Shown here: in pieces, positions 1-64,000 of the stretch
Layout of the letters: every line of letters starts with the position of its first letter
How positions within the stretch are numbered: position 1 is the first letter of the stretch
Source: Oscillibacter sp. MSJ-31
GTDB taxonomy: Bacteria > Bacteroidota > Bacteroidia > Bacteroidales > Bacteroidaceae
Reading direction: 5' to 3'
DNA length: 64,000 nt
NCBI GenBank assembly: GCA_963629785.1
Contig: CAVGJZ010000008.1
Span: 6,938-70,937, forward strand
Notes under the pieces: model-generated
Databases searched by the model: none
Seen by the model: the letters and a program-made list of their open reading frames with translations, nothing else
Told to the model about the DNA's origin: nothing
Made by a program: the position numbers and the translations under genes

Positions 1-2
1 CA

Positions 3-3000
3 GTGCCGGCAAACCGCACCTTGTATATTAGCGGCAAGACACTGACGGGATGGACCGACGGCACGGCGACATACAAAGCCGGCGACGAGGTGACAGTAAG
101 CGCCGACATGACACTCACTCCGGTATTCACCGACAACACAAAGGCTCTCGCCGACCGCACCGAGCCGACTACTCTGCTTTGGGACTTCCAGAAGAAGAAC
201 GGAGCTCCTGCACTCAGCATAGAGGGCAAGACGGGCATCTACGTGACACAGGCTACCGTCGGCGGCGAAACAATCGACGTGAAGATGGACATGGATGTCA
301 CAAGCGGAAAGATAAACAACGGCAACTGGACAGACTGGTGCCAGTGGAACATCGGCACCAAATTCACAGTGCCTTCGTGCAAGGGAGCTGAGGCAAAGCT
401 CGAAGCTTACAGCGAATTCGGGGCAGACGGCAAGACGGCGACCACAATCGACGGCCAGAGCGACTACACGTCTGCCAAGACAATAACCTATACCGTAGCG
501 TCGGAAAGCGAAACGGTGGACATCGTAATCGGCAACGACGGTTCATACTACCGCTATATACAGATGACACTGCCCGTGGTGGAGAAGAAGAACGACGGGT
601 TCAACAACACCGAGGCAAGCGTGACATTCCCGTTCAACGGAACGCTGGACGAGACAGTAGTCACAACTCCCGAGGGAGCGTTCACCACGACAGCCACTTC
701 GTTCGGCAGCAATCTGAGCAACGTTAAGGCACAGGCATTCGACGGCATCACGTACACACGTTTCCAGCCATCAGACAAGGGCGGCGCAGAGAACGACGAG
801 AACGCCGTGGAATTCAAGGTAGTGCCATCGAAAGGCGTGAAATTCACCCCGACAAAAGTCAGCGCAAACATCATGCGCTTCGGCACGAACGGCGGCCAGA
901 TGGCCGTAAGGGTGAAGAACGAAGAGGGCGAGGCTAAGACTCTCGCTACGGGCATCAAGCCGAAGAGAAACACGTCAGACAACACCGACGTGGCATCTTT
1001 CGAATATGAAGTGCCGGCTGGCTTTGCCACAGAAAAGGGTTTCTCACTGCTTGTGAACATCTATGACAATGCCGGCAAGCAATACGGACTTAACAACGTG
1101 GTAATCTCCGGAACGGTGAGCGGCGAGAAACAACAAGTGAACCGCTACACCATTACCGCCACGGCAAATCCCGAAGAGGCAGGAACAGTGACAGTTTACC
1201 CCGCCGGCAACGAGTTTGACGAGGGTACTGAACTGAAACTCACCGTAAAGAAGAACTTCGGCTACGACTTCGTGAACTGGACCGACGCAGAGAACAACGT
1301 CGTGGGCACGGAGAACGTCATCAACGTGACTCTCGACAAGAACCTCGACCTGAAGGCAAACTTCAAGAAGCTCAACACATTTGCGCTCGACTTGACAGTG
1401 GAAGAGCCGGGCAAGAGCTACATGGTGACAGCATCCCCGGCAGCCACCGTGGTGGACGGCAAGAGCATGTATGAGGAAGGCACTACAGTGACCCTCACCG
1501 CTTCTTCTAACAAAATCGTGACGTTCAACTCATGGAGCAACGGCGAGACAAGTGCCGAGCTGCAGGTGAACATGACCGAGAACGTGGCACTCACGGCAAA
1601 ATACTCGGCAGTGGACTTCATCGCAGGATGGGATTTCGTACAGGCCGGCAACAACGGCCGCAAGGCTGACTTCTACGCAGCCGACAACGATGCCGATGCC
1701 CTCGTGCTGCGCGACGCCGACGGCAAATCTATCAGTTGGCTCGACAAGAGCCAGAACTCCGGCGGCTACGAAGGGAAATGGGCTGCCGTGAACTGGAACA
1801 CCGAAGGTCTAGGCAAATACTACTGGCAGACGAAGGTGAACGCTGCTGCTTTCACCAACGTGACAGTGTCTTCGGCAATGGTTTACAACTACAACGCCTA
1901 TACCAAGTACAACGTGGAGTATTCTCTAGACGGAACGGAATGGAAACAGGCTGGAACAATAGCCCTCGAAGGTGCAAAGAACTGGAAGACTGAAGAATTC
2001 CAGCTCCCGGCAGAGACCGACAACAAGGCTGAAGTCTACATTCGCTGGATTGCCGACAAGACATCCGACATCAGCGGAACGCAGTCGAACAACGACGGTA
2101 TCGGAATATCTGAAATCTTCATCACCGGTACGGCGAAGATTATCGACGACGGCAAGGCTCCCGAATTCGTGGAGTCCGTACCTGCCAACGAGGCTGAGAA
2201 CGTTTCTGCCAACGGCAACATCGTGCTGACATTCGACGAGAAGGTGAAACTCGCAGGCGACGACGTGAAAGCTACTCTCGGCGGCATGGAACTCACGCCG
2301 GCTGTATCCGGCAAGACGGTGGCTTTCGCATACAAGTCACTTGAATACGACACGAATTACACCTTCACCCTGCCTGCCAACAGCATAAGCGACCTCACCG
2401 ACAACAAGCTAGCCGAGGTCATCAGCATCACATTCAGGACAAAGGCTCGTCCGGTGGTGGCAAAGCAGATGTATGACTTCGTGGTGCCGACAGACGGTAC
2501 TCTCGTGGATGCCTTCGCAGCTGCCGCCAAGCGCACCGACAACACGCAGCGCTACCGCATCTTCATCAAGAAGGGCAACTATGTGCTGGAGGGCAACAAC
2601 ACTTCAAACACCAAGACCTGCACGGTGGACAACAAGGCTTACGCCACATTCACCGACCCGACGACTTACCTGAACACTCCCAACGTGTCTATCATCGGTG
2701 AAGACATGACCGGGACGGTGGTGACGAACAAACTGCCCAACCAGTTCAAGCCGGACGGTGGAAACATCGCCGAGGGTATCGGACAGGGCGACGTGCTCTC
2801 GCTCAAGAGCGGAGCTACCAACACCTACATGCAGAACTTCACCATCAAGAGCGCGATGGGCGATGCCAAGGGACGCGACATCGAACTCAACGACCAGTCA
2901 AACAAGACGGTGATGAAGGACATGTGTCTGTGGGGCTATCAGGATACCTACGTATCGAACAGCAACAAGTCGCGCTTCTATTTCGAGGGCGGCGTACTGC

Positions 3001-3842
3001 GCGGACGCACCGACTTCCTCTGCGGAAAGGGTGACGTGTTCTACAACAACGTTGTTCTGCAGATTTGCGAAAAGGGCGGCTACATCGCAGTGCCGTCAGT
3101 ACCCACGAAATACGGATACATCTTCAAGGACTGCACGATAAAGGGTGAAAGCAGCGGTCTCGACGGCAACTTCACTCTGGGTCGCCCATGGGGTTCGGGC
3201 ACTCCTGTCGCCCTCTACATCGACACCAAGATGGAGGTGCAGCCTTCGGCAATAGGATGGAACGAAATGAGCGGCGGATGGCCGGCACGTTTCGCCGAGT
3301 ACAACTCCACGACGGCTGAAGGAACAGTTATCGACCTGAGCAACAGGAAGAAGACCTTTGGAGACAACCATGACAACAATCCTGTGCTTACCAAAGAGGA
3401 GGCCGACATCTATACTCTACAGACAGTGATGGGCGGTACCGACGACTGGGACCCGACGGCTCTCACAGAGCAGGCTTCTGCTCCGCAGAACGTGTTCATC
3501 AGCAACGGCAAGATTACTTGGGACGACAGCCAGTACGTGTTGCTGTGGGCCGTATGCAAGGACGGCGAGGTGGTTGATTTCACCACCGAGAACCACTACG
3601 ACAACGCCGACAGCACATCCAAGTGGAGCGTGCGCGCAGCCAACGAGATGGGCGGTCTTGGCGAAGCCACTGAGGCCGGCACCGAAACAGCAATAAAGGA
3701 CGTGGATATGAGTGAAGGTGTTGCAAAGGCAGCATACTACAACCTCGACGGCACACGCGTAAACTCTTCATACAAGGGCACCGTTATCAAGGTCATGACC
3801 ATGACCGACGGTTCCGTGAAGACTGTGAAGATGAACAAGTAG
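3..3842 (+). CDS. Secreted multidomain pectin methylesterase (CE8), 5' end cut by window edge, T9SS-type C-terminal sorting tail
   Basis: The ORF is open from the window edge. CE8 motifs are present in order: GYQDTYVSN, GRTDFLCGKGD, FTLGRPWGSG. Upstream are Listeria/Bacteroides-type B-repeats (e.g. YTITATANPEEAGTVTVYP...FVNWTD), a discoidin-like segment and an Ig-like segment. The C-terminus YYNLDGTRV...GTVIKVMT...VKMNK resembles a Por/T9SS CTD. Confidence 0.85.
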   Translation: MPANRTLYISGKTLTGWTDGTATYKAGDEVTVSADMTLTPVFTDNTKALADRTEPTTLLWDFQKKNGAPALSIEGKTGIYVTQATVGGETIDVKMDMDVTSGKINNGNWTDWCQWNIGTKFTVPSCKGAEAKLEAYSEFGADGKTATTIDGQSDYTSAKTITYTVASESETVDIVIGNDGSYYRYIQMTLPVVEKKNDGFNNTEASVTFPFNGTLDETVVTTPEGAFTTTATSFGSNLSNVKAQAFDGITYTRFQPSDKGGAENDENAVEFKVVPSKGVKFTPTKVSANIMRFGTNGGQMAVRVKNEEGEAKTLATGIKPKRNTSDNTDVASFEYEVPAGFATEKGFSLLVNIYDNAGKQYGLNNVVISGTVSGEKQQVNRYTITATANPEEAGTVTVYPAGNEFDEGTELKLTVKKNFGYDFVNWTDAENNVVGTENVINVTLDKNLDLKANFKKLNTFALDLTVEEPGKSYMVTASPAATVVDGKSMYEEGTTVTLTASSNKIVTFNSWSNGETSAELQVNMTENVALTAKYSAVDFIAGWDFVQAGNNGRKADFYAADNDADALVLRDADGKSISWLDKSQNSGGYEGKWAAVNWNTEGLGKYYWQTKVNAAAFTNVTVSSAMVYNYNAYTKYNVEYSLDGTEWKQAGTIALEGAKNWKTEEFQLPAETDNKAEVYIRWIADKTSDISGTQSNNDGIGISEIFITGTAKIIDDGKAPEFVESVPANEAENVSANGNIVLTFDEKVKLAGDDVKATLGGMELTPAVSGKTVAFAYKSLEYDTNYTFTLPANSISDLTDNKLAEVISITFRTKARPVVAKQMYDFVVPTDGTLVDAFAAAAKRTDNTQRYRIFIKKGNYVLEGNNTSNTKTCTVDNKAYATFTDPTTYLNTPNVSIIGEDMTGTVVTNKLPNQFKPDGGNIAEGIGQGDVLSLKSGATNTYMQNFTIKSAMGDAKGRDIELNDQSNKTVMKDMCLWGYQDTYVSNSNKSRFYFEGGVLRGRTDFLCGKGDVFYNNVVLQICEKGGYIAVPSVPTKYGYIFKDCTIKGESSGLDGNFTLGRPWGSGTPVALYIDTKMEVQPSAIGWNEMSGGWPARFAEYNSTTAEGTVIDLSNRKKTFGDNHDNNPVLTKEEADIYTLQTVMGGTDDWDPTALTEQASAPQNVFISNGKITWDDSQYVLLWAVCKDGEVVDFTTENHYDNADSTSKWSVRAANEMGGLGEATEAGTETAIKDVDMSEGVAKAAYYNLDGTRVNSSYKGTVIKVMTMTDGSVKTVKMNK

Positions 3843-3904
3843 AAGAATGTTTGTCTGAAAAAAATGAAAGACAAAAGTTAGTTTAGTTTTTTAGATAGGA
3901 GAGA

Positions 3905-3945
3905 ATCCCCTGCCTGACAAACGCGTCGGACAGGGGATTTTTTTT
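3905..3945 (+). terminator. Intrinsic terminator after the pectinesterase gene
   Basis: ATCCCCTGCCTGAC / GTCGGACAGGGGAT stem (12 of 14 pairs), 6-nt loop, followed by T8. Confidence 0.75.
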
Positions 3946-4121
3946 GTGAGAAGGACATGGCAAAAGAGAGGCGCGGCGGAAAAGACAAACATACGAAATA
4001 AGGTGTTCAGCGACAATAAAAACTTGCAAATATGATTTTAACAAGCTGTCGGCGTTGTCAATTAACATTAAATTACTAAATTTGCAAGGCAAACATATAA
4101 AGAAGAAAATTCCGTTATACG

Positions 4122-5162
4122 ATGAACACAAGGAAAATAGCCAAAGGTATGGCGATTCTTTTCGCTGCGCTGCTGATAGCGGCATGCGCAAAAGAGAAAA
4201 AGGCAAGAGACTTTATACAACCCTGCAAGGTGATGATAGCCAAGCAATGCTCGCTCGAGAACAAGTGGTATTATGTGGGTGAGGTGAATGCCAAGACATC
4301 CACGGGAGTGGGTTTCAAGGTGCCGGGCACGGTAACGAAAATATACGTGAACGAGGGCGACCGGGTTACAAAGGGACAACTGCTGGCAGAACTAGACCCA
4401 CAGGACATGGAAAACAGCTACAACATGGCGCGCGCCACACTCAACCAGGCGGAGGACGCCATGCGCCGCGTGAACATAATGCACGAAGAGCAGAGTGTGT
4501 CGGACATCAAATACGTGGAGGTGCAGACAAAGCTGGAACAGGCACGGAGCATGTACTCTGCGGCGAAGAAGAGGCTCAACGACACAAAGCTGTACGCCCC
4601 AGTGTCGGGAGTGATAGGAAAGAGAGGAATTGAAGTGGGCGAAAGCTACGGCATGGTGCTCTCTGCCTTCACCATCCTCGACATTGACAATGTGGTGGTA
4701 AAGATACCTGTCCCCGAACGCGAGATTCCAAACATCAAGAAAGGCGACGAGGCAAAGGTTTACGTGCTCGCGCTTGGTGACTCCACATATTTCAACGCCC
4801 GCGTTGATGCCATCGGCGTGTCGAGCGACCCTCTCACCCACAGCTACGAGGCGCGCCTGAACATAAAGACCCCCGGCCACAAGCTTATGCAGGGCATGGT
4901 GTGCAACGTGCAGCTGTGGCCCAAGTCCACACAGGGCCGCAAGGGCTTCATACTGCCCATCACCGCCGTGAAGCTCAATACCGGCGACAGCTACTATGTG
5001 TGGGTGTCGAAAAACGGCAAGGCATACCGCCAGCCGGTGGACGTGGGCATGTACTCCAAGGACGGAGTGATAGTCTACGGCGGCATCAACGACGGGGACC
5101 ACGTCATCACCGAGGGACAGAGCAAGATATGCGACGGTCAAACGATAAAGGAGGCTAAATAG
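4122..5162 (+). CDS. Efflux RND transporter periplasmic adaptor subunit (HlyD/MFP family), lipoprotein
   Basis: Lipoprotein-type signal (LLIAACAKE). Barrel-sandwich/coiled-coil pattern typical of MFPs. Located immediately upstream of the RND pump. Confidence 0.9.
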   Translation: MNTRKIAKGMAILFAALLIAACAKEKKARDFIQPCKVMIAKQCSLENKWYYVGEVNAKTSTGVGFKVPGTVTKIYVNEGDRVTKGQLLAELDPQDMENSYNMARATLNQAEDAMRRVNIMHEEQSVSDIKYVEVQTKLEQARSMYSAAKKRLNDTKLYAPVSGVIGKRGIEVGESYGMVLSAFTILDIDNVVVKIPVPEREIPNIKKGDEAKVYVLALGDSTYFNARVDAIGVSSDPLTHSYEARLNIKTPGHKLMQGMVCNVQLWPKSTQGRKGFILPITAVKLNTGDSYYVWVSKNGKAYRQPVDVGMYSKDGVIVYGGINDGDHVITEGQSKICDGQTIKEAK

Positions 5163-5163
5163 G

Positions 5164-8100
5164 ATGGGCATGCCAAATTTCACAAAGTTCACGATGCACA
5201 ACTACAGGCTCGTCGTGTTCTTCATTATGCTACTCATAAGCGGCGGACTGGCTTCGGTAATGGTTATACCCAAACAGGAATTCCCGGAATTCAAAATGGC
5301 AATGGGAATGCTTGTTGCCGTCTACCCTGGAGCGACTGCCGATGAGGTGGAGAAGCAAGTGTCCGAGCGTCTGGAGGAATACCTCGTCACATTCCCCGAA
5401 GTGGAATCCCGCGAACTGGAGACAACGTCGAGCGACGGAATGTGCGTAATAAAGATAAAGCTCAACGATGAAGGGACGAAAAATCCCAATGCCGTATGGG
5501 GAAGAATACGCGACGGACTGCCGTTGCTGCAGAAGACCGTTCTGCCCAGAGGCCTGCTCGGGGTGGCTATCCTCGACAATTTCGGCGACGCGGCGGCGGA
5601 ACTGATAGCCCTCGACAGCAAGGACAAGAGCTACAGGGAACTCGACGAGTATGCCTCGAAGCTGAAGACAAGCCTGCAGGAGGTGAAAAACATAACCAAC
5701 CTCAGGAAGCAAGGTGTGCTGCACGAGCAGATAAGCATCTATCTCGACAGGGAGAGAATGGTGCGCTTCGGGGTAAGCAGCACAATGATAAATGCCGTAC
5801 TCGCCATGCAGGGACTCACAACGGGAGGCGCACATATCGACACTGACAAGGCGGACATGCCCATCTACGTCACGTCGAATTATCTGACGGAGCGCGAGCT
5901 TGCCGACCAGATAATACTCAACGACCCCAGGGGCAGGATAGTAAGACTGAAGGACGTGGCGCGCGTGGTGCGCGAATATCCGGAGGTGAAGAGCTACATC
6001 AACAACAACGGCAACCGTGCCGTGCTGCTGTGCATGGAGATGAAAAGCGGCGGCGACATTCTCGACTTCGGCAAGGACGTGGACAAGAAGGTGGAGGAAT
6101 TCCAGAAGACGCTGCCGCCCGGAATAAACGTCACCCACATTGCCAACCAGCCCAAAGTGGTAAAGGATGCCATAGTGGGTTTCTTCGGCGACTTCATAGA
6201 GGCCATCATTATCGTGCTGGTTGTGATGATGCTGCTGTTCCCCATAAAGTCGGCATTCGTGGCGGGAATATCCATCCCAGTAACGATGGCGATAAGCATC
6301 GGCGTGCTGAACCTGTGCGGCATACCTCTGAGCACGCTCACGCTGGCATCGCTCACGGTGGCATTGGGAATGGTGGTGGACGACACCATAATCGTCATTG
6401 ACGCCCACCAGAAGATGCTGAGGCAAGGGCACTCTCGCTGGTACGCTTCGGTGATGAGCGCCCACAAGTTCTTCCCTTCAATCTGCGTCGCCACATTGAG
6501 CATCTGCTTTGTGCTGCTGCCGGCGACACTGTTCATGCCCAAGTTCTACTGTGCGTTCATAGAGGTTTTCATCCATACCCTCAGCATATCCCTGATGGTG
6601 TCCCTCTTCGTTGCCATGACACTTGCCCCGATGCTCAACTTCAAGTTCCTGGGCAAAAGCTCCGCCAATAAAATCAACGAGAAAGAGTCCCGACTGCTGG
6701 CTCCCGTACAGAAAGCCTACGAGAAGGTGCTGGCGAAAAGTTTCGTTCATCCGTGGGTCTGCATTGGCGTATGCCTGCTGATAGTCATCGGCGGTGCGGT
6801 ACTCTTTACCAAGATCCCCGTGCAGATGATACCCAAGGCAGACAGAGACCAGTTCGTCGTGGAAATATACAACCCCAACGGAACAAGCATCAAGCATACG
6901 GCCAATGTTACCGACACCGTTGCCATGGAACTGAAAAAGGACAAGCGCGTGAAGGACGTGACAACGTTCGTCGGCCAGCTGATGCCGCGCTTCATGGTTT
7001 CCGCGCCGATGTCGATGGGTGGAAAGTCATTCTCGCAAATCATCGTGAGGAGCACCGGCAAGGAGCAGACCCTTGACTTGCTGCGCGACTACACCGGGTA
7101 TTTTGAGGACAGGTGGCCCGACACATACGTCAGAATGTACCAGCTGTCTTATGCAATGGCTTCCAATCTGAGTGTGCTCATAGAGGCCGACACCGACGAG
7201 CACCTGCATCAGGCTGCCGACTCCATAAAACAGTTTATGCGCTCCATAGACGGTCTTCTGTGGATCCACGACTCCTTCGGAGAAAAAACTCCTGTGGCAC
7301 GCATTGACCTTGACCCTATCAGCGCGGCGCAACTTGGCATAACACGACTTACGGTAGAGACAAACCTCGCCATGAGATACGGTGGCTTCAAGGCCGGAAG
7401 TATCTGGGACAAAGACTATGAGATGCCGGTGATGCTCTATACCGCAGACCGCAACACACAGAAGGATGCCAGCAGTATTGGCGACGAATATATAGGCTCG
7501 GCACTTGGCAAGAGTACCCCGCTGCGGCAGTTTGCAAAGGTGACGCCAGAATGGCGCGACGGATGCAGAAAGCGCGTGCAGGGCAGACCGTATGTAAACA
7601 TACAGGCGGACATAAAGCCCGGCTACAGCCAAGCCTCCATAACGAAGGAAGTGCAAAACTACATATACAAGACGCTGCTCCCGCAAATGCCTGACGACGT
7701 AAGGACAAGACCTTGGGGGTCGGCACTTATAAACAAGGACATTTCCGACGCCCTGAGCAAGGGCATGGTGGTAAGCCTGTTCGTGATATTACTCGTAATG
7801 GTGGTTAACTTCAAGCGTTTCCGCCTTGCAGGTCTCGCCATGACAGGCACACTGCTCGCAATACCCGGAGCGGCGATAGGAATGATACTGTCTGGTGTGG
7901 ACTTCAACATCATGTCGATGCTCGGTGCATTCTCGCTCCTCGGTATCGTAATGCGCAACGCCGTCATCATGTTCGACTATGCCGAAACACTGCGCAAGAA
8001 AGGCATGAGTGCATACGAAGCCGCCATGGAGGCAGGAAAGCGGCGCATGATACCTATCGTGCTGACCTCTGCCACCACGGCCTTCGGCGTGATACCGCTT

Positions 8101-8235
8101 ATTCTCTCGAAGAGCACACTGTGGCCTTCGATGGGCTGGATAATATGCTTCGGCACCGTGACAGCCACGGTTCTCGTGGTTATCGTAATGCCGTGCGCTT
8201 ACTGGAAACTCATGGAAAAGAAAACCCGCAAATGA
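5164..8235 (+). CDS. Efflux RND transporter permease (AcrB/AcrD/AcrF family)
   Basis: 1023 aa with a 12-TM-like pattern and two large periplasmic loops. The N-terminus MPNFTKFTMHNYRL is AcrB-like. The start could be 5164 or 5170. Confidence 0.92.
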   Translation: MGMPNFTKFTMHNYRLVVFFIMLLISGGLASVMVIPKQEFPEFKMAMGMLVAVYPGATADEVEKQVSERLEEYLVTFPEVESRELETTSSDGMCVIKIKLNDEGTKNPNAVWGRIRDGLPLLQKTVLPRGLLGVAILDNFGDAAAELIALDSKDKSYRELDEYASKLKTSLQEVKNITNLRKQGVLHEQISIYLDRERMVRFGVSSTMINAVLAMQGLTTGGAHIDTDKADMPIYVTSNYLTERELADQIILNDPRGRIVRLKDVARVVREYPEVKSYINNNGNRAVLLCMEMKSGGDILDFGKDVDKKVEEFQKTLPPGINVTHIANQPKVVKDAIVGFFGDFIEAIIIVLVVMMLLFPIKSAFVAGISIPVTMAISIGVLNLCGIPLSTLTLASLTVALGMVVDDTIIVIDAHQKMLRQGHSRWYASVMSAHKFFPSICVATLSICFVLLPATLFMPKFYCAFIEVFIHTLSISLMVSLFVAMTLAPMLNFKFLGKSSANKINEKESRLLAPVQKAYEKVLAKSFVHPWVCIGVCLLIVIGGAVLFTKIPVQMIPKADRDQFVVEIYNPNGTSIKHTANVTDTVAMELKKDKRVKDVTTFVGQLMPRFMVSAPMSMGGKSFSQIIVRSTGKEQTLDLLRDYTGYFEDRWPDTYVRMYQLSYAMASNLSVLIEADTDEHLHQAADSIKQFMRSIDGLLWIHDSFGEKTPVARIDLDPISAAQLGITRLTVETNLAMRYGGFKAGSIWDKDYEMPVMLYTADRNTQKDASSIGDEYIGSALGKSTPLRQFAKVTPEWRDGCRKRVQGRPYVNIQADIKPGYSQASITKEVQNYIYKTLLPQMPDDVRTRPWGSALINKDISDALSKGMVVSLFVILLVMVVNFKRFRLAGLAMTGTLLAIPGAAIGMILSGVDFNIMSMLGAFSLLGIVMRNAVIMFDYAETLRKKGMSAYEAAMEAGKRRMIPIVLTSATTAFGVIPLILSKSTLWPSMGWIICFGTVTATVLVVIVMPCAYWKLMEKKTRK

Positions 8236-9611
8236 AATATCTAAAACTGTATTTGTTGCTGCTGACCGTTCTCGCGGCAACAGCAACGACAAGTGCCCAG
8301 AGGGTGATAACCCTTCAGGAGGCGGTGGAATCCGCCTGCCGCAACAACGCAGACCTCCAGAAGAAACGTTTGGACACGGAGTCGATGAAGGAACTGAAAA
8401 AGGAACTCTTCACGAAGTATTTCCCCGAAGTGTCGGCCTCAGCCACAGGCTACTGGCGCAGCAAGGGATTTGCCGAGGGGTCTGACGTGCTCAACACTGC
8501 GTTCAGCCTGTTTGCCGCATTAAAGGGTGACGACGTGGAGAACATCGGCCCGGAGATTCTCAAATACGGCGTTTTCGGCAATGTAAAGGCCGTGCTCCCG
8601 ATTTATACGGGCGGCAGACTGACGAGTGCCAACAAACTGGCGGAGCTGGGAGTGAAGGCCAACAGCGAACTGGAAGCGATAAAGGAAAACGAGCTCACAC
8701 AAGAGGTGGCGAAATATTTCTGGCAGCTGGTGCAGCTCTACGAAGCGGAACGGATGCTGAAGACAATGGATTCGCTTGTGGACAGGGCACGCCAGGACGC
8801 GTCTCTTGCCCTCAAGGCGGGTCTGGTGACCACCAACGACAAGATGGAGGTAGACCTCTATGCCTCGGATTTGGAGAGCAGCCATCTGCAGCTCGACAAC
8901 GGCAAGAAGCTGTGCAGGGAGTATCTGGCCTATCTCACGGGAGTGGACGATTTGGACAGTGTGGCATGGAGCGACATATACTCCGTAAAGGAACCTGCGG
9001 CATATCTTACCGACCCCGAGACGGCTATCACGAACCGCCATGAAACAAAGCTGCTGCAAATGAAGAAGGATGCAGCGGTGCTGCAAAAGAAATTCACGCG
9101 CGGTTCGCTGTTGCCCACCGTCGGGGCAATGTTCTCCTTCAGCTACCACTACTTGTCGGCAAAAAACGACGCCGGCGTTTTCCACCGGTATCTGGACACC
9201 AGCCCCACGGCATGGTGGTTGGGCGCAAATGTTTCAATTCCCATATCCGAATGGTGGGGAGGCAAGCACAAGCTGCGCCGGTCCAGCATAGCCATACGCC
9301 AAGCGGAGGTGGACTACAACGACAAGCAGAAGCTGATGAAAGTGGAGATGTCGCAGAAATGGAACACCCTAACCGAGAAATACAAACAGATTGACGTGGC
9401 ACAGAGGCATCTGGCACAGGCGGAACAGAACAGAAAACAGCACGCGAGTTCTTACCGCAGCGGTGCCTCGACGATGACCGACAGACTCCACGCTGATGCC
9501 TTGTATGAAAAGGCGCGCAACAACTACATAGACGCCTGCATCAATTACCGTCTCGCCATTACCGAATATATGCACGCCACGGGCAAGAATTACGCAGACT
9601 GGACAATGTAA
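8232..9611 (+). CDS. TolC-family outer membrane efflux protein
   Basis: The internal start MKYLKLYLLLLTVLAATATTSAQ carries a signal peptide. Its ATG overlaps the pump TGA (ATGA). The remainder has the two-repeat helical TolC-like pattern. Confidence 0.88.
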   Translation: MKYLKLYLLLLTVLAATATTSAQRVITLQEAVESACRNNADLQKKRLDTESMKELKKELFTKYFPEVSASATGYWRSKGFAEGSDVLNTAFSLFAALKGDDVENIGPEILKYGVFGNVKAVLPIYTGGRLTSANKLAELGVKANSELEAIKENELTQEVAKYFWQLVQLYEAERMLKTMDSLVDRARQDASLALKAGLVTTNDKMEVDLYASDLESSHLQLDNGKKLCREYLAYLTGVDDLDSVAWSDIYSVKEPAAYLTDPETAITNRHETKLLQMKKDAAVLQKKFTRGSLLPTVGAMFSFSYHYLSAKNDAGVFHRYLDTSPTAWWLGANVSIPISEWWGGKHKLRRSSIAIRQAEVDYNDKQKLMKVEMSQKWNTLTEKYKQIDVAQRHLAQAEQNRKQHASSYRSGASTMTDRLHADALYEKARNNYIDACINYRLAITEYMHATGKNYADWTM

Positions 9612-9680
9612 AAAAAGCCCTCACCGATACATTGCAACCAAGCAACTGGCAAATGCAATGCTGCGGTGAGGGTTTGTTCT
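9611..9680. terminator. Probable bidirectional terminator between convergent tolC-like and mrp-like genes
   Basis: CCCTCACCG (9618-9626) pairs with CGGTGAGGG (9664-9672), and an inner CATTGCA/TGCAATG stem lies between. A6 lies upstream and a T-rich tract downstream. Confidence 0.5.
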
Positions 9681-9712
9681 GTCAATACAATGTGGAAGCA
9701 ACCGACTAACCG

Positions 9713-10837
9713 TCAGTCTTTCACCTCCACAATCTTGGTCTTAGGCTGCTCCTTGTTGCGGCGGTTCACCTTTGTCACCACAGCCTGCGCAAGGTTGAGG
9801 AAACACTGGCCTGTAACGGTTTCCGGATGGCAAGCCGCCGGCATACCGTTGTCGCCGTTCTCGCAGATGCTCTGCACGAGGGGAATCTGCGCAAGGAGAG
9901 GGATATTCAGTTCGGCGGCAAGCTTCTTGCAGCCCTCCTTGCCAAAGATGTAGTATTTGTTCTCCGGCAGTTCGGCCGGCGTAAACCATGCCATATTCTC
10001 CACCATTCCAAGGATAGGCACGTTCACCTTGTCGTTCTGATACATGTCAATGCCTTTACGGGCATCGGCAAGAGCCACGCTCTGTGGAGTGCTCACTATC
10101 ACGGCACCCGTTATGGCGAGTGTCTGCAGGAGCGTAAGATGTATGTCGCTTGTGCCCGGCGGCGTGTCGAGGATAAAATAATCGAGGTCGCCCCAGTTGG
10201 CATCGGCGATGAGTTGCTTTAGCGCATTGGATGCCATGCCGCCGCGCCACAGTGTAGCAGTCTCGGCGTTCACGAAGAAACCGATGCTCAGCAGCTTCAC
10301 GCCATACTGTTCTACCGGTTCGATGAGTTTGCGCCCGTCCACCTCCACGGCATAAGGGCGCGCATCCTCGCAGTTGAACATCTTGGGCATTGACGGTCCG
10401 AAGATGTCGGTGTCGAGCAGTCCCACCTTGTAGCCGAGCCTTGCCAGGGCTATGGCGAGATTGGCAGACACGGTGCTCTTGCCCACTCCGCCTTTGCCGG
10501 AGCTTACGGCAATGACATTCTTCACATCAGGGAGAAGCTTGCCCACCTCGGGGCGAGGCTTTGACTTATACTCAAGGGTGATATTTATCTCGACCTGCGA
10601 CTTGCATTCATCGCCCAGCACTTTACCCACGTTATAGCGTATGGCAGCCTCGGCGGCCTTCACGGTAGACTTGAGGAAGGGGTCTGTCTCCCTTGGGAAT
10701 ATGAGCGAGAAGGAAACACTGTTTCCGTCGATGCGGAGGTTGTCCGCCACCATCTCACTCTCGACGAGATTTTTCTTTGTTCCCGGATACGTCACCGTCT
10801 GCAGCGCATCCGTGATAAGTTTTGGATATAGGGTCAT
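9713..10837 (-). CDS. Mrp/NBP35 (ApbC-like) iron-sulfur cluster carrier ATPase
   Basis: Deviant Walker A SGKGGVGKSTVSANLA, an N-terminal MIP18-like domain, and a length typical of the family. Confidence 0.9.
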   Translation of the reverse strand: MTLYPKLITDALQTVTYPGTKKNLVESEMVADNLRIDGNSVSFSLIFPRETDPFLKSTVKAAEAAIRYNVGKVLGDECKSQVEINITLEYKSKPRPEVGKLLPDVKNVIAVSSGKGGVGKSTVSANLAIALARLGYKVGLLDTDIFGPSMPKMFNCEDARPYAVEVDGRKLIEPVEQYGVKLLSIGFFVNAETATLWRGGMASNALKQLIADANWGDLDYFILDTPPGTSDIHLTLLQTLAITGAVIVSTPQSVALADARKGIDMYQNDKVNVPILGMVENMAWFTPAELPENKYYIFGKEGCKKLAAELNIPLLAQIPLVQSICENGDNGMPAACHPETVTGQCFLNLAQAVVTKVNRRNKEQPKTKIVEVKD

Positions 10838-10864
10838 ATCAAGTTATTGTTAATTGTTCAGAAC

Positions 10865-10909
10865 GAAAAATGCCAACTTTGCTGTCGGATTGCAAAGTTA
10901 GCATTTTTT
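10865..10909 (-). terminator. Intrinsic terminator after the HMA gene (hairpin is also T-flanked on the plus strand)
   Basis: On the minus-strand RNA, AUGCUAACUUUGC pairs with GCAAAGUUGGCAU (13 bp with one G-U), the loop is 9 nt, and U5 follows. Confidence 0.7.
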
Positions 10910-10930
10910 ATTCACAAAGACAAGGCGACA

Positions 10931-11257
10931 CTACATATCGCACGCCTCCGCATGGGATTTCTCCACCTTCTCTCCCTCTTTCAGTTCCCTTGCGTCATAA
11001 CCAATCTTCTCAAAAGCCTTGATGATGTTTCCGACGGTGGTCTTGTCAGCGTCGTAGGTTATGGTGACGGTCTGGTCGGGCACGCTGGTGACGATTTTCT
11101 TCACTCCGCGTTCAAAGCGGATGTTACCCTTTATTTTCTTCTCGCACGACTCGCAGTGCATCTGCGGATCGGTGGTGAGAACAACTGTCTTGATGTCTTT
11201 GGCATAAATACTGACTGCCATAAGCGACATCACAAATAATGATAAGAACTTTTTCAT
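10931..11257 (-). CDS. Secreted heavy-metal-associated (HMA) domain protein, putative periplasmic Cu chaperone
   Basis: Signal peptide MKKFLSLFVMSLMAVSIYA, metal-binding MHCESCEKKI (MxCxxC) and a ferredoxin-like HMA pattern. Confidence 0.85.
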   Translation of the reverse strand: MKKFLSLFVMSLMAVSIYAKDIKTVVLTTDPQMHCESCEKKIKGNIRFERGVKKIVTSVPDQTVTITYDADKTTVGNIIKAFEKIGYDARELKEGEKVEKSHAEACDM

Positions 11258-11314
11258 TTTACTCTGTTTTTTGTTTCGGACAGGTTCTGCGAATAGCTCA
11301 ACCCATCATTTAAA

Positions 11315-13276
11315 TTATTGCTTACGATGGAGATTTATAGACCCCACCTTCAATCTTAAAGAATTGAGTACCACGCTCAGGCTCGACAATGCCATGAGCG
11401 CACTCGCCCACATTGGCGAAATCTGGAAATCAATCCCGAAGAGATACAACACCCCTGCTGCCACCGGCACACATACTATATTATATACGAATGCCCAGAA
11501 AAGATTCTGCCATATCATGCGACACGTGGCGCGCCCCACGGCAAAAGCCTCCGGCAGTGCCATCATGTCGTCGCCAAGGAGCGTAACCTGCGCCGCATCA
11601 ATAGCCACGTCGGTGCCGCGCCCTATGGCGACAGCCACATCGGCAGTGGCGAGAGCCTGCGTGTCGTTGATGCCGTCGCCAACCATCGCCACCCGCTTTC
11701 CTTCCTTTTGCAGTTGTGCCACGAGAGCCTGCTTGTCGCCGGGTTTCACACCACTGCGGTAGTTCTTTATGCCGGCCTTGCCAGCCCAGTAAGCCACAGC
11801 CTCAACCTTGTCGCCGCTCATCATATACACCTCTATACCTTCCTTCCGCAATGCCTCGACAGCCTCGCGCGCATTGGGCTTCAGTGTTTCGCGCTCCTCA
11901 AGCGAGAGTTCGTCGGCTTTGGTAAAGTCGATGTTGCGGTTGGGTATAGTCAGCGTACCCGTCTTGTCTATCACCACAGCATCAACGCCGCGCATCTTCT
12001 CCAGTGCGGCGGCATCCTTTATCAGGGCGTGGTTCTCCGCCGCTTTCCCCATACCCACCATGAGGGCAGTGGGAGTGGCAAGTCCCATGGCGCAGGGACA
12101 GGCAACCACCAGCACCGACACCGCCGACATCACGGCATGCGGCAAGGCTTCAGTTCCGCCTATCGCCCACCACAGGAGAAACGTTACAAGAGAAATGCCT
12201 GCCACCACCGGCACGAACACACGTGCCGCCATATCAACAAGGCGTTGCACGGGAGCTTTGGAAGCCTGCGCCTCCTGCACGAGACGAATTATCTGTGCCA
12301 GAGCAGTATTCTCCCCCACCTGCTGTGCCCTCATTCTCAGTTTGCCCTGGTTGGGTATTGTTCCGGCCAAGACCTTGTCGCCGCTGCGTTTCGCCACGGG
12401 CGACGGCTCACCGCTAATCATAGACTCATCGACAAACGACGCTGCGGCATCCATAAAGCTTTCCGCCGCAGTAACGATGCCATCGACAGGTATCTTCTCC
12501 CCTGCCCTAACCTCGATTATATCGCCGTATGTTATGGCAGACACGGGCACCTCGTCCAATTCATCGCCGTTCACCACGCGCGCCGTCTTGGGCTGCATAC
12601 CGAGCAACTGACGTATGCTCGATGCCGTACCGTCTTTCGCCTTTTCCTCTATGCACCGTCCGGCGAGCACAAAGGCTATAATCATCACGGAGGCATCGAA
12701 ATATGTGTGCCACTCCATGCCTCGCGCTCCCCATACGCTGTCGCCCCAGAAGGTGTTGAAGGCACTGAAGAGGAACGCGACAAGGGTGCTCAGGGCTATG
12801 AGCGAATCCATGTTCGCCGTTTTATGCAGGATTTGTCTGTAGGCGGACACATAGAACTGTCTGCCGCAATACACCATATTCAGCAGTGCGAGGATGAGAC
12901 ATGTCTGGTTGGCGAAGCTGTTGTTCGTTCCACAGCCGTCACTGCCTGAAATGTTTATCCATCCCATAGATACCGCCATCGTGAGGACTGCGAAAATCCA
13001 CGACACGAGAGTCTTGCGCACGAGAACAGAATATTCATGCCGCTGCAATTCCTCTACATTGCGGTCCGGCTCTATCACCATGTCGTAGCCTATGGCACTG
13101 ATTTCGTCTTTCATCTGCTGCAAGGATATGACGGAAGGGTCGTAATCGACGAGTGCCGTCCTGCCGGCAAGCGACACCGACGCGCTGTTCACCCCACCAA
13201 GCGACGAGAGCTTGCGCTCCACGTTGGCGGCACACACCGAGCACGCCATTCCCATTATAGCTATCGTCTGTTTCAT
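11315..13276 (-). CDS. copA: Heavy-metal translocating P1B-type ATPase, Cu(I)-type signature
   Basis: N-terminal GMACSVC, then CPC in the TM region, DKTGTLT and GDGINDTQAL. The TM7 pattern N-x6-YN-x4-P (NLFWAFVYNIVCVP) and the TM8 motif MALSS fit the P1B-1 (Cu/Ag) class. Confidence 0.9.
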   Translation of the reverse strand: MKQTIAIMGMACSVCAANVERKLSSLGGVNSASVSLAGRTALVDYDPSVISLQQMKDEISAIGYDMVIEPDRNVEELQRHEYSVLVRKTLVSWIFAVLTMAVSMGWINISGSDGCGTNNSFANQTCLILALLNMVYCGRQFYVSAYRQILHKTANMDSLIALSTLVAFLFSAFNTFWGDSVWGARGMEWHTYFDASVMIIAFVLAGRCIEEKAKDGTASSIRQLLGMQPKTARVVNGDELDEVPVSAITYGDIIEVRAGEKIPVDGIVTAAESFMDAAASFVDESMISGEPSPVAKRSGDKVLAGTIPNQGKLRMRAQQVGENTALAQIIRLVQEAQASKAPVQRLVDMAARVFVPVVAGISLVTFLLWWAIGGTEALPHAVMSAVSVLVVACPCAMGLATPTALMVGMGKAAENHALIKDAAALEKMRGVDAVVIDKTGTLTIPNRNIDFTKADELSLEERETLKPNAREAVEALRKEGIEVYMMSGDKVEAVAYWAGKAGIKNYRSGVKPGDKQALVAQLQKEGKRVAMVGDGINDTQALATADVAVAIGRGTDVAIDAAQVTLLGDDMMALPEAFAVGRATCRMIWQNLFWAFVYNIVCVPVAAGVLYLFGIDFQISPMWASALMALSSLSVVLNSLRLKVGSINLHRKQ

Positions 13277-13305
13277 AATACCTATTTGTTGTCAGTCTAA
13301 CGCCT

Positions 13306-15351
13306 TTATATTGTCAGTCTGATGCCTGCATAGAACATTCTGCCCTGCACGGGTCCCCACACCATTGTAGGGTCAAATTCCTTAGCCCACGGATTGTCGG
13401 CATTTATTATAAGCTTCTTCTGCTTGAAATCCGTGAGGTTCTCTCCTCCCACATACACTGAGAACCTCCTGAACCATCTGGTCACCTGAACCGACAATTG
13501 CTCGTAGGCGCTGAAACGGCTGTCCCACGACATCGTGCCGTCGGCAAGCCGGTATGGCTCGGGCATACGTCCTCCGCCGTTTAGCTGTAGGGTGGCGTCG
13601 AACTGCCATAGTTCGAGCGGTGTCTTGTAAGAGATGGCGAGCAGTGCCTTGTACCTGCTCTGAAGCGGTTTCTCAAGCAGCTGTCCGCCGTATGTGGACT
13701 TCACGTCGTTGTAACGGTAGGCAAGCGTCACGCTGAGGCGTTCCACCGGTTCGTAAGTGGCGTCAGCCTGCAAGGTGTGTGAATAAGACTTGCCATTGAG
13801 GTTGGATATACGTATCTCGAAGGGGTTGCTGTCGTAGTCCACCACGGCCTGGTTGCTGAACCGCGTGTAGAAATACTCCACGTTGAGTTTCATCAGCCTG
13901 CCGAAGAGATTGAAGTTCCATGCCGTAGAAGCCCCGTAGTTCCACGCCCTTTCCTGGTCGAGATTGTCAATGATGAACGTTCTGCCGCTGGCGAGCAGGT
14001 AATTGTTCTCGGCAAGAGCGTGGACAGACCTGTATGCCTTGCCTGCCGAGAGGCGCAGACTCACGAAGTCTGCCGGAGTGAATTTCACATTGAAGCGCGG
14101 CGTATAGAACGTGCCGTAGAGGGAGCTGTGGTCTACCCGCAGACCTGCCATTGCAGTTATCTTGTGGTTCCAGTCGAAGGTGTACTGCGCATAAGCCCCG
14201 GGCACCGTCTCCTTCTCGTTAAGGTCGTGATGCCGCGAGTTGTCCTCGTTCAGGAAATAATGCTGCTTCAGGTAGTCGTGGTTAAGACTCAGACCAGCCG
14301 ACAGGTTGTGCATCTTTGTGAAATTCGTCTCGAACACGAGCGAGGCATAGAGATTCTTCTCGTTCACGTCGTAGGTCTTAAGCCCATACACGGCATCTAG
14401 GTCGTGCATTGAGGCGGAGGTCATGAGAGCCACGTTTGTCCCGTTCTCCTTATTTATTATATACGCGTGCTTCATGTAGCCCTCGAAGCGTTTCGTGTCC
14501 ATGCTTATCTTGTATCGGGAAGGATACGCCCCGTACTGGTCGTCGTCTACCGATGCCGATGCCGCAGCACTGGCTGTATGGTCATGCGCTTGTCCGCTCT
14601 CGCGTTTCTCAAGGAGAGCTGCTATGCCGCCATGGAATATATACCTGTCGCCGACGTACACCCAGCGGTTCTGCAGGTGTCCCTGTCTTACGGCAGGCTT
14701 GTCGATAAAGCCGTCGCCGTTTTCATCATGCTTGGTGAACTGGTCCTCGTAGTGGGCGAGCACCTCGGTGGAGAGTTTCTTGTTGAGATGGAAATTCGAC
14801 GTTACATTGGCCTCAACCCTCGTGTCGGTATCGCCGAAAAGGTTTATCTCCGTCTTCGGGTCGTCTTCGGGCTTGAGGAAATTCACGTTGATTTGTCCTG
14901 TAATCGACTCGTAGCCGTATTTCACCGAAGCGCATCCCTTTGACACTTGGATGGAGTTCATCCAAGGTCCCGGCACATAGCCTAGCGAATACGGCGTGGC
15001 GGCGCCGCGATAGTTGGGCAGGTTCTCAGTGAGCATCTGCACGTAAGTCCCGGCAAGCCCGAGGAGCTTTATCTGTTTCGCCCCGGTGGTGGCATCGCTG
15101 TAGTTCACGTCCACCGAGGCATTGTTCTGGAAACTCTCGCCAAGGTTGCAGCAGGCAGCCTTGAAGAGTTCCTGCCGCCCCATTACCATACCGTTTATAG
15201 CTCCGCCCAAACGCCGCGAGGCACTGGACTTGACTGTCACGCCCTGCAGCTTGTGCTCCGCGTGGATTGAATCGTTTGTATTGTCTGTGCCCTGCGCCGA
15301 TGCTGTTACTGATGCAAGGGCAAGAAGCGAAGGCATAATGATTTTGTTCAT
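13306..15351 (-). CDS. TonB-dependent receptor (plug plus beta-barrel), substrate unknown
   Basis: Signal peptide, a plug region containing vicinal cysteines (KAACCNLGESF), and a C-terminal barrel ending YAGIRLTI. Confidence 0.88.
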   Translation of the reverse strand: MNKIIMPSLLALASVTASAQGTDNTNDSIHAEHKLQGVTVKSSASRRLGGAINGMVMGRQELFKAACCNLGESFQNNASVDVNYSDATTGAKQIKLLGLAGTYVQMLTENLPNYRGAATPYSLGYVPGPWMNSIQVSKGCASVKYGYESITGQINVNFLKPEDDPKTEINLFGDTDTRVEANVTSNFHLNKKLSTEVLAHYEDQFTKHDENGDGFIDKPAVRQGHLQNRWVYVGDRYIFHGGIAALLEKRESGQAHDHTASAAASASVDDDQYGAYPSRYKISMDTKRFEGYMKHAYIINKENGTNVALMTSASMHDLDAVYGLKTYDVNEKNLYASLVFETNFTKMHNLSAGLSLNHDYLKQHYFLNEDNSRHHDLNEKETVPGAYAQYTFDWNHKITAMAGLRVDHSSLYGTFYTPRFNVKFTPADFVSLRLSAGKAYRSVHALAENNYLLASGRTFIIDNLDQERAWNYGASTAWNFNLFGRLMKLNVEYFYTRFSNQAVVDYDSNPFEIRISNLNGKSYSHTLQADATYEPVERLSVTLAYRYNDVKSTYGGQLLEKPLQSRYKALLAISYKTPLELWQFDATLQLNGGGRMPEPYRLADGTMSWDSRFSAYEQLSVQVTRWFRRFSVYVGGENLTDFKQKKLIINADNPWAKEFDPTMVWGPVQGRMFYAGIRLTI

Positions 15352-15532
15352 CTTTCCTGTTGATTTGATTTTGCAAAAGACGGGAATTATAGTCCCCTCT
15401 CAAAAATGATAACATTATTATTTTCCCGCCGCAAAGATACGGCTATCCACACTGCAACCCGGTTGCAATGTGAAAGGCTGCGGCAGAAAAACAGTTTCTC
15501 ACGCTATCGGCGCAAGCGCCGAAATGACAAAA

Positions 15533-15994
15533 TCAAATCTGCAGTACTGTGATGAGGCGCAGATAACCGCGCGGTGGTCCGTGCCTGCCCCCGGAGGGTA
15601 TCCGCCGGAACTCCGCCGTCACCGCAGGATGTTCCTTGATGTCATTGCCGAGAAACTCCGGCACGACAGTAAAGAGCGGATGGAAATCAAAACAAAAGCC
15701 GTTTGAAGAGTCTATAGGCTGCGGCTTTATCAGCTTATAGTCCATGCATGGAATTTCTCCCACAGAGGCGTTGCAGTCGTGGCAACAGTGGTCTTCCTCG
15801 TCCATGCCGCAACATTCCTCCATGCCGTCATCATTGCTGCAAGACTGCTGCACAACGGCATTGCCGGCTGCGGCAAGTTGCGCCACGCTCAGTTCCCCGG
15901 TGTGGCTACATCGAATAAGCGTAATGCCCGAACCCGCCATCACGACGAGCGCGGACAAAACAATGACACTTAATATTACGCTTATTCTTTTCAT
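15533..15994 (-). CDS. Membrane-anchored Cys/His/acidic-rich small protein (possibly HYC_CC_PP-like)
   Basis: One N-terminal TM helix, then CSH...SCSNDDGMEECCGMDEEDHCCHDC...HGPP. It is the first gene of the TBDR-copA-HMA string. The family name is recalled from memory and not verified. Confidence 0.65.
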   Translation of the reverse strand: MKRISVILSVIVLSALVVMAGSGITLIRCSHTGELSVAQLAAAGNAVVQQSCSNDDGMEECCGMDEEDHCCHDCNASVGEIPCMDYKLIKPQPIDSSNGFCFDFHPLFTVVPEFLGNDIKEHPAVTAEFRRIPSGGRHGPPRGYLRLITVLQI

Positions 15995-16002
15995 TCAGCC
16001 GT

Positions 16003-16773
16003 TCATTTAGCCGTTTCTTTTCCGCTACGCTTAGTGCGCTTGTAGCTGCGGTATTCATCCAGAGGTATCTCTACATCAGATTCTTCGAGCGCGCCCTCCG
16101 CCGGCAAACGGAACTTCATATATTTGATGTTGAGACCGCGCTCTATCCACTGGTTTTCATAATACGTGTGGATTGACAGTATGGAGCGGGTATCGTCGTC
16201 GAGAGTATCGTCGTGATATAAGTCCTCCGTCATCGTCAATACCGGCAGACCGTTCTTCTCCACCATATATTTGGTATAGGTGAAGAGGAAATTGGAGTCG
16301 GTCTTCAGATGCACGAGTCCACCGTCCACGAGGAAACGGCGGTAACGCTCCATAAAATACGTGCTTGTGAGGCGTTTGCGCGGATTCTTCATCTGCGGGT
16401 CGCTGAACGTGAGCCATATTTCCTGCACCTCGCCGGAAGCGAAGAACCGGTCGATAATCTCGATGTTGGTTCTCAGGAACGCCGCGTTGGCGAGATTTTC
16501 CTCCAGAGCCTGTTTCGCCCCGGTGTGCATACGCGCCCCCTTTATATCAACCCCTATGAAATTGATGTCGGGGAACATCCGCGCCAACCCCACCGTGTAT
16601 TCGCCCTTGCCGCAGCCCAGCTCCAGCACTATGGGGTTGTCGTTGTGGAAATATTCCTCGCGCCATTTGCCCTTCATTTCGAACGGCACGTTGTCAATCA
16701 CCGAAAACGGATACTGGAAGACATTCTCAAATGTCTCCATCTCCGCAAATTTCTGCAGTTTTCCTTTACTCAT
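16003..16773 (-). CDS. trmB: tRNA (guanine-N7)-methyltransferase
   Basis: SAM motif [11 protein letters not shown] and TrmB-like sequence throughout. Confidence 0.9.
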
Positions 16774-16808
16774 GTATTTTTATAAGTGCATGGGGTAAAA
16801 GTTCTCCA

Positions 16809-17831
16809 CTAATCTATAACGACCTTTGTCCATCCGTGAACGTCAGGCTCAATGCCGTACTGGATGTTGCGAAGGTGTGTGTACAGTTTCTCCGACACCG
16901 GTCCCGGTTTGCCGTCCTTGCTGAAGGTGTAGCGTTTGCCGGTATCGAGGTCGTCGATGTAGGATATCGGACTTATCACCGCTGCCGTGCCGCAGGCTCC
17001 GGCCTCCTCGAAGGTATCGAGTTCCTCTTCCGGTATCTGGCGGCGTTCCACCTTCATGCCGTAGTCCTCGGCAAGCTGCATAAGGCTCTTGTTCGTAATG
17101 CTGGGCAGGATGGATGTGGACTTGGGAGTAACGTAGGTATTGTTCTTTATACCGAAGAAGTTGGCGGCTCCGCATTCGTCCATGTATTTCTTCTCCTTCG
17201 CGTCGAGATAGAACTCGCAGGCATACCCCTTCTCATGTGCTATGTGGTTGGCCAGCATCGAGGCGGCATAGTTTCCGCCCACCTTGTATTTGCCTGTGCC
17301 GAGAGGCGCGGAGCGGTCGTACTCGCGGATTATCACGTAGGGGTTGGTAGAGAAACCGCCTTTGAAATACGGTCCCACAGGTGTGACGAAGATAAGGAAG
17401 CAGTATTCCGATGCCGGGTGTACTCCCACCTGTGCGCTCGTTCCGATGAGCAGCGGACGGATATAGAGCGAAGCCCCGCTCTCGTATGTCGGGATGTATT
17501 CCTGGTTGAGGCGCACCACCTTGGTCACCATTTCCTCAAACAACTCCGTAGACACCTCGGGCATCATCACGCCGCGGCAGGTAGACTGCAGGCGCGCTGC
17601 ATTCTCGTCCATGCGGAACACTCTCACCTTGCCATCGGGACAACGGAATGCCTTTAGTCCCTCAAATGCTTCCTGTCCATAGTGGAGACATGTGGCAGCC
17701 ATGTGAAGGTTGAGATACTCGTCGGAGCAAACTTCTATTTCGCCCCATTTGCCATCGCGGTAGTAGCAACGCACATTATAGTCAGTACGGCGGTAGCCGA
17801 ATGACAGGTTAGACCAGTCCAAGTCTTTCAT
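16809..17831 (-). CDS. ilvE: Branched-chain amino acid aminotransferase (class IV)
   Basis: 340 aa with IlvE-like sequence (FEGLKAF, GTGKYKVGGNYAAS). Confidence 0.9.
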   Translation of the reverse strand: MKDLDWSNLSFGYRRTDYNVRCYYRDGKWGEIEVCSDEYLNLHMAATCLHYGQEAFEGLKAFRCPDGKVRVFRMDENAARLQSTCRGVMMPEVSTELFEEMVTKVVRLNQEYIPTYESGASLYIRPLLIGTSAQVGVHPASEYCFLIFVTPVGPYFKGGFSTNPYVIIREYDRSAPLGTGKYKVGGNYAASMLANHIAHEKGYACEFYLDAKEKKYMDECGAANFFGIKNNTYVTPKSTSILPSITNKSLMQLAEDYGMKVERRQIPEEELDTFEEAGACGTAAVISPISYIDDLDTGKRYTFSKDGKPGPVSEKLYTHLRNIQYGIEPDVHGWTKVVID

Positions 17832-17967
17832 TTTTCTTGTTTTTTAAAGTGTTCTTTATTTTCGACTGCAATAGTACGAAATATTCTACTCCCCTGCAAC
17901 TTTCACCGCAGTTTTTTGTCTAAAGTCAGACGCCAAGGCCTGCGTTGCAACAATGCCGGGTGGCCGA

Positions 17968-18174
17968 TTAGTCGTTTTCGTCGAGAAGCTTTTTGATTTC
18001 CTCGTCCGTCTTGGTGAGTTTGTCCTTACAGAGCTTTACCAGTTCCTTTGCCCGTTTCAACTGTTCCGTGAGCTGGTCGATGTCGAGTTCGTCCCTCTCC
18101 ATCCTGCTTACTATCGTCTCAAGCTCGCTCACCGCCTCTTCGTATTTAATTACTTTTTTCGCCATTGTCGTCAT
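17968..18174 (-). CDS. xseB: Exodeoxyribonuclease VII small subunit
   Basis: 68-aa helical protein. YEEAVSELETIVSRMERDELDIDQL is typical of XseB. Confidence 0.85.
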   Translation of the reverse strand: MTTMAKKVIKYEEAVSELETIVSRMERDELDIDQLTEQLKRAKELVKLCKDKLTKTDEEIKKLLDEND

Positions 18175-18573
18175 TTGGGATTATACCTACAACCTACACT
18201 TGGTGAGACTTAAAAAATTCCACCTTAAAAGTTGATGATGCAAAACTACATCTTTTTCCGGACATCGCCAAACGGTTCTATGTTGAACTTACGAGCATTT
18301 CCCTGAACGTGCGCCATTTTGGCCCACATGGCAGGATGCCCAATTCTTCCAGCCACATACTATGTGAAGCTGCACAAAATGCAAGTGAGTTTTGTACGTC
18401 TCATATAATTGCCGTAACTTTGCGGACATCGAGACACTGGCGTGACGGCACATGCCGCAAGCTTTCCCGAAACGCCAGATAATTATCAGCCCTGCCTAGC
18501 AATGGGAAGTATCATAATGGAAAAAAGAGATTTATCAACACCCTCTCAGAGGGATTAATTGCACCCATTATAA

Positions 18574-19584
18574 ATGGATTGGAACAATTTTAGCTTTATT
18601 GACTTATTTGCCGGTATCGGCGGCATCAGACTGGGTTTTGAAGCAGCCGGAGGGCATTGTGTGTTTTCTTCTGAATTTGACGAAAATGCCTGCAAGACTT
18701 ATGAAGCAAACTTCGACGAGCATCCCTCTGGCGACATAACAAAAATCGACGCAAATGATATTCCGGACTTCGATATTCTCCTTGGCGGCTTTCCATGCCA
18801 AGCATTTTCCATCATAGGGAAAAAAGAAGGATTTGAAAATGAAACTTGCGGAACCTTGTTTTTTGAGATAGAGAGAATCCTAAAAGCAAAAATGCCCAAG
18901 GCTTTTATGCTTGAAAATGTAAGAAATCTGACGGCCCACGACAAGGGGAACACCTTCAAGGTGATACGAACCCATCTGGAAGCTTTGGGGTACACCGTCT
19001 ATGCCAAGGTTTTGAATGCGCTGGACTATGGTGTTCCACAAAAGAGAGAGAGGATTATTATCGTTGGCTTCAAGGACAACATATTCTTTTCATTTCCTGA
19101 CCCTGTGCCTGTTTACAAACGGAAAACTCTCAAGGACATTTTAGAGGACGACGTGGACGAGAAATACTATGTCAGGGATAAAATCAGAGAGTCAAGGCTC
19201 ATGCGCCTAAAAGACCCCAATTATCCCAAGCCATATATTTCGCATGAGAATATGGCCGGCAGCATTACGCCGCACCCCTACTCCTCTTGTCTGAGAGCAG
19301 GCGCTTCCGCCAACTACATACTGATAAACGACGAGCGGCGCCCGACGGAACGGGAGATGCTAAGAATACAAGGGTTTCCTGATGATTTCAAGATAGTAGT
19401 TCCATATAGTCAAGTGAAGCATCAAACCGGCAATTCCGTAGCTGTCCCTGTCATCAAAGCTGTCGCAAAACAAATGATTGACGCATTGAAAACTTTTGAA
19501 TCAAGCAAGAACAATGATAACAAGAGAACAAGCAAAAGCAGCTTTAGACACAGTCATCAAGAAATCCAGAGCACACTGGTATAA
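18574..19584 (+). CDS. DNA (cytosine-5)-methyltransferase, type II R-M
   Basis: C5-MTase motifs appear in order: FAGIGG (I), GFPCQAFS (IV), ENV (VI), QKRER (VIII), GNSVAVPV (X). The region looks AT-richer than its flanks. Confidence 0.92.
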   Translation: MDWNNFSFIDLFAGIGGIRLGFEAAGGHCVFSSEFDENACKTYEANFDEHPSGDITKIDANDIPDFDILLGGFPCQAFSIIGKKEGFENETCGTLFFEIERILKAKMPKAFMLENVRNLTAHDKGNTFKVIRTHLEALGYTVYAKVLNALDYGVPQKRERIIIVGFKDNIFFSFPDPVPVYKRKTLKDILEDDVDEKYYVRDKIRESRLMRLKDPNYPKPYISHENMAGSITPHPYSSCLRAGASANYILINDERRPTEREMLRIQGFPDDFKIVVPYSQVKHQTGNSVAVPVIKAVAKQMIDALKTFESSKNNDNKRTSKSSFRHSHQEIQSTLV

Positions 19585-20569
19585 GCCAATACAAGTGGCG
19601 GAAATCCTGTATAGAGACAGGGTTCACAAAGACATAAAGCTCCGCTCATTGGAAGACTATAGAACGAAGAGCAAGAAATGGAGAGACGAGGTGTCCATCG
19701 GGTTACTTGGAAGGGTCTGCACGAGCAGCACCCGATTCCAAGACGACCTGTTTAACGACAACGCAACTCCTCCTGCCATTCTTGAAGTTTTGGGAAAAGA
19801 AAATCGCCGGACTAAAGGTGCAGTAGAGGCATACATCTACAGTAAGTTTGACACCAAACATGAGCAGCTGTCAAACGCATTGTCTTATTGTCTGGATGGA
19901 GACACCAAGACATTTATGGTGAAGAACTTTATAGACTCTTTCTGGAATGAGCCGGGATTGAAGAGAAGTCTTGATAAGATCTATGAAATCATTGTGTACG
20001 CCTTATTTTCAACATTGGTTGACACCATGAATCTTGAAGTTGAAGTCACTGTAAAAGAAGACGCTTATCCTTTGCTAAAGGAGTTTGAAGACTTTACACA
20101 AAAAGTGATGTGTTTAGACTGTTCATCTCCGCGACACATACAAGAAGCGAAGGTCTATCGGGTTGGTGTAACAAATGCTGCTGACAGAGGTCTGGACATG
20201 TATTCAAATTGGGGACCTGCTATCCAGATTAAACACTTGAGCCTGGACTTTTCTCTTGCAGAAAACATTGTAAACAGCATTTCGAGTGACCGTATTGTAA
20301 TTGTTTGCAAAGATGCAGAAAAAGACGTGATAGTGTCTCTTCTAACCCAAATCGGTTTGAGAAGCCACATCCAGGGCATTGTCACTGAAAATGATTTAGT
20401 CGACTGGTACGAGAAAGCCCTTCGGGGAAGTTACTCCGACCAATTGGGGGAAAAGCTTCTTTATTGCCTTGCGAGCGAAATAGCGGAAGAGTTTCCTTCG
20501 GCAGACAGAACTCCTGATATAATAAAGGAGAGACACTACGAATTGATTTCAGACCCGTTCTGGCAATAA
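19496..20569 (+). CDS. Putative type II restriction endonuclease partner of the C5 methyltransferase
   Basis: It overlaps the 3' end of the MTase gene on the same strand. A candidate PD-(D/E)xK core is GLDMYSNWGPAIQIKH. The alternative start is 19514 (MITREQ). The family is not assigned. Confidence 0.7.
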   Translation: MNQARTMITREQAKAALDTVIKKSRAHWYKPIQVAEILYRDRVHKDIKLRSLEDYRTKSKKWRDEVSIGLLGRVCTSSTRFQDDLFNDNATPPAILEVLGKENRRTKGAVEAYIYSKFDTKHEQLSNALSYCLDGDTKTFMVKNFIDSFWNEPGLKRSLDKIYEIIVYALFSTLVDTMNLEVEVTVKEDAYPLLKEFEDFTQKVMCLDCSSPRHIQEAKVYRVGVTNAADRGLDMYSNWGPAIQIKHLSLDFSLAENIVNSISSDRIVIVCKDAEKDVIVSLLTQIGLRSHIQGIVTENDLVDWYEKALRGSYSDQLGEKLLYCLASEIAEEFPSADRTPDIIKERHYELISDPFWQ

Positions 20570-20598
20570 AGCAAGTGACGACAAAAAAAAACACCACA

Positions 20599-20936
20599 GC
20601 ACTTGCTATATACCCTTTGTGCAACATTTGAAAAGTGTTCCAAATGTCGCATTTTACAGATGTGGAACTTGCTGAGATTTTAACCGAATTTCGCCGTTCT
20701 TTTATGATAAATACAAAATGTTGATAATCAACACAATAGATATATCTCAAAAACCGATACCCCAAAACCTCGGAGAAAACGATAGCTTTTCGGGGAGGAA
20801 ACGATAGCTTTGCCCGGAGGAAACGATAGCTTTGCTCCACGAAAAGCACTGCTCATTAAAATCAGACAAAAGAATAAAGTGTTCCAAATGTCTTATTTGT
20901 AAAACATTTTGCAAACATACTCCAAACGCCTATACC
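20599..20936 (-). repeat. Copy A of the TIR-bounded palindromic element, with the left terminus missing
   Basis: It aligns along its length with copies B and C. The right end CTCCAAACGCCTATACC is present. The left TIR is absent and homology starts at GCACTTGCTATATACC, 30 bp after the endonuclease stop. Confidence 0.75.
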
Positions 20937-21013
20937 AAAAAATTAATTGGTCCGATTTGAGAACGTCGGCATCCATCTTCGGATGACAGATTTTGAAATT
21001 AAAGAGCCATTTG

Positions 21014-22339
21014 TCACTCCACCCTTGACATTGTCGTACCGTCGGCGAAGCGCGTTTCAATCACATCGCCTTTCTTGAGGTCGGAAGCACGTCGTATGCT
21101 CTTGCCGTCTTTCAGTGTGATGCTGTAACCACGTTTAAGGAGGAGTTCGGGATCTTGCGCCGTGAGCCGCTGCGCCATCATCTGCAGGCGATGGTTCTCT
21201 GTCAGTATTTTGCGTTCCGCCGACGGGCGAAGGGTTTGCGCAAGACGGTCGAGTCTTGCGTCCGCCGACAGGATTGTTGTCCTGACGGCTGTCACGAGAG
21301 ATGCCGCAAGACGCTCCGTCCTTACCCTCTGCTTGGCGGTGACAAGAGAACACTGCGCAGGCACGGCAGACGACAGGCGGTCAATCTTCATCCGCTCCAG
21401 CTGCAGGCGACGCTTCACATTATTTATTATGGTGTCCTGCGCTTCCGTTATCCTGTCGAACACGGCAGAGAGGTGTTGCACGAGAAATGCCGCAGCGGCA
21501 GTGGGAGTCTTCACACGCAGATGCGACACCATATCGAGCACGCTCTCATCCCTGTCGTGCCCTATTCCTGTTATCACGGGCAAGGGAAAGTTCGCCACGT
21601 TCTCCGCCAGTGCCAAGGTGTCGAAACCCGACAAGTCGCTCGTGGCGCCGCCGCCGCGTATTATCACCACGCAGTCCCAGTTATCGCAATCGGCGTAGAT
21701 GCTGTCGAGGGCATCAATGACGCTCCGCTCCACCCCCTCACCCTGCATCGTGGCAGGAAACAGACCGGTACGGAACACCAGTCCACAGGAGTTGTCGGCA
21801 AGCTGGTTGCAGAAGTCGCCATAGCCAGCAGCCGATGCGCTTGACACCACAGCTATGCGCTGGCAGAACATCGGGAGCACGAGTTCTTTCTGCAGGTCGA
21901 ACACCCCCTGTTCCTTCAGCGCACGCACTATCTCCATACGCTTGCGCATCATGTCGCCCATGGTGTAGTTGGGGTCGATGTCATCGACAATCCACGAGAA
22001 CCCGTAGTTTTCGTGAAACTGCGCCCGCACCTTGAGCAACACCTTCATGCCGGCATGCAGTGCCTGCCCCGTAACGCGTTCAAAGCGCGGCTTTATATAC
22101 ATCCACCTGTTCCGCCAGCACGAGGCATGGGCCTTGGCGACAGGAGTGTTCGACTGCGGTTCTTTCTCGATCAGTTCCATGTAGCAGTGGCCGCCATACC
22201 CCTCACGAGCTTCCGACAATTCCGCCTCCACCCAGTAGAAGCCGGGCATGGCAGCGGAGATAACGCCGCGCACCAAGGAGTTGAGCTCGCGCAGCGACAG
22301 ATGCTGTTCGTGTCCTTCCATGTAGCCGTTGTCCGTCAT
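21014..22339 (-). CDS. xseA: Exodeoxyribonuclease VII large subunit
   Basis: XseA-like OB-fold N-terminus (LSLRELNSLVRGVI...FYWVEAELSE) and a catalytic/coiled-coil C-terminus. The start MTDNGY was chosen because it abuts the upstream stop. Confidence 0.88.
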   Translation of the reverse strand: MTDNGYMEGHEQHLSLRELNSLVRGVISAAMPGFYWVEAELSEAREGYGGHCYMELIEKEPQSNTPVAKAHASCWRNRWMYIKPRFERVTGQALHAGMKVLLKVRAQFHENYGFSWIVDDIDPNYTMGDMMRKRMEIVRALKEQGVFDLQKELVLPMFCQRIAVVSSASAAGYGDFCNQLADNSCGLVFRTGLFPATMQGEGVERSVIDALDSIYADCDNWDCVVIIRGGGATSDLSGFDTLALAENVANFPLPVITGIGHDRDESVLDMVSHLRVKTPTAAAAFLVQHLSAVFDRITEAQDTIINNVKRRLQLERMKIDRLSSAVPAQCSLVTAKQRVRTERLAASLVTAVRTTILSADARLDRLAQTLRPSAERKILTENHRLQMMAQRLTAQDPELLLKRGYSITLKDGKSIRRASDLKKGDVIETRFADGTTMSRVE

Positions 22340-22340
22340 A

Positions 22341-23783
22341 TTATTCCGTTCTATTATTGTGTACGCTGTCCTCGGGGAAGAGATTGTCAAAGTCAGGCAC
22401 GCCATACCCGTAAACATTGTCGGGGTGCATGGCGTTGTTGCCGGACTGCCTTACGGCGTTTACCATTTCGAGAGCCGTCTTCTCGGGATATTTCTGCCAG
22501 GCACACGCCACCATGCCGGCTATCAGCGGTGCGGCGAACGACGTGCCTACGGAAGAGCTCACCGTGCCGCGTTCCGTCACCACCGCCACAGGACTTCCCG
22601 GCGCCACCACGTCGGGCTTTACCCTGCCGTCGGCGGTCGGTCCGAGACTGCTGAACGCAGCGTTCCGCCTCTCTTTGGTTATCGCCCCGACGGCGAGGAT
22701 ATCGGTAGCGTCGGCAGGGAAGTTTATCTTCTTCCACGTCCCCATCCCGTCGTTGCCGCAACTGTTTACCAGCACGATGCCCTTTGACGCCAGCATTGAC
22801 GCCGTGCGCGAGATAAGGGCGGTTTTGCCGTCCTGCTGCCAATAGCGGTAGCTGTCGGTCGGTTCGTCGTAGTCGTGAAATCCCAGCGAACTGTTTATGA
22901 TATCCACCCCCACGCTGTCGGCATACTCCGCGGCAGCTGCCCACCAGTCCTCTTCCACGGGCTGTTCCGTCTGCTCGTCCTCGCAGCGCAAGAGCAGGTA
23001 GGAAGCATCCGGCGCAGCCCCCACATACACGCCCGGCACTTTCACCGCCATCACCGAGAGCACCTGTTCGCCGTGTTCCATCTCCTTGAAAATGCTTTTC
23101 GACCGAGGCACGACGAAATCATCGAACCCCACGAGGTTTATATCCCGCAGTGCCGGTATCATGTCGGCGTTGAGGAAACCCGCGTCGAGCACGGCTATCG
23201 TCATACCCCTGCCGTAATACCCCTGAGAGTGGAGCGTCTGCGCCCCGACCATACGCAGTTGCTCCTCGGCTGCGCCGTAGCGCGTCACGCCCGCAGTGTC
23301 GTGAAGCTCGAGCGTCTCGTGGTATTTGGGGCGAGGCCGCGCCGCCTTGACAGAATCGGGCGATGTCCACACAAGGCGCACCGTTCTGACAAACGGCAAT
23401 GCTGCCACATTTCCTACGAAACAACTGTCTGTAGTGCGCGCCACGACGGTGTTGTTCCATTTTGAACGGCTCACCACCTCGCAGCCCGCGCCCTCAATCT
23501 GCTTCTCGTAGCTACGGCTCACGGGCAGGTCAGTGGAGTCAGCGGTTATGTGCTGCCGCAGACGGCGTTGTATTGCCTTGGGCGACAGGAATTGCGCAAG
23601 ACTGTCCACACTGTATCCGCAACCGTTCTTGTCGGCGAGATACACGCGGTACATGTATGTCTTCTCGCCCTTTACCTTTATCATCGGCACTGACTCTTCC
23701 ACGCCGCCCCAACACACGGCGGCAAGATGCAGTGCGACAGCGAGCATGACGGCCGGGATGACTTTTCCAAGGGTTGTTTTCAT
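22341..23783 (-). CDS. S8 family serine peptidase (subtilisin-like), secreted
   Basis: Catalytic triad contexts IAVLDAGF, HGEQVLSVMA and GTSFAAPLIAGM, plus a signal peptide. Confidence 0.9.
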   Translation of the reverse strand: MKTTLGKVIPAVMLAVALHLAAVCWGGVEESVPMIKVKGEKTYMYRVYLADKNGCGYSVDSLAQFLSPKAIQRRLRQHITADSTDLPVSRSYEKQIEGAGCEVVSRSKWNNTVVARTTDSCFVGNVAALPFVRTVRLVWTSPDSVKAARPRPKYHETLELHDTAGVTRYGAAEEQLRMVGAQTLHSQGYYGRGMTIAVLDAGFLNADMIPALRDINLVGFDDFVVPRSKSIFKEMEHGEQVLSVMAVKVPGVYVGAAPDASYLLLRCEDEQTEQPVEEDWWAAAAEYADSVGVDIINSSLGFHDYDEPTDSYRYWQQDGKTALISRTASMLASKGIVLVNSCGNDGMGTWKKINFPADATDILAVGAITKERRNAAFSSLGPTADGRVKPDVVAPGSPVAVVTERGTVSSSVGTSFAAPLIAGMVACAWQKYPEKTALEMVNAVRQSGNNAMHPDNVYGYGVPDFDNLFPEDSVHNNRTE

Positions 23784-24262
23784 TCTCTCTCGTAGTCAAC
23801 AAAAGAATAGCGGCAACTATGTTTCTCGTCGGCCTGGCGGTCGTCGCGCGCCACCTCCCTCCATCCGCTGAACTCAGGGAAGAAAGCGTCCGCCCCTTCG
23901 GGAGTGTCGTCGATCTCGGTGAGGCAGAGCCGCTGCGCAAGCGGCAGCAACTGGCGGTAGATGCTCTCTCCGCCTATTACATACACGTCTTCGTCTGCCC
24001 CACAACTGCCGAGGGCTTCCTCCACCGAGGCATAGCAGTCGCATCCGGGGATTTCTTTCACCGTGCGGCTCACCACCACGTTGCGCCTGTTGGGCAATGC
24101 CCCCTTGGGCAGCGAGTCGTAGGTTCGCCTGCCCATGAGGATGGTATGTCCGGTGGTAAGTGCCTTGAAGCGTTTCAGATCGTTTGGCAACCAGTACACG
24201 AGTTTGTTGTCCTTGCCGATAGCCCCGTTGCGTGCCACGGCAGCGATTATGTTTATTGTCAT
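23780..24262 (-). CDS. folA: Dihydrofolate reductase
   Basis: IIAAVARNGAIGKDNKLVYWLPNDLKRFKALTTGHTILMGRRTY. The 4-nt overlap with the downstream gene start suggests coupling. Confidence 0.92.
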   Translation of the reverse strand: MTINIIAAVARNGAIGKDNKLVYWLPNDLKRFKALTTGHTILMGRRTYDSLPKGALPNRRNVVVSRTVKEIPGCDCYASVEEALGSCGADEDVYVIGGESIYRQLLPLAQRLCLTEIDDTPEGADAFFPEFSGWREVARDDRQADEKHSCRYSFVDYERE

Positions 24263-24301
24263 CGTATCTTTCTTGTTTCCTGTATTCTTATTGTCAACTT
24301 T

Positions 24302-25096
24302 TCACACGCTCACCTTTCCCGGTATGTGCGGCCACGGGTCATAACCTTCGAGTTGGAAGTCCTCGTACTTGAAATCGAAGATGTCCTTCACGTCGGGGTT
24401 GAGCCTCATCACGGGCAACCTCCGCGGCTCCCGCGTGAGCTGCAGCTTCACCTGGTCCAGGTGGTTCAGGTAGATATGCGTGTCGCCGGTGGTGTGGATA
24501 AACTCGCCCGGCTGCAGTCCGCACACCTGCGCCGCCATCTGCAGGAGCAGGGCATACGACGCGATGTTGAACGGCACTCCGAGGAACGTGTCGGCACTGC
24601 GCTGGTACAGCTGCAGCGAGAGTTTGCCGTCAGCCACATAAAACTGGAACAGGCAGTGGCACGGTGGGAGGTGCATCTGCGGTATGTCAGCCACGTTCCA
24701 TGCGCTGACAATCATGCGCCGCGAGTCGGGCGTATGCCTTATCTGGTCTATCACGCTTTTAATCTGGTCGATGTGCCCTCCGCCGGGAGCGGGCCAGGAG
24801 CGCCACTGATGACCGTAGACGGGACCCAGTTCGCCGTCTTCGTCAGCCCATTCGTTCCATATCCTCACTCCGTGTTCCTGAAGGTATTTCACGTTGGTGT
24901 CGCCGCGGAGAAACCACAACAGTTCGTAGATAATGGATTTCAGGTGCAGTTTCTTTGTGGTGAGCAGCGGGAACCCCTGACTCATGTCGAAGCGCATCTG
25001 GTTTCCGAATATGCTCACCGTGCCTGTTCCCGTGCGGTCGTGCTTCACTGTCCCCTCGTCGAGGATGCGTTGAAGCAGGTCTAAGTATTGTTTCAT
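24302..25096 (-). CDS. thyA: Thymidylate synthase
   Basis: 264 aa with DRTGTGT, LPPCH and the typical ThyA C-terminus. Confidence 0.95.
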
Positions 25097-25172
25097 TTTC
25101 GATATTCTGTGTATTTATCTTTTCAGGGTGTGTCTATAAAAAAAACGCACCCTTTTTTTTATTCTCCCGATA

Positions 25173-26525
25173 TTATTTCGCCGCGCGTATTCTCCATTCC
25201 TGCGGAAAGAGGTTGTTGGCGCGGCTGCCAAGATTTTTCACGAAACCAAGCGGCAGTGTCTTGTACGCCACCGCCACATATCCGCGCGGCGTGCCGGGCG
25301 GCATCGCCAATGGTTCGCAGCGAAGATAGTCCAATGCCGTGGGCAGGTCGAGTTCCACCAAGGGAAATGCGTTCCTGTTCATGCAGATTGAGAGGGCGAG
25401 CCCTTCTGCCGGAACAATATCCTTCCCCTTGGGTTCGCCGAGTTCCACTCCAGCGTGCATCAGTCTGAGCTTCTGCTCCGCCGTGTCGAACACGTCGCGC
25501 CACGCCTTTTTCACCGCCACTATATGTCCGCCGAGTCTGCAGATGTCGAAGTCGCCGTCGCCGGCAATCCAGCGGCTCACCTGCGCAGCCCCCTCCACAG
25601 TCTGCCGGTTGCCTGCCCTGCCCTTCTTTGCCTTGCGGTCCTTTTTCTTTTCCGCTCCCCTTGCCATGATGTTTGCGCCGTCGCCGGGTTTGCGCAGCGC
25701 AGCCATGTAGAGGCCTTCCGACCGCGTGTCGCCGGGGATGAAATGCCGCTGGTGAAGGAGTTCCATGTCGTGTTCCTCCACGATATATTCCACGTTCTCC
25801 TCATCCTCAAGGGCATTGAAGGTGCAGGTGGAATAGACGAGCAGTCCGCCGGGACGCAGACAGGGCAGTATGTCGGCTATAATCCCGCGCTGCAGTGCCG
25901 CACATTTCCTCACGTTTGCCGCGGACCATTCCTTCACTGCCCCTTCGTCCTTGCGGAACATCCCCTCTCCGGAACAAGGCACGTCGGCCACTATCACGTC
26001 GAAGGTGATGCCGCTCCGCTGGTAGTCGATTGCATAGTTGTTGGTCACCAGCACGTCGGGATGCCCAAACTTGAGGATGTTCTCCACAAGGATGTTTGCG
26101 CGCTGTCGCACCGGTTCGTTGGCCATCAGCACACTGCCTTCGGGCAGCATGCCCCTCACCGCCGTGGTCTTTCCGCCCGGTGCGGCACAGAGGTCGAGTG
26201 TGCGCAGCGGCGACGACAGGTCGGCATAGCGGCGCAGCATTTCTGCCACATACATCGAGGCTGCTTCCTGCACGTAGTATGCTCCGGCATGGAGCAGCGG
26301 GTCGAGGGTGAACTGCGGACGGCTCTTGAGATACCGTCCGTCGGCGCACCATTCCACCTCCGTGTCCTCTGCGGCAGGGAGTGTCATCACATCGCCGCGG
26401 AACTTGAAGGGGTTGAGGCGCACACTCACCGGCGGTTCCTCCTCCATGCCTGCCAGGAATTTCCGCCAAAGGCTCTCGCCGAAGAGCCTGCTGGTATATG
26501 AAACGAATTCTTCGGGTAGTGTCAT
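25173..26525 (-). CDS. NOL1/NOP2/Sun-family RNA cytosine-C5 methyltransferase (RsmF-like)
   Basis: DLCAAPGGKT, DVPCSGEGMFRK and YSTCTF. The internal start MTLPEEF was chosen because the upstream ORF extension is not protein-like. Confidence 0.85.
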   Translation of the reverse strand: MTLPEEFVSYTSRLFGESLWRKFLAGMEEEPPVSVRLNPFKFRGDVMTLPAAEDTEVEWCADGRYLKSRPQFTLDPLLHAGAYYVQEAASMYVAEMLRRYADLSSPLRTLDLCAAPGGKTTAVRGMLPEGSVLMANEPVRQRANILVENILKFGHPDVLVTNNYAIDYQRSGITFDVIVADVPCSGEGMFRKDEGAVKEWSAANVRKCAALQRGIIADILPCLRPGGLLVYSTCTFNALEDEENVEYIVEEHDMELLHQRHFIPGDTRSEGLYMAALRKPGDGANIMARGAEKKKDRKAKKGRAGNRQTVEGAAQVSRWIAGDGDFDICRLGGHIVAVKKAWRDVFDTAEQKLRLMHAGVELGEPKGKDIVPAEGLALSICMNRNAFPLVELDLPTALDYLRCEPLAMPPGTPRGYVAVAYKTLPLGFVKNLGSRANNLFPQEWRIRAAK

Positions 26526-26750
26526 ATTCTCTTTTCTATGGGAAGGCAAAATTACGGTTTTAATTTCATATAGGCAACACCGCCGCCAAACAGTTCCGCT
26601 TTTACAGCTTCGTGCCGGGCTATGCCGCCATGCCGAGACTTGAACTCTCGTTGATTTGGTATTCCGAACGCCTATTGGCCCTTGCCATAAATAGTAAGTC
26701 CGCAACTGCTTTTTCAATTCTTATCCTTCCTCTGTGGGGCTGCCCCCTTG

Positions 26751-27077
26751 TCAAAGGGCGGCAGCCACTCTCCTTACTTGCGCCAGACGCTCCATAAACG
26801 AAACATCCTTCTTTGTTGTCTGGATATTGTAGCGCATTTGCATCCTGAGCAATGGTTCTGCATTAACTCCCAAAGCAGCTTCAAACAGAAGAGCCGTTTT
26901 CTCTGTAACAGGGCGACGCGCATTCAAAATTTCATTCAATGCAGAATAGGCGATTCCCATATCCCCAGCCAGCTTACGCTGAGAAATCCCTCTGTATTCT
27001 ATTTCATCTTTCAAAATTAAACCCGGGTGAGTTGGGAAAGCCGAAGCCATATCGTTTGCTGTTGTTTTCTTGTCCAT
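26751..27077 (-). CDS. higA: HigA-family antitoxin (XRE-type HTH)
   Basis: HPGLILKDEIEYRGISQRKLAGDMGIAYSALNEILNARRPVT. It lies directly downstream of the higB-like gene. Confidence 0.85.
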   Translation of the reverse strand: MDKKTTANDMASAFPTHPGLILKDEIEYRGISQRKLAGDMGIAYSALNEILNARRPVTEKTALLFEAALGVNAEPLLRMQMRYNIQTTKKDVSFMERLAQVRRVAAAL

Positions 27078-27083
27078 ATTTGA

Positions 27084-27398
27084 TTATTTATAATGATTTG
27101 ACAAATCTGTAATATTACATATCGTGGCTATGGTTTGACCATTTTCGAATTCCTCCTCAAATTCTATCCGATATTGGTCGTTTACCCTTATTGAAGACAA
27201 ACCCGATTTGCCACCTTCCAAACGTTCATAATTCAGAGAGTTATATTTCCACAACCCTTGTACATTATCCTCGGCTATCATAAGATCTATGATGCGGATA
27301 TATTTCCTTACTATTTGGGGCTGAAAGCGATGCTTCTTATCAGACTTTCCGTGACAGTAAAGATCTTGCAGGTAATCCTCGTTAAATTTTACTTCCAT
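27084..27398 (-). CDS. higB: HigB-like (RelE/ParE superfamily) toxin
   Basis: The 104-aa product MEVKFNEDYL...SSIRVNDQYRIEFEEE...DLSNHYK uses only the 3' 315 nt of the long 27084-28754 track ORF. Confidence 0.8.
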   Translation of the reverse strand: MEVKFNEDYLQDLYCHGKSDKKHRFQPQIVRKYIRIIDLMIAEDNVQGLWKYNSLNYERLEGGKSGLSSIRVNDQYRIEFEEEFENGQTIATICNITDLSNHYK

Positions 27399-27522
27399 AT
27401 ATTCCGCCTTATAAATGCAAAGGTAAAACATAAATCTTACGTTCACAAATTTAGTGAACATATTTAGTATCATTTCACCTGTGTTCCAGCTAACCGTCAA
27501 AGCCCAAGGGACGCTTTGCCGA

Positions 27523-27610
27523 CCGTGCATCGTACGATAAGAGATTGCACATCGTACGATAAGAGACCGTGCATCGTACGATAAGAGGTCGTGCATCGTA
27601 CGATGTACAG
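27523..27610. repeat. Four head-to-tail 22-bp repeats, each carrying the perfect palindrome ATCGTACGAT
   Basis: Units begin at 27523, 27545, 27567 and 27589 (CCGTGC-ATCGTACGAT-AAGAGA and variants). Palindrome centres are spaced exactly 22 bp apart. Confidence 0.9.
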
Positions 27611-27750
27611 TCGGAGAAGCTACGCTTTGAAGCCGGGGAAACGGCTTTTGAAGCAAGAGCCGTGCCCGGAACACTGTTTTTGGAAGGCGGAAAGGGCGTG
27701 TTACGATTATTTTATATAACTTTGCCGACATTATTATATATACAACATAA

Positions 27751-29022
27751 ATGAAAGAATTTGTAATATCGGAGGTGAAAGCCGAAACCGCCATCCTCGT
27801 GGGCCTGATTACCAAAGACCAGGACGAGGCCAAGACAAAGGAATATCTCGACGAACTGGAGTTCCTTGCCGACACGGCAGGAGCGGTGACGGTGAAGAGG
27901 TTCACGCAGAAAGTGGCGGGCCCCAGCCAGACGACATACGTGGGAAAGGGAAAGTTGGAGGAAATAAAGCAGTTTATCATCGACGAGGAGGACGCCGAGC
28001 GCGAAATAGGAATGGTGATATTCGACGACGAACTCTCCGCCAAGCAGATACGCAACATAGAAAACGAACTGAAAGTAAAAATCCTCGACCGCACGTCGCT
28101 CATCCTCGACATATTCGCCATGCGCGCACAAACCGCCAACGCCAAGACACAGGTGGAGCTGGCACAGTACAGATACATGCTGCCGCGACTGCAGAGACTA
28201 TGGACACACCTTGAGCGACAGGGAGGAGGCTCCGGCTCGGGAGGCGGCAAGGGAAGCGTGGGACTGCGCGGACCGGGAGAGACACAGCTCGAGATGGACC
28301 GAAGGATTATCCTGCAGCGCATGTCGCTGCTCAAGCAGAGGCTGGCAGAAATAGACAAGCAGAAGACCACACAGCGCAAAAACCGCGGAAGACTCATCCG
28401 GGTAGCTCTCGTGGGATACACCAACGTGGGGAAATCTACACTGATGAACCTCATGTCGAAAAGCGAGGTGTTCGCCGAGAACAAGCTCTTCGCCACTCTC
28501 GACACAACGGTGAGAAAGGTGGTGGTGGAGAACCTGCCGTTCCTGCTCGCCGACACCGTGGGGTTCATACGCAAGTTGCCCACCGACCTCGTGGACTCCT
28601 TCAAGAGCACCCTCGACGAGGTGCGCGAAGCCGACCTGCTGCTGCACGTCGTGGACATCAGCCACCCGGATTTCGAGGAACAGATAAAGGTGGTGGACAA
28701 GACGCTCGCCGACCTTGGATGCGCCGACAAGCCGTCGATGATAATCTTCAACAAAATCGACGCCTACTCGTGGGTGGAGAAGGATGCCGACGACCTCACG
28801 CCCAAGACAAAGGAAAACGTGACGCTCGACGAACTGAAAAAGACATGGATGGCAAAGATGGGCGACGACTGCCTGTTCATCTCTGCAAGGGAAAAGATTA
28901 ACATAACGGAGATGAGGGACGTGATATACAAGCGCGTGAGGGAACTCCACGTACAGAAATATCCCTACAACGACTTCCTCTACCAGGACTACGAGGAATA
29001 CACCGACTCCCAAACCGAATAA
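27751..29022 (+). CDS. hflX: GTPase HflX
   Basis: HflX N-domain followed by G1 GYTNVGKSTLMN, DTVGF and NKID. Confidence 0.92.
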   Translation: MKEFVISEVKAETAILVGLITKDQDEAKTKEYLDELEFLADTAGAVTVKRFTQKVAGPSQTTYVGKGKLEEIKQFIIDEEDAEREIGMVIFDDELSAKQIRNIENELKVKILDRTSLILDIFAMRAQTANAKTQVELAQYRYMLPRLQRLWTHLERQGGGSGSGGGKGSVGLRGPGETQLEMDRRIILQRMSLLKQRLAEIDKQKTTQRKNRGRLIRVALVGYTNVGKSTLMNLMSKSEVFAENKLFATLDTTVRKVVVENLPFLLADTVGFIRKLPTDLVDSFKSTLDEVREADLLLHVVDISHPDFEEQIKVVDKTLADLGCADKPSMIIFNKIDAYSWVEKDADDLTPKTKENVTLDELKKTWMAKMGDDCLFISAREKINITEMRDVIYKRVRELHVQKYPYNDFLYQDYEEYTDSQTE

Positions 29023-29032
29023 AGCCACAGCT

Positions 29033-30907
29033 ATGCGCAAACTATCACAACAGGAGATACAACGTCTCGAAGAAAACCGCTGCAAGGCGCAGGACTGGCA
29101 ACTGGTCAGCGTCGGCGAGAACTTCTCCGCCGACAACCTCTACGGCGTGGAGTTCCACGGCCCGTGCAGCGTGGGAAACAACAACGGCACAGTGACGACC
29201 GACAACGGCATCGCACTGCCTGCCGGCATACACAACGCACGCATCGTCAATTCGGACATCGGCGACAACTGCCTGATTGAAAACGTCAGCGGCTTCATCT
29301 GTGACACCGACATCGAGGACGACTGCGTGGTATGCAACGTGAGCTTCATACAGACCACCGAAGGCACTACATTCGGCCAGGGAAACACCATCAGCGTGAT
29401 GAACGAAGGCGGCGAAGGCAACGTGGTGCTCTTCAGCGAACTCACCAGCCAAATAGCAGCCCTCACCGTTCTGCCGCCATATCTGGGAGGACAGGACGAG
29501 GACTCCGGCGCCACGGCATCGAAGCGCAAACAGGCAAAGGAAGCCATCAGGAGGATGGTGATGGAAGAAGTGAAGCGCACTGTGCCGAAACGCACGCGCA
29601 TAGGCCGCGGAACGAAGATAACCGACACGACGGAGATAACGAACTCATGGATCGGCGAAGGCTCAGAAATCCGCGGAGCAAGGCGCATAAGCGAGTGTAC
29701 CCTCACGGGAGAACCCGACAACGGGGTGTTCATAGGAGCGGGAGTGATATGCGACGGATGCGTGGTGACAAGCGGCTCCACCATCTCCAACAACGCCATC
29801 GCCACAAACTGCTTCGTGGGGGAATGTTCCACGCTGACCGACGGCTTCTCCGCCTCCAGCAGCCTGTTCTTCGCAAACTCGTTCATGGCCAACGGCGAAG
29901 CCTGCGCAGCCTTCTGCGGCCCGTTTTCCGTGAGCCACCACAAGTCCACGCTGCTCATAGGCGGCATGTACTCGTTCTACAACGCCGGATCGAACACCAA
30001 CTTCAGCAACCACGCCTACAAGATGGGCCCCATACACAGCGGCATCCTGGAACACGGGTCGAAGACGGCGAGCGGAGCGCACATCCTGTGGCCGGCACAC
30101 ATCGGCGCGTTCTCCATGTGCATGGGCAAAATAGCCACACATCCCGACACGTCGGCACTGCCCTTCTCATACGTCATCGGCGACGGCGACGACACGTACG
30201 TCGTGCCGGGACGCAACTTCGCCACCGTGGGCACTTACCGAGACATAACGAAATGGCCCAAGCGCGACGCTCGCCCCGAATGCGGCAGGCACAGCATGAT
30301 TGACTTCTCATGGCTCAACGCATACACGGTGATGAAGGCCGTGGAGGCAAAGAACCTGCTGGAAAGGATTCTCGACCACGAAGGAAAGAAAGACGAGTAC
30401 ACCCTCGACGACGGGTCTCTCATAAAGGGTTCGTCGCTGCGCAAGGGCATCACGCTCTACAGCACCGTCATACGGATGTTCATCGCCGGAAACATCACCG
30501 AGGAAGACATCGCCGACGAATCCCTGCGCGAACTGCCGGAGCTTAAGCTCTCCGACATCAGCGGACTGATCATAAACCAGGACACCGTGCTCGAGATTGT
30601 GGAGGGGCTGCTCAGCGGCGACATCGACAATACGGAATGCCTCGCCGAAGCCATAAACCGCACGGTGGGCTACAAGGAATATACCGACAAGGCGCTCGCC
30701 ATGAAAATTGCCGACGACATCTACGGCTGGCAAAGCCTCGACGCCGAAGACAGGGCTGACTTCATAAATTACTGCCGGCAGGCGCGGCAGGAGTGGACCG
30801 ACGCCATAGCCGAAGACGCGAAAAAGGAATACGGGCTAGGCGACGTGGACAGGGAGACACTCGACGCCTTCCTCGACAAGCTGAACTCAAAGAAAACATT
30901 TTCATAA
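29033..30907 (+). CDS. Conserved beta-helix (hexapeptide-like repeat) protein, possibly DUF4954 family
   Basis: 624 aa with runs of left-handed beta-helix-like repeats (IVNSDIGDNCLIENVSGFICDTDIEDDCVV, and GAGVICDGCVVTSGSTISNNAI). The family name is recalled from memory and not verified. Confidence 0.6.
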   Translation: MRKLSQQEIQRLEENRCKAQDWQLVSVGENFSADNLYGVEFHGPCSVGNNNGTVTTDNGIALPAGIHNARIVNSDIGDNCLIENVSGFICDTDIEDDCVVCNVSFIQTTEGTTFGQGNTISVMNEGGEGNVVLFSELTSQIAALTVLPPYLGGQDEDSGATASKRKQAKEAIRRMVMEEVKRTVPKRTRIGRGTKITDTTEITNSWIGEGSEIRGARRISECTLTGEPDNGVFIGAGVICDGCVVTSGSTISNNAIATNCFVGECSTLTDGFSASSSLFFANSFMANGEACAAFCGPFSVSHHKSTLLIGGMYSFYNAGSNTNFSNHAYKMGPIHSGILEHGSKTASGAHILWPAHIGAFSMCMGKIATHPDTSALPFSYVIGDGDDTYVVPGRNFATVGTYRDITKWPKRDARPECGRHSMIDFSWLNAYTVMKAVEAKNLLERILDHEGKKDEYTLDDGSLIKGSSLRKGITLYSTVIRMFIAGNITEEDIADESLRELPELKLSDISGLIINQDTVLEIVEGLLSGDIDNTECLAEAINRTVGYKEYTDKALAMKIADDIYGWQSLDAEDRADFINYCRQARQEWTDAIAEDAKKEYGLGDVDRETLDAFLDKLNSKKTFS

Positions 30908-30918
30908 AAACACAGGAT

Positions 30919-33825
30919 ATGAAACTAAAATCAATGCTTATCGTTTGCCTCAGCGCACTCGCCACAGCGGGCGCACAGGCAAAAGACTACAAGTATCAGA
31001 CAGTGGAGGGCGACCCGATGCACGCTCGCATCTACACCCTCGACAACGGACTGAAGGTCTATCTCTCGGTGAACAGCGAGAAACCACGCATCCAGACTTA
31101 CATCGCAGTGCGCACCGGCAGCCGCAACGACCCGGCCGAGACAACCGGTCTGGCACACTATCTGGAGCACCTCATGTTCAAGGGCACGGCACAGTTCGGC
31201 ACCACCGACATGCAGAAGGAGAAGCCGCTGCTCGACGACATCGAACGCCGCTACGAGGCTTACCGCAAGCTCACCGACCCGGCACAGCGCAAGCAGGCAT
31301 ACCACGAGATCGACAGCGTGTCGCAGCTTGCGGCAAAGTATTTCATCCCCAACGAATACGACAAGCTGATGTCGTCGATAGGTGCCACGGGCACCAACGC
31401 CTACACAAGCAACGACGTGACGTGCTACGTGGAGAATATTCCCTCAAACGAAGTGGAGAACTGGCTCCGCGTGGAAGGCGACAGGTTCAGCAACATGGTG
31501 ATACGCGGTTTCCACACCGAGCTGGAAGCCGTTTACGAAGAATACAACATCGGTCTGGCACAGGACAACCGCAAGGTGTGGGAGTCGCTCTACAAGCTCC
31601 TCTACCCCACCCACCCCTACGGCACACAGAGCACCATAGGAACGCAGGAACACCTGAAGAACCCGTCGATAACAAACATAAAGAACTATTTCAACCGCTA
31701 CTACGTGCCTAACAACGTGGCGATATGTATGGCGGGAGACTTCGACCCCGACAAGGTGATAGCTCAAATCGACAAGTATTTCGGCTCGTGGAAGAAGAGC
31801 GGCAGCCTGTCGTTCCCGCAGTATGCCCCGGTAAAGGAACTAACCGCGCCGCGCGACACCACGGTGGTGGGACAGGAAGCGGCGTTCCTCATGATGGGAT
31901 GGAACTTCCCCGGTGCGGCAGCGGCACAGACCGACACGCTCAACGTCATCAACGAAATGCTCTCCAACGGCAAGGCCGGCATCTTCGACCTCAACCTCAA
32001 CCAGCAGATGAAATGCCAGTACGCACAGTCTATGGTAGACGGCATGAACGAATACTCGCAGTTCATACTCTTCGGCAGGCCGAAGCAGGGACAGTCGCTC
32101 AAGGACGTGCGCGACCTGATGCTCGCCGAAATGGAAAAGCTCAAAAGGGGTGAGTTCAGCGACGACCTCCTGCCATCCGTCATCAACAACCTGAAGCTCA
32201 ACTACAACAACGCCCTGGAGAGCAACCAGTGGCGCGCCAACGAATTTGTGGACGCCTTCATCAACGGCGAGAAATGGAAAGACAAGGTGGGATACCTCGA
32301 CCGCATTTCCAAGATAACGAAGCAACAGATAATGGACTTCGCCCGCAAGCACTTCAACGACAACTATGCCGTGGTGTATAAGGAGGAGGGCGTGGACTCC
32401 ACGCAAAAGAAAATCGACAAGCCGCAGATTACCGCCATACCGTCGAACCGCGACCTGCAGAGCAAATTCGTGGGCGAAATCCTCAATGCGAAGATTGACC
32501 CCATACAGCCGAAATTCCTGGACTTCAGCAAAGACATGTCAACGGGAAAGACAAAGAAGGGCCTGCCCGTGTACTACGTGCAGAACAACACGAACAAGAC
32601 TTTCGTGCTCTGCTTCAACTACAGGTTCGGCGAGGAGGCAAACAAATGGCTGCCCTTTGCCAAGGACTATTTCGACTACCTCGGCACCGACAAGCTTTCC
32701 GCCGAGCAGCTCAAGCAGGAATACTACAAACTCGCCTGCGACTACAATATCAGCGTGGGACACGACAATCTGAGCGTGAACGTGTGGGGACTTGCCGACA
32801 ACATGCAGAAGGCCGTGGAGCTGACCGAAAACTTCCTGCAGAACGCCAAGGCTGACAGCAAGGCTTACAAGCTCTGGACAGAGTCGGAGCTCAAGAGCCG
32901 CCGCGACAACAAGATGAACCAGCGGTCAAATTTCCGCGCCCTCACCAGCTATGGCTTCTACGGCGAGTACAACCCCTACCGCAACGTGCCCGACAGTACG
33001 GAACTCGTGAACTGCGACCCGCAGAAGCTCATCGACATAGTGAAGGGCATCAGCGGATACAAGCACCAGATTCTCTACTACGGTCCGTTGTCGCTCAAAG
33101 ACGCCATCTCGGCATTCAACAAGTGCCACAAGACCGCCAAGAACCTTGCCGACGTGCCGCAAGGAAAGCACTACACGTTGCAGCAGACACCAAAGGACGA
33201 AATATGGATTGCGCCCTACAAGGCAAAGAACATCTACATGATGCAATACCACAACGAGGGCAAGCAGTTTGACACCAAGAACCTGCCGCTCGTCACAATG
33301 TTCGACGAATACTTCGGAGGCGGCATGAACACCGTGGTGTTCCAGGAGCTGCGCGAGGCGCGCGGACTTGCCTACAGCGCATGGGCTGGCTACTACACGC
33401 CGAACAAGAAGAATGACCCGGAATACTTCTGCACGAACATCATATCGCAGAACGACAAGATGATGGACTGCATACGCACGTTCAACAACATCATGGACAC
33501 CATTCCGCAGTCGGAGAAGGCTTTTGACATAGCAAAACAGGCTGTCACAAAAAGGATGGAGGCTGCGCGTACCACCAAGTTCGCCATCATCTCGAAATAC
33601 CTGGCAGCGAAGAAACTCGGCATAGACTTCGACACCGACAAGCTGGTTTACGAGACCCTGCCACAGATAACGCTGCAGGACCTCGTGAAGTTCACCAACG
33701 AGAACATTGCCCACAAGCCGTTCCGCTACCTCATCCTCGGCGACGAGAAAGAAATAGACGTCAAGTCGCTTGAGAAGATAGCGCCGGTAAGGCATCTCAC
33801 TACAGAGGAGATATTCGGATACTAA
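30919..33825 (+). CDS. M16 (pitrilysin/insulinase) family zinc peptidase, secreted
   Basis: The start MKLKSMLIVCLSALATAGAQA is a signal peptide. The inverted zinc motif HYLEH is present. The roughly 970-aa product has a two-unit M16 architecture. Confidence 0.88.
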   Translation: MKLKSMLIVCLSALATAGAQAKDYKYQTVEGDPMHARIYTLDNGLKVYLSVNSEKPRIQTYIAVRTGSRNDPAETTGLAHYLEHLMFKGTAQFGTTDMQKEKPLLDDIERRYEAYRKLTDPAQRKQAYHEIDSVSQLAAKYFIPNEYDKLMSSIGATGTNAYTSNDVTCYVENIPSNEVENWLRVEGDRFSNMVIRGFHTELEAVYEEYNIGLAQDNRKVWESLYKLLYPTHPYGTQSTIGTQEHLKNPSITNIKNYFNRYYVPNNVAICMAGDFDPDKVIAQIDKYFGSWKKSGSLSFPQYAPVKELTAPRDTTVVGQEAAFLMMGWNFPGAAAAQTDTLNVINEMLSNGKAGIFDLNLNQQMKCQYAQSMVDGMNEYSQFILFGRPKQGQSLKDVRDLMLAEMEKLKRGEFSDDLLPSVINNLKLNYNNALESNQWRANEFVDAFINGEKWKDKVGYLDRISKITKQQIMDFARKHFNDNYAVVYKEEGVDSTQKKIDKPQITAIPSNRDLQSKFVGEILNAKIDPIQPKFLDFSKDMSTGKTKKGLPVYYVQNNTNKTFVLCFNYRFGEEANKWLPFAKDYFDYLGTDKLSAEQLKQEYYKLACDYNISVGHDNLSVNVWGLADNMQKAVELTENFLQNAKADSKAYKLWTESELKSRRDNKMNQRSNFRALTSYGFYGEYNPYRNVPDSTELVNCDPQKLIDIVKGISGYKHQILYYGPLSLKDAISAFNKCHKTAKNLADVPQGKHYTLQQTPKDEIWIAPYKAKNIYMMQYHNEGKQFDTKNLPLVTMFDEYFGGGMNTVVFQELREARGLAYSAWAGYYTPNKKNDPEYFCTNIISQNDKMMDCIRTFNNIMDTIPQSEKAFDIAKQAVTKRMEAARTTKFAIISKYLAAKKLGIDFDTDKLVYETLPQITLQDLVKFTNENIAHKPFRYLILGDEKEIDVKSLEKIAPVRHLTTEEIFGY

Positions 33826-33833
33826 GTGAATAC

Positions 33834-33906
33834 AAAAAAGCTGGTTCCGGCAAGAAATACCGCTTCGACAGCATGAAGGGGATTTCGCCGGAACCAGCTT
33901 TTTTTG
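33834..33906. terminator. Bidirectional terminator between convergent M16 peptidase and esterase genes
   Basis: Perfect 13-bp stem AGCTGGTTCCGGC / GCCGGAACCAGCT, flanked by A6 and T7. The 35-nt loop is long. Confidence 0.6.
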
Positions 33907-33922
33907 TTTGTCAGTCTTTCTG

Positions 33923-35191
<1,269 letters not shown>

Positions 35192-35194
35192 TCA

Positions 35195-36841
35195 TTACTT
35201 GCAGTTGGGGCACCAGGGCTTGAGTTGCTTGAAGAAGTCATTGCCCTTGTCGTCAACGAGGATGAATGCCGGGAAGTCCTCCACGGTGATTTTCCAGATA
35301 GCCTCCATTCCGAGTTCGGGATATTCCACACACTCGATGCTCTTGATTGAACTCTGCGAGAGGACGGCAGCCACGCCGCCGATAGTGCCGAGATAGAAAC
35401 CGCCGTGCTTCTTGCAGGCGTCGGTAACGACCTGTCCGCGGTTGCCCTTGGCTATCATAACGAGAGATGCACCGTTGTCCTGGAACTCGTCCACATACGG
35501 GTCCATACGGTTTGCCGTCGTGGGGCCCATCGAACCGCAGGGATAGCCCTCCGGGGTCTTTGCCGGTCCGGCGTAGAGGATGGGGTGGTCCTTGAAATAC
35601 TGCGGCATTCCCTCGCCTGCATCAAGACGTGCCTTGAGCTTGGCATGGGCGATGTCGCGCGCCACGATGATGGTGCCTTTGAGGTTCACGCGGGTGCTGA
35701 CAGGATATTTCGTGAGTTCGGCGCGCACTGCGTCGATACCCTTGTCGAGGTCTATCTCGATGCCCTTAGCCCCCTCGCCCGGCTTGCGCAGCTCCTCGGG
35801 AATGAGTTCCGAGGGGTTGGAGTCCATCTTTTCAATCCAGATACCGTCGGCGTTTATCTTGCACTTGATATTGCGGTCGGCAGAGCAGCTCACGCCCATG
35901 CCGATAGGACAGCTTGCGCCGTGGCGCGGCAGGCGCACCACGCGAATGTCGTGGGCAAGGTATTTTCCGCCGAACTGCGCTCCGAGACCAATCTTGTGAG
36001 CCTCGTCAAGGAGTTTGTTTTCAAGGTCAATGTCGCGGAAGGCGCGACCTGTCTCGTCGCCTGTGGTAGGCAGGGCATCGTAGTATTTTATCGACGCAAG
36101 CTTCACGGTGAGCAGGTTCTTCTCGGCAGAAGTGCCTCCAATGACAAATGCGATATGATACGGAGGGCAGGCTGCCGTGCCAAGGGTTTTCATCTTCTCC
36201 ACGAGGAAGGGCAGAAGAGTGCCCTCGTTCTGTATCGTGGCTTTCGTCATCGGGTAGAAGTAAGTCTTGTTGGCAGAGCCTCCGCCCTTGGCCACGCACA
36301 CGAAGCGGTACTCGTCGCCTTCGGTAGCCTCGATGTCGATTTGCGCCGGAAGGTTGCAGCGTGTGTTCACCTCGTCATACATGTTGAGGGGAGCATTCTG
36401 CGAGTATCTCAGATTGTCCTGCGTGTAGGTGTTGAAAACGCCGAGCGAGAGTGCTTCCTCGTCCTCAAAGTCTGTCCACACGCGCTGTCCCTTCTCACCG
36501 TGGATGATAGCCGTTCCGGTGTCCTGGCAGAATGGCAGCACACCTTTTGCAGCCGTTTCAGCATTGCGCAGGAACTGCAGCGCAACATACTTGTCGTTCT
36601 CCGAGGCCTCGGGGTCTGACAGTATCTTCGCCACCTGCAGGTTATGCTCGCGGCGCAACATGAACTCCACGTCGTGGAAAGCCTGCTGCGCCATTGTGGT
36701 AAGAGCTTCCTTTGAGACTTTCAGGATTTTCTTTCCCTCGAACTCGCTTACCGACACGCCGTCTTTCGTAAGCAGATAATATTCAGTATTGTCCTTTCCC
36801 AACTGGAACATGGGAGCATACTTGAATTCCGTCTGTGCCAT
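35195..36841 (-). CDS. Class I (Fe-S) fumarate hydratase
   Basis: 548 aa with [10 protein letters not shown] and a fused alpha/beta arrangement typical of FumA/FumB. Confidence 0.92.
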
Positions 36842-36874
36842 AATGTTTTTTGTTTTATTACTTTTTTGTTGTAT

Positions 36875-37282
36875 TCATTTTTCAATCAAGAAATAATCTT
36901 CCAGTTTCAGAACCGTGACTTTAGGCCATTCGATTGTCTTCAACACCGAGAAATGCGAGTCGTTAGACACTATAAAGTCCGCCCCGGCTGCTATCGCACA
37001 ATCAACAAATTTATTGTCGTCGGGGTCTTTTTCTATCAGTCGGAAATGCACATAGGATGTCTGAAAAGACGTCGTTGACAATCTGGCAATAGCCTCAACA
37101 ACATTATGAGCAATCCGTGATGTTGTCTTCAAACCGACAATTTCCTCATATTCCTCAAGGATTTCCGTGTTTACACATAAACCCACCTTGCCGTCTAGAA
37201 TTTTCTCCCACAAAATATGGTACTTGCTACCAGACGGCAATATCTGCAACAAGCAGTTTGTGTCAAGAACGATTAGCTGCAT
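36875..37282 (-). CDS. PIN-domain toxin of a toxin-antitoxin pair
   Basis: IVLDTNCLLQ (first acidic residue) and DPDDNKFVDCAIAAGADFIVSNDSHF. Confidence 0.8.
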   Translation of the reverse strand: MQLIVLDTNCLLQILPSGSKYHILWEKILDGKVGLCVNTEILEEYEEIVGLKTTSRIAHNVVEAIARLSTTSFQTSYVHFRLIEKDPDDNKFVDCAIAAGADFIVSNDSHFSVLKTIEWPKVTVLKLEDYFLIEK

Positions 37283-37487
37283 ACGGTGTTCTCATGTGTT
37301 CATTACCCCATGCCTCTATCGTCTTCTCATCAATACTGCCGTTGTCCCACAAGGCATCTATCTCCTTTTGAGCTTTCTCCGCAAAATAACGGGCAAGCAT
37401 ATCTTTGAAATCATCAAGTTCTTCCTTGGATTTGATACCCGATATTGCGTTAAGCACTTCCAAGCGAGCCATTTGTTCGTATGACAT
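37263..37487 (-). CDS. Putative antitoxin partner of the PIN toxin
   Basis: 74-aa helical protein starting at ATG (MSYEQMARLE). It overlaps the PIN start by 20 nt. The track ORF start at 37505 is a GTG. Confidence 0.6.
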   Translation of the reverse strand: MSYEQMARLEVLNAISGIKSKEELDDFKDMLARYFAEKAQKEIDALWDNGSIDEKTIEAWGNEHMRTPYAANRS

Positions 37488-37647
37488 AATTTTTGGTATT
37501 ATCACAATTACGGTTACAAAGTTACTAATTATTTCTTGCGGACAATATTTAGTGACGGTGAAAAAAATCTAATGTCAGTCTTCTGCGTTGTTTTCCTCAA
37601 ATTCAGCAATCCACTCCTTATCCTTTGCCGGCTGCAAAGCCCGCTCA

Positions 37648-38283
37648 TCAACAGGGAGAAGAGGCAGGGAATTTCGCATCGTATGTCTGGAACACGATGT
37701 ACACACCGTCGCCCCGGAGAGTAAATTCGTCGCCGCGCGCCTCATTGAGCGTTCCCTGCCAAAGGTGTCGGTAGGCGTAGGAATCCCACACCAGCCCTTC
37801 GCTGCGGATTTCGGAGCACGACACGTTGAAGATGCTCACCTGCTGACGGGGAAAGGACTTGAATGTTGCCGTTCCCCGAGCGGGAAGGAACGAACCGTTG
37901 TCGGTGAGCATCACGGCATTGACGCCAAGTTCAACGAGATAGCGCGGCAAAAGGAATATGTTGCCAAGGGTGTGGTCCTCGCGTTTGCCCGTAGCTCCGA
38001 CGTATGTTATGTCGGTACAGCCCCTGGCCAGGCAGAAACGGGTAGCCTTGGTGAGGTCGTTGTCTTCCTGTTCCGTCACGCGATGAAAAATGCTTTCGTA
38101 CTGCTCCCTGAATTCCTCCGGAAGGGAGTCGCCGTCACCGATAACGGCTTGCGGACTAAAGCCGCGGGCAACGGCCTCAACGGCAGCGCCGTCGCAGCAG
38201 CACAGGAAATCGGCCTGCTCCAAAATGCGGAGCGGCACAGGATGAACCGGGAAATCGCCGTTGGCGAGTATTACTGCTTTCAT
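37648..38283 (-). CDS. Thiamine diphosphokinase (TPK)
   Basis: ANGDFP...CCDGAA...VIGDGDS pattern. Last gene of the riboswitch-led operon. Confidence 0.85.
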   Translation of the reverse strand: MKAVILANGDFPVHPVPLRILEQADFLCCCDGAAVEAVARGFSPQAVIGDGDSLPEEFREQYESIFHRVTEQEDNDLTKATRFCLARGCTDITYVGATGKREDHTLGNIFLLPRYLVELGVNAVMLTDNGSFLPARGTATFKSFPRQQVSIFNVSCSEIRSEGLVWDSYAYRHLWQGTLNEARGDEFTLRGDGVYIVFQTYDAKFPASSPC

Positions 38284-38894
38284 GATTTTTCCCTCATTTT
38301 ATCCCACTTGAAATATCCTGCCACGGCTATTACGGTGTAAAGTCCGTAAAGCCCTGCCTTGAAAGGTATCCCCTTGCCGATATACAGATAAAAGCAGACT
38401 GCATCCACTGCAATCCAGAATATCCACTGCTCGATGTATTTCTTGGCGAGTGCCCACAACCCCACGAAGCTCAAGGCATTGGTAAACGAGTCGAGCAGCG
38501 GCACCGTGCTGTTGGTGAAGCTCACGAGCACCCAGTACGTCATCGCCCATGCCGCAAAGAACGCCACTGCCACGGGCATGTATTTCCTCCCGGGCATATG
38601 GGTGATGGGGATTTCGGCAACCGCCTTTCCGCCGCCCTCCTTTCCGAAAAGCGTTTTGATCGACGCTCCGTAACGCCACATCACAAAGCCGTAGACACCG
38701 GCTACGGTGTAGTATGCCGCCATACCGGCATCGCCATAGAGGCCGTGCTCCCAATACAGCACTATGTCCATCGCCGGCATTATCACGCTGACGAGCCACA
38801 GGGCTATATGCGCGCGGTATTCCAACCATATATATATGAGTCCCAAGAGTGTGGTAAAAATGTCGAGCCAGTGCTCGGCAAGGTATTGTTGCAT
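38280..38894 (-). CDS. PnuC-family transporter (PnuT-like thiamine/riboside transporter)
   Basis: Multi-TM protein starting MQQYLAEHWLDIFTTLLGLIYIWLEYR. An ATGA overlap joins it to the TPK gene. Confidence 0.82.
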   Translation of the reverse strand: MQQYLAEHWLDIFTTLLGLIYIWLEYRAHIALWLVSVIMPAMDIVLYWEHGLYGDAGMAAYYTVAGVYGFVMWRYGASIKTLFGKEGGGKAVAEIPITHMPGRKYMPVAVAFFAAWAMTYWVLVSFTNSTVPLLDSFTNALSFVGLWALAKKYIEQWIFWIAVDAVCFYLYIGKGIPFKAGLYGLYTVIAVAGYFKWDKMREKS

Positions 38895-38978
38895 TTCGGT
38901 ATTGTTTTTAGGTAGATTCCAAAAAATGCCGGAGTCCCGAAGAGAGACCCCGACATTCCGCACATTTTATCAAGTCAA

Positions 38979-41372
38979 TTAGAATTTCAGTGTGACATGC
39001 GCCATCACGTTGAAGCCTGCCGTAGGGATATACGACATTGCCGAGCAGCGTTTCTCGCCGAGATACCATCCGTACCACACGAAACCGCTCTGGGCGTAGT
39101 GGCGGTTGAAGATATTGTTGAAGTCGAAGCCCAGCTTCACGTTCTTGATGCCCATAGCCTTCGTCACGTCGGCAGAGTAGCTGAGAGCCAAGTCGCTCTG
39201 CGAGAAGCATGGCAGCGAGCGGTCGTCGCTCTGGGAGTTGTCCACATACTGCTTGCTCACGAAATTGGTGTGCCATGTTGCGCTGAAGCCCTTGTGGTGG
39301 AAGTCCACGAATCCGTTGAGGATTGCGCTCGGCGAATATGCGAGCGTGGAGTTGTCGTAGTGGTTCACCCTCGGGGCGAGATCGTTCCAGTTTTCGTCGT
39401 AGGCATCAACGTACTCGTCGAAATCCTTTATCTTGTTCCTGCTCAGCGCGGCGTTACCCTCCACGCTCAACCATGAGAGGGGTGCCCATCCGGCAGTCAG
39501 CTCCACACCCATGCGGTATGACTTCTTCACGTTGGTAGTGAGAGCCTCGCCGATGTCCGACGTTTCACCTGTCTGCACGAGCTGGTCCTTGTAGTCCATG
39601 TAGTAGAAATTGGCTCCCGCATGCCAGTTGCTGCCATTGAACTGGTAGCCGGCCTCCACATCGAGCAGTTTCTCCGCCTTGGGGTATCCGTAGTGGCCGT
39701 TGTTCGTGTAGTTGTTGCGCTCCGGCTCGCGGTTGCTGTATGCCACCGACGCATACGCCTTGTGACCGCCATTGGTGTAGCTCACTCCAGCCTTGGGATT
39801 GAAGAAATTGAAATGCTCCTTCACGTCAAGCATGTGATGGGCGTAGAGCTTGTTGCCGTTGGCGTCCTTCTCCGTTGTCTTGTAGAAGCGGTCGTTGGAA
39901 CCGTCAGTCTTGTAGTCCACACGACGGTACTGCAGGTCGGCAAAGACGTTCCAGTTGTCGAGGAAGGTGTATGTGGCCTTCACGAACGCGCTGTAGTCGT
40001 TCTTCCTGGCGTCGGAGTCGTAATATTTGTAGTCCTTGTTGTTGCCGAAATATTTTCTCTCTATCGCCTCGTCCTCGATATATGTGATGTATCCCCAGTG
40101 ACTGCCGCGGAACTGCTGCAGGTTGGTGCCGGCAATGACATCCCAGCTGTCGTTCTTGAAGTTCACGTTGTACACGAGACCATAGGCATGCTGTGTGAGT
40201 CCCTTCTTGCGCACCACGTCGCAAGTTATCTTTCCGCCGTCGGCGTCAAACTCGTTGAGGCCGAACTTTGAGCAGAGTTTCGCCTGTGGCTTGAACTCGT
40301 TGTAATACCCGTAGCCGTATGTGTAGTGCAATGCGATGTTGTGCGACCAGTGGTCTGAAGGCTGCCACACGGCAGAGAGGATATTGTGGTTCTGGTAGAA
40401 ATTGTCCGTGGTCTTGTCCCATTTCGACCCGTCGCGCATGGTATAGGGCACGATGTTGTAGATACCTTTCGCCCAGTCGTCGCGGTTGCCGTCAAGGTTC
40501 TCCACGAGGGTGTTCACCTTGCCCAGACCGGCTTCCCACAGTTCTTTATACGACATGGTATTATACCCCCAGTCGCCCCGGTAGCTGTCGCTGTTGTCAT
40601 AATCGGAACCGAGCACTCCGTTCCAGGCCTGTCCAGTCTTCTCGAAGTTTCCGATGTTCTTGTAGCGTATCTGGAAATTGTCGCCCAACCATGTCAGTCC
40701 GCCGTAGTAAGACCCGGAGCGTCCGTCGGTGGCATGAACGAACCCGTCTGTTGCCGTCTCATGGTATGCGCCGTCGAAGATGAGGTGCTTGAAGAGCAGT
40801 CCCGTTGAGAACGACGCCCCCACGTTATAGGTGTTGAACGACCCGAACGACCCCGTCAGCTCTGCCGTAGGCTTGAGCGAAGGGGCGGCAGTCTGGAGTG
40901 ATACCGTTCCGCCGAACGCTCCGTCGCCGTTTGTCGACGTTCCCACACCGCGCTGTATCTGCACGCTGCTCATCAGCGAGGCATAGCTGTTCATGTTGGC
41001 CCAGAATACAGTCTGGTCTTCGGGGGAATTGAGCGACACTCCGTCGAGCGTCACGTTGATACGGCTGCCGGCAGCACCGCGCATACGCATATAAGCCGTT
41101 CCCGACCCTGTTCCGCTCTCGCTCCACGCCAGCACGCCGGGTGTACGGGAGAAGAGGAACGGCAGTTCCTTGCCCGTTGCGGAAAAATCCTGCAACTCAG
41201 ACTTTTTGATGTTAGTTACGGCAAACGGCGCGTTTTTCTGCGCCCTCACGGCCTTTACGACAACTTCGTTCAGTTGCTGAACGTTCACCGTGTCAACTTT
41301 CTGCTCGGCAAGTGCCTGTTGCGCACAAAGGGTGCAGACAACGGCCATTGCCACGCCATTGATTTGTTTCAT
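38979..41372 (-). CDS. TonB-dependent receptor, first gene of the thiamine-salvage operon
   Basis: The start MKQINGVAMAVVCTLCAQQALA is a signal peptide. A plug precedes a large barrel ending AHVTLKF. It lies directly downstream of the TPP riboswitch. Confidence 0.88.
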   Translation of the reverse strand: MKQINGVAMAVVCTLCAQQALAEQKVDTVNVQQLNEVVVKAVRAQKNAPFAVTNIKKSELQDFSATGKELPFLFSRTPGVLAWSESGTGSGTAYMRMRGAAGSRINVTLDGVSLNSPEDQTVFWANMNSYASLMSSVQIQRGVGTSTNGDGAFGGTVSLQTAAPSLKPTAELTGSFGSFNTYNVGASFSTGLLFKHLIFDGAYHETATDGFVHATDGRSGSYYGGLTWLGDNFQIRYKNIGNFEKTGQAWNGVLGSDYDNSDSYRGDWGYNTMSYKELWEAGLGKVNTLVENLDGNRDDWAKGIYNIVPYTMRDGSKWDKTTDNFYQNHNILSAVWQPSDHWSHNIALHYTYGYGYYNEFKPQAKLCSKFGLNEFDADGGKITCDVVRKKGLTQHAYGLVYNVNFKNDSWDVIAGTNLQQFRGSHWGYITYIEDEAIERKYFGNNKDYKYYDSDARKNDYSAFVKATYTFLDNWNVFADLQYRRVDYKTDGSNDRFYKTTEKDANGNKLYAHHMLDVKEHFNFFNPKAGVSYTNGGHKAYASVAYSNREPERNNYTNNGHYGYPKAEKLLDVEAGYQFNGSNWHAGANFYYMDYKDQLVQTGETSDIGEALTTNVKKSYRMGVELTAGWAPLSWLSVEGNAALSRNKIKDFDEYVDAYDENWNDLAPRVNHYDNSTLAYSPSAILNGFVDFHHKGFSATWHTNFVSKQYVDNSQSDDRSLPCFSQSDLALSYSADVTKAMGIKNVKLGFDFNNIFNRHYAQSGFVWYGWYLGEKRCSAMSYIPTAGFNVMAHVTLKF

Positions 41373-41491
41373 TTCGGTTGTTACCTGTTTTTCTTCCGCG
41401 ACGACACCCAAACGCACACACATTGCACCACGCTTCGAGCGCCATGCACCATGCCCCGTACGTGTGTACGCCGCGGCTACCTTTTACTAAA

Positions 41492-41589
41492 TAAGGGGAA
41501 AATCCTAATGTCGTTACCTACGCCGGCATTACCCGGATCAGGCATATTGGGTCTAATCTCAGCACCCGCAAAAGCGGCAGCACCCCTTA
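41492..41589 (-). promoter_or_regulatory. TPP (THI-box) riboswitch aptamer
   Basis: The minus strand reads TAAGGGGTGCTGCCGCTTTTGCGGGTGCTGAGATTAGACCCAATATGCCTGATCCGGGTAATGCCGGCGTAGGTAACGACATTAGGATTTTCCCCTTA. P1 is TAAGGGG/CCCCTTA, and the CTGAGA and CTGATCCGGGTAATGCCGGCGTAGG hallmarks are present. A TACCTTTG (TAnnTTTG) -7-like box lies at 41612-41619. Confidence 0.9.
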
Positions 41590-41726
41590 GTTGGCATTTT
41601 GCCAACCGCTTGCAAAGGTAGCGCATTATGCCGACATGGCAAAATTTTTCAGCGCAAATCGGCGTTTCGCCGATATTTCCTGCCTATTTCCCTGTCGTAA
41701 AGCATTGCTTTGTCTGTCTTACACCA

Positions 41727-41830
41727 CTTGCCATACGACCGTATGCCCCTTGCCGTACGACCGTATGCCCCTTGCCGTACGATTGTATGCCTCTTGCCAA
41801 ACAATCGTACGGCAAGAGGCATAAGGCAAG
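41727..41830. repeat. Three direct 22-bp repeats (CTTGCCGTACGACCGTATGCCC type) followed by an inverted partial unit that forms a 13-bp hairpin
   Basis: Units lie at 41727, 41749 and 41771. The hairpin pairs TATGCCTCTTGCC (41786-41798) with GGCAAGAGGCATA (41811-41823) around a 12-nt loop. Confidence 0.85.
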
Positions 41831-41910
41831 CAAAGCGGTGCTTCGCCGATGGCGGACGCATAAGATATACGCTTCGCCTTGGGATTATAGCATACAAAAC
41901 CAACGGCAAA

Positions 41911-42276
41911 TATAGGTATAGGCATTTAGGGCATATATACAAAATGTTTTACAAATAAGACATTTGGAACACTTTGTTTTGGGGTCTGATTTTAAGGAGC
42001 AGTGCTTTTCGGGGAGGAAACGATAGCTTTGCTCCCCGAAAAGCTATCGTTTTCGCCGAGATTTTGGGGTATCGTTTTTTAGGATGTATATATTATGCTG
42101 ATTATCAATATTTTGCATTTACCCTAAAAGAACAGTACAATCCTGTTAAAATTCAGGTAAGTCCCACATCGGCAAAATGCGACATTTGGAACACTTTTCA
42201 AATAACACACAAAGGGCATATAACAACACCTTAAACAGAGCATTTTGTGAGTGCGCCCTAAATGCCTATACCTATA
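41911..42276 (+). mobile_element. Copy B of the TIR-bounded palindromic element (MITE-like), reference copy
   Basis: Perfect 22-bp terminal inverted repeats TATAGGTATAGGCATTTAGGGC / GCCCTAAATGCCTATACCTATA. It also carries the internal GACATTTGGAACAC direct repeats and a cruciform core. Confidence 0.6.
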
Positions 42277-42343
42277 AAAAATGTTGCCGAGCAATATTTT
42301 GCATGGCAACACTTTGTTTATTTTCGTTTTCACCGTGAAGGAA

Positions 42344-42850
42344 TCAGTCTTCATCGTTTTCCGCATCACTCTCGTCATCCCCGGCAGGCTCATCGCAGAT
42401 GGGCAGCTGACGGTTGAACGCCGAATTGAAGGATATAATCGTCTCGCTGCGCGACAAGCCGAGGGGCTGCAGACGGTCGTGAATAATATTGAGCAGATGA
42501 TGATTGTTCTGAGCGTAAATCTTGATGAACATGTCGTAGTCTCCCGTGGTATAATGACACTCCACCACTTCGGGTATGCGCCTCAGCTCTTCCACCGCCT
42601 CGTCGAAATTCTCGGGATGCTTCAGGTTAAGCCCAACGTAGGCGCAGGTTTCGTAGCCTATCTTTTCGGGGTCGATGATAAACTTTGACCCCTTGATTAC
42701 TCCAAGGTTGGTGAGTTTCTGAATGCGCTGGTGTATTGCCGCTCCGCTCACGTTGCAGGCTCTCGCCACCTCAAGAAAGGGAATGCGCGCGTCTTCGGCT
42801 ATCAACCTCAAGATTTTCTTGTCTAATGAATCCAAACTATGATGTGCCAT
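42344..42850 (-). CDS. Lrp/AsnC family transcriptional regulator with an acidic C-terminal tail
   Basis: LDKKILRLIAEDARIPFLEVARACNVSGAAIHQRIQKL followed by an RAM domain. The tail is DEPAGDDESDAENDED. Confidence 0.88.
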   Translation of the reverse strand: MAHHSLDSLDKKILRLIAEDARIPFLEVARACNVSGAAIHQRIQKLTNLGVIKGSKFIIDPEKIGYETCAYVGLNLKHPENFDEAVEELRRIPEVVECHYTTGDYDMFIKIYAQNNHHLLNIIHDRLQPLGLSRSETIISFNSAFNRQLPICDEPAGDDESDAENDED

Positions 42851-42974
42851 TACTTTTATTGATATATTTATTTGATGCAAAGTTATGGCTTTTCGACGTA
42901 ATACACAATAGTTTGTTAGTCTTAATTGTATTTTTTGTAATAGATTAAAACTTCGCCCAACTCTCTACCGCCAA

Positions 42975-43748
42975 TCACAGATTGAATATGCGACAGGCGT
43001 TCTCCGTCGTGATGCGATTCAGCTCACTCTCGTCTATCCCGTAGACCTCTGCCATTTTCTTGAGCACCAGTGCCACGAATGCGCTCTCGTTCCTCTTGCC
43101 GCGCATGGGCACGGGTGCCATGTACGGCGAGTCGGTCTCAAGCACTACGCGGTCTGCAGGTATGGAGGGAAGCACTTCGGGCAGGTGTGATTTTTTGAAC
43201 GTCAGTACACCGCCAATACCGAGCACGAACTTGTCAAACTCCAGCAGTTGGGCGGCTTCGCGTTCATTGCCCGTAAAGCAGTGAAACACACCGCCACGGC
43301 GGAGGTCTTTCTCGTGACGCTTGAGGATGTGTACCATTTCGTTCTGCGCCTTGCGGCAGTGTATCATCAGCGGAAGGTCGTATTCCGCAGCCCATTCCAC
43401 CTGCGCCTCGAAAGCCTGCAGCTGTTCGTTCTCAAACTCCCGGCTCCAGTAGAAGTCGAGCCCCACCTCGCCGACGGCGACAAAGGGATGCCCCGGCGCA
43501 TCAAGCATGGGTTTCATCTTGTCGAGTGTCTCCCGCCAGCCCGCCTTCACCTCCTCGGGATGAAGTCCTATCATGGGATAGGCGTAGCCCGGATAAGCCC
43601 GGCAAACGGCGAGCACACCGGCCAACGATTTCAAGTCTATTGCAGGCACGAGGATTTTCTCCACCCCGGCATCCTTGGCGCGCTGCACGGCAAGGTCGCG
43701 GTCTTCGTCAAACTCCTCGCCGTCGATATGTGTATGTGTGTCTATCAT
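42975..43748 (-). CDS. TatD family metal-dependent hydrolase
   Basis: MIDTHTHID start, with conserved His/Asp/Glu positions along 257 aa. Confidence 0.9.
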   Translation of the reverse strand: MIDTHTHIDGEEFDEDRDLAVQRAKDAGVEKILVPAIDLKSLAGVLAVCRAYPGYAYPMIGLHPEEVKAGWRETLDKMKPMLDAPGHPFVAVGEVGLDFYWSREFENEQLQAFEAQVEWAAEYDLPLMIHCRKAQNEMVHILKRHEKDLRRGGVFHCFTGNEREAAQLLEFDKFVLGIGGVLTFKKSHLPEVLPSIPADRVVLETDSPYMAPVPMRGKRNESAFVALVLKKMAEVYGIDESELNRITTENACRIFNL

Positions 43749-44452
43749 AATCCCAGTCCTTCCTTTTTCTCTTTTCTGCGGTAATAATATTTCACTCCAA
43801 ATTTCTCACACTCCTCCACACGGTCTATTACCCTGTCGCCCATGAAATGTTGCTCCACCTGATTCCATATCCTCTCGATGAGCCGGTCCACCGACGGCCG
43901 CACATCCTTCAGCTGCCTTTCCATTTCCCGTGTACGTTCCTGAAGCTGGCGGTGTTTTTCGTAAGCCTCGGCGAAGATATCGAGATGCGTACACACCATA
44001 CCCACCGTGGGATTATAGATGGGGCGTCCACCCTGTTTGATGCGTTCCTTCTCGCCCAGAACTATCTTGTCGCCCCATTCCAGCAACTGGTTAATCTGCT
44101 GCACCTGCGGAAGCACGCCAAGGTCTTCGGGCAGGCCATAGAGTGTCATGGCAGTCCGTTTTATCTCTCCACGTTCCACACACATTTTGAGCACCTGCAT
44201 GAAATGGCTCAGGTAAATGGTGGCATTGCGCTGAAGGGGTTCGACACGGGTACGCCCGCGGCTCTGCGCCCTCTTGTCCATATCATACTGTTTCACAAGC
44301 GTGAGCAGACGGTCGTGAAGCGTGCGTGCCTCATTGATGTCTTTCCAGTCTATGAAGCGGTCGCGCGCAGTGTAGATATCATTGTTGTCAAGCAGCTTTT
44401 CCAATGCTGCAAGACGAGATCTGTCGGTTTTCGGAAGTCTTCTGTAGGGCAT
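43745..44452 (-). CDS. Hypothetical helical protein, family not recognised
   Basis: 235-aa ORF with protein-like composition. Its 4-nt overlap with the tatD start suggests translational coupling. Confidence 0.6.
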   Translation of the reverse strand: MPYRRLPKTDRSRLAALEKLLDNNDIYTARDRFIDWKDINEARTLHDRLLTLVKQYDMDKRAQSRGRTRVEPLQRNATIYLSHFMQVLKMCVERGEIKRTAMTLYGLPEDLGVLPQVQQINQLLEWGDKIVLGEKERIKQGGRPIYNPTVGMVCTHLDIFAEAYEKHRQLQERTREMERQLKDVRPSVDRLIERIWNQVEQHFMGDRVIDRVEECEKFGVKYYYRRKEKKEGLGL

Positions 44453-44518
44453 TGCTTTATATTAAATATGGTGGGGATTAAAAAGTCCACATTATGGTAA
44501 TGCAGCACGTGGCGGCTG

Positions 44519-45493
44519 TCATTTTCTGCGGTTCATCATCGCCATGGCATAGTCGAGCAACACCGCCTTGCGGCTCTCGTCCGCGCCCACCCGACTGAGA
44601 TACTGGCGGCTCTCGTCGAAATATTCCGATATTTTCTTCTCTGCAAGACGGTCTATGCCAAGACGGTTGTAAATAGCGGTGACGGCTTCCACCTTTTCCT
44701 TGCGCACGAAATCTCCCGCTTCAATCCAGCGCAGAAGTTCCGCACGCTCAGCCTCGTCGGCACGGTTCCAGGCGTTGATGAGCATATAGGTTTTCTTGTT
44801 GGACACGATGTCGCCGCCTATCGCCTTGCCGAACACCTCCGGGTCGCCGTAGACATCGAGGTAGTCATCCTGAAGCTGAAAGGCAAGTCCCACCTTCTCG
44901 CCGAAACGGTAGAGCAGGTCTGCGTCTTCTTCGGAGGCACCGCCAAGCAATGCGCCCATCTTTAACGCACAGGCAAGGAGCACGCTTGTCTTGAGACGTA
45001 TCATCTCAATATATTCATCCTCAGTAACATCATGGCGGGTCTCAAACTCCATATCAAACTGCTGCCCCTCGCTCACTTCGAGTGCCGTCTCGGTGAAGAG
45101 GTCGAGAGCAGGCTTCAAATACTTGGAATCTACTTTTGCAAGATGCAGATACGCAAGGGAGAGCATCGTGTCGCCGGAAAGGATTGCAGTATTGGCATCC
45201 CATTTCTTGTGTACCGTAGGACGGCCACGGCGCATATCGGCGTTGTCCATAAGGTCGTCATGCAGCAGCGTGTAGTTATGGTAAGTCTCGAGGGCTGCGG
45301 CAGCCGGGAGGGCGGTTTCAACGTCGTCCTTGAAAATATTGTATGCCATGAGAACAAACGACGGACGTATGCGCTTTCCTCCGGCAGAGAGGACATACTT
45401 CACGGGGTCGTAGAGCGACTGCGGCTGGCGGTCGTAAGGCAACGAGTCGATGTAGCGGCTAACGATGCCAAGGATTTCCTTTGATGTCTTCAT
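44519..45493 (-). CDS. Polyprenyl diphosphate synthase (trans-IPPS family)
   Basis: First and second Asp-rich motifs LLHDDLMD and QLQDDYLD. Confidence 0.9.
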   Translation of the reverse strand: MKTSKEILGIVSRYIDSLPYDRQPQSLYDPVKYVLSAGGKRIRPSFVLMAYNIFKDDVETALPAAAALETYHNYTLLHDDLMDNADMRRGRPTVHKKWDANTAILSGDTMLSLAYLHLAKVDSKYLKPALDLFTETALEVSEGQQFDMEFETRHDVTEDEYIEMIRLKTSVLLACALKMGALLGGASEEDADLLYRFGEKVGLAFQLQDDYLDVYGDPEVFGKAIGGDIVSNKKTYMLINAWNRADEAERAELLRWIEAGDFVRKEKVEAVTAIYNRLGIDRLAEKKISEYFDESRQYLSRVGADESRKAVLLDYAMAMMNRRK

Positions 45494-45545
45494 ATATTAT
45501 TCTTTTTCCTCTGAAGGTGGTTATATTAAAAGGTTTTTATAGAAC

Positions 45546-46688
45546 TCACTTGAAACTGTTTACCGCCCTTGCCACCTCGTCCGCCTCGTCGTCGGTCATC
45601 GTCTGGTTGCACGGTATGCTGAGTTCCTGGCGGTGTATCATTTCCGTCACGGGCAGTCCTGTATCAGGTATCACCAGCATACCGTCCGCCAGAGTTTTCC
45701 TGTAACATTCCTGCTGATGGGGCGGAATGGGATAATGCACAAGCGTCTGTATGCCGCAATCAGCAAGATGCCGTTGCAGTGCATCGCGCGAGGCAGCCAG
45801 CAACGGGAAGATGTGGAAAACGTTGTCCGCCCCCTTAATCCCCTCGGCAATCTTCACCACGGGATTGCTGATACCCGCCATGAGGCGTTCCGCCACTTGA
45901 CGCCGCCGGGCGTTGTCGGCATCGAGATACTTGAGTTTCACATCGAGCACGGCAGCCTGTATCTCGTCGATACGGGAGTTTCGCCCCTGCCAATCGAATA
46001 CATACTTGCGTGAAGACCCGTAGTTGCCCAAAGCCCGAACCGTGGCGGCAAGTTCTTCGTCGTCGGTCGTCACAGCCCCGGCGTCACCAAGCGCACCGAG
46101 GTTCTTGCCCGGGTAGAAGCTGTGTCCGGCTGCATCGCCGAGAGCACCTGTACGCCGTCCATTGGGAAAGTCGCCCTCCCGACACACACAGCCGTGCGCC
46201 TGGGCGTTGTCCTCGATGAGTTTAAGGTTGTATTTGCGGCAGATGTCGCCAATACTGCCTGTATATGCGCATTTGCCGTAGAGGTGAACTATCATCACGG
46301 CGCGTGTTCGCGGTGTAACGGCACGCTCTATCAAGGTGTCGTCAATCTGCAGCGTAAGGGCAGAAGGTTCCACGAGCACCGCACGCAATCCGTTCTCCGT
46401 TATGGCGAGGATTGAGGCAATGTATGTGTTTGCCGGTACTATCACCTCGTCGCCGGGCTGCATCACCCCCATCTCCATATATGCACGGATGATGAGTGTC
46501 AGCGCATCGAGACCGTTGCCGCAGCCCACGCAATAGTTAGTTCCGATATATTCAGCATAGTGTCGCTCAAAGGCAGCGGTGAACTCCCCCTGCAGATACC
46601 AGCCGCTTCTTGCCGCCCGTTCCACAGCGTGGAGAATCTCGTCTTCGTGAAGAGACGTAACCTTTTTCAGTTCCGAATATTTAATCAT
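45546..46688 (-). CDS. DegT/DnrJ/EryC1/StrS-family sugar aminotransferase (FdtB/QdtB-like)
   Basis: Fold-type I sugar aminotransferase pattern (GWYLQG, NGLDAL). It shares an operon with a 3,4-ketoisomerase. Confidence 0.88.
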
Positions 46689-47611
46689 ATCTCAAACCTG
46701 TATTTTAGCGTTGCCGAGCAACCGATGTTTTCCTTGAATTCACAGAGTCCGAAACTGGGGACTCCGTCTTCCGTGGACGGTCCGATATCGAGTATTCTGA
46801 AGCCGGCATCGCGGTAATGACGGAATACGCAGTATGCAAGCATATTCATGGGGCGCATTGCCGAATACTGCCTTCTGTCGCCCCAATATATCACCTGGGC
46901 CATGCCGTCAGCCACGTGATAAACCTGCGCCGCAGCCACATCATCGTTTTCGTGGCGAAGGATAAAGAAGTCAGCCTCAACGACGTTCGTCACTGTCGCC
47001 CACACCTGCTCGAAACTCATGCGCAACGGATAGCCATGCTCCTCGCGGTTCGCGCGTATCACATTATATGCACGCAGCACGGCATCCTTGTCCGAGGAGT
47101 CCACCTTGACGAAGGTGAAATCTTCTTTCTCTGCCCTGTGCAGGTTCTTGCGTGCGCTGCGGTCTATATTGCCAGTGTAGTTGTCGAAATGCAACAGGGG
47201 GAAATAATAGTTCAGGTCTACCGTGGGCTTAAAGCCTGCAGAAATAAAAGCGTTCACCCATTTTGAAATCTGCGTCTCGCCGTAAATCAACGGCGGGAGC
47301 GTTACGACAAGCCTCTTACCGTGACTGCCGGCATAGTCAGCCACAAGCCTTACCGCCTCCGCCATGTTCTGCAATGTCTGCACGCCTTTTACGTCGAAGC
47401 CACCGAAGGGCGCAGAAAACGGCGACAGAAACTTTCCGTCGCGACAGCCAAGCGTGATGCCGAAGCGGGTCTTGTGGTCGCAAAGCGCAAGGAACTGCAC
47501 ACCGCCCGGGGCTTTCGCCTCGTTGAGAAGAGCGAAGGACGAACCGTTGTAGACATGTGCCGGGGGGAAGAGACCTGCGTATTCAGAAGCGGTAATCTCA
47601 CTTGTCGTCAT
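46685..47611 (-). CDS. FemAB/GNAT-like (Acetyltransf_6-type) acyltransferase
   Basis: 308 aa from MTTSEI with no hexapeptide repeats. The C-terminal [38 protein letters not shown] resembles the FemAB-like GNAT signature. It sits between the isomerase and aminotransferase genes. Confidence 0.6.
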
Positions 47612-47616
47612 AAGCA

Positions 47617-48036
47617 CTACTTCTTGGAAATTTGCGACAGGTACTCTGTAAACTCCTCGTATGTGCCGAGGTAATCGTCCTCCCTGAACACGTCGGACGC
47701 AAGGACAAGACACACGGCGTCCTCAGAGAAATCGGCGAGGTCAGCCCATGTTACAGTGTCGATGAGCAGTCCCTTGTCAGGACTGTCAAGCAGGAATTCC
47801 CTTTTGTCGCTGCCGTCATCGAGTGTCACGCGGAAGCTGCCGCTGACTGGTATTACAAATTGCTTGAGTTCCTTATGGGCGTGTCCACCCCGTCCCTTGC
47901 CGGCAGGAACTCCATACATCCAGAAAGCGCGCTTTATATCGAAAGGCACTTCGTTGAATCCCTCTGCCACAGACAGGTTTCCGCGCTGGTCGCCAATCTT
48001 GGGGAGCTTGGTTATCTTTGTTTCTGAAACTTTCAT
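47617..48036 (-). CDS. WxcM/FdtA-like sugar 3,4-ketoisomerase (cupin)
   Basis: GDQRGNLSVAE...PFDIKRAFWMYGVPAGKGRGGHAHK in a 139-aa protein. Confidence 0.85.
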   Translation of the reverse strand: MKVSETKITKLPKIGDQRGNLSVAEGFNEVPFDIKRAFWMYGVPAGKGRGGHAHKELKQFVIPVSGSFRVTLDDGSDKREFLLDSPDKGLLIDTVTWADLADFSEDAVCLVLASDVFREDDYLGTYEEFTEYLSQISKK

Positions 48037-48064
48037 TTATATGTAATGTCTTAGCCGGTGCATT

Positions 48065-49132
48065 TTATATCCCACCCTTCATGACAGGTTTCCTGAACAA
48101 CCTCTCCTCCACCCTATTCACTGTATATGCGGCGAATACGGTAACGACAAGGCACCACACGAAGAGCAAATACAAGTTCTGATTGTAGTAACCGAATAAC
48201 TTGCCGTAAACGGCGCTGCATAAAGAGATGCTTATCAAGTGAATCATGTATATCTCAAAGCTTATACCTCCAAGCCAAATCATCGCCCACTGACGGAAAA
48301 GGCGCGACAACATTCCTCTGCCGCCTTCGGCAAATGCGAACCAAAGGACAGTGGCAGAGAACGGAAGCCAGAACATCGCCGAGAAGCGTACAGGCATGCA
48401 CACTGACGGATAAGTGCACCATGTGGCAACGCACACCAGCACGATGCAAAATTCTGCAATGGTGGCCTGCACGGTATTCATTGCCGACACTCTGCGGCGA
48501 ATTCTGTCACCCGACGGCGAACTGTAAAGGCGGTACGCAAGAATGCCAATGACAAAGTCTATCACCCTCACCGGCGGAAAGGCATAGACAAATCCGTCAA
48601 TATCGGCATCGCTGAAAAGCCCTACCGATGTATAGGCCACGAGGTAGGCTACGAAGATACAACGAAAACCGGCAGTCCATGTCCTGCGCATAATATTGCG
48701 GTAAAGCCACTGAAACAGGGCATAGCACAAGAAGAGCGGACACAGGAACCACGACACGGCATTGCCGTAAAGGTTACAGTCGGTTGTGAGCAGCCACGTC
48801 TGAAGCATCGCTGCCTGCGCAATGAAATATCCCGGTTCAAAGGGTTTTCCGATATATGCCGCCCATGCCACCGCCGCTATCAGCGCAGCAAGGTGAAGCG
48901 GATACAACTTGCGGAACCTTCTCAGCAGAAATGGTGCGAGTGCCTCCTCCGCACCGCCCTTTTTCCTGCCATGCCCCACGCTAAGCGCAAAACCGCTCAA
49001 CATGAAGAAGAACGCCACTCCCGCATCACCACCATAGGTGAATACATAACTGGCATGCGTCATCCCCGTGTAATGAAACACGAAGATGAGCATGCAGAAA
49101 ACAAAGCGCAGCGACTGAAGGTTCTTTATCAT
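48065..49132 (-). CDS. Acyltransferase-3 family membrane O-acyltransferase
   Basis: About 10 TM segments, N-terminal LRFVFCMLIFVFH and FFFMLSGF. Confidence 0.85.
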   Translation of the reverse strand: MIKNLQSLRFVFCMLIFVFHYTGMTHASYVFTYGGDAGVAFFFMLSGFALSVGHGRKKGGAEEALAPFLLRRFRKLYPLHLAALIAAVAWAAYIGKPFEPGYFIAQAAMLQTWLLTTDCNLYGNAVSWFLCPLFLCYALFQWLYRNIMRRTWTAGFRCIFVAYLVAYTSVGLFSDADIDGFVYAFPPVRVIDFVIGILAYRLYSSPSGDRIRRRVSAMNTVQATIAEFCIVLVCVATWCTYPSVCMPVRFSAMFWLPFSATVLWFAFAEGGRGMLSRLFRQWAMIWLGGISFEIYMIHLISISLCSAVYGKLFGYYNQNLYLLFVWCLVVTVFAAYTVNRVEERLFRKPVMKGGI

Positions 49133-49144
49133 TCTCTCCGGGTG

Positions 49145-50305
49145 CTATCTTATCACTTTTCCGGCGATGCGCTTTGCCTTGTCGCGGAGTTCGCCGGTGT
49201 CAGCGTCTTTGTCGCCGTAGCATAGCACGACACCCATACGCCGTCCTACATGATGTTCATGCTTTCCGAAGATGCGCAGACGGGTGTAGTCCTCAGTCAA
49301 AGCGTTCTCCATGTCATATTCAGGGTCCGTCTCGGCATCATCCTTGGCAAGGACAACGGCACTCGCCCCTGCGTGTTCCAGATGCACGGCAGGTATGGGC
49401 AGTCCCATGACGGCACGGAAATGCAGTTCAAATTCATTCAGGTTGAGCGTATGGCCGAGAGTCACCATTCCCGTGTCATGCGGGCGCGGCGAGAGTTCGG
49501 AGAATATAACCTCCCCCTCTTTCGTAAGGAAGAATTCCACGCCCCATATTCCTGCGCCGGTCAATGCGGCAGTCACCTTGTCCGCCATGTCCTCGGCCTT
49601 TCTCAGTTCATCCTCAGGGATGCAGAACGGCTGCCAGCTCTCGCGGTAGTCGCCGTCTTTCTGAACGTGTCCAATCGGCGGACAAAAGAGAGTGGGACCG
49701 TTTTTCTGTGTCACCGTGAGCAGAGTGAACTCACTGTCGAAATGAATAAACTCCTCGATGATGATTTCCTTCACGTCGCCGCGGCTTCCTTCCATCGCAG
49801 CATTGAAAGCGGTCTCCAATTCATCTGCACTCTTCACCACGCTCTGTCCGTGGCCGGATGACGACATAAGCGGTTTCACGACACACGGGAAACCAATCTC
49901 ACGAGAATGTTCCTTTAGTTCTTCGAGCGTCTTGGCATAGAAATACTTTGCCGTGCGCAATCCCAACTCCTTTGCCGCAAGGTCGCGGATGGCCTTGCGG
50001 TTCATGGTGAAGTTCACTGCACGCGCACTTGGCACCACCTGTATTCCCTCTTTCTCATAACCGAAAAGACGCTCTGTGCGAATCGCCTCTATCTCGGGCA
50101 CGATAATATCCGGGAAATGTTTCTCAACGACACGGTCGAGGGCCTCGCCGTCGAGCATATTAAACACCTCACATTCATCAGCCACCTGCATGGCAGGCGC
50201 ATGGGGGTAACGGTCGCAAGCGATAACATACTGGCCCGCACGCTTGGCAGCGATAACGAATTCCTTGCCCAGTTCGCCGGAGCCCAGAAGCAGTATTTTT
50301 TTCAT
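49145..50305 (-). CDS. purT: Formate-dependent phosphoribosylglycinamide formyltransferase
   Basis: The start [15 protein letters not shown], an ATP-grasp fold, and PurT-like sequence over 386 aa. Confidence 0.9.
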
Positions 50306-50376
50306 ATACGTAGTAGTTATGAAGCGTGTTCTAAAATTCCACGCATGATTAATCTATAAGATACAGACAGTGTTCC

Positions 50377-51525
50377 TTATCTGTTTCCGTACATCTGTTC
50401 GTAATATTTTTGGTAATCGCCACTCGTCACCTCGGCAATCCAGTCCTGATGCTCAAGATTCCATTTGATGGTCTTCACGATGCCGTCGGCGAACTTCGTC
50501 TCGGGATACCATCCAAGTTCGTCCTTAATCTTGGTGGGGTCGATGGCGTAGCGCTGGTCGTGGCCGAGGCGGTCTGCCACGAAGGTTATCAGGTCTTCGT
50601 TGATCCAGCTGATGTCGATGTCACCGTTTGCGTCTTTCACCTGCTTCTTCAGCACGCGGCGCAGTTCCTTGTCCTCAGCCATCATGTCGTGAATCGTCTT
50701 TATGGTAAGCTTCACAATATTGATATTGGTCATCTCGTTGTGGCCGCCAACGTTGTAAGCCTCGCCCTCGCGTCCCTCGCGCACAACGAGGTCGATTGCC
50801 TTGCAGTGGTCTTCCACATACAGCCAGTCGCGCACATTCTCGCCCTTGCCGTAAACAGGGAGTTTCTTGCCTTCAAGGATATTGTTGATAATGAGCGGAA
50901 TGAGTTTTTCGGGGAAATGGTAAGGGCCGTAGTTGTTGGAACAGCGTGTGATTGACACCGGCATGTGATAGGTGTCGTGATAAGCCTTCACAATCATGTC
51001 GGCACTTGTCTTTGAAGAACTGTAAGGGCTGTGCGGACAGAGCGGGGTGTTCTCCGTGAAGAATCCCTCGGCTCCGAGCGACCCGTACACCTCGTCGGTG
51101 CTTACCTGGTGATAGCGTTTGCCCGGCTTCCATGTGGGATAACCGTTCTCGTCCTTTCCCGTCACCCATGCCCTGCGTGCTCCGTCGAGCAGGTTTTGCG
51201 TTCCGAGGATATTCGTTTCAAGGAAGAGCTGCGGATTTTCGATGGAGCGGTCCACATGACTCTCGGCGGCGAAGTTCACCACGTAGTCGATGTCGTTCAC
51301 GGCGAAGAGAGTGTCGACGAGTTTGCGGTCGCGGATGTCGCCACGCACAAAGAAGCAACGCTCGTTGTCGATGTCCTCCTTTATGGTGCCGAGGTTTCCT
51401 GCGTAGGTAAGAAGGTCAAGAACGATAACCTTTATGTCCTCGTCCTTGTACTTGCGGTGAAGCAGATACTTGATGTAGTTAGCTCCGATAAATCCGGCTG
51501 CGCCAGTCACTAAATAAGTTTTCAT
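50377..51525 (-). CDS. rfbB: dTDP-glucose 4,6-dehydratase
   Basis: GAAGFIGANY Rossmann motif and the YSSSK catalytic motif in a 382-aa protein. Confidence 0.92.
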   Translation of the reverse strand: MKTYLVTGAAGFIGANYIKYLLHRKYKDEDIKVIVLDLLTYAGNLGTIKEDIDNERCFFVRGDIRDRKLVDTLFAVNDIDYVVNFAAESHVDRSIENPQLFLETNILGTQNLLDGARRAWVTGKDENGYPTWKPGKRYHQVSTDEVYGSLGAEGFFTENTPLCPHSPYSSSKTSADMIVKAYHDTYHMPVSITRCSNNYGPYHFPEKLIPLIINNILEGKKLPVYGKGENVRDWLYVEDHCKAIDLVVREGREGEAYNVGGHNEMTNINIVKLTIKTIHDMMAEDKELRRVLKKQVKDANGDIDISWINEDLITFVADRLGHDQRYAIDPTKIKDELGWYPETKFADGIVKTIKWNLEHQDWIAEVTSGDYQKYYEQMYGNR

Positions 51526-51554
51526 AACTCTATATTTATGTAGGTTCTAAATTC

Positions 51555-51572
51555 TTTTTTTTTGGGGGGGGG
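51555..51572. repeat. Adjacent homopolymer tracts T9 and G9 in the rfbB upstream region
   Basis: T9 at 51555-51563 and G9 at 51564-51572, followed by a GGTGGG/CCCACC hairpin. The tracts lie 30-47 bp upstream of the rfbB ATG when read on the minus strand. Confidence 0.9.
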
Positions 51573-51604
51573 TGGGATTTCCAACCCACCCTTGATGTTT
51601 TATT

Positions 51605-52096
51605 TCAGTCAGCGAGTGTTATCACCTCACAGTCGGGAAACTTGTCCCCGTCGATGGTAAGCCTCACGAGTGTCCTGTCCTTGTGCCACCCCTGTATGCC
51701 GGCGGCGCCGGGGTTTATATGGAGCAGTCCCAGCGTCTTGTCGTATTTCACCTTGAGGATATGGCTGTGTCCGCTGATGAACAGCTTTGGCGGCATGGCG
51801 AAAATCTGCGACCTCACGCTTGCGTCGTAATTACCGGGATAACCGCCGATATGCTTCATCAGCACATCCACGCCCTCACACTTGAAACGCAGTTTCTCCG
51901 TGAACATGAGGCGCAGGTCGCCGCCGTCACAGTTGCCGTAGACAGCACGCAGGGGCTTGAAAGCCGCAAGCTTTTCCGCCACTTCCACGGAACCGATATC
52001 ACCTGCGTGCCATATCTCGTCGCAAGGCTCAAAATACTTCAGGTAACGGTCGTCCCACCACGAATGAGTGTCGCTGATAATTCCGATTTTCTTCAC
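51605..52096 (-). CDS. YfcE/MJ0936-like metallophosphoesterase
   Basis: ISDTHS, HAGDIG, GNCD and GHSH motifs. Confidence 0.88.
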   Translation of the reverse strand: MKKIGIISDTHSWWDDRYLKYFEPCDEIWHAGDIGSVEVAEKLAAFKPLRAVYGNCDGGDLRLMFTEKLRFKCEGVDVLMKHIGGYPGNYDASVRSQIFAMPPKLFISGHSHILKVKYDKTLGLLHINPGAAGIQGWHKDRTLVRLTIDGDKFPDCEVITLAD

Positions 52097-52128
52097 TTTG
52101 CCTCTTTGTTATTGTGCCGACGAGCGGT

Positions 52129-52761
52129 TCAGTCTATTTTCAATACCCTCTGGACGAACTCCTTTATATATACTTCGGTAGCCTCAAGTCCCAAGAGCGA
52201 GGTATTCACACAAAGGTCGTATGAGGAACTGTCGCCCCATTTCTTTCCAGTGTAGTAGTTGTAGTATGTGGAGCGCGCCTTCTCGCCGTTTTGAATAAAC
52301 TTGAGAGCTTCCTCCTCCGAACATTCCTTGCGTTTCTGCACCTCGGATACACGGTCTTCAATGTTGGCGGTGATAAACACGTCCACCACGTTGTCGAAAT
52401 CCCTGAGCACATAGTCGGCGCACCTTCCCACAAAGACGCAAGAGCCCTCCGTGGCGAGCTTGCGTATGGTGTCGCTCTGGAACTTGAACAATCCCTCCTG
52501 CGAGAAATCGTTGTCGTAGAAGCTACTGTCGCCAATCAACGGAGTGTGCATGTGGAACAGGGAATGGAAAAAGCCCTTCTGCTCATCGTTCTGCTCAAAG
52601 AATTTCTCGCAGAAGCCGCTTTCCTTGGCGGTTATAGTGAGCAACTCGCGGTCGTAGAAACCGCAACCGAAATCATCGGCGAGCATCTTGGCGACAATCA
52701 TGCCGCCGCTGCCTATCTGGCGACCCACGTTAATTGTTATCTTCTTCTTACTGCTCTCCAT
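52129..52761 (-). CDS. Cytidylate kinase-like family protein
   Basis: P-loop-like GRQIGSGG near the N-terminus of a 210-aa protein. Confidence 0.75.
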   Translation of the reverse strand: MESSKKKITINVGRQIGSGGMIVAKMLADDFGCGFYDRELLTITAKESGFCEKFFEQNDEQKGFFHSLFHMHTPLIGDSSFYDNDFSQEGLFKFQSDTIRKLATEGSCVFVGRCADYVLRDFDNVVDVFITANIEDRVSEVQKRKECSEEEALKFIQNGEKARSTYYNYYTGKKWGDSSSYDLCVNTSLLGLEATEVYIKEFVQRVLKID

Positions 52762-54121
52762 CTGACATAATCTTTTTATGTTGTTCTTTGAATTTTTTCA
52801 TGTAAGCCGCCATCAGCGCTATAGCCACCACCACAGCCACAGTGTCGGAAATGGGCATCGCCCACCATACGCCGTCCACTCCCATAAACATCGGGAGAAT
52901 GATGAGCAGGGGCAGGAGAAATATCATCTGCCTCGACAGCGAGAGGAACATGCTCACCTTCGCCTTGCCGATACTCTGGAAGAAATTGGCGATGACCATC
53001 TGCGAGCCGACAAAAATAAATGCCGCCATCATGACACGCAACCCGTTCACCGACAACTCTATCAGCTGCCGGTCGGTGGTAAACAGCCTGACGCACGGTT
53101 CGGGGAAGAATTCGGCAATGACAAATCCCGTGGACGTGATACATGTGCCGACAAGCACCGCAAGCTTCAGCACGCGCATCAGCCTGTCGAGTTTCATTGC
53201 CCCGTAGTTGTATCCGGCTATCGGCTGCATGCCCTGGTTGAGACCGATATTCACCATCACGAAGATAAAGCATATCTTGTTGGCTATACCGTAAGCCCCC
53301 ACTGCGAGGTCGCCGCTATATTGCAACAGTCCCTTGTTGATGAATATCACTACAATGCAGGCGCACACGTTCATGGAGAAGGGCGAAAGCCCTATGGCGA
53401 TGATATTCTTCACTATCGACTTGCGGAGTTTGTAGATACCCCTCTGCAGATGCAGCAGTTCGTTCTTGTCGGCGAAAATCTTCATCTGCCATACCAATGC
53501 CACTATCTGCGAAAGTATAGTGGCATAGGCGGCACCCTTTATTCCCATGTGCATGGGATAGATGAAAATAGGGTCAAGGACGGTGTTGAGCACAACGGTG
53601 AAAATCGTGGCACACATCGCCTGACGGGGCTTTCCCGCTGCCCTCAACACGGCGTTCATTCCGAAATACATGTGGGAGAACACGTTTCCGAGCAACACTA
53701 TCACCATATAGTCGCGGGCGTAAGGTATCGTCTGCTCGCTTGCCCCGAAGAAATAGAGTATGGGGTCGAGGAAGAGGAGGGAAATCACGCTGAATGCGAT
53801 ACCTATGATAAGGTTGAGCACAACGGTATTTCCCAATATCATCTGCGCCGTCTTGTGGTCGCGCTGCCCGAGCTTCACCGATATGCAGGTGGAAGCTCCT
53901 ATACCCACGCCGGCACCGAATGCCGACGCAAGATTCATGAAGGGGAACGTGATGGCGAGTCCGCTGATTGCCATCGCCCCCACGCCCTGTCCGATAAAGA
54001 TGCTGTCCACCATATTATACAAGGAGGATGCAGTCATCGCTATTATGGCTGGCAGGGAATACTGCAAGAGCAGTTTACCCACGGGTTTTGTCCCTAATTC
54101 CAATGTCGCCTGGTTATTCAT
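52748..54121 (-). CDS. MATE family efflux transporter
   Basis: 12-TM pattern with N-terminal GKLLLQYSLPAIIAMTASSLYNMVDSIFIG. Confidence 0.9.
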   Translation of the reverse strand: MNNQATLELGTKPVGKLLLQYSLPAIIAMTASSLYNMVDSIFIGQGVGAMAISGLAITFPFMNLASAFGAGVGIGASTCISVKLGQRDHKTAQMILGNTVVLNLIIGIAFSVISLLFLDPILYFFGASEQTIPYARDYMVIVLLGNVFSHMYFGMNAVLRAAGKPRQAMCATIFTVVLNTVLDPIFIYPMHMGIKGAAYATILSQIVALVWQMKIFADKNELLHLQRGIYKLRKSIVKNIIAIGLSPFSMNVCACIVVIFINKGLLQYSGDLAVGAYGIANKICFIFVMVNIGLNQGMQPIAGYNYGAMKLDRLMRVLKLAVLVGTCITSTGFVIAEFFPEPCVRLFTTDRQLIELSVNGLRVMMAAFIFVGSQMVIANFFQSIGKAKVSMFLSLSRQMIFLLPLLIILPMFMGVDGVWWAMPISDTVAVVVAIALMAAYMKKFKEQHKKIMSDGEQ

Positions 54122-54202
54122 TTTCCGTTATTTTCTTCTTTCTTTCTAAATAAATTCAAAGTCATTAATGATTCATGCCCGGTGCATAAATGCCCCAGTT
54201 CC

Positions 54203-56323
54203 CTACTCCACAAGGAATATGTCATCGCTTTCGGCCTCCTTGCCGGCATCATCGGCCTTGGGCTTGGGCGGATTTTTCAGGTTGCCCTTCTCGTCGAACA
54301 TTCCGTACGTGGTACGCAGCACAACGAACTCAGTGCGGCGGTTGAGCTGGTTGCAGATCTCCTGCTTGTCCTTGTCGAGCTTCTTGATGAAGTCCTCCGT
54401 CAGCACGTCGCCCTCCTTTAGCCACGTGTATTTCTCGGTGAGTTTCTTGCGTATCGTCTTGGGCTTGGCCTTCCCGTATCCTACCGGGGTGAGGCGGTCC
54501 GCCTTTATTCCCTTGCCGATAAGGTATTTCACCACCGTTTCGGCTCTCCTCTGCGACAATGTCTTGTTGTAAGCCTCGCTACCCTTGTAGTCGCAATGCG
54601 CACTCAGCTCTATCGTCACGTTGGGGTTTTCCTCAAGCAGTTTCACGAGTTCGTCAAGAGCCGTCGCCGACTCGGGGCGCAACGTGTATTTGTCGAAATC
54701 ATAGAAGATATTGTCAATCAGCACAGGCACCCTTATCGACGCAAGCGGGAACTGCAGGACATGGTCTTCCGACTGCAGCGCGGGTTTGATGCTTATCTCC
54801 TCCTTATGGTTCAGGAATCCCTTACAGGTAGCAAGCAGGACATAGTCCACTCCCGGGTTCACCACCTCCGTGAACGACCCGTCGCCCTTCACGCTGAGCG
54901 TCTTGTTAGTCCCGTCATTGCCCACGATATACACCTGTGCGGCAGGCAGTTCGTAGCCCTCCATTTCGTAGACCCATCCCGTTATGGTCTGCACTATCTC
55001 CGGCTTCTCGAAACTGTAGATATGGTCCCAACCACGTCCGTCGCCACGGTTTGACGAGAAGAATCCCCTGTTGTGGGCGCCCTCGAATGTCATTCCGAAG
55101 TCATCCGCCTGCGAATTCAACGGATAGCCCGGATGCTCAAGAACTATTTTCCTGGTATTCCTGTCGTATTTGGCGATAAAGATATCCAGTCCGCCAAGTC
55201 CCGGATGGCCGTTGCTCGAGAAATAGAGGTCGCCGTTGGGCCTGAACGTAGGGAAAAGCTCGTCGCCCGCCGTATTGACAGGCTCTCCCAGATTTTCCAC
55301 CCCGCCAAGTCCTGCCGCAGTGATACGCACCCTCCAAATGTCAAAACCGCCCTTGCCGCCGGGCATATCCGACGCGAAATAGAGCCATTCGCCGTCCGGC
55401 GACACTGCGGGATGGGCGTAGCTGGAAAGCGTGTCGCGCGTTATTTCGAGCTTGGCGGCTTTTCCCCATGCTGCATCCGAGCGGTTTGAGGTCACTATAG
55501 TGGCGTAGCGCGGATACGACGCATCGGAGACACACTGCGTGAGATACATCACCCTCTGGTCGGGCGAAAAGCAGCACGCCCCTTCGTCATATTCGGTGTT
55601 CAGTCCTGAGGATATTGTCTGCGGCTTGCCCCATTTGCCCTTCTCGTCTTTCTGCGAGAAAAAGATGTCGCCGTTCTTTGTTCCCGTTATGCCGCTCAGC
55701 TCGTCACCTTCCGCCTCGTTCCGGGTGGAGGTGAAATAAAGCTGTTCAAACTGGTCTCCGCAAAACATCGGGGAAAAGTCGGCACGGCGCGAATTGAAGA
55801 TATCCATTTTCTTCACCGTGTACTGCGAGCCCTCCTCCTTTACCTTACGGGCGGTGAGGGCAGACTGCAGTCCGTTTGCCGCCAGTTCGTTGCCCGGCAT
55901 GGAATCGAGAAGCGAACGGAACTCCTGCTCCGCCTCGCGATAGTTGCCGTCCTTGAGCAAAGCCCTTGCAAATGCGAGGTGCGTGTCGGCGGAATCGGCG
56001 TGATAGCGTATCGCGTTGCGGTAGGCGGCGATAGCCTTCTGGTTGAAATTTATCCTGTCGTAGCAGTATGCCATCTTTGCGGCATACTTGCCACGCTGCG
56101 CCTTGTCCTTCGGCTTTGTGTTGCTGTACGCCTTTTTATACTGCGCCGCCGCGTCGTAGTATTCGCCGAGGGCAAGGTATTTCTCGCCCTTCTTGAAATT
56201 GCGTTCGGCCCCGCAGGACACGAGGAGCGTCATGAGGCAAACACACAATGCCCAACAAGCTTTCCGCGAAAGCCGCGAAAGGCCAAATCTCCTGTTTACT
56301 GCTGTCTCTAACGTGCCGTCCAT
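54203..56323 (-). CDS. OmpA-family lipoprotein with TPR and TolB-like (PD40) beta-propeller repeats
   Basis: Lipobox LLVSC, TPR-like N-terminus, and the C-terminal OmpA-like motif ELSAHCDYKGSEAYNKTLSQRRAETV. The exact start is uncertain. Confidence 0.82.
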   Translation of the reverse strand: MDGTLETAVNRRFGLSRLSRKACWALCVCLMTLLVSCGAERNFKKGEKYLALGEYYDAAAQYKKAYSNTKPKDKAQRGKYAAKMAYCYDRINFNQKAIAAYRNAIRYHADSADTHLAFARALLKDGNYREAEQEFRSLLDSMPGNELAANGLQSALTARKVKEEGSQYTVKKMDIFNSRRADFSPMFCGDQFEQLYFTSTRNEAEGDELSGITGTKNGDIFFSQKDEKGKWGKPQTISSGLNTEYDEGACCFSPDQRVMYLTQCVSDASYPRYATIVTSNRSDAAWGKAAKLEITRDTLSSYAHPAVSPDGEWLYFASDMPGGKGGFDIWRVRITAAGLGGVENLGEPVNTAGDELFPTFRPNGDLYFSSNGHPGLGGLDIFIAKYDRNTRKIVLEHPGYPLNSQADDFGMTFEGAHNRGFFSSNRGDGRGWDHIYSFEKPEIVQTITGWVYEMEGYELPAAQVYIVGNDGTNKTLSVKGDGSFTEVVNPGVDYVLLATCKGFLNHKEEISIKPALQSEDHVLQFPLASIRVPVLIDNIFYDFDKYTLRPESATALDELVKLLEENPNVTIELSAHCDYKGSEAYNKTLSQRRAETVVKYLIGKGIKADRLTPVGYGKAKPKTIRKKLTEKYTWLKEGDVLTEDFIKKLDKDKQEICNQLNRRTEFVVLRTTYGMFDEKGNLKNPPKPKADDAGKEAESDDIFLVE

Positions 56324-56371
56324 TTTCTATTCAACTTTGTTGTATATAGCGTAAACTCAAACTTTGCCGAT

Positions 56372-58417
56372 TTATTGTGCGAATGGCTTTCTGAAAGAGC
56401 ATCCTTCCTTCCATCTGCTGCACCCGTAGGCAGCCTTGCCCTTTATCACAGTGCCTTTTCCGCAAAGCGGGCACACGGTCCCTTCCGTTATCCCGGCGGC
56501 GGCAGGAGCAGGCGCAGCGGCGGATTTAGCCTGAGCTGCTGTGGTCTTGTCGCCCGTCGCAGTGCGTGAAGAGCGCGGCTTGCGTGACTTTTTCTTCAAG
56601 TCCTCGTCCGTCAGCACCGTCACGTGCCTGTTGCTGTTGTCAATCAACACGTCATGCACAATCTGGTTTATCTGTTCCTTGAGTTCGCTGATGAACTGTG
56701 CCGGGTCGTAGGTCTTGTGCTCTATGTCGCGGAGTTTCTTTTCCCATATACCGGTCAGTTCGCAACTTTTGAGCAGCTCCTCCTTTATGAGGTCGATGAG
56801 TTCTATCCCCGTGGCTGTCGCCACAAGGTTTTTCCTCTCCCTGCGTATATAGCGCCGCTTGAAGAGCGTTTCTATGATGCCGGCTCTCGACGAGGGCCGT
56901 CCGATGCCGTTCTCCTTGAGTGCGGCGCGCAGTTCTTCGTTATCCACGAATTTTCCCGCCGTCTCCATAGCCCGCAGCAGTGTCGCTTCCGTATAATACT
57001 TGGGCGGCGTGGTCCATTTCTCGGTCAGCGTGGGCGTATGGTCGCCGCTCTCTCCCTTTTGAAATTCGGGGAGGGTGCGCTCCTCGTCCTGCAGCTTGTT
57101 GTCTTCGCTGTCCGGCTGGTTAGCCGCATTGTCCTTGGCGTACACGTCGCGCCACCCCTGTTCGAGGATGAGTTTTCCTGTCGCCTTGAATTCAATGCCG
57201 TCCACGTCGCCGAGCACTGTCGTCGTGGCAAACTTGCAGTCGGGGTAGAACACGCTGATGAAACGCCTTGCTATGAGGTCGTACACGTAGTGCTCCATAT
57301 CACTGAGCCCCTGCGCCGGCACTCCTGTAGGGATAATGGCGTGGTGGTCTGTCACTTTCGACGTGTCGAACACTTTGTTCGATTTCTTCAGCGGCCTGCC
57401 CCTCAATGCCTGCGTGAGGTTTTCGTATCCCTTGATCCCATTGAGTATTCCCGCGCACTTGGGATAGATATCATCGCTAAGGTATTGCGTATCGACACGC
57501 GGGTATGTGGTCAGCTTGCGTTCGTAAAGCGTCTGTATGATTTTCAGCGTCATGTCGGCGCTCATTGAGAACTTGCGGTTGCAGTCCACCTGCAACGACG
57601 TTAGGTCGTAGAGGCGCGGCGGAGCTTCCGTCCCTTTCTTCTTCTGTACGTCGGTCACGGCAAACGGCTTTCCGGCTATCGTCTGGAAAGCCTGCTCACC
57701 TTCCTCCTTGGTGGAGAATTTCCCCTTGGTGGCAGTAAACGTGGTGTCGCGGTAGACAGTGGCGAGCACCCAGTATGGCTCGGGCTGGAAATTGTCAATC
57801 TCCTTCTGCCTGTTCACTATAAGCGCCAGCGTGGGGGTCTGCACCCTGCCGATGGAGAGCACCTGTCGGTTCTGCCCGTATTTCAGCGTATAGAGCCTTG
57901 TGGCGTTCATGCCCAGTATCCAGTCGCCTATAGCCCGGCTAAGTCCCGCCATATACAACGGCTGGTAGTTTTCCTGCGGCTTGAGGTCGGCGAAGCCCTC
58001 GCGTATAGCCTCGTCGGTCATGGAGGATATCCACAGGCGTTTCACGGGGCATTTCGCCTGCGCCTTCTGCATCACCCAGCGCTGGATGAGCTCTCCCTCC
58101 TGTCCGGCATCGCCGCAGTTGATGATGCCGTCGGCATTCTGCATGAGTTTCTCTATCACGGAAAACTGTTTCCTGATACCCTTGTCGTCTATGAGCTTGA
58201 TGCCGAAACGCTCGGGTATCATCGGCAGCGACGCCAGACTCCAGCGTTTCCACAACGGCGTGTAGTCGTCAGGCTCCTTTAGGGTACACAGATGGCCGAA
58301 AGTCCATGTCACCTGATACCCGTTGCCCTCCATATAGCCGTCGCGCTGGCTGTTCGCCCCTATAATCTTGGCGATATCCTTGGCAACGCTCGGTTTCTCC
58401 GCTATGCAAACTACCAT
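56372..58417 (-). CDS. topB: DNA topoisomerase III with a C-terminal zinc ribbon
   Basis: Toprim start VVCIAEKPSVAKDIA, type IA core, and the C-terminal CPLCGKG...YGCSRWKEGC. Confidence 0.88.
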   Translation of the reverse strand: MVVCIAEKPSVAKDIAKIIGANSQRDGYMEGNGYQVTWTFGHLCTLKEPDDYTPLWKRWSLASLPMIPERFGIKLIDDKGIRKQFSVIEKLMQNADGIINCGDAGQEGELIQRWVMQKAQAKCPVKRLWISSMTDEAIREGFADLKPQENYQPLYMAGLSRAIGDWILGMNATRLYTLKYGQNRQVLSIGRVQTPTLALIVNRQKEIDNFQPEPYWVLATVYRDTTFTATKGKFSTKEEGEQAFQTIAGKPFAVTDVQKKKGTEAPPRLYDLTSLQVDCNRKFSMSADMTLKIIQTLYERKLTTYPRVDTQYLSDDIYPKCAGILNGIKGYENLTQALRGRPLKKSNKVFDTSKVTDHHAIIPTGVPAQGLSDMEHYVYDLIARRFISVFYPDCKFATTTVLGDVDGIEFKATGKLILEQGWRDVYAKDNAANQPDSEDNKLQDEERTLPEFQKGESGDHTPTLTEKWTTPPKYYTEATLLRAMETAGKFVDNEELRAALKENGIGRPSSRAGIIETLFKRRYIRRERKNLVATATGIELIDLIKEELLKSCELTGIWEKKLRDIEHKTYDPAQFISELKEQINQIVHDVLIDNSNRHVTVLTDEDLKKKSRKPRSSRTATGDKTTAAQAKSAAAPAPAAAGITEGTVCPLCGKGTVIKGKAAYGCSRWKEGCSFRKPFAQ

Positions 58418-58426
58418 CGCCGCAGA

Positions 58427-58936
58427 CTACTCCTTCACAATACAGTTTTCTATCTCCAGAACATACACGTCGTGGTATCCGCCTTTCTCTCCGTACCACT
58501 GCACAAGGCTCTTGTCAATGAAATTGCTTTCCGCCATCGTGTCCTTGTAGAGCTTGCGGCAAACCATGGTAAGCCGCGCCTCCTCAAACGTAATGTCCCC
58601 GCCTTCGGTTTCCACAGGGTGAAGCCCGGCTTCGGCAACCTTGTCGCAGTCGCGCCCCGACTTGCTTCCGCACACGGCATACGCCTTGCGCGCCTCCTCG
58701 CCATGACCGAGGAAAGAGAGCGTCAATGTGCTGCCCTGCTCTATAAAGCCGTGGGTGTACCTCTCCGGGCGTATGAACACCACCGCCACCGGCTTGTTCC
58801 ACAGCCAGCCGATACATCCCCACGAAGCGGTCATCGTATTGAACTTGTCCTTGTTTCCGGCAGTAACGAGCATCCACTCCTTGCCTATGGTCTCGAAGAA
58901 ATTGTCGGTCAATTCTCTTGCGTCTATCGTTCTCAT
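58427..58936 (-). CDS. Flavin reductase-like (FMN-binding split barrel) protein
   Basis: 169 aa, with TAGNKDKFNTMTASWG typical of the family. Confidence 0.8.
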   Translation of the reverse strand: MRTIDARELTDNFFETIGKEWMLVTAGNKDKFNTMTASWGCIGWLWNKPVAVVFIRPERYTHGFIEQGSTLTLSFLGHGEEARKAYAVCGSKSGRDCDKVAEAGLHPVETEGGDITFEEARLTMVCRKLYKDTMAESNFIDKSLVQWYGEKGGYHDVYVLEIENCIVKE

Positions 58937-59124
58937 CGTATAAAAAACTTGTTTATGCGTTATGGCTTATCCTAAGAAAAACAGCAGTGCGCGGAATTTC
59001 AGAACACGCCTTGTGATATTGCTTGCAAAGATAGGCATAATTTGCGAGAACGAATAAAATCAGCGAAGAAAAGATAAGCTTTCGCAGCCAAGCCGGCGGC
59101 AGCGCAAGTGCTTTTCTTCCGCCG

Positions 59125-59571
59125 TCACTTGGCACGTGTTCCCACAAACACCACCTTCAGCGCATTGGCCGCGCGCAAGGCATTCTTCACCTGCATCACG
59201 GTCTCCATGTCGGTGTCCTTGTCGGCACTGACGGACACGGTAATCTGTTCGCCGTCCTCGGGCGACATCTCGCTGCGTCGCCGGGCAAGTCTGTCCGCCA
59301 GCTCGTCTATATTCACTACCTTGCCATCCATCTGTATGCAGTAGCCCTCTCCCCCTTTGACGGGTTTTCCTATATAGATGCGCACCACTGAGGATTTGCG
59401 CACCACGTCAGAAAGATGCTTTCCCTGCGGCACGCGGTATTTCACCTTCACCTCGTCCTGCCTCATGTGGGTGACAATGATGAAGAAGAAGAGCACCGAG
59501 AATATCAAGTCGGGCAGCGACGCGGTGTTGAGCGCCGGCACTTCATGGCTGCGTTTTCTGAATCTAATCAT
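59125..59571 (-). CDS. exbD: ExbD/TolR biopolymer transport protein
   Basis: N-terminal basic stretch followed by a TM helix (LPDLIFSVLFFFIIV). Located in the exbB-exbD cluster. Confidence 0.88.
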   Translation of the reverse strand: MIRFRKRSHEVPALNTASLPDLIFSVLFFFIIVTHMRQDEVKVKYRVPQGKHLSDVVRKSSVVRIYIGKPVKGGEGYCIQMDGKVVNIDELADRLARRRSEMSPEDGEQITVSVSADKDTDMETVMQVKNALRAANALKVVFVGTRAK

Positions 59572-60100
59572 TTCCCTTGTCCTCCTTTTCCTCTACACTT
59601 TCCGTCACGCGCTGCGGAAACTCCTTGTCCACGGCTTTCCGCTCGTCGGCGTTGCATTCGGCGTATGGCTTGCGGAAACGCTTCGCCGCATATTTCTGCC
59701 GAAGGCCAAGATATGCCGAAGAAATGGCATCCTGCACATGGAAATAGTCGTCATACCTTGAACGGGGAAGCATCGTCACGTTGATCATGTGGGCACTGCG
59801 GCGCGGGCAGTTCTCCACAAAGTGAGAAATCTTTGCAGCAAGCTGCTTTATATCCGTAATGCGCTTGTCTACCGTGATGCTGCCGTCTTCGCCGATGGCG
59901 ATATCCAGAACGTTGCGCGCATCCAGCTCAGTAACCTGCTCCTCCCGTTCCTTCTGCTGCGGAGCGAGCTGCCTCTGCAATCCCTTGTTGGAATCCATTG
60001 AGGAGATGACAAGGAAAAACACGAGAAGGATAAACGATATGTCCGCCGTCGATGTGGCGTTAAGCCCGGGAACGGCAAGTTTTCTGCGTCTGCGAATCAT
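59564..60100 (-). CDS. exbD: ExbD/TolR biopolymer transport protein (second paralog)
   Basis: MIRRRRKLAVPGLNATSTADISFILLVFFLV. It overlaps both neighbouring genes. Confidence 0.88.
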   Translation of the reverse strand: MIRRRRKLAVPGLNATSTADISFILLVFFLVISSMDSNKGLQRQLAPQQKEREEQVTELDARNVLDIAIGEDGSITVDKRITDIKQLAAKISHFVENCPRRSAHMINVTMLPRSRYDDYFHVQDAISSAYLGLRQKYAAKRFRKPYAECNADERKAVDKEFPQRVTESVEEKEDKGND

Positions 60101-60609
60101 CTGCTGCGTAATCTCGTTTTTCTGTTCAGTCCCGACATGGAGAACACCACCGCCGCAACTGCCACAACTATGAGAGCCGTTATCGCGAAGATGAACATAT
60201 CGGTGGTTTTCAGCCAGAACGTGTTGTCAAAGGCTTTCCCGTTCACCCGCACCGGGACGGAGGAACCGCAAACGAAACCCACGGCGAGCGACCCGACGAG
60301 CAATATTGCCGTAATCCATGCAATGCGCGCCGCCGGTATCCCGTTCACTGTTTTCTCTGCCGACCGTGTGCGGTAGCCGTGCCACACGGCGCACGCCGCC
60401 ACGCAAACGGCAACCAGCGTCATGGCGTAAAGGAGCCACAACACCACGTCGGTGAAGAGGGGGGCGTTATACGACGGGTCGTAGACGTAGGGCAGGTTGT
60501 AGCCTACGATATAGAACAGCGCGAAGACCACTACTGCCAACCCCACGAGGCCATATAGGATGCGCGTGGAAATTTTTTCGGTTTTCTGTTTCTTCAGTCT
60601 GCCAGTCAT
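60097..60609 (-). CDS. Small integral membrane protein of the exbB-exbD cluster
   Basis: The internal start MTGRLKK has an ATGA overlap with the exbB stop. Four predicted TM helices. The upstream part of the track ORF is a shadow of exbB. Confidence 0.7.
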   Translation of the reverse strand: MTGRLKKQKTEKISTRILYGLVGLAVVVFALFYIVGYNLPYVYDPSYNAPLFTDVVLWLLYAMTLVAVCVAACAVWHGYRTRSAEKTVNGIPAARIAWITAILLVGSLAVGFVCGSSVPVRVNGKAFDNTFWLKTTDMFIFAITALIVVAVAAVVFSMSGLNRKTRLRSR

Positions 60610-61448
60610 GTGACTACTGTTTTTTTTTCCGCCATCTTGTATTTCACGATGGAGTCCAGAACGGAGATGGCAGACTCTTCCATCTGGCTCGTGATATGCT
60701 CTATCTTGGATATGATGTAGTTGTAGAACACCTGCAGGATGAGTGCGGCGATGATACCGAATATAGTGGTGATGAGCGCCACTTTCATTCCCGACGCCAC
60801 AATCGTGGGACTGATGTCTCCCGCCATCTGTATCTGCTCGAACGCCATGACCATTCCTATCACCGTGCCGAGAAAGCCTAGCGACGGGGCAATGGCGATG
60901 AACAGCGTTATCCACGAGCAGCCTTTTTCGAGGTTTGCCGCCTGCACGGAACCGTAGCTCGATATGCTTCTCTCGATATTGTCGATACTGTCGTCGATGC
61001 GCGCAAGAGCCTGTCCGCATATCGCCGCCACGGGACCGCGGGCATCGCCACAGAGTGCCTTGGCGCCAGTCACGTCGCCCTGAACAAGTTTCTCGTCAAT
61101 GTCTGCCATCATCTTCTTGGCATTGATTTCGCTGAGCGAAAGGTATATGATACGCTCAATGCAGAAAGCGAGTCCCAAGACGAGGGCCAGCGCAACGAGC
61201 GACATGAAACCTGCCGACCCTTCGATGAATTTTGTCTTTATCACCTGATGAAAGCTTGTCGGCTCTTCATCGTCCATAGCCGACAAATCAGCCTGAAAAT
61301 CCGCGGCGGCATCGTCTGCGGCATCCTGGGTAGCCGCAGCGGTGTCGACCACAACCGCCGCAGTGTCTTTCGCCTGCGCCAATGCCACGCCGGCAAAAAC
61401 GAACAGTGCTACTGCGGTATAAACAAGTCTGCTTAACAATATTCGCAT
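60606..61448 (-). CDS. exbB: MotA/TolQ/ExbB proton-channel protein
   Basis: Signal-like N-terminus and the conserved C-terminal TM pair (GFLGTVIGMVMAF...ALITTIFGI). Confidence 0.9.
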   Translation of the reverse strand: MRILLSRLVYTAVALFVFAGVALAQAKDTAAVVVDTAAATQDAADDAAADFQADLSAMDDEEPTSFHQVIKTKFIEGSAGFMSLVALALVLGLAFCIERIIYLSLSEINAKKMMADIDEKLVQGDVTGAKALCGDARGPVAAICGQALARIDDSIDNIERSISSYGSVQAANLEKGCSWITLFIAIAPSLGFLGTVIGMVMAFEQIQMAGDISPTIVASGMKVALITTIFGIIAALILQVFYNYIISKIEHITSQMEESAISVLDSIVKYKMAEKKTVVT

Positions 61449-61542
61449 ATATTTTCCTTAGTTATTAATTTCAACATGTTCCGTTTGGAAAAGGCATCGC
61501 ACACATAGCAATCCAGCTCAGCCACATCATCATTCGCACGTA

Positions 61543-62274
61543 CTAAAGCACAAAGTTCACGGGTATGCAGAAATACGTGAGGCAGGGCTTGCCCTTGTCC
61601 TGACCGGGCTTCCATTTCGGCATCATCTTCACCACTCTCACCGCCTCGGCATCAAGCAGCGGATGCACCTTTTTCGTCACCTTTATCTCCGACACCGTAC
61701 CGTCCTTGCCTATAACGAAAGCCACGTGTACCTTGCCCTGTATCTTCTGCTGCTGCGCCGCCTTGGGATAACGGAGGTTCTTGGTTATCCATTTCATGAA
61801 CTCCACCATACCGCCGGGAAACTCGGGAAGCTTCTCCACCACGCGGAAGTTAAGCGGATTGTCGTTCATGTCGGTAGCGGCAGGTGTCTGCTCCTCCGTC
61901 TGTGCATTGTCGTCGTCGGCTGCCGCTCCGTTCTCGCCTGCGCCATGCCCGTCGTCGGCATCGCCGGCAGACTGCTCCATCTTGACGGGTATCTCGGTCT
62001 GTGGTGTCTGTTCCACCTTTTTTATCTTGTCAGTCACCACCTTGGGTGCCTTTCCCGGTTTTATATAGGCTATCATGTCCTTGTCGTTCCGCTTGGGCAG
62101 AAGTTCCAAATCCACCTCCACATCATCATCGTCGCTCTCCCACTCGTCCGCAGCCGCTCCGCCGCTCCTGTATTCGAGTGCAGAGAAAAGCAGCGTGAGG
62201 GCAACGATAAGTCCGAGAAGGAATCCCGTGGTGCGGTTCACCTCATAGTCTATATGGAAAAGCCTGTTGCTCAC
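61543..62274 (-). CDS. tonB: Energy transducer TonB
   Basis: N-terminal TM helix, an acidic/Pro-poor linker, and a C-terminal domain with PEFPGG and GKVHVAFVIGKDG. Confidence 0.88.
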   Translation of the reverse strand: MSNRLFHIDYEVNRTTGFLLGLIVALTLLFSALEYRSGGAAADEWESDDDDVEVDLELLPKRNDKDMIAYIKPGKAPKVVTDKIKKVEQTPQTEIPVKMEQSAGDADDGHGAGENGAAADDDNAQTEEQTPAATDMNDNPLNFRVVEKLPEFPGGMVEFMKWITKNLRYPKAAQQQKIQGKVHVAFVIGKDGTVSEIKVTKKVHPLLDAEAVRVVKMMPKWKPGQDKGKPCLTYFCIPVNFVL

Positions 62275-62350
62275 TGTGCGTAGTCAAGTTTTTTACGGCG
62301 GCAAAGTTAATGTATTTTTTCCGTATGGAGTTAAGTGACGATTAAAAAAT

Positions 62351-62735
62351 TAGGTATAGACGTTTAGGACGCACTTACAAAATGCTCTGTTTAAGGCGTT
62401 GCTATATACCCCTTGTGTGTTGTTTGAAAAGTGTTCCAAATGTCGCATTTTGCCGATGCAGGACTTGCGGAAATCTCAACCGAATTTTGCCGCTCTTTTA
62501 GGATAAACGCAAAATATTGACAATCAACATAATATACATATCCTAAAAACCGACACCCCAAAACCTCGGCGAAAACGATAGCTTTTCGGGGAGCAAAGCT
62601 ATCGTTTCCTCCGGGCAAAGCTATCGTTTCCTCCCCGAAAAGCACTGCTCCTTAAAATCAGACAAAAAACAAAGTGTTCCAAATGTCTTATTTGTAAAAC
62701 ATTTTGCAAGCGTATTCTAAACGCCTATACCTATA
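62351..62735 (-). mobile_element. Copy C of the TIR-bounded palindromic element (complete)
   Basis: TIRs TAGGTATAGACGTTTAGGA / TCTAAACGCCTATACCTA match at 17 of 19 positions. It is collinear with copy B in reverse orientation and carries one extra 22-bp core unit. Confidence 0.6.
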
Positions 62736-62929
62736 AAAAAAATAACGTGGCACAGTTTGAGAAGGGTGAAATGTCGCCTGAGCCGTGCTACGCAACGAAA
62801 AAACACGCTGACACATTTGTGGATTACACTTATTCGCCATACCTTCGCAGAGGGAATGCCCAAGCACCGAAACACATACTATATATATAATAAGGTGGAA
62901 AACAAGAAACAAAACATATCTCAAAGCTT

Positions 62930-63430
62930 ATGAAGAAACAACACGCAAGACTTATGGCAGCCATGGTGGAATATGACCGTGGCGATGCCGCGAGAATCCA
63001 GCATTTCGTCAAAGTTCATGATTTCGCAGCCACTATAGGCAATTTGGAAGGGGTGGACAAGGACACGATGTTCATCCTCGAGACTGCCGCCATCCTCCAC
63101 GACATCGGCATACACAAGAGCGAAAGCCTCTACGGCGACTGCAACGGCAAGCACCAAGAGGAGCTGGGGCCCGCCGAGGCTCTAAGGTTGATGCAGGACG
63201 TGGGAGGGTACACCGCAGAGCAGATGGACCGCGTCTGCTTCCTCATCTCACGCCACCACACCTACACGGGAGTGGACGGCATCGACTGGCAGATTCTTCT
63301 CGAAGCGGATTTCCTTGTCAATTCCTTTGAGGACAAGCTTTCTGCCGATGCCATCGCACACTTTGAGGAAAAGGTTTTCAGGACGGAAACAGGAAAACGG
63401 TTGCTCGATTTAATGACGGTAAAAAAATAA
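62930..63430 (+). CDS. HD-domain phosphohydrolase
   Basis: AAILHDIG (HD motif) and RHHTY in a 166-aa protein. Confidence 0.82.
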   Translation: MKKQHARLMAAMVEYDRGDAARIQHFVKVHDFAATIGNLEGVDKDTMFILETAAILHDIGIHKSESLYGDCNGKHQEELGPAEALRLMQDVGGYTAEQMDRVCFLISRHHTYTGVDGIDWQILLEADFLVNSFEDKLSADAIAHFEEKVFRTETGKRLLDLMTVKK

Positions 63431-63526
63431 GTTGGTATGTATTCATAGTTCTCAAATCGTACCAAGTTGTTTTTTATCGTCACTTAATTCAGGGGTTATA
63501 TTATTTTCGGAAGAATGTCGAAAAAC

Positions 63527-63800
63527 GACATTTGGAACACTTCTGATTTCCTTGCATTTAGCAGAGCACTGCTTTTCGGGGAGCAAAACTATCGTTTCCT
63601 CCTCGCAAAGCTATCGTTTCCTCCCCGAAAAGCAGTGCTTTGCTAGGAGAAAACGACACCTCCTTTTAAAGTATATCTACACTATATTGATTATCAATAC
63701 CTTACAAGAATCACAAAACACACTTTCAAACCATCTCAAACTCCCGATATTTACGCCACGCAAATTACGACATCTGGAACATTTCTATCAAAAGATTTAG
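63527..63800 (+). repeat. Copy D of the palindromic element, degenerate and without clear TIRs
   Basis: It contains GACATTTGGAACAC (63527-63540), the core CTTTTCGGGG-41 bp-CCCCGAAAAG (63572-63632), TTGATTATCAAT, and a second GACATCTGGAACAT (63769-63782). Confidence 0.5.
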
Positions 63801-64000
63801 ACAACTATTTCCACAGTCTTTCGTGATTGTCATGGACAGTTACATAAGCTATATCAATCGCCCGCTTAGTTTGAATAATACTCTGATAATTAGTATCTAT
63901 TATTAGTTGATTATCAGTATTCTACACTCTAAACGATAGAAAAATGACGGTATTGATTCTATGTAGATACAAAAAGGCTAAAAATTAACGTGTTTAACCT

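Follow-up and report, generated by a model that had tools for sequence, protein, structure and literature searches.

The repeat that occurs four times in the window (the whole stretch of 64,000 nucleotides that was analysed) is a small, non-coding, MITE-like composite element, whose paralogous copies, here called A to D, carry at their centre a hairpin that is found in two orientations. The orientation of this hairpin core is a fixed property of each site across the strains examined and not a switch; of orientation and unit number, only unit number is demonstrably labile. We consider it likely that the two states go back to an old inversion of the hairpin loop, of the template-switch type, which would have been inherited by the sub-family to which copies B and C belong, with slippage acting on the units, and that each state is now fixed at its site.

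Copy boundaries were taken from pairwise blastn, and the four copies were 350-413 bp in length. Copies A, B and C are mutually 79-83% identical and D is 62-68% identical to A-C, with the flanks of the paralogous cores being 79-88% identical. All copies are intergenic, and their neighbours are unrelated housekeeping genes. Copy A (20597/20603-20963, plus strand), which is without the left terminal inverted repeat, lies between a HaeII-type restriction-modification cassette and the 3' end of xseA; homology with strain L064 begins at 20597, and an orthologue of this copy was found in six further assemblies. Copy B (41911-42274, minus strand) is full length, with terminal inverted repeats at 41913-41946 and 42241-42274, and is located between the asnC terminator and a TPP-riboswitch/TonB-dependent receptor operon. 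Copy C (62351-62763, plus strand), also full length with terminal inverted repeats at 62351-62384 and 62700-62733, is placed between tonB and an HD-domain gene. The diverged copy D (63442-63791, minus strand) is found downstream of the HD-domain gene and has two boxes; a search for terminal inverted repeats around it revealed none.

The terminal inverted repeats that end B and C (TAGGTATAGGCRTTTAGG..., 20-34 nt) include a perfect 20-mer, TAGGTATAGGCATTTAGGGC, at each end of B, and the 34-nt terminal arms of C are 82% complementary. Being small, non-coding, multi-copy and intergenic, and having these terminal repeats, the element is MITE-like. In each copy, the 17-bp box AAAGTGTTCCAAATGTC is present twice in direct orientation, 243 bp apart (copy A, 20632-20648 and its direct-repeat partner 20876-20892; copy C, 62428-62444 and 62671-62687; plus strand in both), and this direct repeat bounds an inner 243-bp module. 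The dinucleotide TA was found at both ends of the site B element in the window, L067 and L069. One side of the site C copy has AT and not TA, and homopolymer runs obscure the boundaries; in L004, an 87%-identical relative, a different gene occupies this site. No clean empty site was recovered among the loci compared.

The host is an uncultured Bacteroidales species, probably of the Prevotellaceae. The window has a G+C content of ~53%, and the closest named relatives of the flanking proteins are in Prevotella and Marseilla (Prevotellaceae). Three open reading frames of 122-155 aa (42281-42688, plus; 63432-63800, plus; 20382-20849, minus) overlap or abut the repeat copies; none of them matched Pfam, and they are probably spurious. 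Over an MksE-like remnant beside the site B repeat, too, open reading frames were placed by gene callers in other assemblies.

The core of each copy is a hairpin whose loop consists of one or two 22-bp units. A script comparison of A (20796-20836) with C (62592-62632) gave a reverse-complement match at 41 of 41 positions, with the flanks of the copies being collinear, and thus reproduced the exact 41-bp inversion of the original prediction. The assignment of A and D to one state and of B and C to the other was confirmed in the same way: D (63582-63622) has 3 mismatches to C on the same window strand and, D being a minus-strand element, groups with A when read in element orientation. Re-reading of 42015-42033 also bore out the single 22-bp unit that had been described for B. 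The inverted arms are real, but their length is 13 bp and not the 10 bp originally given; they are perfect (GCTTTTCGGGGAG / CTCCCCGAAAAGC), except for one mismatch in the right arm of A (CTCCACG). With arms of 13 bp, only the loop, of 37 nt (15 nt in B), can be called inverted without ambiguity; over their full 63 nt, the hairpins of A and C are 98% complementary.

In copy A, the hairpin (20785-20847, plus strand) comprises the left arm at 20785-20797, a 37-nt loop of two F units at 20798-20834 and the right arm, with its one mismatch, at 20835-20847. That of copy B (42004-42044, minus strand) has perfect 13-bp arms around a 15-nt loop, a single unit that is R relative to the element. The hairpin of copy C (62581-62643, plus strand) likewise has perfect 13-bp arms, and its 37-nt loop of two R units is the exact reverse complement of the loop of A. 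In copy D (63571-63633, minus strand), two F-state units are enclosed by arms that are lengthened to 29 nt (63559-63587 / 63617-63645). Written as unit strings in element orientation, A is F|FF, C is F|RR, B is F|R and D is F'|FF. The half-palindromic 13-mer AAACGATAGCTTT, of which each 22-bp unit has one, was matched 10 times in the window compared with 0.07 matches expected by chance; all 10 are inside the four cores, at a spacing of 22 bp whichever the orientation or state. In folding predictions for single-stranded DNA, arms and loop formed hairpins with energies between -16 and -31 kcal/mol (z between -3.2 and -6.9), the values being -17.3 kcal/mol (z -3.6) for the hairpin of copy A, -16.0 kcal/mol (z -4.2) for that of B and -30.9 kcal/mol (z -6.9) for that of D.

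The orientation at orthologous sites was read from strain contigs of independent ENA and Logan assemblies, which had a nucleotide identity of 95.4-95.8% to the window over 6-22 kb. They were recovered by exact-protein look-up with a close XseA homologue, the AsnC and XseB of the window and a member of the HD-protein cluster, and conspecific contigs were obtained for three of the four sites (A, B and C). Among more distant AsnC homologues (L011-L013), synteny was different and the element was absent; copy D is missing from the conspecific contigs L087 and L088. At site A, six assemblies (ERZ15610153, -097, -140, ERZ15609953, ERZ15610547, -574) have F|FF with two units in the same element orientation as the window. 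At site C, the F|RR of the window was found in L087 and L088, and the R state in L089 and L090, where the last unit and the right arm only are present. At site B, L069 and L072 have two units, F|RR, compared with the one unit, F|R, of the window, so that the unit number is polymorphic at an orthologous site (37-nt versus 15-nt loop). Including the window, the state is F in 7/7 at site A, R in 5/5 at site C and R in 3/3 at site B; in 12 locus-by-assembly comparisons, no orientation flip was observed.

The difference between A and C had been taken as direct evidence of an ongoing flip/flop. It is, however, a difference between paralogues, and with no flip in the 12 orthologous comparisons it does not carry that meaning. 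Of the claim that the segment inverts and expands or contracts, it holds that both have occurred in the history of the family, and the one versus two units at site B illustrate the latter; inversion as an ongoing process is not supported. A single orientation per locus across strains had itself been named as the outcome that speaks against active switching, and this is the outcome at all three sites.

An active, reversible flip/flop at every site, with the assembled state representing the majority form only, would be in keeping with the perfect 13-bp arms and the strong predicted hairpins, as well as with the presence of two states in one genome with zero sequence change. The whole site B element is oppositely oriented in the window and in other strains, and several assemblies break in or beside the core: the contigs L089 and L090 begin within the loop, and L074 and L075 stop just beyond the box. 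These breaks are, however, accounted for by exact repeats common to the copies, B and C sharing 49 identical nt. Given further that the 12 orthologous comparisons at three sites contain no orientation difference, that orientation follows the element sub-family and that the window encodes no recombinase, we regard such a flip/flop as improbable. Both orientations at one locus were found at none of the sites A, B and C in consensus assemblies; since these mask minority forms, switching within a population may occur rarely or at low frequency.

Palindromes and short tandem repeats are a classic source of mis-assembly, which would be the most trivial explanation of two orientations. Yet the F state at A and the R state at C were reproduced by metagenome assemblies of independent samples, A in six and C in two complete and two partial ones. 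The inversion is thus not an assembly artefact, and the probability of mis-assembly at the palindromic repeat is negligible.

Neighbour-joining trees were calculated on leader and tail with the loop removed. The site-A copies (six plus the window, all in the F state) were monophyletic in 300/300 bootstraps, and B- and C-site copies were intermingled. Orientation is thus a sub-family character that is inherited with the copies, and with a monophyletic site-A clade, a single change on the branch between A and B/C suffices. When D was used as the root, the R-state copies became paraphyletic in ~75% of bootstraps. Since D is only 47-60% identical, rooting with it is unreliable for polarity, and this paraphyly leaves two events, or the opposite polarity, possible. 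From these trees, we infer that one or two ancient inversions would explain the data.

The core has the hallmarks of a hairpin-mediated small inversion or template-switch loop inversion, in that stem-forming inverted repeats bound the segment exactly, stems and flanks are unchanged and the loop is an exact reverse complement. For the event that we consider likely, the starting point would be the central hairpin, with its two 13-bp G+C-rich arms around one or two 22-bp units. By a replication error, the nascent strand would have jumped at one arm to the complementary template and returned at the other. Reversal of the loop in place would have happened a single time, or on a few occasions at the most, as the family diversified. 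The inverted state would then have been passed down in the B/C sub-family, with the A lineage and the distant D holding the other state, and replication slippage would gain or lose entire 22-bp units. Loop inversion via inter-strand template switching has been documented (PMC8794818), as have recurrent hairpin-bounded small inversions in plastomes (PMC6824564). A hairpin or template-switch process had been among the causes originally proposed, and it is a sensible one given the exact reverse complementarity of the loop between perfect stems and the predicted hairpins. The perfect arms bear no footprint that would separate template switching from arm-to-arm recombination. A spacer of 15-37 bp would be too short for the synapsis of two double-stranded arms.

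Indirect support for template switching comes from a separate array at 41727-41827 (minus strand), which lies outside copy B and carries an inverted unit of its own. Its 22-bp unit GGCATACGGTCGTACGGCAAGG, which has dyad symmetry, is present in three direct copies and one inverted copy that form a 16-bp perfect hairpin, a product such as template switching would yield. The array has the same architecture as the core and similar dynamics, the window having 22 bp (one unit) more than L067-L071 at 41727-41799. It is absent from L009, a 79%-identical relative.

A palindromic origin would dispense with inversion in place altogether. If a longer array of the form F...F R...R had existed, deletion of different halves would have yielded F|FF and F|RR. 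Units occur in both orientations in the core, the right arm is a degenerate R-type unit and the arms of D are F'/R' units; the array at 41727-41827 likewise mixes direct units with an inverted one, and gain and loss of units are demonstrably frequent. This course of events is nevertheless unlikely, as it requires two base-precise, independent deletions that give equal 37-nt loops in exact reverse complement, the spacer CCCGG/CCGGG included, and no longer-palindrome intermediate was seen in 13 copies from at least 10 genomes.

The site-specific process that had been suggested as the other possible cause is unlikely in view of the gene content. Neither a Pfam scan of ~50 open reading frames of the window nor the Pfam annotations that had been precomputed for the strain loci revealed an integrase, invertase or transposase domain, and a cognate recombinase, as would accompany an inverton, was thus not found within the 64-kb window and the strain loci. 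Bacteroidales are rich in invertons, and the segment is flanked by inverted repeats, as would befit a miniaturised Bacteroidales invertible promoter that is inverted by a dedicated recombinase at the 13-bp arms. We hold this to be very improbable, since neither the 64 kb nor the strain loci contain a tyrosine or serine recombinase domain, the spacer measures 15-37 bp, the orientation is fixed per site and the arms, instead of forming a recombination site of their own, belong to the repeated units.

Template switching followed by inheritance leaves one property of the core to be accounted for, in that a neutral accident alone does not explain the invariance of the loop in both orientations. Comparing 11 copies, variable sites were found at 2/63 positions in the hairpin versus 59/196 in the rest of the module (Fisher p = 1.9e-6), and at 0/37 positions of the 37-nt loop in either orientation. 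The surrounding module diverges by 8-18%, and orthologous leaders differ by 6-13% between strains with a genome difference of ~4.5%. The loop is equally conserved as itself and as its complement, which argues for a constraint on double-stranded DNA and against a role as single-stranded RNA. The pattern of substitutions suggests a strand-symmetric constraint at the DNA level, for example by phased dimer-binding sites, or homogenisation among copies.

Only tentatively, and with far more doubt than confidence, do we put forward a functional version of this idea, according to which the core would be a selected, strand-symmetric site with 13-bp half-palindromes every 22 bp (two helical turns). It would be bound as double-stranded DNA by a putative dimeric protein and be carried in a 243-bp cassette, which would enter or leave a host MITE in one piece at the 17-bp box. 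Binding of such a protein would explain a substitution-free loop in a diverging module; if this were true and the exchange were site-specific, the element would represent an undescribed kind of miniature cassette in Bacteroidales.

At site B, where the element of the strain loci L067-L075 is located around 6579-6961, structural variation goes beyond unit number. A long form is present in the window, L069, L072, L074 and L075, and a 141-bp short form, consisting of inverted repeat, one box and inverted repeat, in L067, L068, L070, L071 and L073. The short form is without the whole 243-bp module (leader, hairpin and one box). Since a 17-bp direct repeat, AAAGTGTTCCAAATGTC, forms the edges of this module, one of two events would separate the forms, a deletion between these repeats or the site-specific insertion of a cassette. 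Copy D and a diverged relative at the asnC site of L009 (79%-identical species) have module and boxes without the outer inverted repeats, which hints that the module exists independently of the outer element.

The whole site B element of the window is opposite in orientation to that of all other strains, with the junction after the asnC terminator being the same. On the right flank, the other strains have 557-870 bp of an MksE-like gene remnant between the element and the shared TTTGCCGTTGG, and the window is without this remnant. The window copy is 85-91% identical to the copy of the other strains, compared with ~96% in the flanks. This whole-element flip may reflect either an inversion in place, between the inverted repeats, or the replacement or re-insertion of the element.

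In L009 (~79% identical species), a D-like, strongly diverged module was observed at 4640-4860, at the same asnC/TonB-receptor site; its units, phased at 22 bp, have the sequence of a perfect palindrome, AAAGCAATGCTTT. The palindromic units of L009 imply that the unit family predates the species, and the palindromic form of the unit may be the ancestral one.

A search of Rfam 15 at gathering thresholds revealed no family in the window; in E-value mode, sub-threshold look-alikes of miRNA hairpins appeared over the cores and were rejected as spurious. The element was not found in GTDB representatives, JGI metagenomes, IMG/VR and the plasmid and phage collections. The core pattern TTCGGGGAGSAAASSWWWSSTTT gave three matches in GTDB representatives, of which the one in L001 is coding sequence and not the element, and the other two, single matches in Lachnospiraceae-type genomes, are presumed to be due to chance. 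The box pattern retrieved one unrelated AT-rich locus from the JGI metagenomes. In IMG/VR, the core pattern had 0 matches, and the 50 single matches of a 16-mer of the box included none with a second feature of the element. The plasmids of PLSDB and the phages of INPHARED gave no blastn match. Scans of the repeat for sigma-70 promoters and terminators were uninformative, the sigma-70 type being probably inapplicable to Bacteroidota, and manual inspection of the conserved boxes for the Bacteroidetes -33 TTTG / -7 TAnnTTTG motif revealed near-misses only, with A-type copies being without the second TTTG.

We conclude that the element family is previously undescribed and that its inversion is a phenomenon of known kind, a hairpin-mediated small inversion. 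Bacteroidales invertons are comparable in that a segment flanked by inverted repeats occurs in two orientations in one genome. Invertons switch at a single site within a population, require a site-specific recombinase, measure ~150-300 bp and carry a promoter. In contrast, the segment described here is fixed per site, has no recombinase nearby and is 15-37 bp long. The flip/flop of parvovirus ITRs and poxvirus telomeres similarly involves two mutually reverse-complementary forms within a palindrome; these are, however, ends of linear replicons, where both forms arise in each replication round by hairpin transfer, whereas the present hairpins are internal to a chromosome with one stable form per locus.

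Among known MITEs, the Correia elements (CREE) of Neisseria resemble the element in being small and in having terminal inverted repeats, of ~26 bp. An internal segment distinguishes their long form from the short one, a TA target duplication is probable, and their functions are known to include promoters, an IHF site and RNase III cleavage. Their sequence is unrelated, they belong to a different phylum and they have no internal hairpin of tandem units. Inversion of whole Correia elements has been reported (PMC10969869).

The closest likeness of the loop inversion is to small inversions in plastids and to template-switch loops in rRNA and miRNA, where the segment between short perfect inverted repeats is likewise an exact reverse complement, with collinear stems and flanks and without a recombinase; formation of a hairpin, or a switch of template between strands at replication, accounts for them (PMC6824564; PMC8794818). 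In plastids, one site flips recurrently among species, with 5-7 changes per site (PMC6824564), whereas here the state is fixed per site and the two states separate paralogous copies. The template-switch loops of rRNA are 4-8 nt in length, in contrast to the 15-37 nt of tandem units found here.

As to architecture, the element resembles BrickBuilt, a MITE of P. gingivalis (Klein et al. 2015, PMC4596501), which is also an intergenic non-coding Bacteroidales repeat with leader, tail and small terminal inverted repeats. BrickBuilt has internal tandem units of ~22-23 nt, whose number varies by copy and strain, with predicted stem-loops and no Rfam match (PMC4596501). Membership in BrickBuilt was rejected, as the unit and inverted-repeat sequences given in that paper and its supplement are unrelated to those found here: BrickBuilt has AGACCATAGTATCCTCTCATATG as its unit and GAGACCTTTGCA (IS5-type) as its inverted repeat, compared with GGAAACGATAGCTTTGCCCGGA and TAGGTATAGGCRTTTAGG, respectively. 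BrickBuilt can moreover have as many as 23 direct units, and an inverted state has not been reported for it (PMC4596501), in contrast to the one or two units inside 13-bp inverted arms described here. The element is a new member of the minisatellite-bearing MITE class.

When dispersed copies of a repeat differ in orientation, this is no evidence of a switch. The question is settled by comparing orthologous sites across strains, which here points to an old, inherited inversion. The analysis adds an undescribed modular MITE-like family from an uncultured Bacteroidales lineage and a clean bacterial case in which a hairpin loop as long as 37 nt shows an inversion of template-switch type. Leads on the function of the repeat are given by the orientation-independent conservation of the hairpin and by the presence or absence of the 243-bp module between strains. 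In practical terms, these elements break short-read assemblies, and automated pipelines could mis-call them as invertons.

Several further features were observed in the vicinity of the copies. Upstream of the operon that encodes a TonB-dependent receptor, a PnuC-like transporter and thiamine pyrophosphokinase, the TPP riboswitch (RF00059, 41498-41597, minus strand) scored 44.6 bits, below the gathering score of 54.3, with E = 2.8e-7, and was missed by the default gathering-threshold scan. The cassette of a HaeII-type restriction endonuclease and a C5-cytosine methyltransferase (18296-20596) separates xseB from copy A as a strain-specific insertion, the place of which is taken by 28 bp in L064 and five other assemblies, and on the Logan contig SRR13434631 (L084), the methylase also adjoins xseB.

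At the right end, the window ceases to be homologous to the conspecific strains at 63412. This position falls within the 3' end of the HD-domain gene, whose product has 166 aa in the window and 164 aa in the strains. Everything rightward of this position, from copy D onward, is missing in L087 and L088, which run into a DUF4450 gene, and the 87%-identical L004 matches the window to at least 63464. A third 22-bp tandem array in the window, at 27521-27626, consists of 3.7 copies of CGTGCATCGTACGATAAGAGAT and adjoins a higB/HTH toxin-antitoxin pair; its unit number likewise varies between strains, L064 being shorter by two units (44 bp). An array similar to this third one was observed upstream of a DUF4450 gene in L088 (~4384-4478).

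Follow-up and report, generated by a model that had tools for sequence, protein, structure and literature searches.

What is the palindrome-rich segment of about 370 bp that separates lrp from a thiamine operon in this DNA, and has it reached that place by transposition? An earlier note, made from the sequence, had described four copies of it in the 64-kb stretch analysed here (the window), and had likened it to a non-autonomous miniature element (MITE), to a dispersed structured RNA or to a protein-binding module. Direct and inverted repeat detection linked four segments, 20603-20936, 41911-42276, 62351-62735 and 63521-63661, which were designated copies A, B, C and D. Their module order was identical in a four-way alignment. 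An nhmmer profile of nine aligned copies matched the window at C (62405-62732, 7e-116), A (20609-20937, 3e-102), B (41914-42220, 3e-99) and D (63514-63786, 3e-25), and at these four places only. The four matches are far beyond chance, and all four copies are present at about the places first given for them. They are 337-385 bp long (366-385 bp in B and C, which have complete terminal inverted repeats, TIRs), with a GC content of 37-40% vs 53% for the window. Together they make up 2.3% of the window, all of it intergenic.

The neighbouring genes were named from Pfam scans of the flanking ORFs. On one side of copy A is the 3' end of a gene for a HaeII-type restriction endonuclease, whose stop codon is 8 nt from the end of the copy; on the other is the 3' end of xseA. 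Copy B lies between the 3' end of lrp and a TPP-riboswitch-controlled operon for a TonB-dependent receptor, a Pnu-type transporter and thiamine pyrophosphokinase. Copy C is between the divergent tonB and HD genes, and D is 3' of the HD gene, which is named from homologs annotated with PF01966, the window protein itself having no Pfam match. The contexts are therefore as unrelated as had been claimed, with the 3' end of the HaeII endonuclease gene beside A as an addition. No transposase or integrase domain was found by Pfam scans in the 48 long ORFs of the window, in agreement with the earlier note. Two sets of boundaries had to be changed. Copy A, placed before at 20599-20936 with a terminus missing, reaches to about 20577, and its "missing terminus" is a short-form end common to six copies of other samples, so it is not a simple local truncation. 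Copy D, placed before at about 63527-63800, starts at about 63454 by homology with L010, one of the related copies described below; its degenerate appearance was borne out and is that of a diverged subfamily. The features are listed in Table 1.

Table 1. Copies of the element in the window and features of copy B.
Feature	Position	Strand	Basis
Copy A, short form: left TIR and both boxes, loop inverted, no right TIR	20577..20936	-	repeat detection, alignment
Copy B, complete TIR form, 366 bp, 36.9% GC	41911..42276	+	repeat detection, nhmmer
Copy C, complete TIR form, 385 bp, two core units, tonB/HD divergent region	62351..62735	-	repeat detection, nhmmer
Copy D, of the older, diverged subfamily that includes L010 and the L022 relic; no TIR recognisable	63454..63790	+	homology, nhmmer
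B left TIR, TATAGGTATAGGCATTTAGGGC	41911..41932	+	sequence comparison
Box 1, 35-nt block invariant in 9 copies (AAAATGTTTTACAAATAAGACATTTGGAACACTTT), holds GACATTTG	41941..41975	+	nine-copy alignment
Core quasi-palindrome, 13-bp arms GCTTTTCGGGGAG / CTCCCCGAAAAGC	42004..42044	.	repeat detection, alignment
Invariant TTTTGGGG box	42062..42069	+	nine-copy alignment
TATCAATATTTTG inside TGATTATCA palindrome, fits E. coli IHF consensus WATCAANNNNTTR	42103..42115	+	pattern match
Box 2, 23-nt invariant block (CGACATTTGGAACACTTTTCAAA), direct repeat of box 1	42180..42202	+	nine-copy alignment
B right TIR, directly against T-run of lrp terminator hairpin	42255..42276	+	sequence reading

Further copies were reached through an ORF that the element contains: its translations (84-91 aa) were aligned and used as the query. 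Nine database "proteins" came back, each from a short ENA metagenome contig, and seven of these contigs were examined (L009-L015; ERZ15610xxx and ERZ273117xx). The back-translated ORF profile gave one MAG contig in GTDB (L016; CAVIFD01), and HMMER with the ORF profile over 1.84 billion representative proteins gave 2 clusters, both already known. The eight further copies all have different flanks and are 80-91% identical, L010 being of the D type. Copies with conserved left termini at other flanks, a check set by the earlier note, were thus found in other samples. The copies form subfamilies of different age, a young group with B, C and A and an old one of D, L010 and L022 relics. Element-only contigs were covered 3-4 times as deeply as a single-copy contig from their sample (47 vs 13 in ERZ15610140), which fits a multi-copy repeat, and assemblies tend to break where the element lies.

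The family is narrowly distributed and lineage-restricted. A strict DNA pattern (box plus hairpin arm) had 0 matches among 185,579 GTDB species representatives; a looser pattern in JGI metagenomes picked out 3 loci, which were rejected as chance matches with no further similarity. There was no blastn match in plasmid and phage records and no match in an ORF-profile scan of IMG/VR, and a TIR-pattern scan of IMG/VR gave 5 matches of about 20 nt, at chance level. Rfam gave 0 hits at the gathering threshold in the whole window, with only sub-threshold generic hairpin (miRNA) models at the core. The motif strings are absent from the searchable literature save for unrelated primer matches, and literature searches for Bacteroidales MITEs turned up work on P. 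gingivalis alone. The earlier note did not recognise the element, and the family is most likely undescribed, as judged against Rfam, plasmid and phage records, IMG/VR and the searchable literature. The window HD and Lrp proteins had no record in an exact look-up. The Lrp homologues are named Prevotella and Marseilla, and the thi promoter reads TTTG-N19-TACCTTTG; these names and this promoter type indicate that the host is a rare Prevotellaceae lineage.

We compared the termini of the copies. The TIR of the element is written GTATAGGCRTTTAG, or GGTATAGGCRTTTAG as a terminal motif, and its family-wide core is GTATAGGCRTTTAGRRC with TA-G before it. The perfect 22-bp TIR reported before for B was found as described (41911-41932 vs 42255-42276, 22/22), and the inverted repeat reaches 36 nt at 86%. 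The TIR of C likewise has the 17 of 19 matching positions given for it. The only other TIR pair is that of L012, and TIR length in these complete copies is 20-36 bp. The right TIR is absent from A, L014, L015 and L016 (the short form), and D and L010 have no recognisable TIR. The left end is sharp: at 11 ends the flanks cannot be aligned exactly before (TA)(G)GTATAGGCRTTTAGRRC. Nine of the 11 ends have TA at positions -3/-2, against a TA frequency of 6.6% in the flanks; B, C and L012, the three complete copies, have it on either side. The insertions often adjoin terminator T-runs, in AT-rich DNA.

The left end is precise in all copies and the right end takes three forms. In B and C it is an inverted copy of the left end. 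In A and L011-L016 (7 copies) the element ends in ...CAAGTGTTGCACTG-T8 (also read ...ACAACAAGTGTTGCACTG-T8), with more or less of a second MITE-like element after it; the right end of A itself is ...GCAAGTGCTGTGGTG-T9-GTCGT (CAAGTGYTG type), without the right TIR. L009 is cut earlier at its right end. The second element, about 175 bp long in L012, is bounded by the TIR TG-T8-ACGACAATAGAGAC and has GACAAT iterons inside. It is long in L011-L013 and complete in L012 only, because the L011 contig ends inside it and L013 is without its right TIR. Remnants of about 60 nt were seen in L016, of 14 nt in L015 and of 5 nt (GTCGT) in A and L014. In L012, where the two elements are nested or adjacent, the proper right TIR follows about 270 bp further on, giving a composite of about 660 bp. 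The short form is the majority of copies outside the window. Its copies stand at different flanks without the right TIR, and these results indicate that the short form multiplied without a canonical right end. It may derive from a composite master followed by deletions, or from a mechanism that acts on the left end only.

Two direct copies of GACATTTGGAACAC, said to lie about 220-245 bp apart, were found at spacings of 222, 242 and 244 bp. The 35-nt and 23-nt blocks of boxes 1 and 2 showed no variation among nine copies that otherwise differ by 10-20%, and about 46% of the columns outside the boxes and the core were variable. The longest invariant run was 35 nt vs a mean of 10.8 and a maximum of 30 in 10,000 column shuffles. 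Private (singleton) substitutions in the boxes numbered 0 vs 10.6 expected (P = 8e-6); "private" is defined here by a nine-copy sample, and unsampled copies may share such substitutions, so the argument for selection is not airtight. The absence of box singletons hints at selection on resident copies, beyond the needs of a purely selfish element. The GACATTTG in the boxes is one base off the Bacteroidetes -7 box TAnnTTTG. Of two direct TTTTGGGG boxes in the earlier description, the second is conserved and the first occurs in B and L011 only. The TGATTRTCA palindrome is present. The IHF consensus has 4 matches in the whole window, 3 of them in A, B and D; this consensus is that of E. coli and may not be the host's. 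Readings of TGGAACA as a sigma-54 or ECF-type site were dropped, as the spacings misfit by eye.

Between the boxes lies the quasi-palindromic core, whose CTTTTCGGGG/CCCCGAAAAG arms and AAACGATAGCTTT units with a period of 22 were recovered as previously described. The 22-bp unit occurs once in B and twice in A, C and D (range 1-3), and it holds a perfect Bacteroidetes -7 box, TAGCTTTG (TAnnTTTG; 42024-42031 in B). In D the arms extend to 19 bp, and box 2 is degenerate (GACATCTGGAACAT). In A and C the flanks are direct repeats (families D2 and D6), but the 63-bp core of one is 98% complementary to that of the other, so that A carries the loop in the opposite direction to C. The earlier note makes no mention of this inversion. 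D, L010 and the L022 relic have the loop orientation of A, and B, C, L009 and L011-L014 the opposite one. L015 has a separate inversion, of the 15 nt that the nested repeats GATAGC and GCTATC enclose. With two inversions of independent origin in nine young copies, the quasi-palindrome is unstable. Segments of 15-37 bp between 13-19-bp arms are too short for a classical invertase or the usual recombinase synapse; template switching or arm-arm recombination would each yield such inversions. The single-stranded DNA fold of B has -67.8 kcal/mol (z = -8.7). A reading of the core hairpin as an intrinsic terminator was rejected, as the terminator scan did not support it.

The ORF used as a query is open inside most copies (84-91 aa), and gene callers predict an ORF of 84-126 aa. 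Its variable columns were counted by codon position and amounted to 35/82, 30/81 and 35/81 at positions 1, 2 and 3. This even spread indicates that the ORF is without coding constraint. It had no match in Pfam, and its reading as a real gene was rejected on both grounds.

Empty sites in relatives had been proposed as a check on mobility, and two related loci were available. L001 (SRR19415671) is the nearest relative examined for the C/D locus, with 87% nucleotide identity. Its alignment with the window stops 24 bp short of C and is taken up again about 150 bp beyond it, with an unrelated 211-aa gene between, and the L001 contig ends 10 bp past the start of D-type homology. L022 is the only relative for the B locus, its genes being 70-84% identical to those of the window. 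It has no young copy and carries, at the lrp-thi site and in the same orientation, a diverged D-type relic (nhmmer E = 2e-8). L001 is thus without C and L022 without a young B, and neither locus is a clean empty site, so both were rejected as such; the regions are rearranged or diverged. These loci show turnover and subfamilies of different age, without a transposition footprint. The longer element with the same TIRs and a transposase, for which the earlier note had suggested a search, was not found: no autonomous partner turned up, and TIR-pattern scans of the collections gave chance matches only.

MITEs are defined as multi-copy elements of 50-800 bp with TIRs of at least 10-15 bp and target-site duplications (TSDs) of 2-10 bp and without a transposase (PMC11602168). 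Against this definition, the size is 337-385 bp and the ORF shows neither codon-position bias nor a Pfam match. Dispersed intergenic copies number 4 in the window and 8 elsewhere, all at different flanks. TIRs of the defined length are found in B (22/22), C (17/19) and L012, and are not found in A, L014-L016, D and L010. The TA at 9/11 ends is indistinguishable from a TIR that starts with TA. The proposed likeness to MITEs is therefore partly supported (dispersed, non-coding, AT-rich intergenic repeats, with TIRs in complete copies), and most outside copies are without the right TIR. Taken together, the small non-coding AT-rich intergenic copies, the TIRs with TA, the many flanks, the nesting, the aged subfamilies and the narrow host range fit a family of small non-autonomous transposable elements (MITEs) of a narrow Prevotellaceae lineage, a reading to which we give a probability of about 0.6.

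We infer a course of events as follows. A transposase encoded elsewhere in the genome would recognise the ends and insert the element at TA, duplicating the TA, as IS630/Tc1-type elements and part of the IS5-type ones do. Once the element is inserted, its palindromic core would invert between nested inverted repeats, and the right end would often be replaced by, or fused to, the second MITE-like element. Matches to the host promoter consensus occur in the core (TAGCTTTG) and in the boxes (GACATTTG), and through them the element could change how adjacent genes are transcribed, like Correia and BrickBuilt elements. Several points count against the MITE reading, among them the L001 and L022 loci, which are not clean empty sites, the search for an autonomous partner, which found none, and the absence of box singletons. 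The TA could belong to the TIR and not to a duplication. The boxes are direct and not inverted, which is unusual for transposase-binding sites. A simple TIR-MITE model would not lead one to expect that most outside copies are without the right TIR.

The invariance of the boxes raises the alternative of a host-selected regulatory module, a protein-binding or promoter cassette that was perhaps once mobile, such as the dispersed operator or promoter of a single regulator. The two blocks without variation and without singletons argue for it, as do the conserved position of the IHF-consensus site (by the E. coli consensus) and the persistence of boxes, core and palindrome in the old D subfamily and the L022 relic. 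The perfect TAGCTTTG in the core unit also agrees with a host that uses TTTG-N19-TAnnTTTG promoters, e.g. upstream of the TPP riboswitch. However, within the core TTTG and the -7 box are 14 nt apart instead of 19-21, and the contexts are unrelated, mostly gene 3' ends or between convergent genes, where the core -7 boxes are antisense (A, B and D). No regulator is linked to the element, and the singleton count is subject to the sampling limit given above. That L022 has a relative of the element at its lrp-thi site, oriented as in the window, speaks for a module, but for a high-copy family this would be expected by chance about 1 time in 10. We consider this alternative doubtful; it does not exclude the MITE reading. 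A combination of the two is unlikely, namely a mobile regulatory cassette whose boxes would be bound by a factor of the host or of the element, whose -7-box core would flip the direction of transcription, and which would spread free of the right TIR by a chemistry undescribed for Bacteroidota MITEs.

The ends of the copies also bear on mobility without a TIR-acting DDE transposase, by an HUH enzyme (IS200/IS605-like or rolling-circle IS91-like) or by site-specific recombination, the TIR of B and C then being a secondary inverted duplication. IS200/IS605 elements have subterminal sites near both ends, which the direct boxes near both ends of the element resemble. A precise left end beside a right end in three forms, the short-form majority outside the window, and insertions adjoining T-runs and terminator hairpins would also be in keeping with such a mechanism. 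But the box hairpins have only 4-5 A-T pairs, TIRs of 20-36 bp with TA on both sides (B, C and L012) are not made by HUH elements, and TnpA/TnpB, IS91 and IS110 genes were unseen in the sequences examined. The short form can also be explained as a composite with the second MITE followed by deletions, and we regard this mechanism as quite unlikely. Small RNA genes or cis-acting structured RNAs, for example starting at box 1 and ending at the core hairpin, are very unlikely. A 13-bp GC-rich stem followed by UAUCGUUUU, near-consensus -7 motifs upstream and a fold of -40.4 kcal/mol (z = -2.7) for the box-to-core segment speak for such RNAs. Against this, the core stands in both orientations and L015 has its nested inversion, so that an RNA loop would be complementary between copies, and the stems never vary, so that nothing covaries. 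The terminator scan found no terminator-like site, and the Rfam matches were the sub-threshold ones noted above. Of the roles suggested as alternatives to a MITE, the structured RNA is thus disfavoured, and the two invariant boxes favour the protein-binding module. A small protein of 84-91 aa is extremely improbable. In its favour, A, B, C and eight database entries keep the ORF open and metagenome gene callers predict it; yet the variable columns are even over codon positions, the ORF has no Pfam match and only 2 clusters among the representative proteins, and its N-terminal part crosses the invertible core.

Returning to the MITE reading, we compared the element with known systems, of which the BrickBuilt MITE is the nearest described analogue within the order. 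The BrickBuilt MITE of Porphyromonas gingivalis consists of a leader, a 23-nt minisatellite and a tail, with IS5-like TIRs, many TIR-less copies and promoter activity (Klein et al. 2015, PMC4596501). Its promoter-like elements have bidirectional potential (PMC4596501). Like the present element, it is a Bacteroidales, intergenic, multi-copy and species-restricted repeat with a tandem repeat of similar length (23 nt vs 22 nt), many copies without one or both TIRs, and putative TSDs that are A-rich or short. It differs in having no sequence similarity, a TIR of GAGACCTTTGCA (IS5-like) vs GTATAGGCRTTTAG, and up to 22.8 repeat units vs 1-3 units enclosed in a hairpin, and it is without the paired invariant boxes and the core inversion. 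As the sequence and the TIR are unrelated, the element is not a BrickBuilt member.

The Correia elements (NEMIS) of Neisseria have a 26-bp TIR that starts with TATAG... and duplicate TA. They are, like the element, small and TIR-bounded with TA at the ends; the two TIRs differ after the first 5-6 bases. Correia elements are unlike it in their size (100-200 bp vs 337-385 bp), their phylum, their unrelated sequence and the absence of a tandem-repeat core. MITEs derived from IS630/Tc1-mariner elements, such as RUP of Streptococcus pneumoniae, have TIRs and target and duplicate TA in AT-rich DNA. The element shares their TIRs, TA and AT-rich target, whereas its short-form copies are without one TIR and no IS630 partner was found. 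REP/BIME palindromes are of 20-40 bp, clustered and RAYT-linked; the element is ten times longer, with TIRs and ordered modules, and no RAYT gene was seen with it. Bacteroidales invertons, whose promoter is switched at one locus by an invertase, likewise hold a promoter-type -7 box between inverted repeats, in both orientations. In the element, by contrast, the invertible segment is of 15-37 bp and its orientation differs between copies, and Pfam scans found no invertase among the window ORFs. Correia elements of 204 bp are described as containing an IHF site and promoters of their own, and an inversion has been reported for them (PMC10969869). Functionally the element resembles them, although its IHF match concerns the E. 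coli consensus alone and may not apply in a Bacteroidota host.

Bacteroidota MITEs are abundant and largely genus-specific, Prevotella included (NAR 2024, PMC11602168), and the element, compared by description, fits this picture. In the searchable MITE literature and a review (PMC10969869), the characterised Bacteroidota MITEs are those of P. gingivalis only, the rest of the phylum being covered by bulk computational catalogues. The invariant boxes, the flip-prone core with its promoter box and the TIR-less short form are unusual and merit a look. A characterised Prevotellaceae family that makes up about 2% of local sequence would aid annotation, in which gene callers place a spurious ORF (84-126 aa) inside the element, and would explain contig breaks and serve as a lineage marker. 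The invariant boxes are a concrete candidate binding site. Should the promoter-like boxes prove active, or the core prove to switch, the element would make the expression of adjacent genes vary, here those for TonB-dependent uptake, thiamine uptake and regulators.

The short-form copies of the element are always joined at their right end to a second, MITE-like element. Its terminal inverted repeats of about 25 nt have the form TG-T8-ACGACAATAGAGAC, and GACAAT motifs are repeated internally. It was not found in the window, with the possible exception of a 5-nt remnant in copy A. The short-form end of this copy lies 8 nt from the stop codon of a HaeII-type restriction-modification pair, and the lower GC content (48%) of the stretch holding the pair suggests that it was horizontally acquired. 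The positions of these and the following features are listed in the table.

Further features in the window and in related contigs
Feature	Sequence	Position (strand)	Detail
HaeII-type restriction-modification pair	window	18574-20569	C5 methylase and HaeII endonuclease
T-run followed by (A/G)TCGTCAC	window	20575-20591 (-), 37552-37567 (-), 62335-62349 (-), 63470-63483 (+)	recurrent
T-run followed by (A/G)TCGTCAC	L001	5066-5100	recurrent
HigB-like toxin and HTH antitoxin	window	26751-27410	within AT-rich islet
22-bp tandem array	window	27521-27612	CGTGCATCGTACGATAAGAGAT, 3.7 copies
PIN-domain toxin gene	window	36875-37282	separate, further on
TPP riboswitch	window	41498-41597 (-)	44.6 bits
22-bp tandem array	window	41727-41830	CTTGCCATACGACCGTATGCCC, 3.3 copies, then inverted unit
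lrp terminator region	window	42292-42320
Second MITE-like element	L012	493-670	about 175 bp; also in L011, L013 and L016
60-bp palindrome	L010	~590-650	ends GAGACCTTTTTGTAC
Diverged D-type relic	L022	10292-10494

Copies A, C and D are each adjoined by a T-run and the motif (A/G)TCGTCAC. At the 3' end of the HD gene, the partner of this motif is ATGACGGTAAAAAAA (63413-63427), and its full palindrome, GTGACGGTGAAAAAATTTTTCATCGTCAC, is present in L001, a relative compared at the C/D locus. The motif could act as a terminator-like unit or mark a preferred target. The palindrome in L010, a metagenome contig with a D-type copy, has ends like the IS5-type TIR of the P. gingivalis BrickBuilt and ISPg elements, and may be a minimal MITE.

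Two 22-bp tandem arrays were also found in the window. The array between copy B and the thi promoter forms a long hairpin together with the inverted unit that follows it. This array resembles the element core in its 22-bp period and its tandem-plus-inverted design, but differs in sequence; its matches to RNA-OUT and miRNA hairpins were all sub-threshold. The other array, located in the divergent region between the HigB-like toxin gene and hflX, carries the palindrome ATCGTACGAT in every unit and may be an operator array.

The TPP riboswitch was missed by the default scan because its score falls short of the value of 54.3 that Rfam sets for gathering. It is immediately preceded by a textbook Bacteroidetes promoter, TTTG-N19-TACCTTTG, and followed by genes for a TonB-dependent receptor, a Pnu-type transporter and thiamine pyrophosphokinase.

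At the lrp-thi intergenic site, the 13-mer CAATATTTTGCAT is identical in copy B and in the loop of the lrp terminator, and the sequence after this loop, AACACTTTGTTT, is similar to box 1, one of the two invariant blocks of the element. An older relic of the element may underlie this terminator. In L022, a distant relative with gene identities of 70-84%, the diverged relic occupies the same intergenic site and is oriented like copy B. Either this site is a hot spot for insertion, or an ancient copy was overwritten there at a later time.
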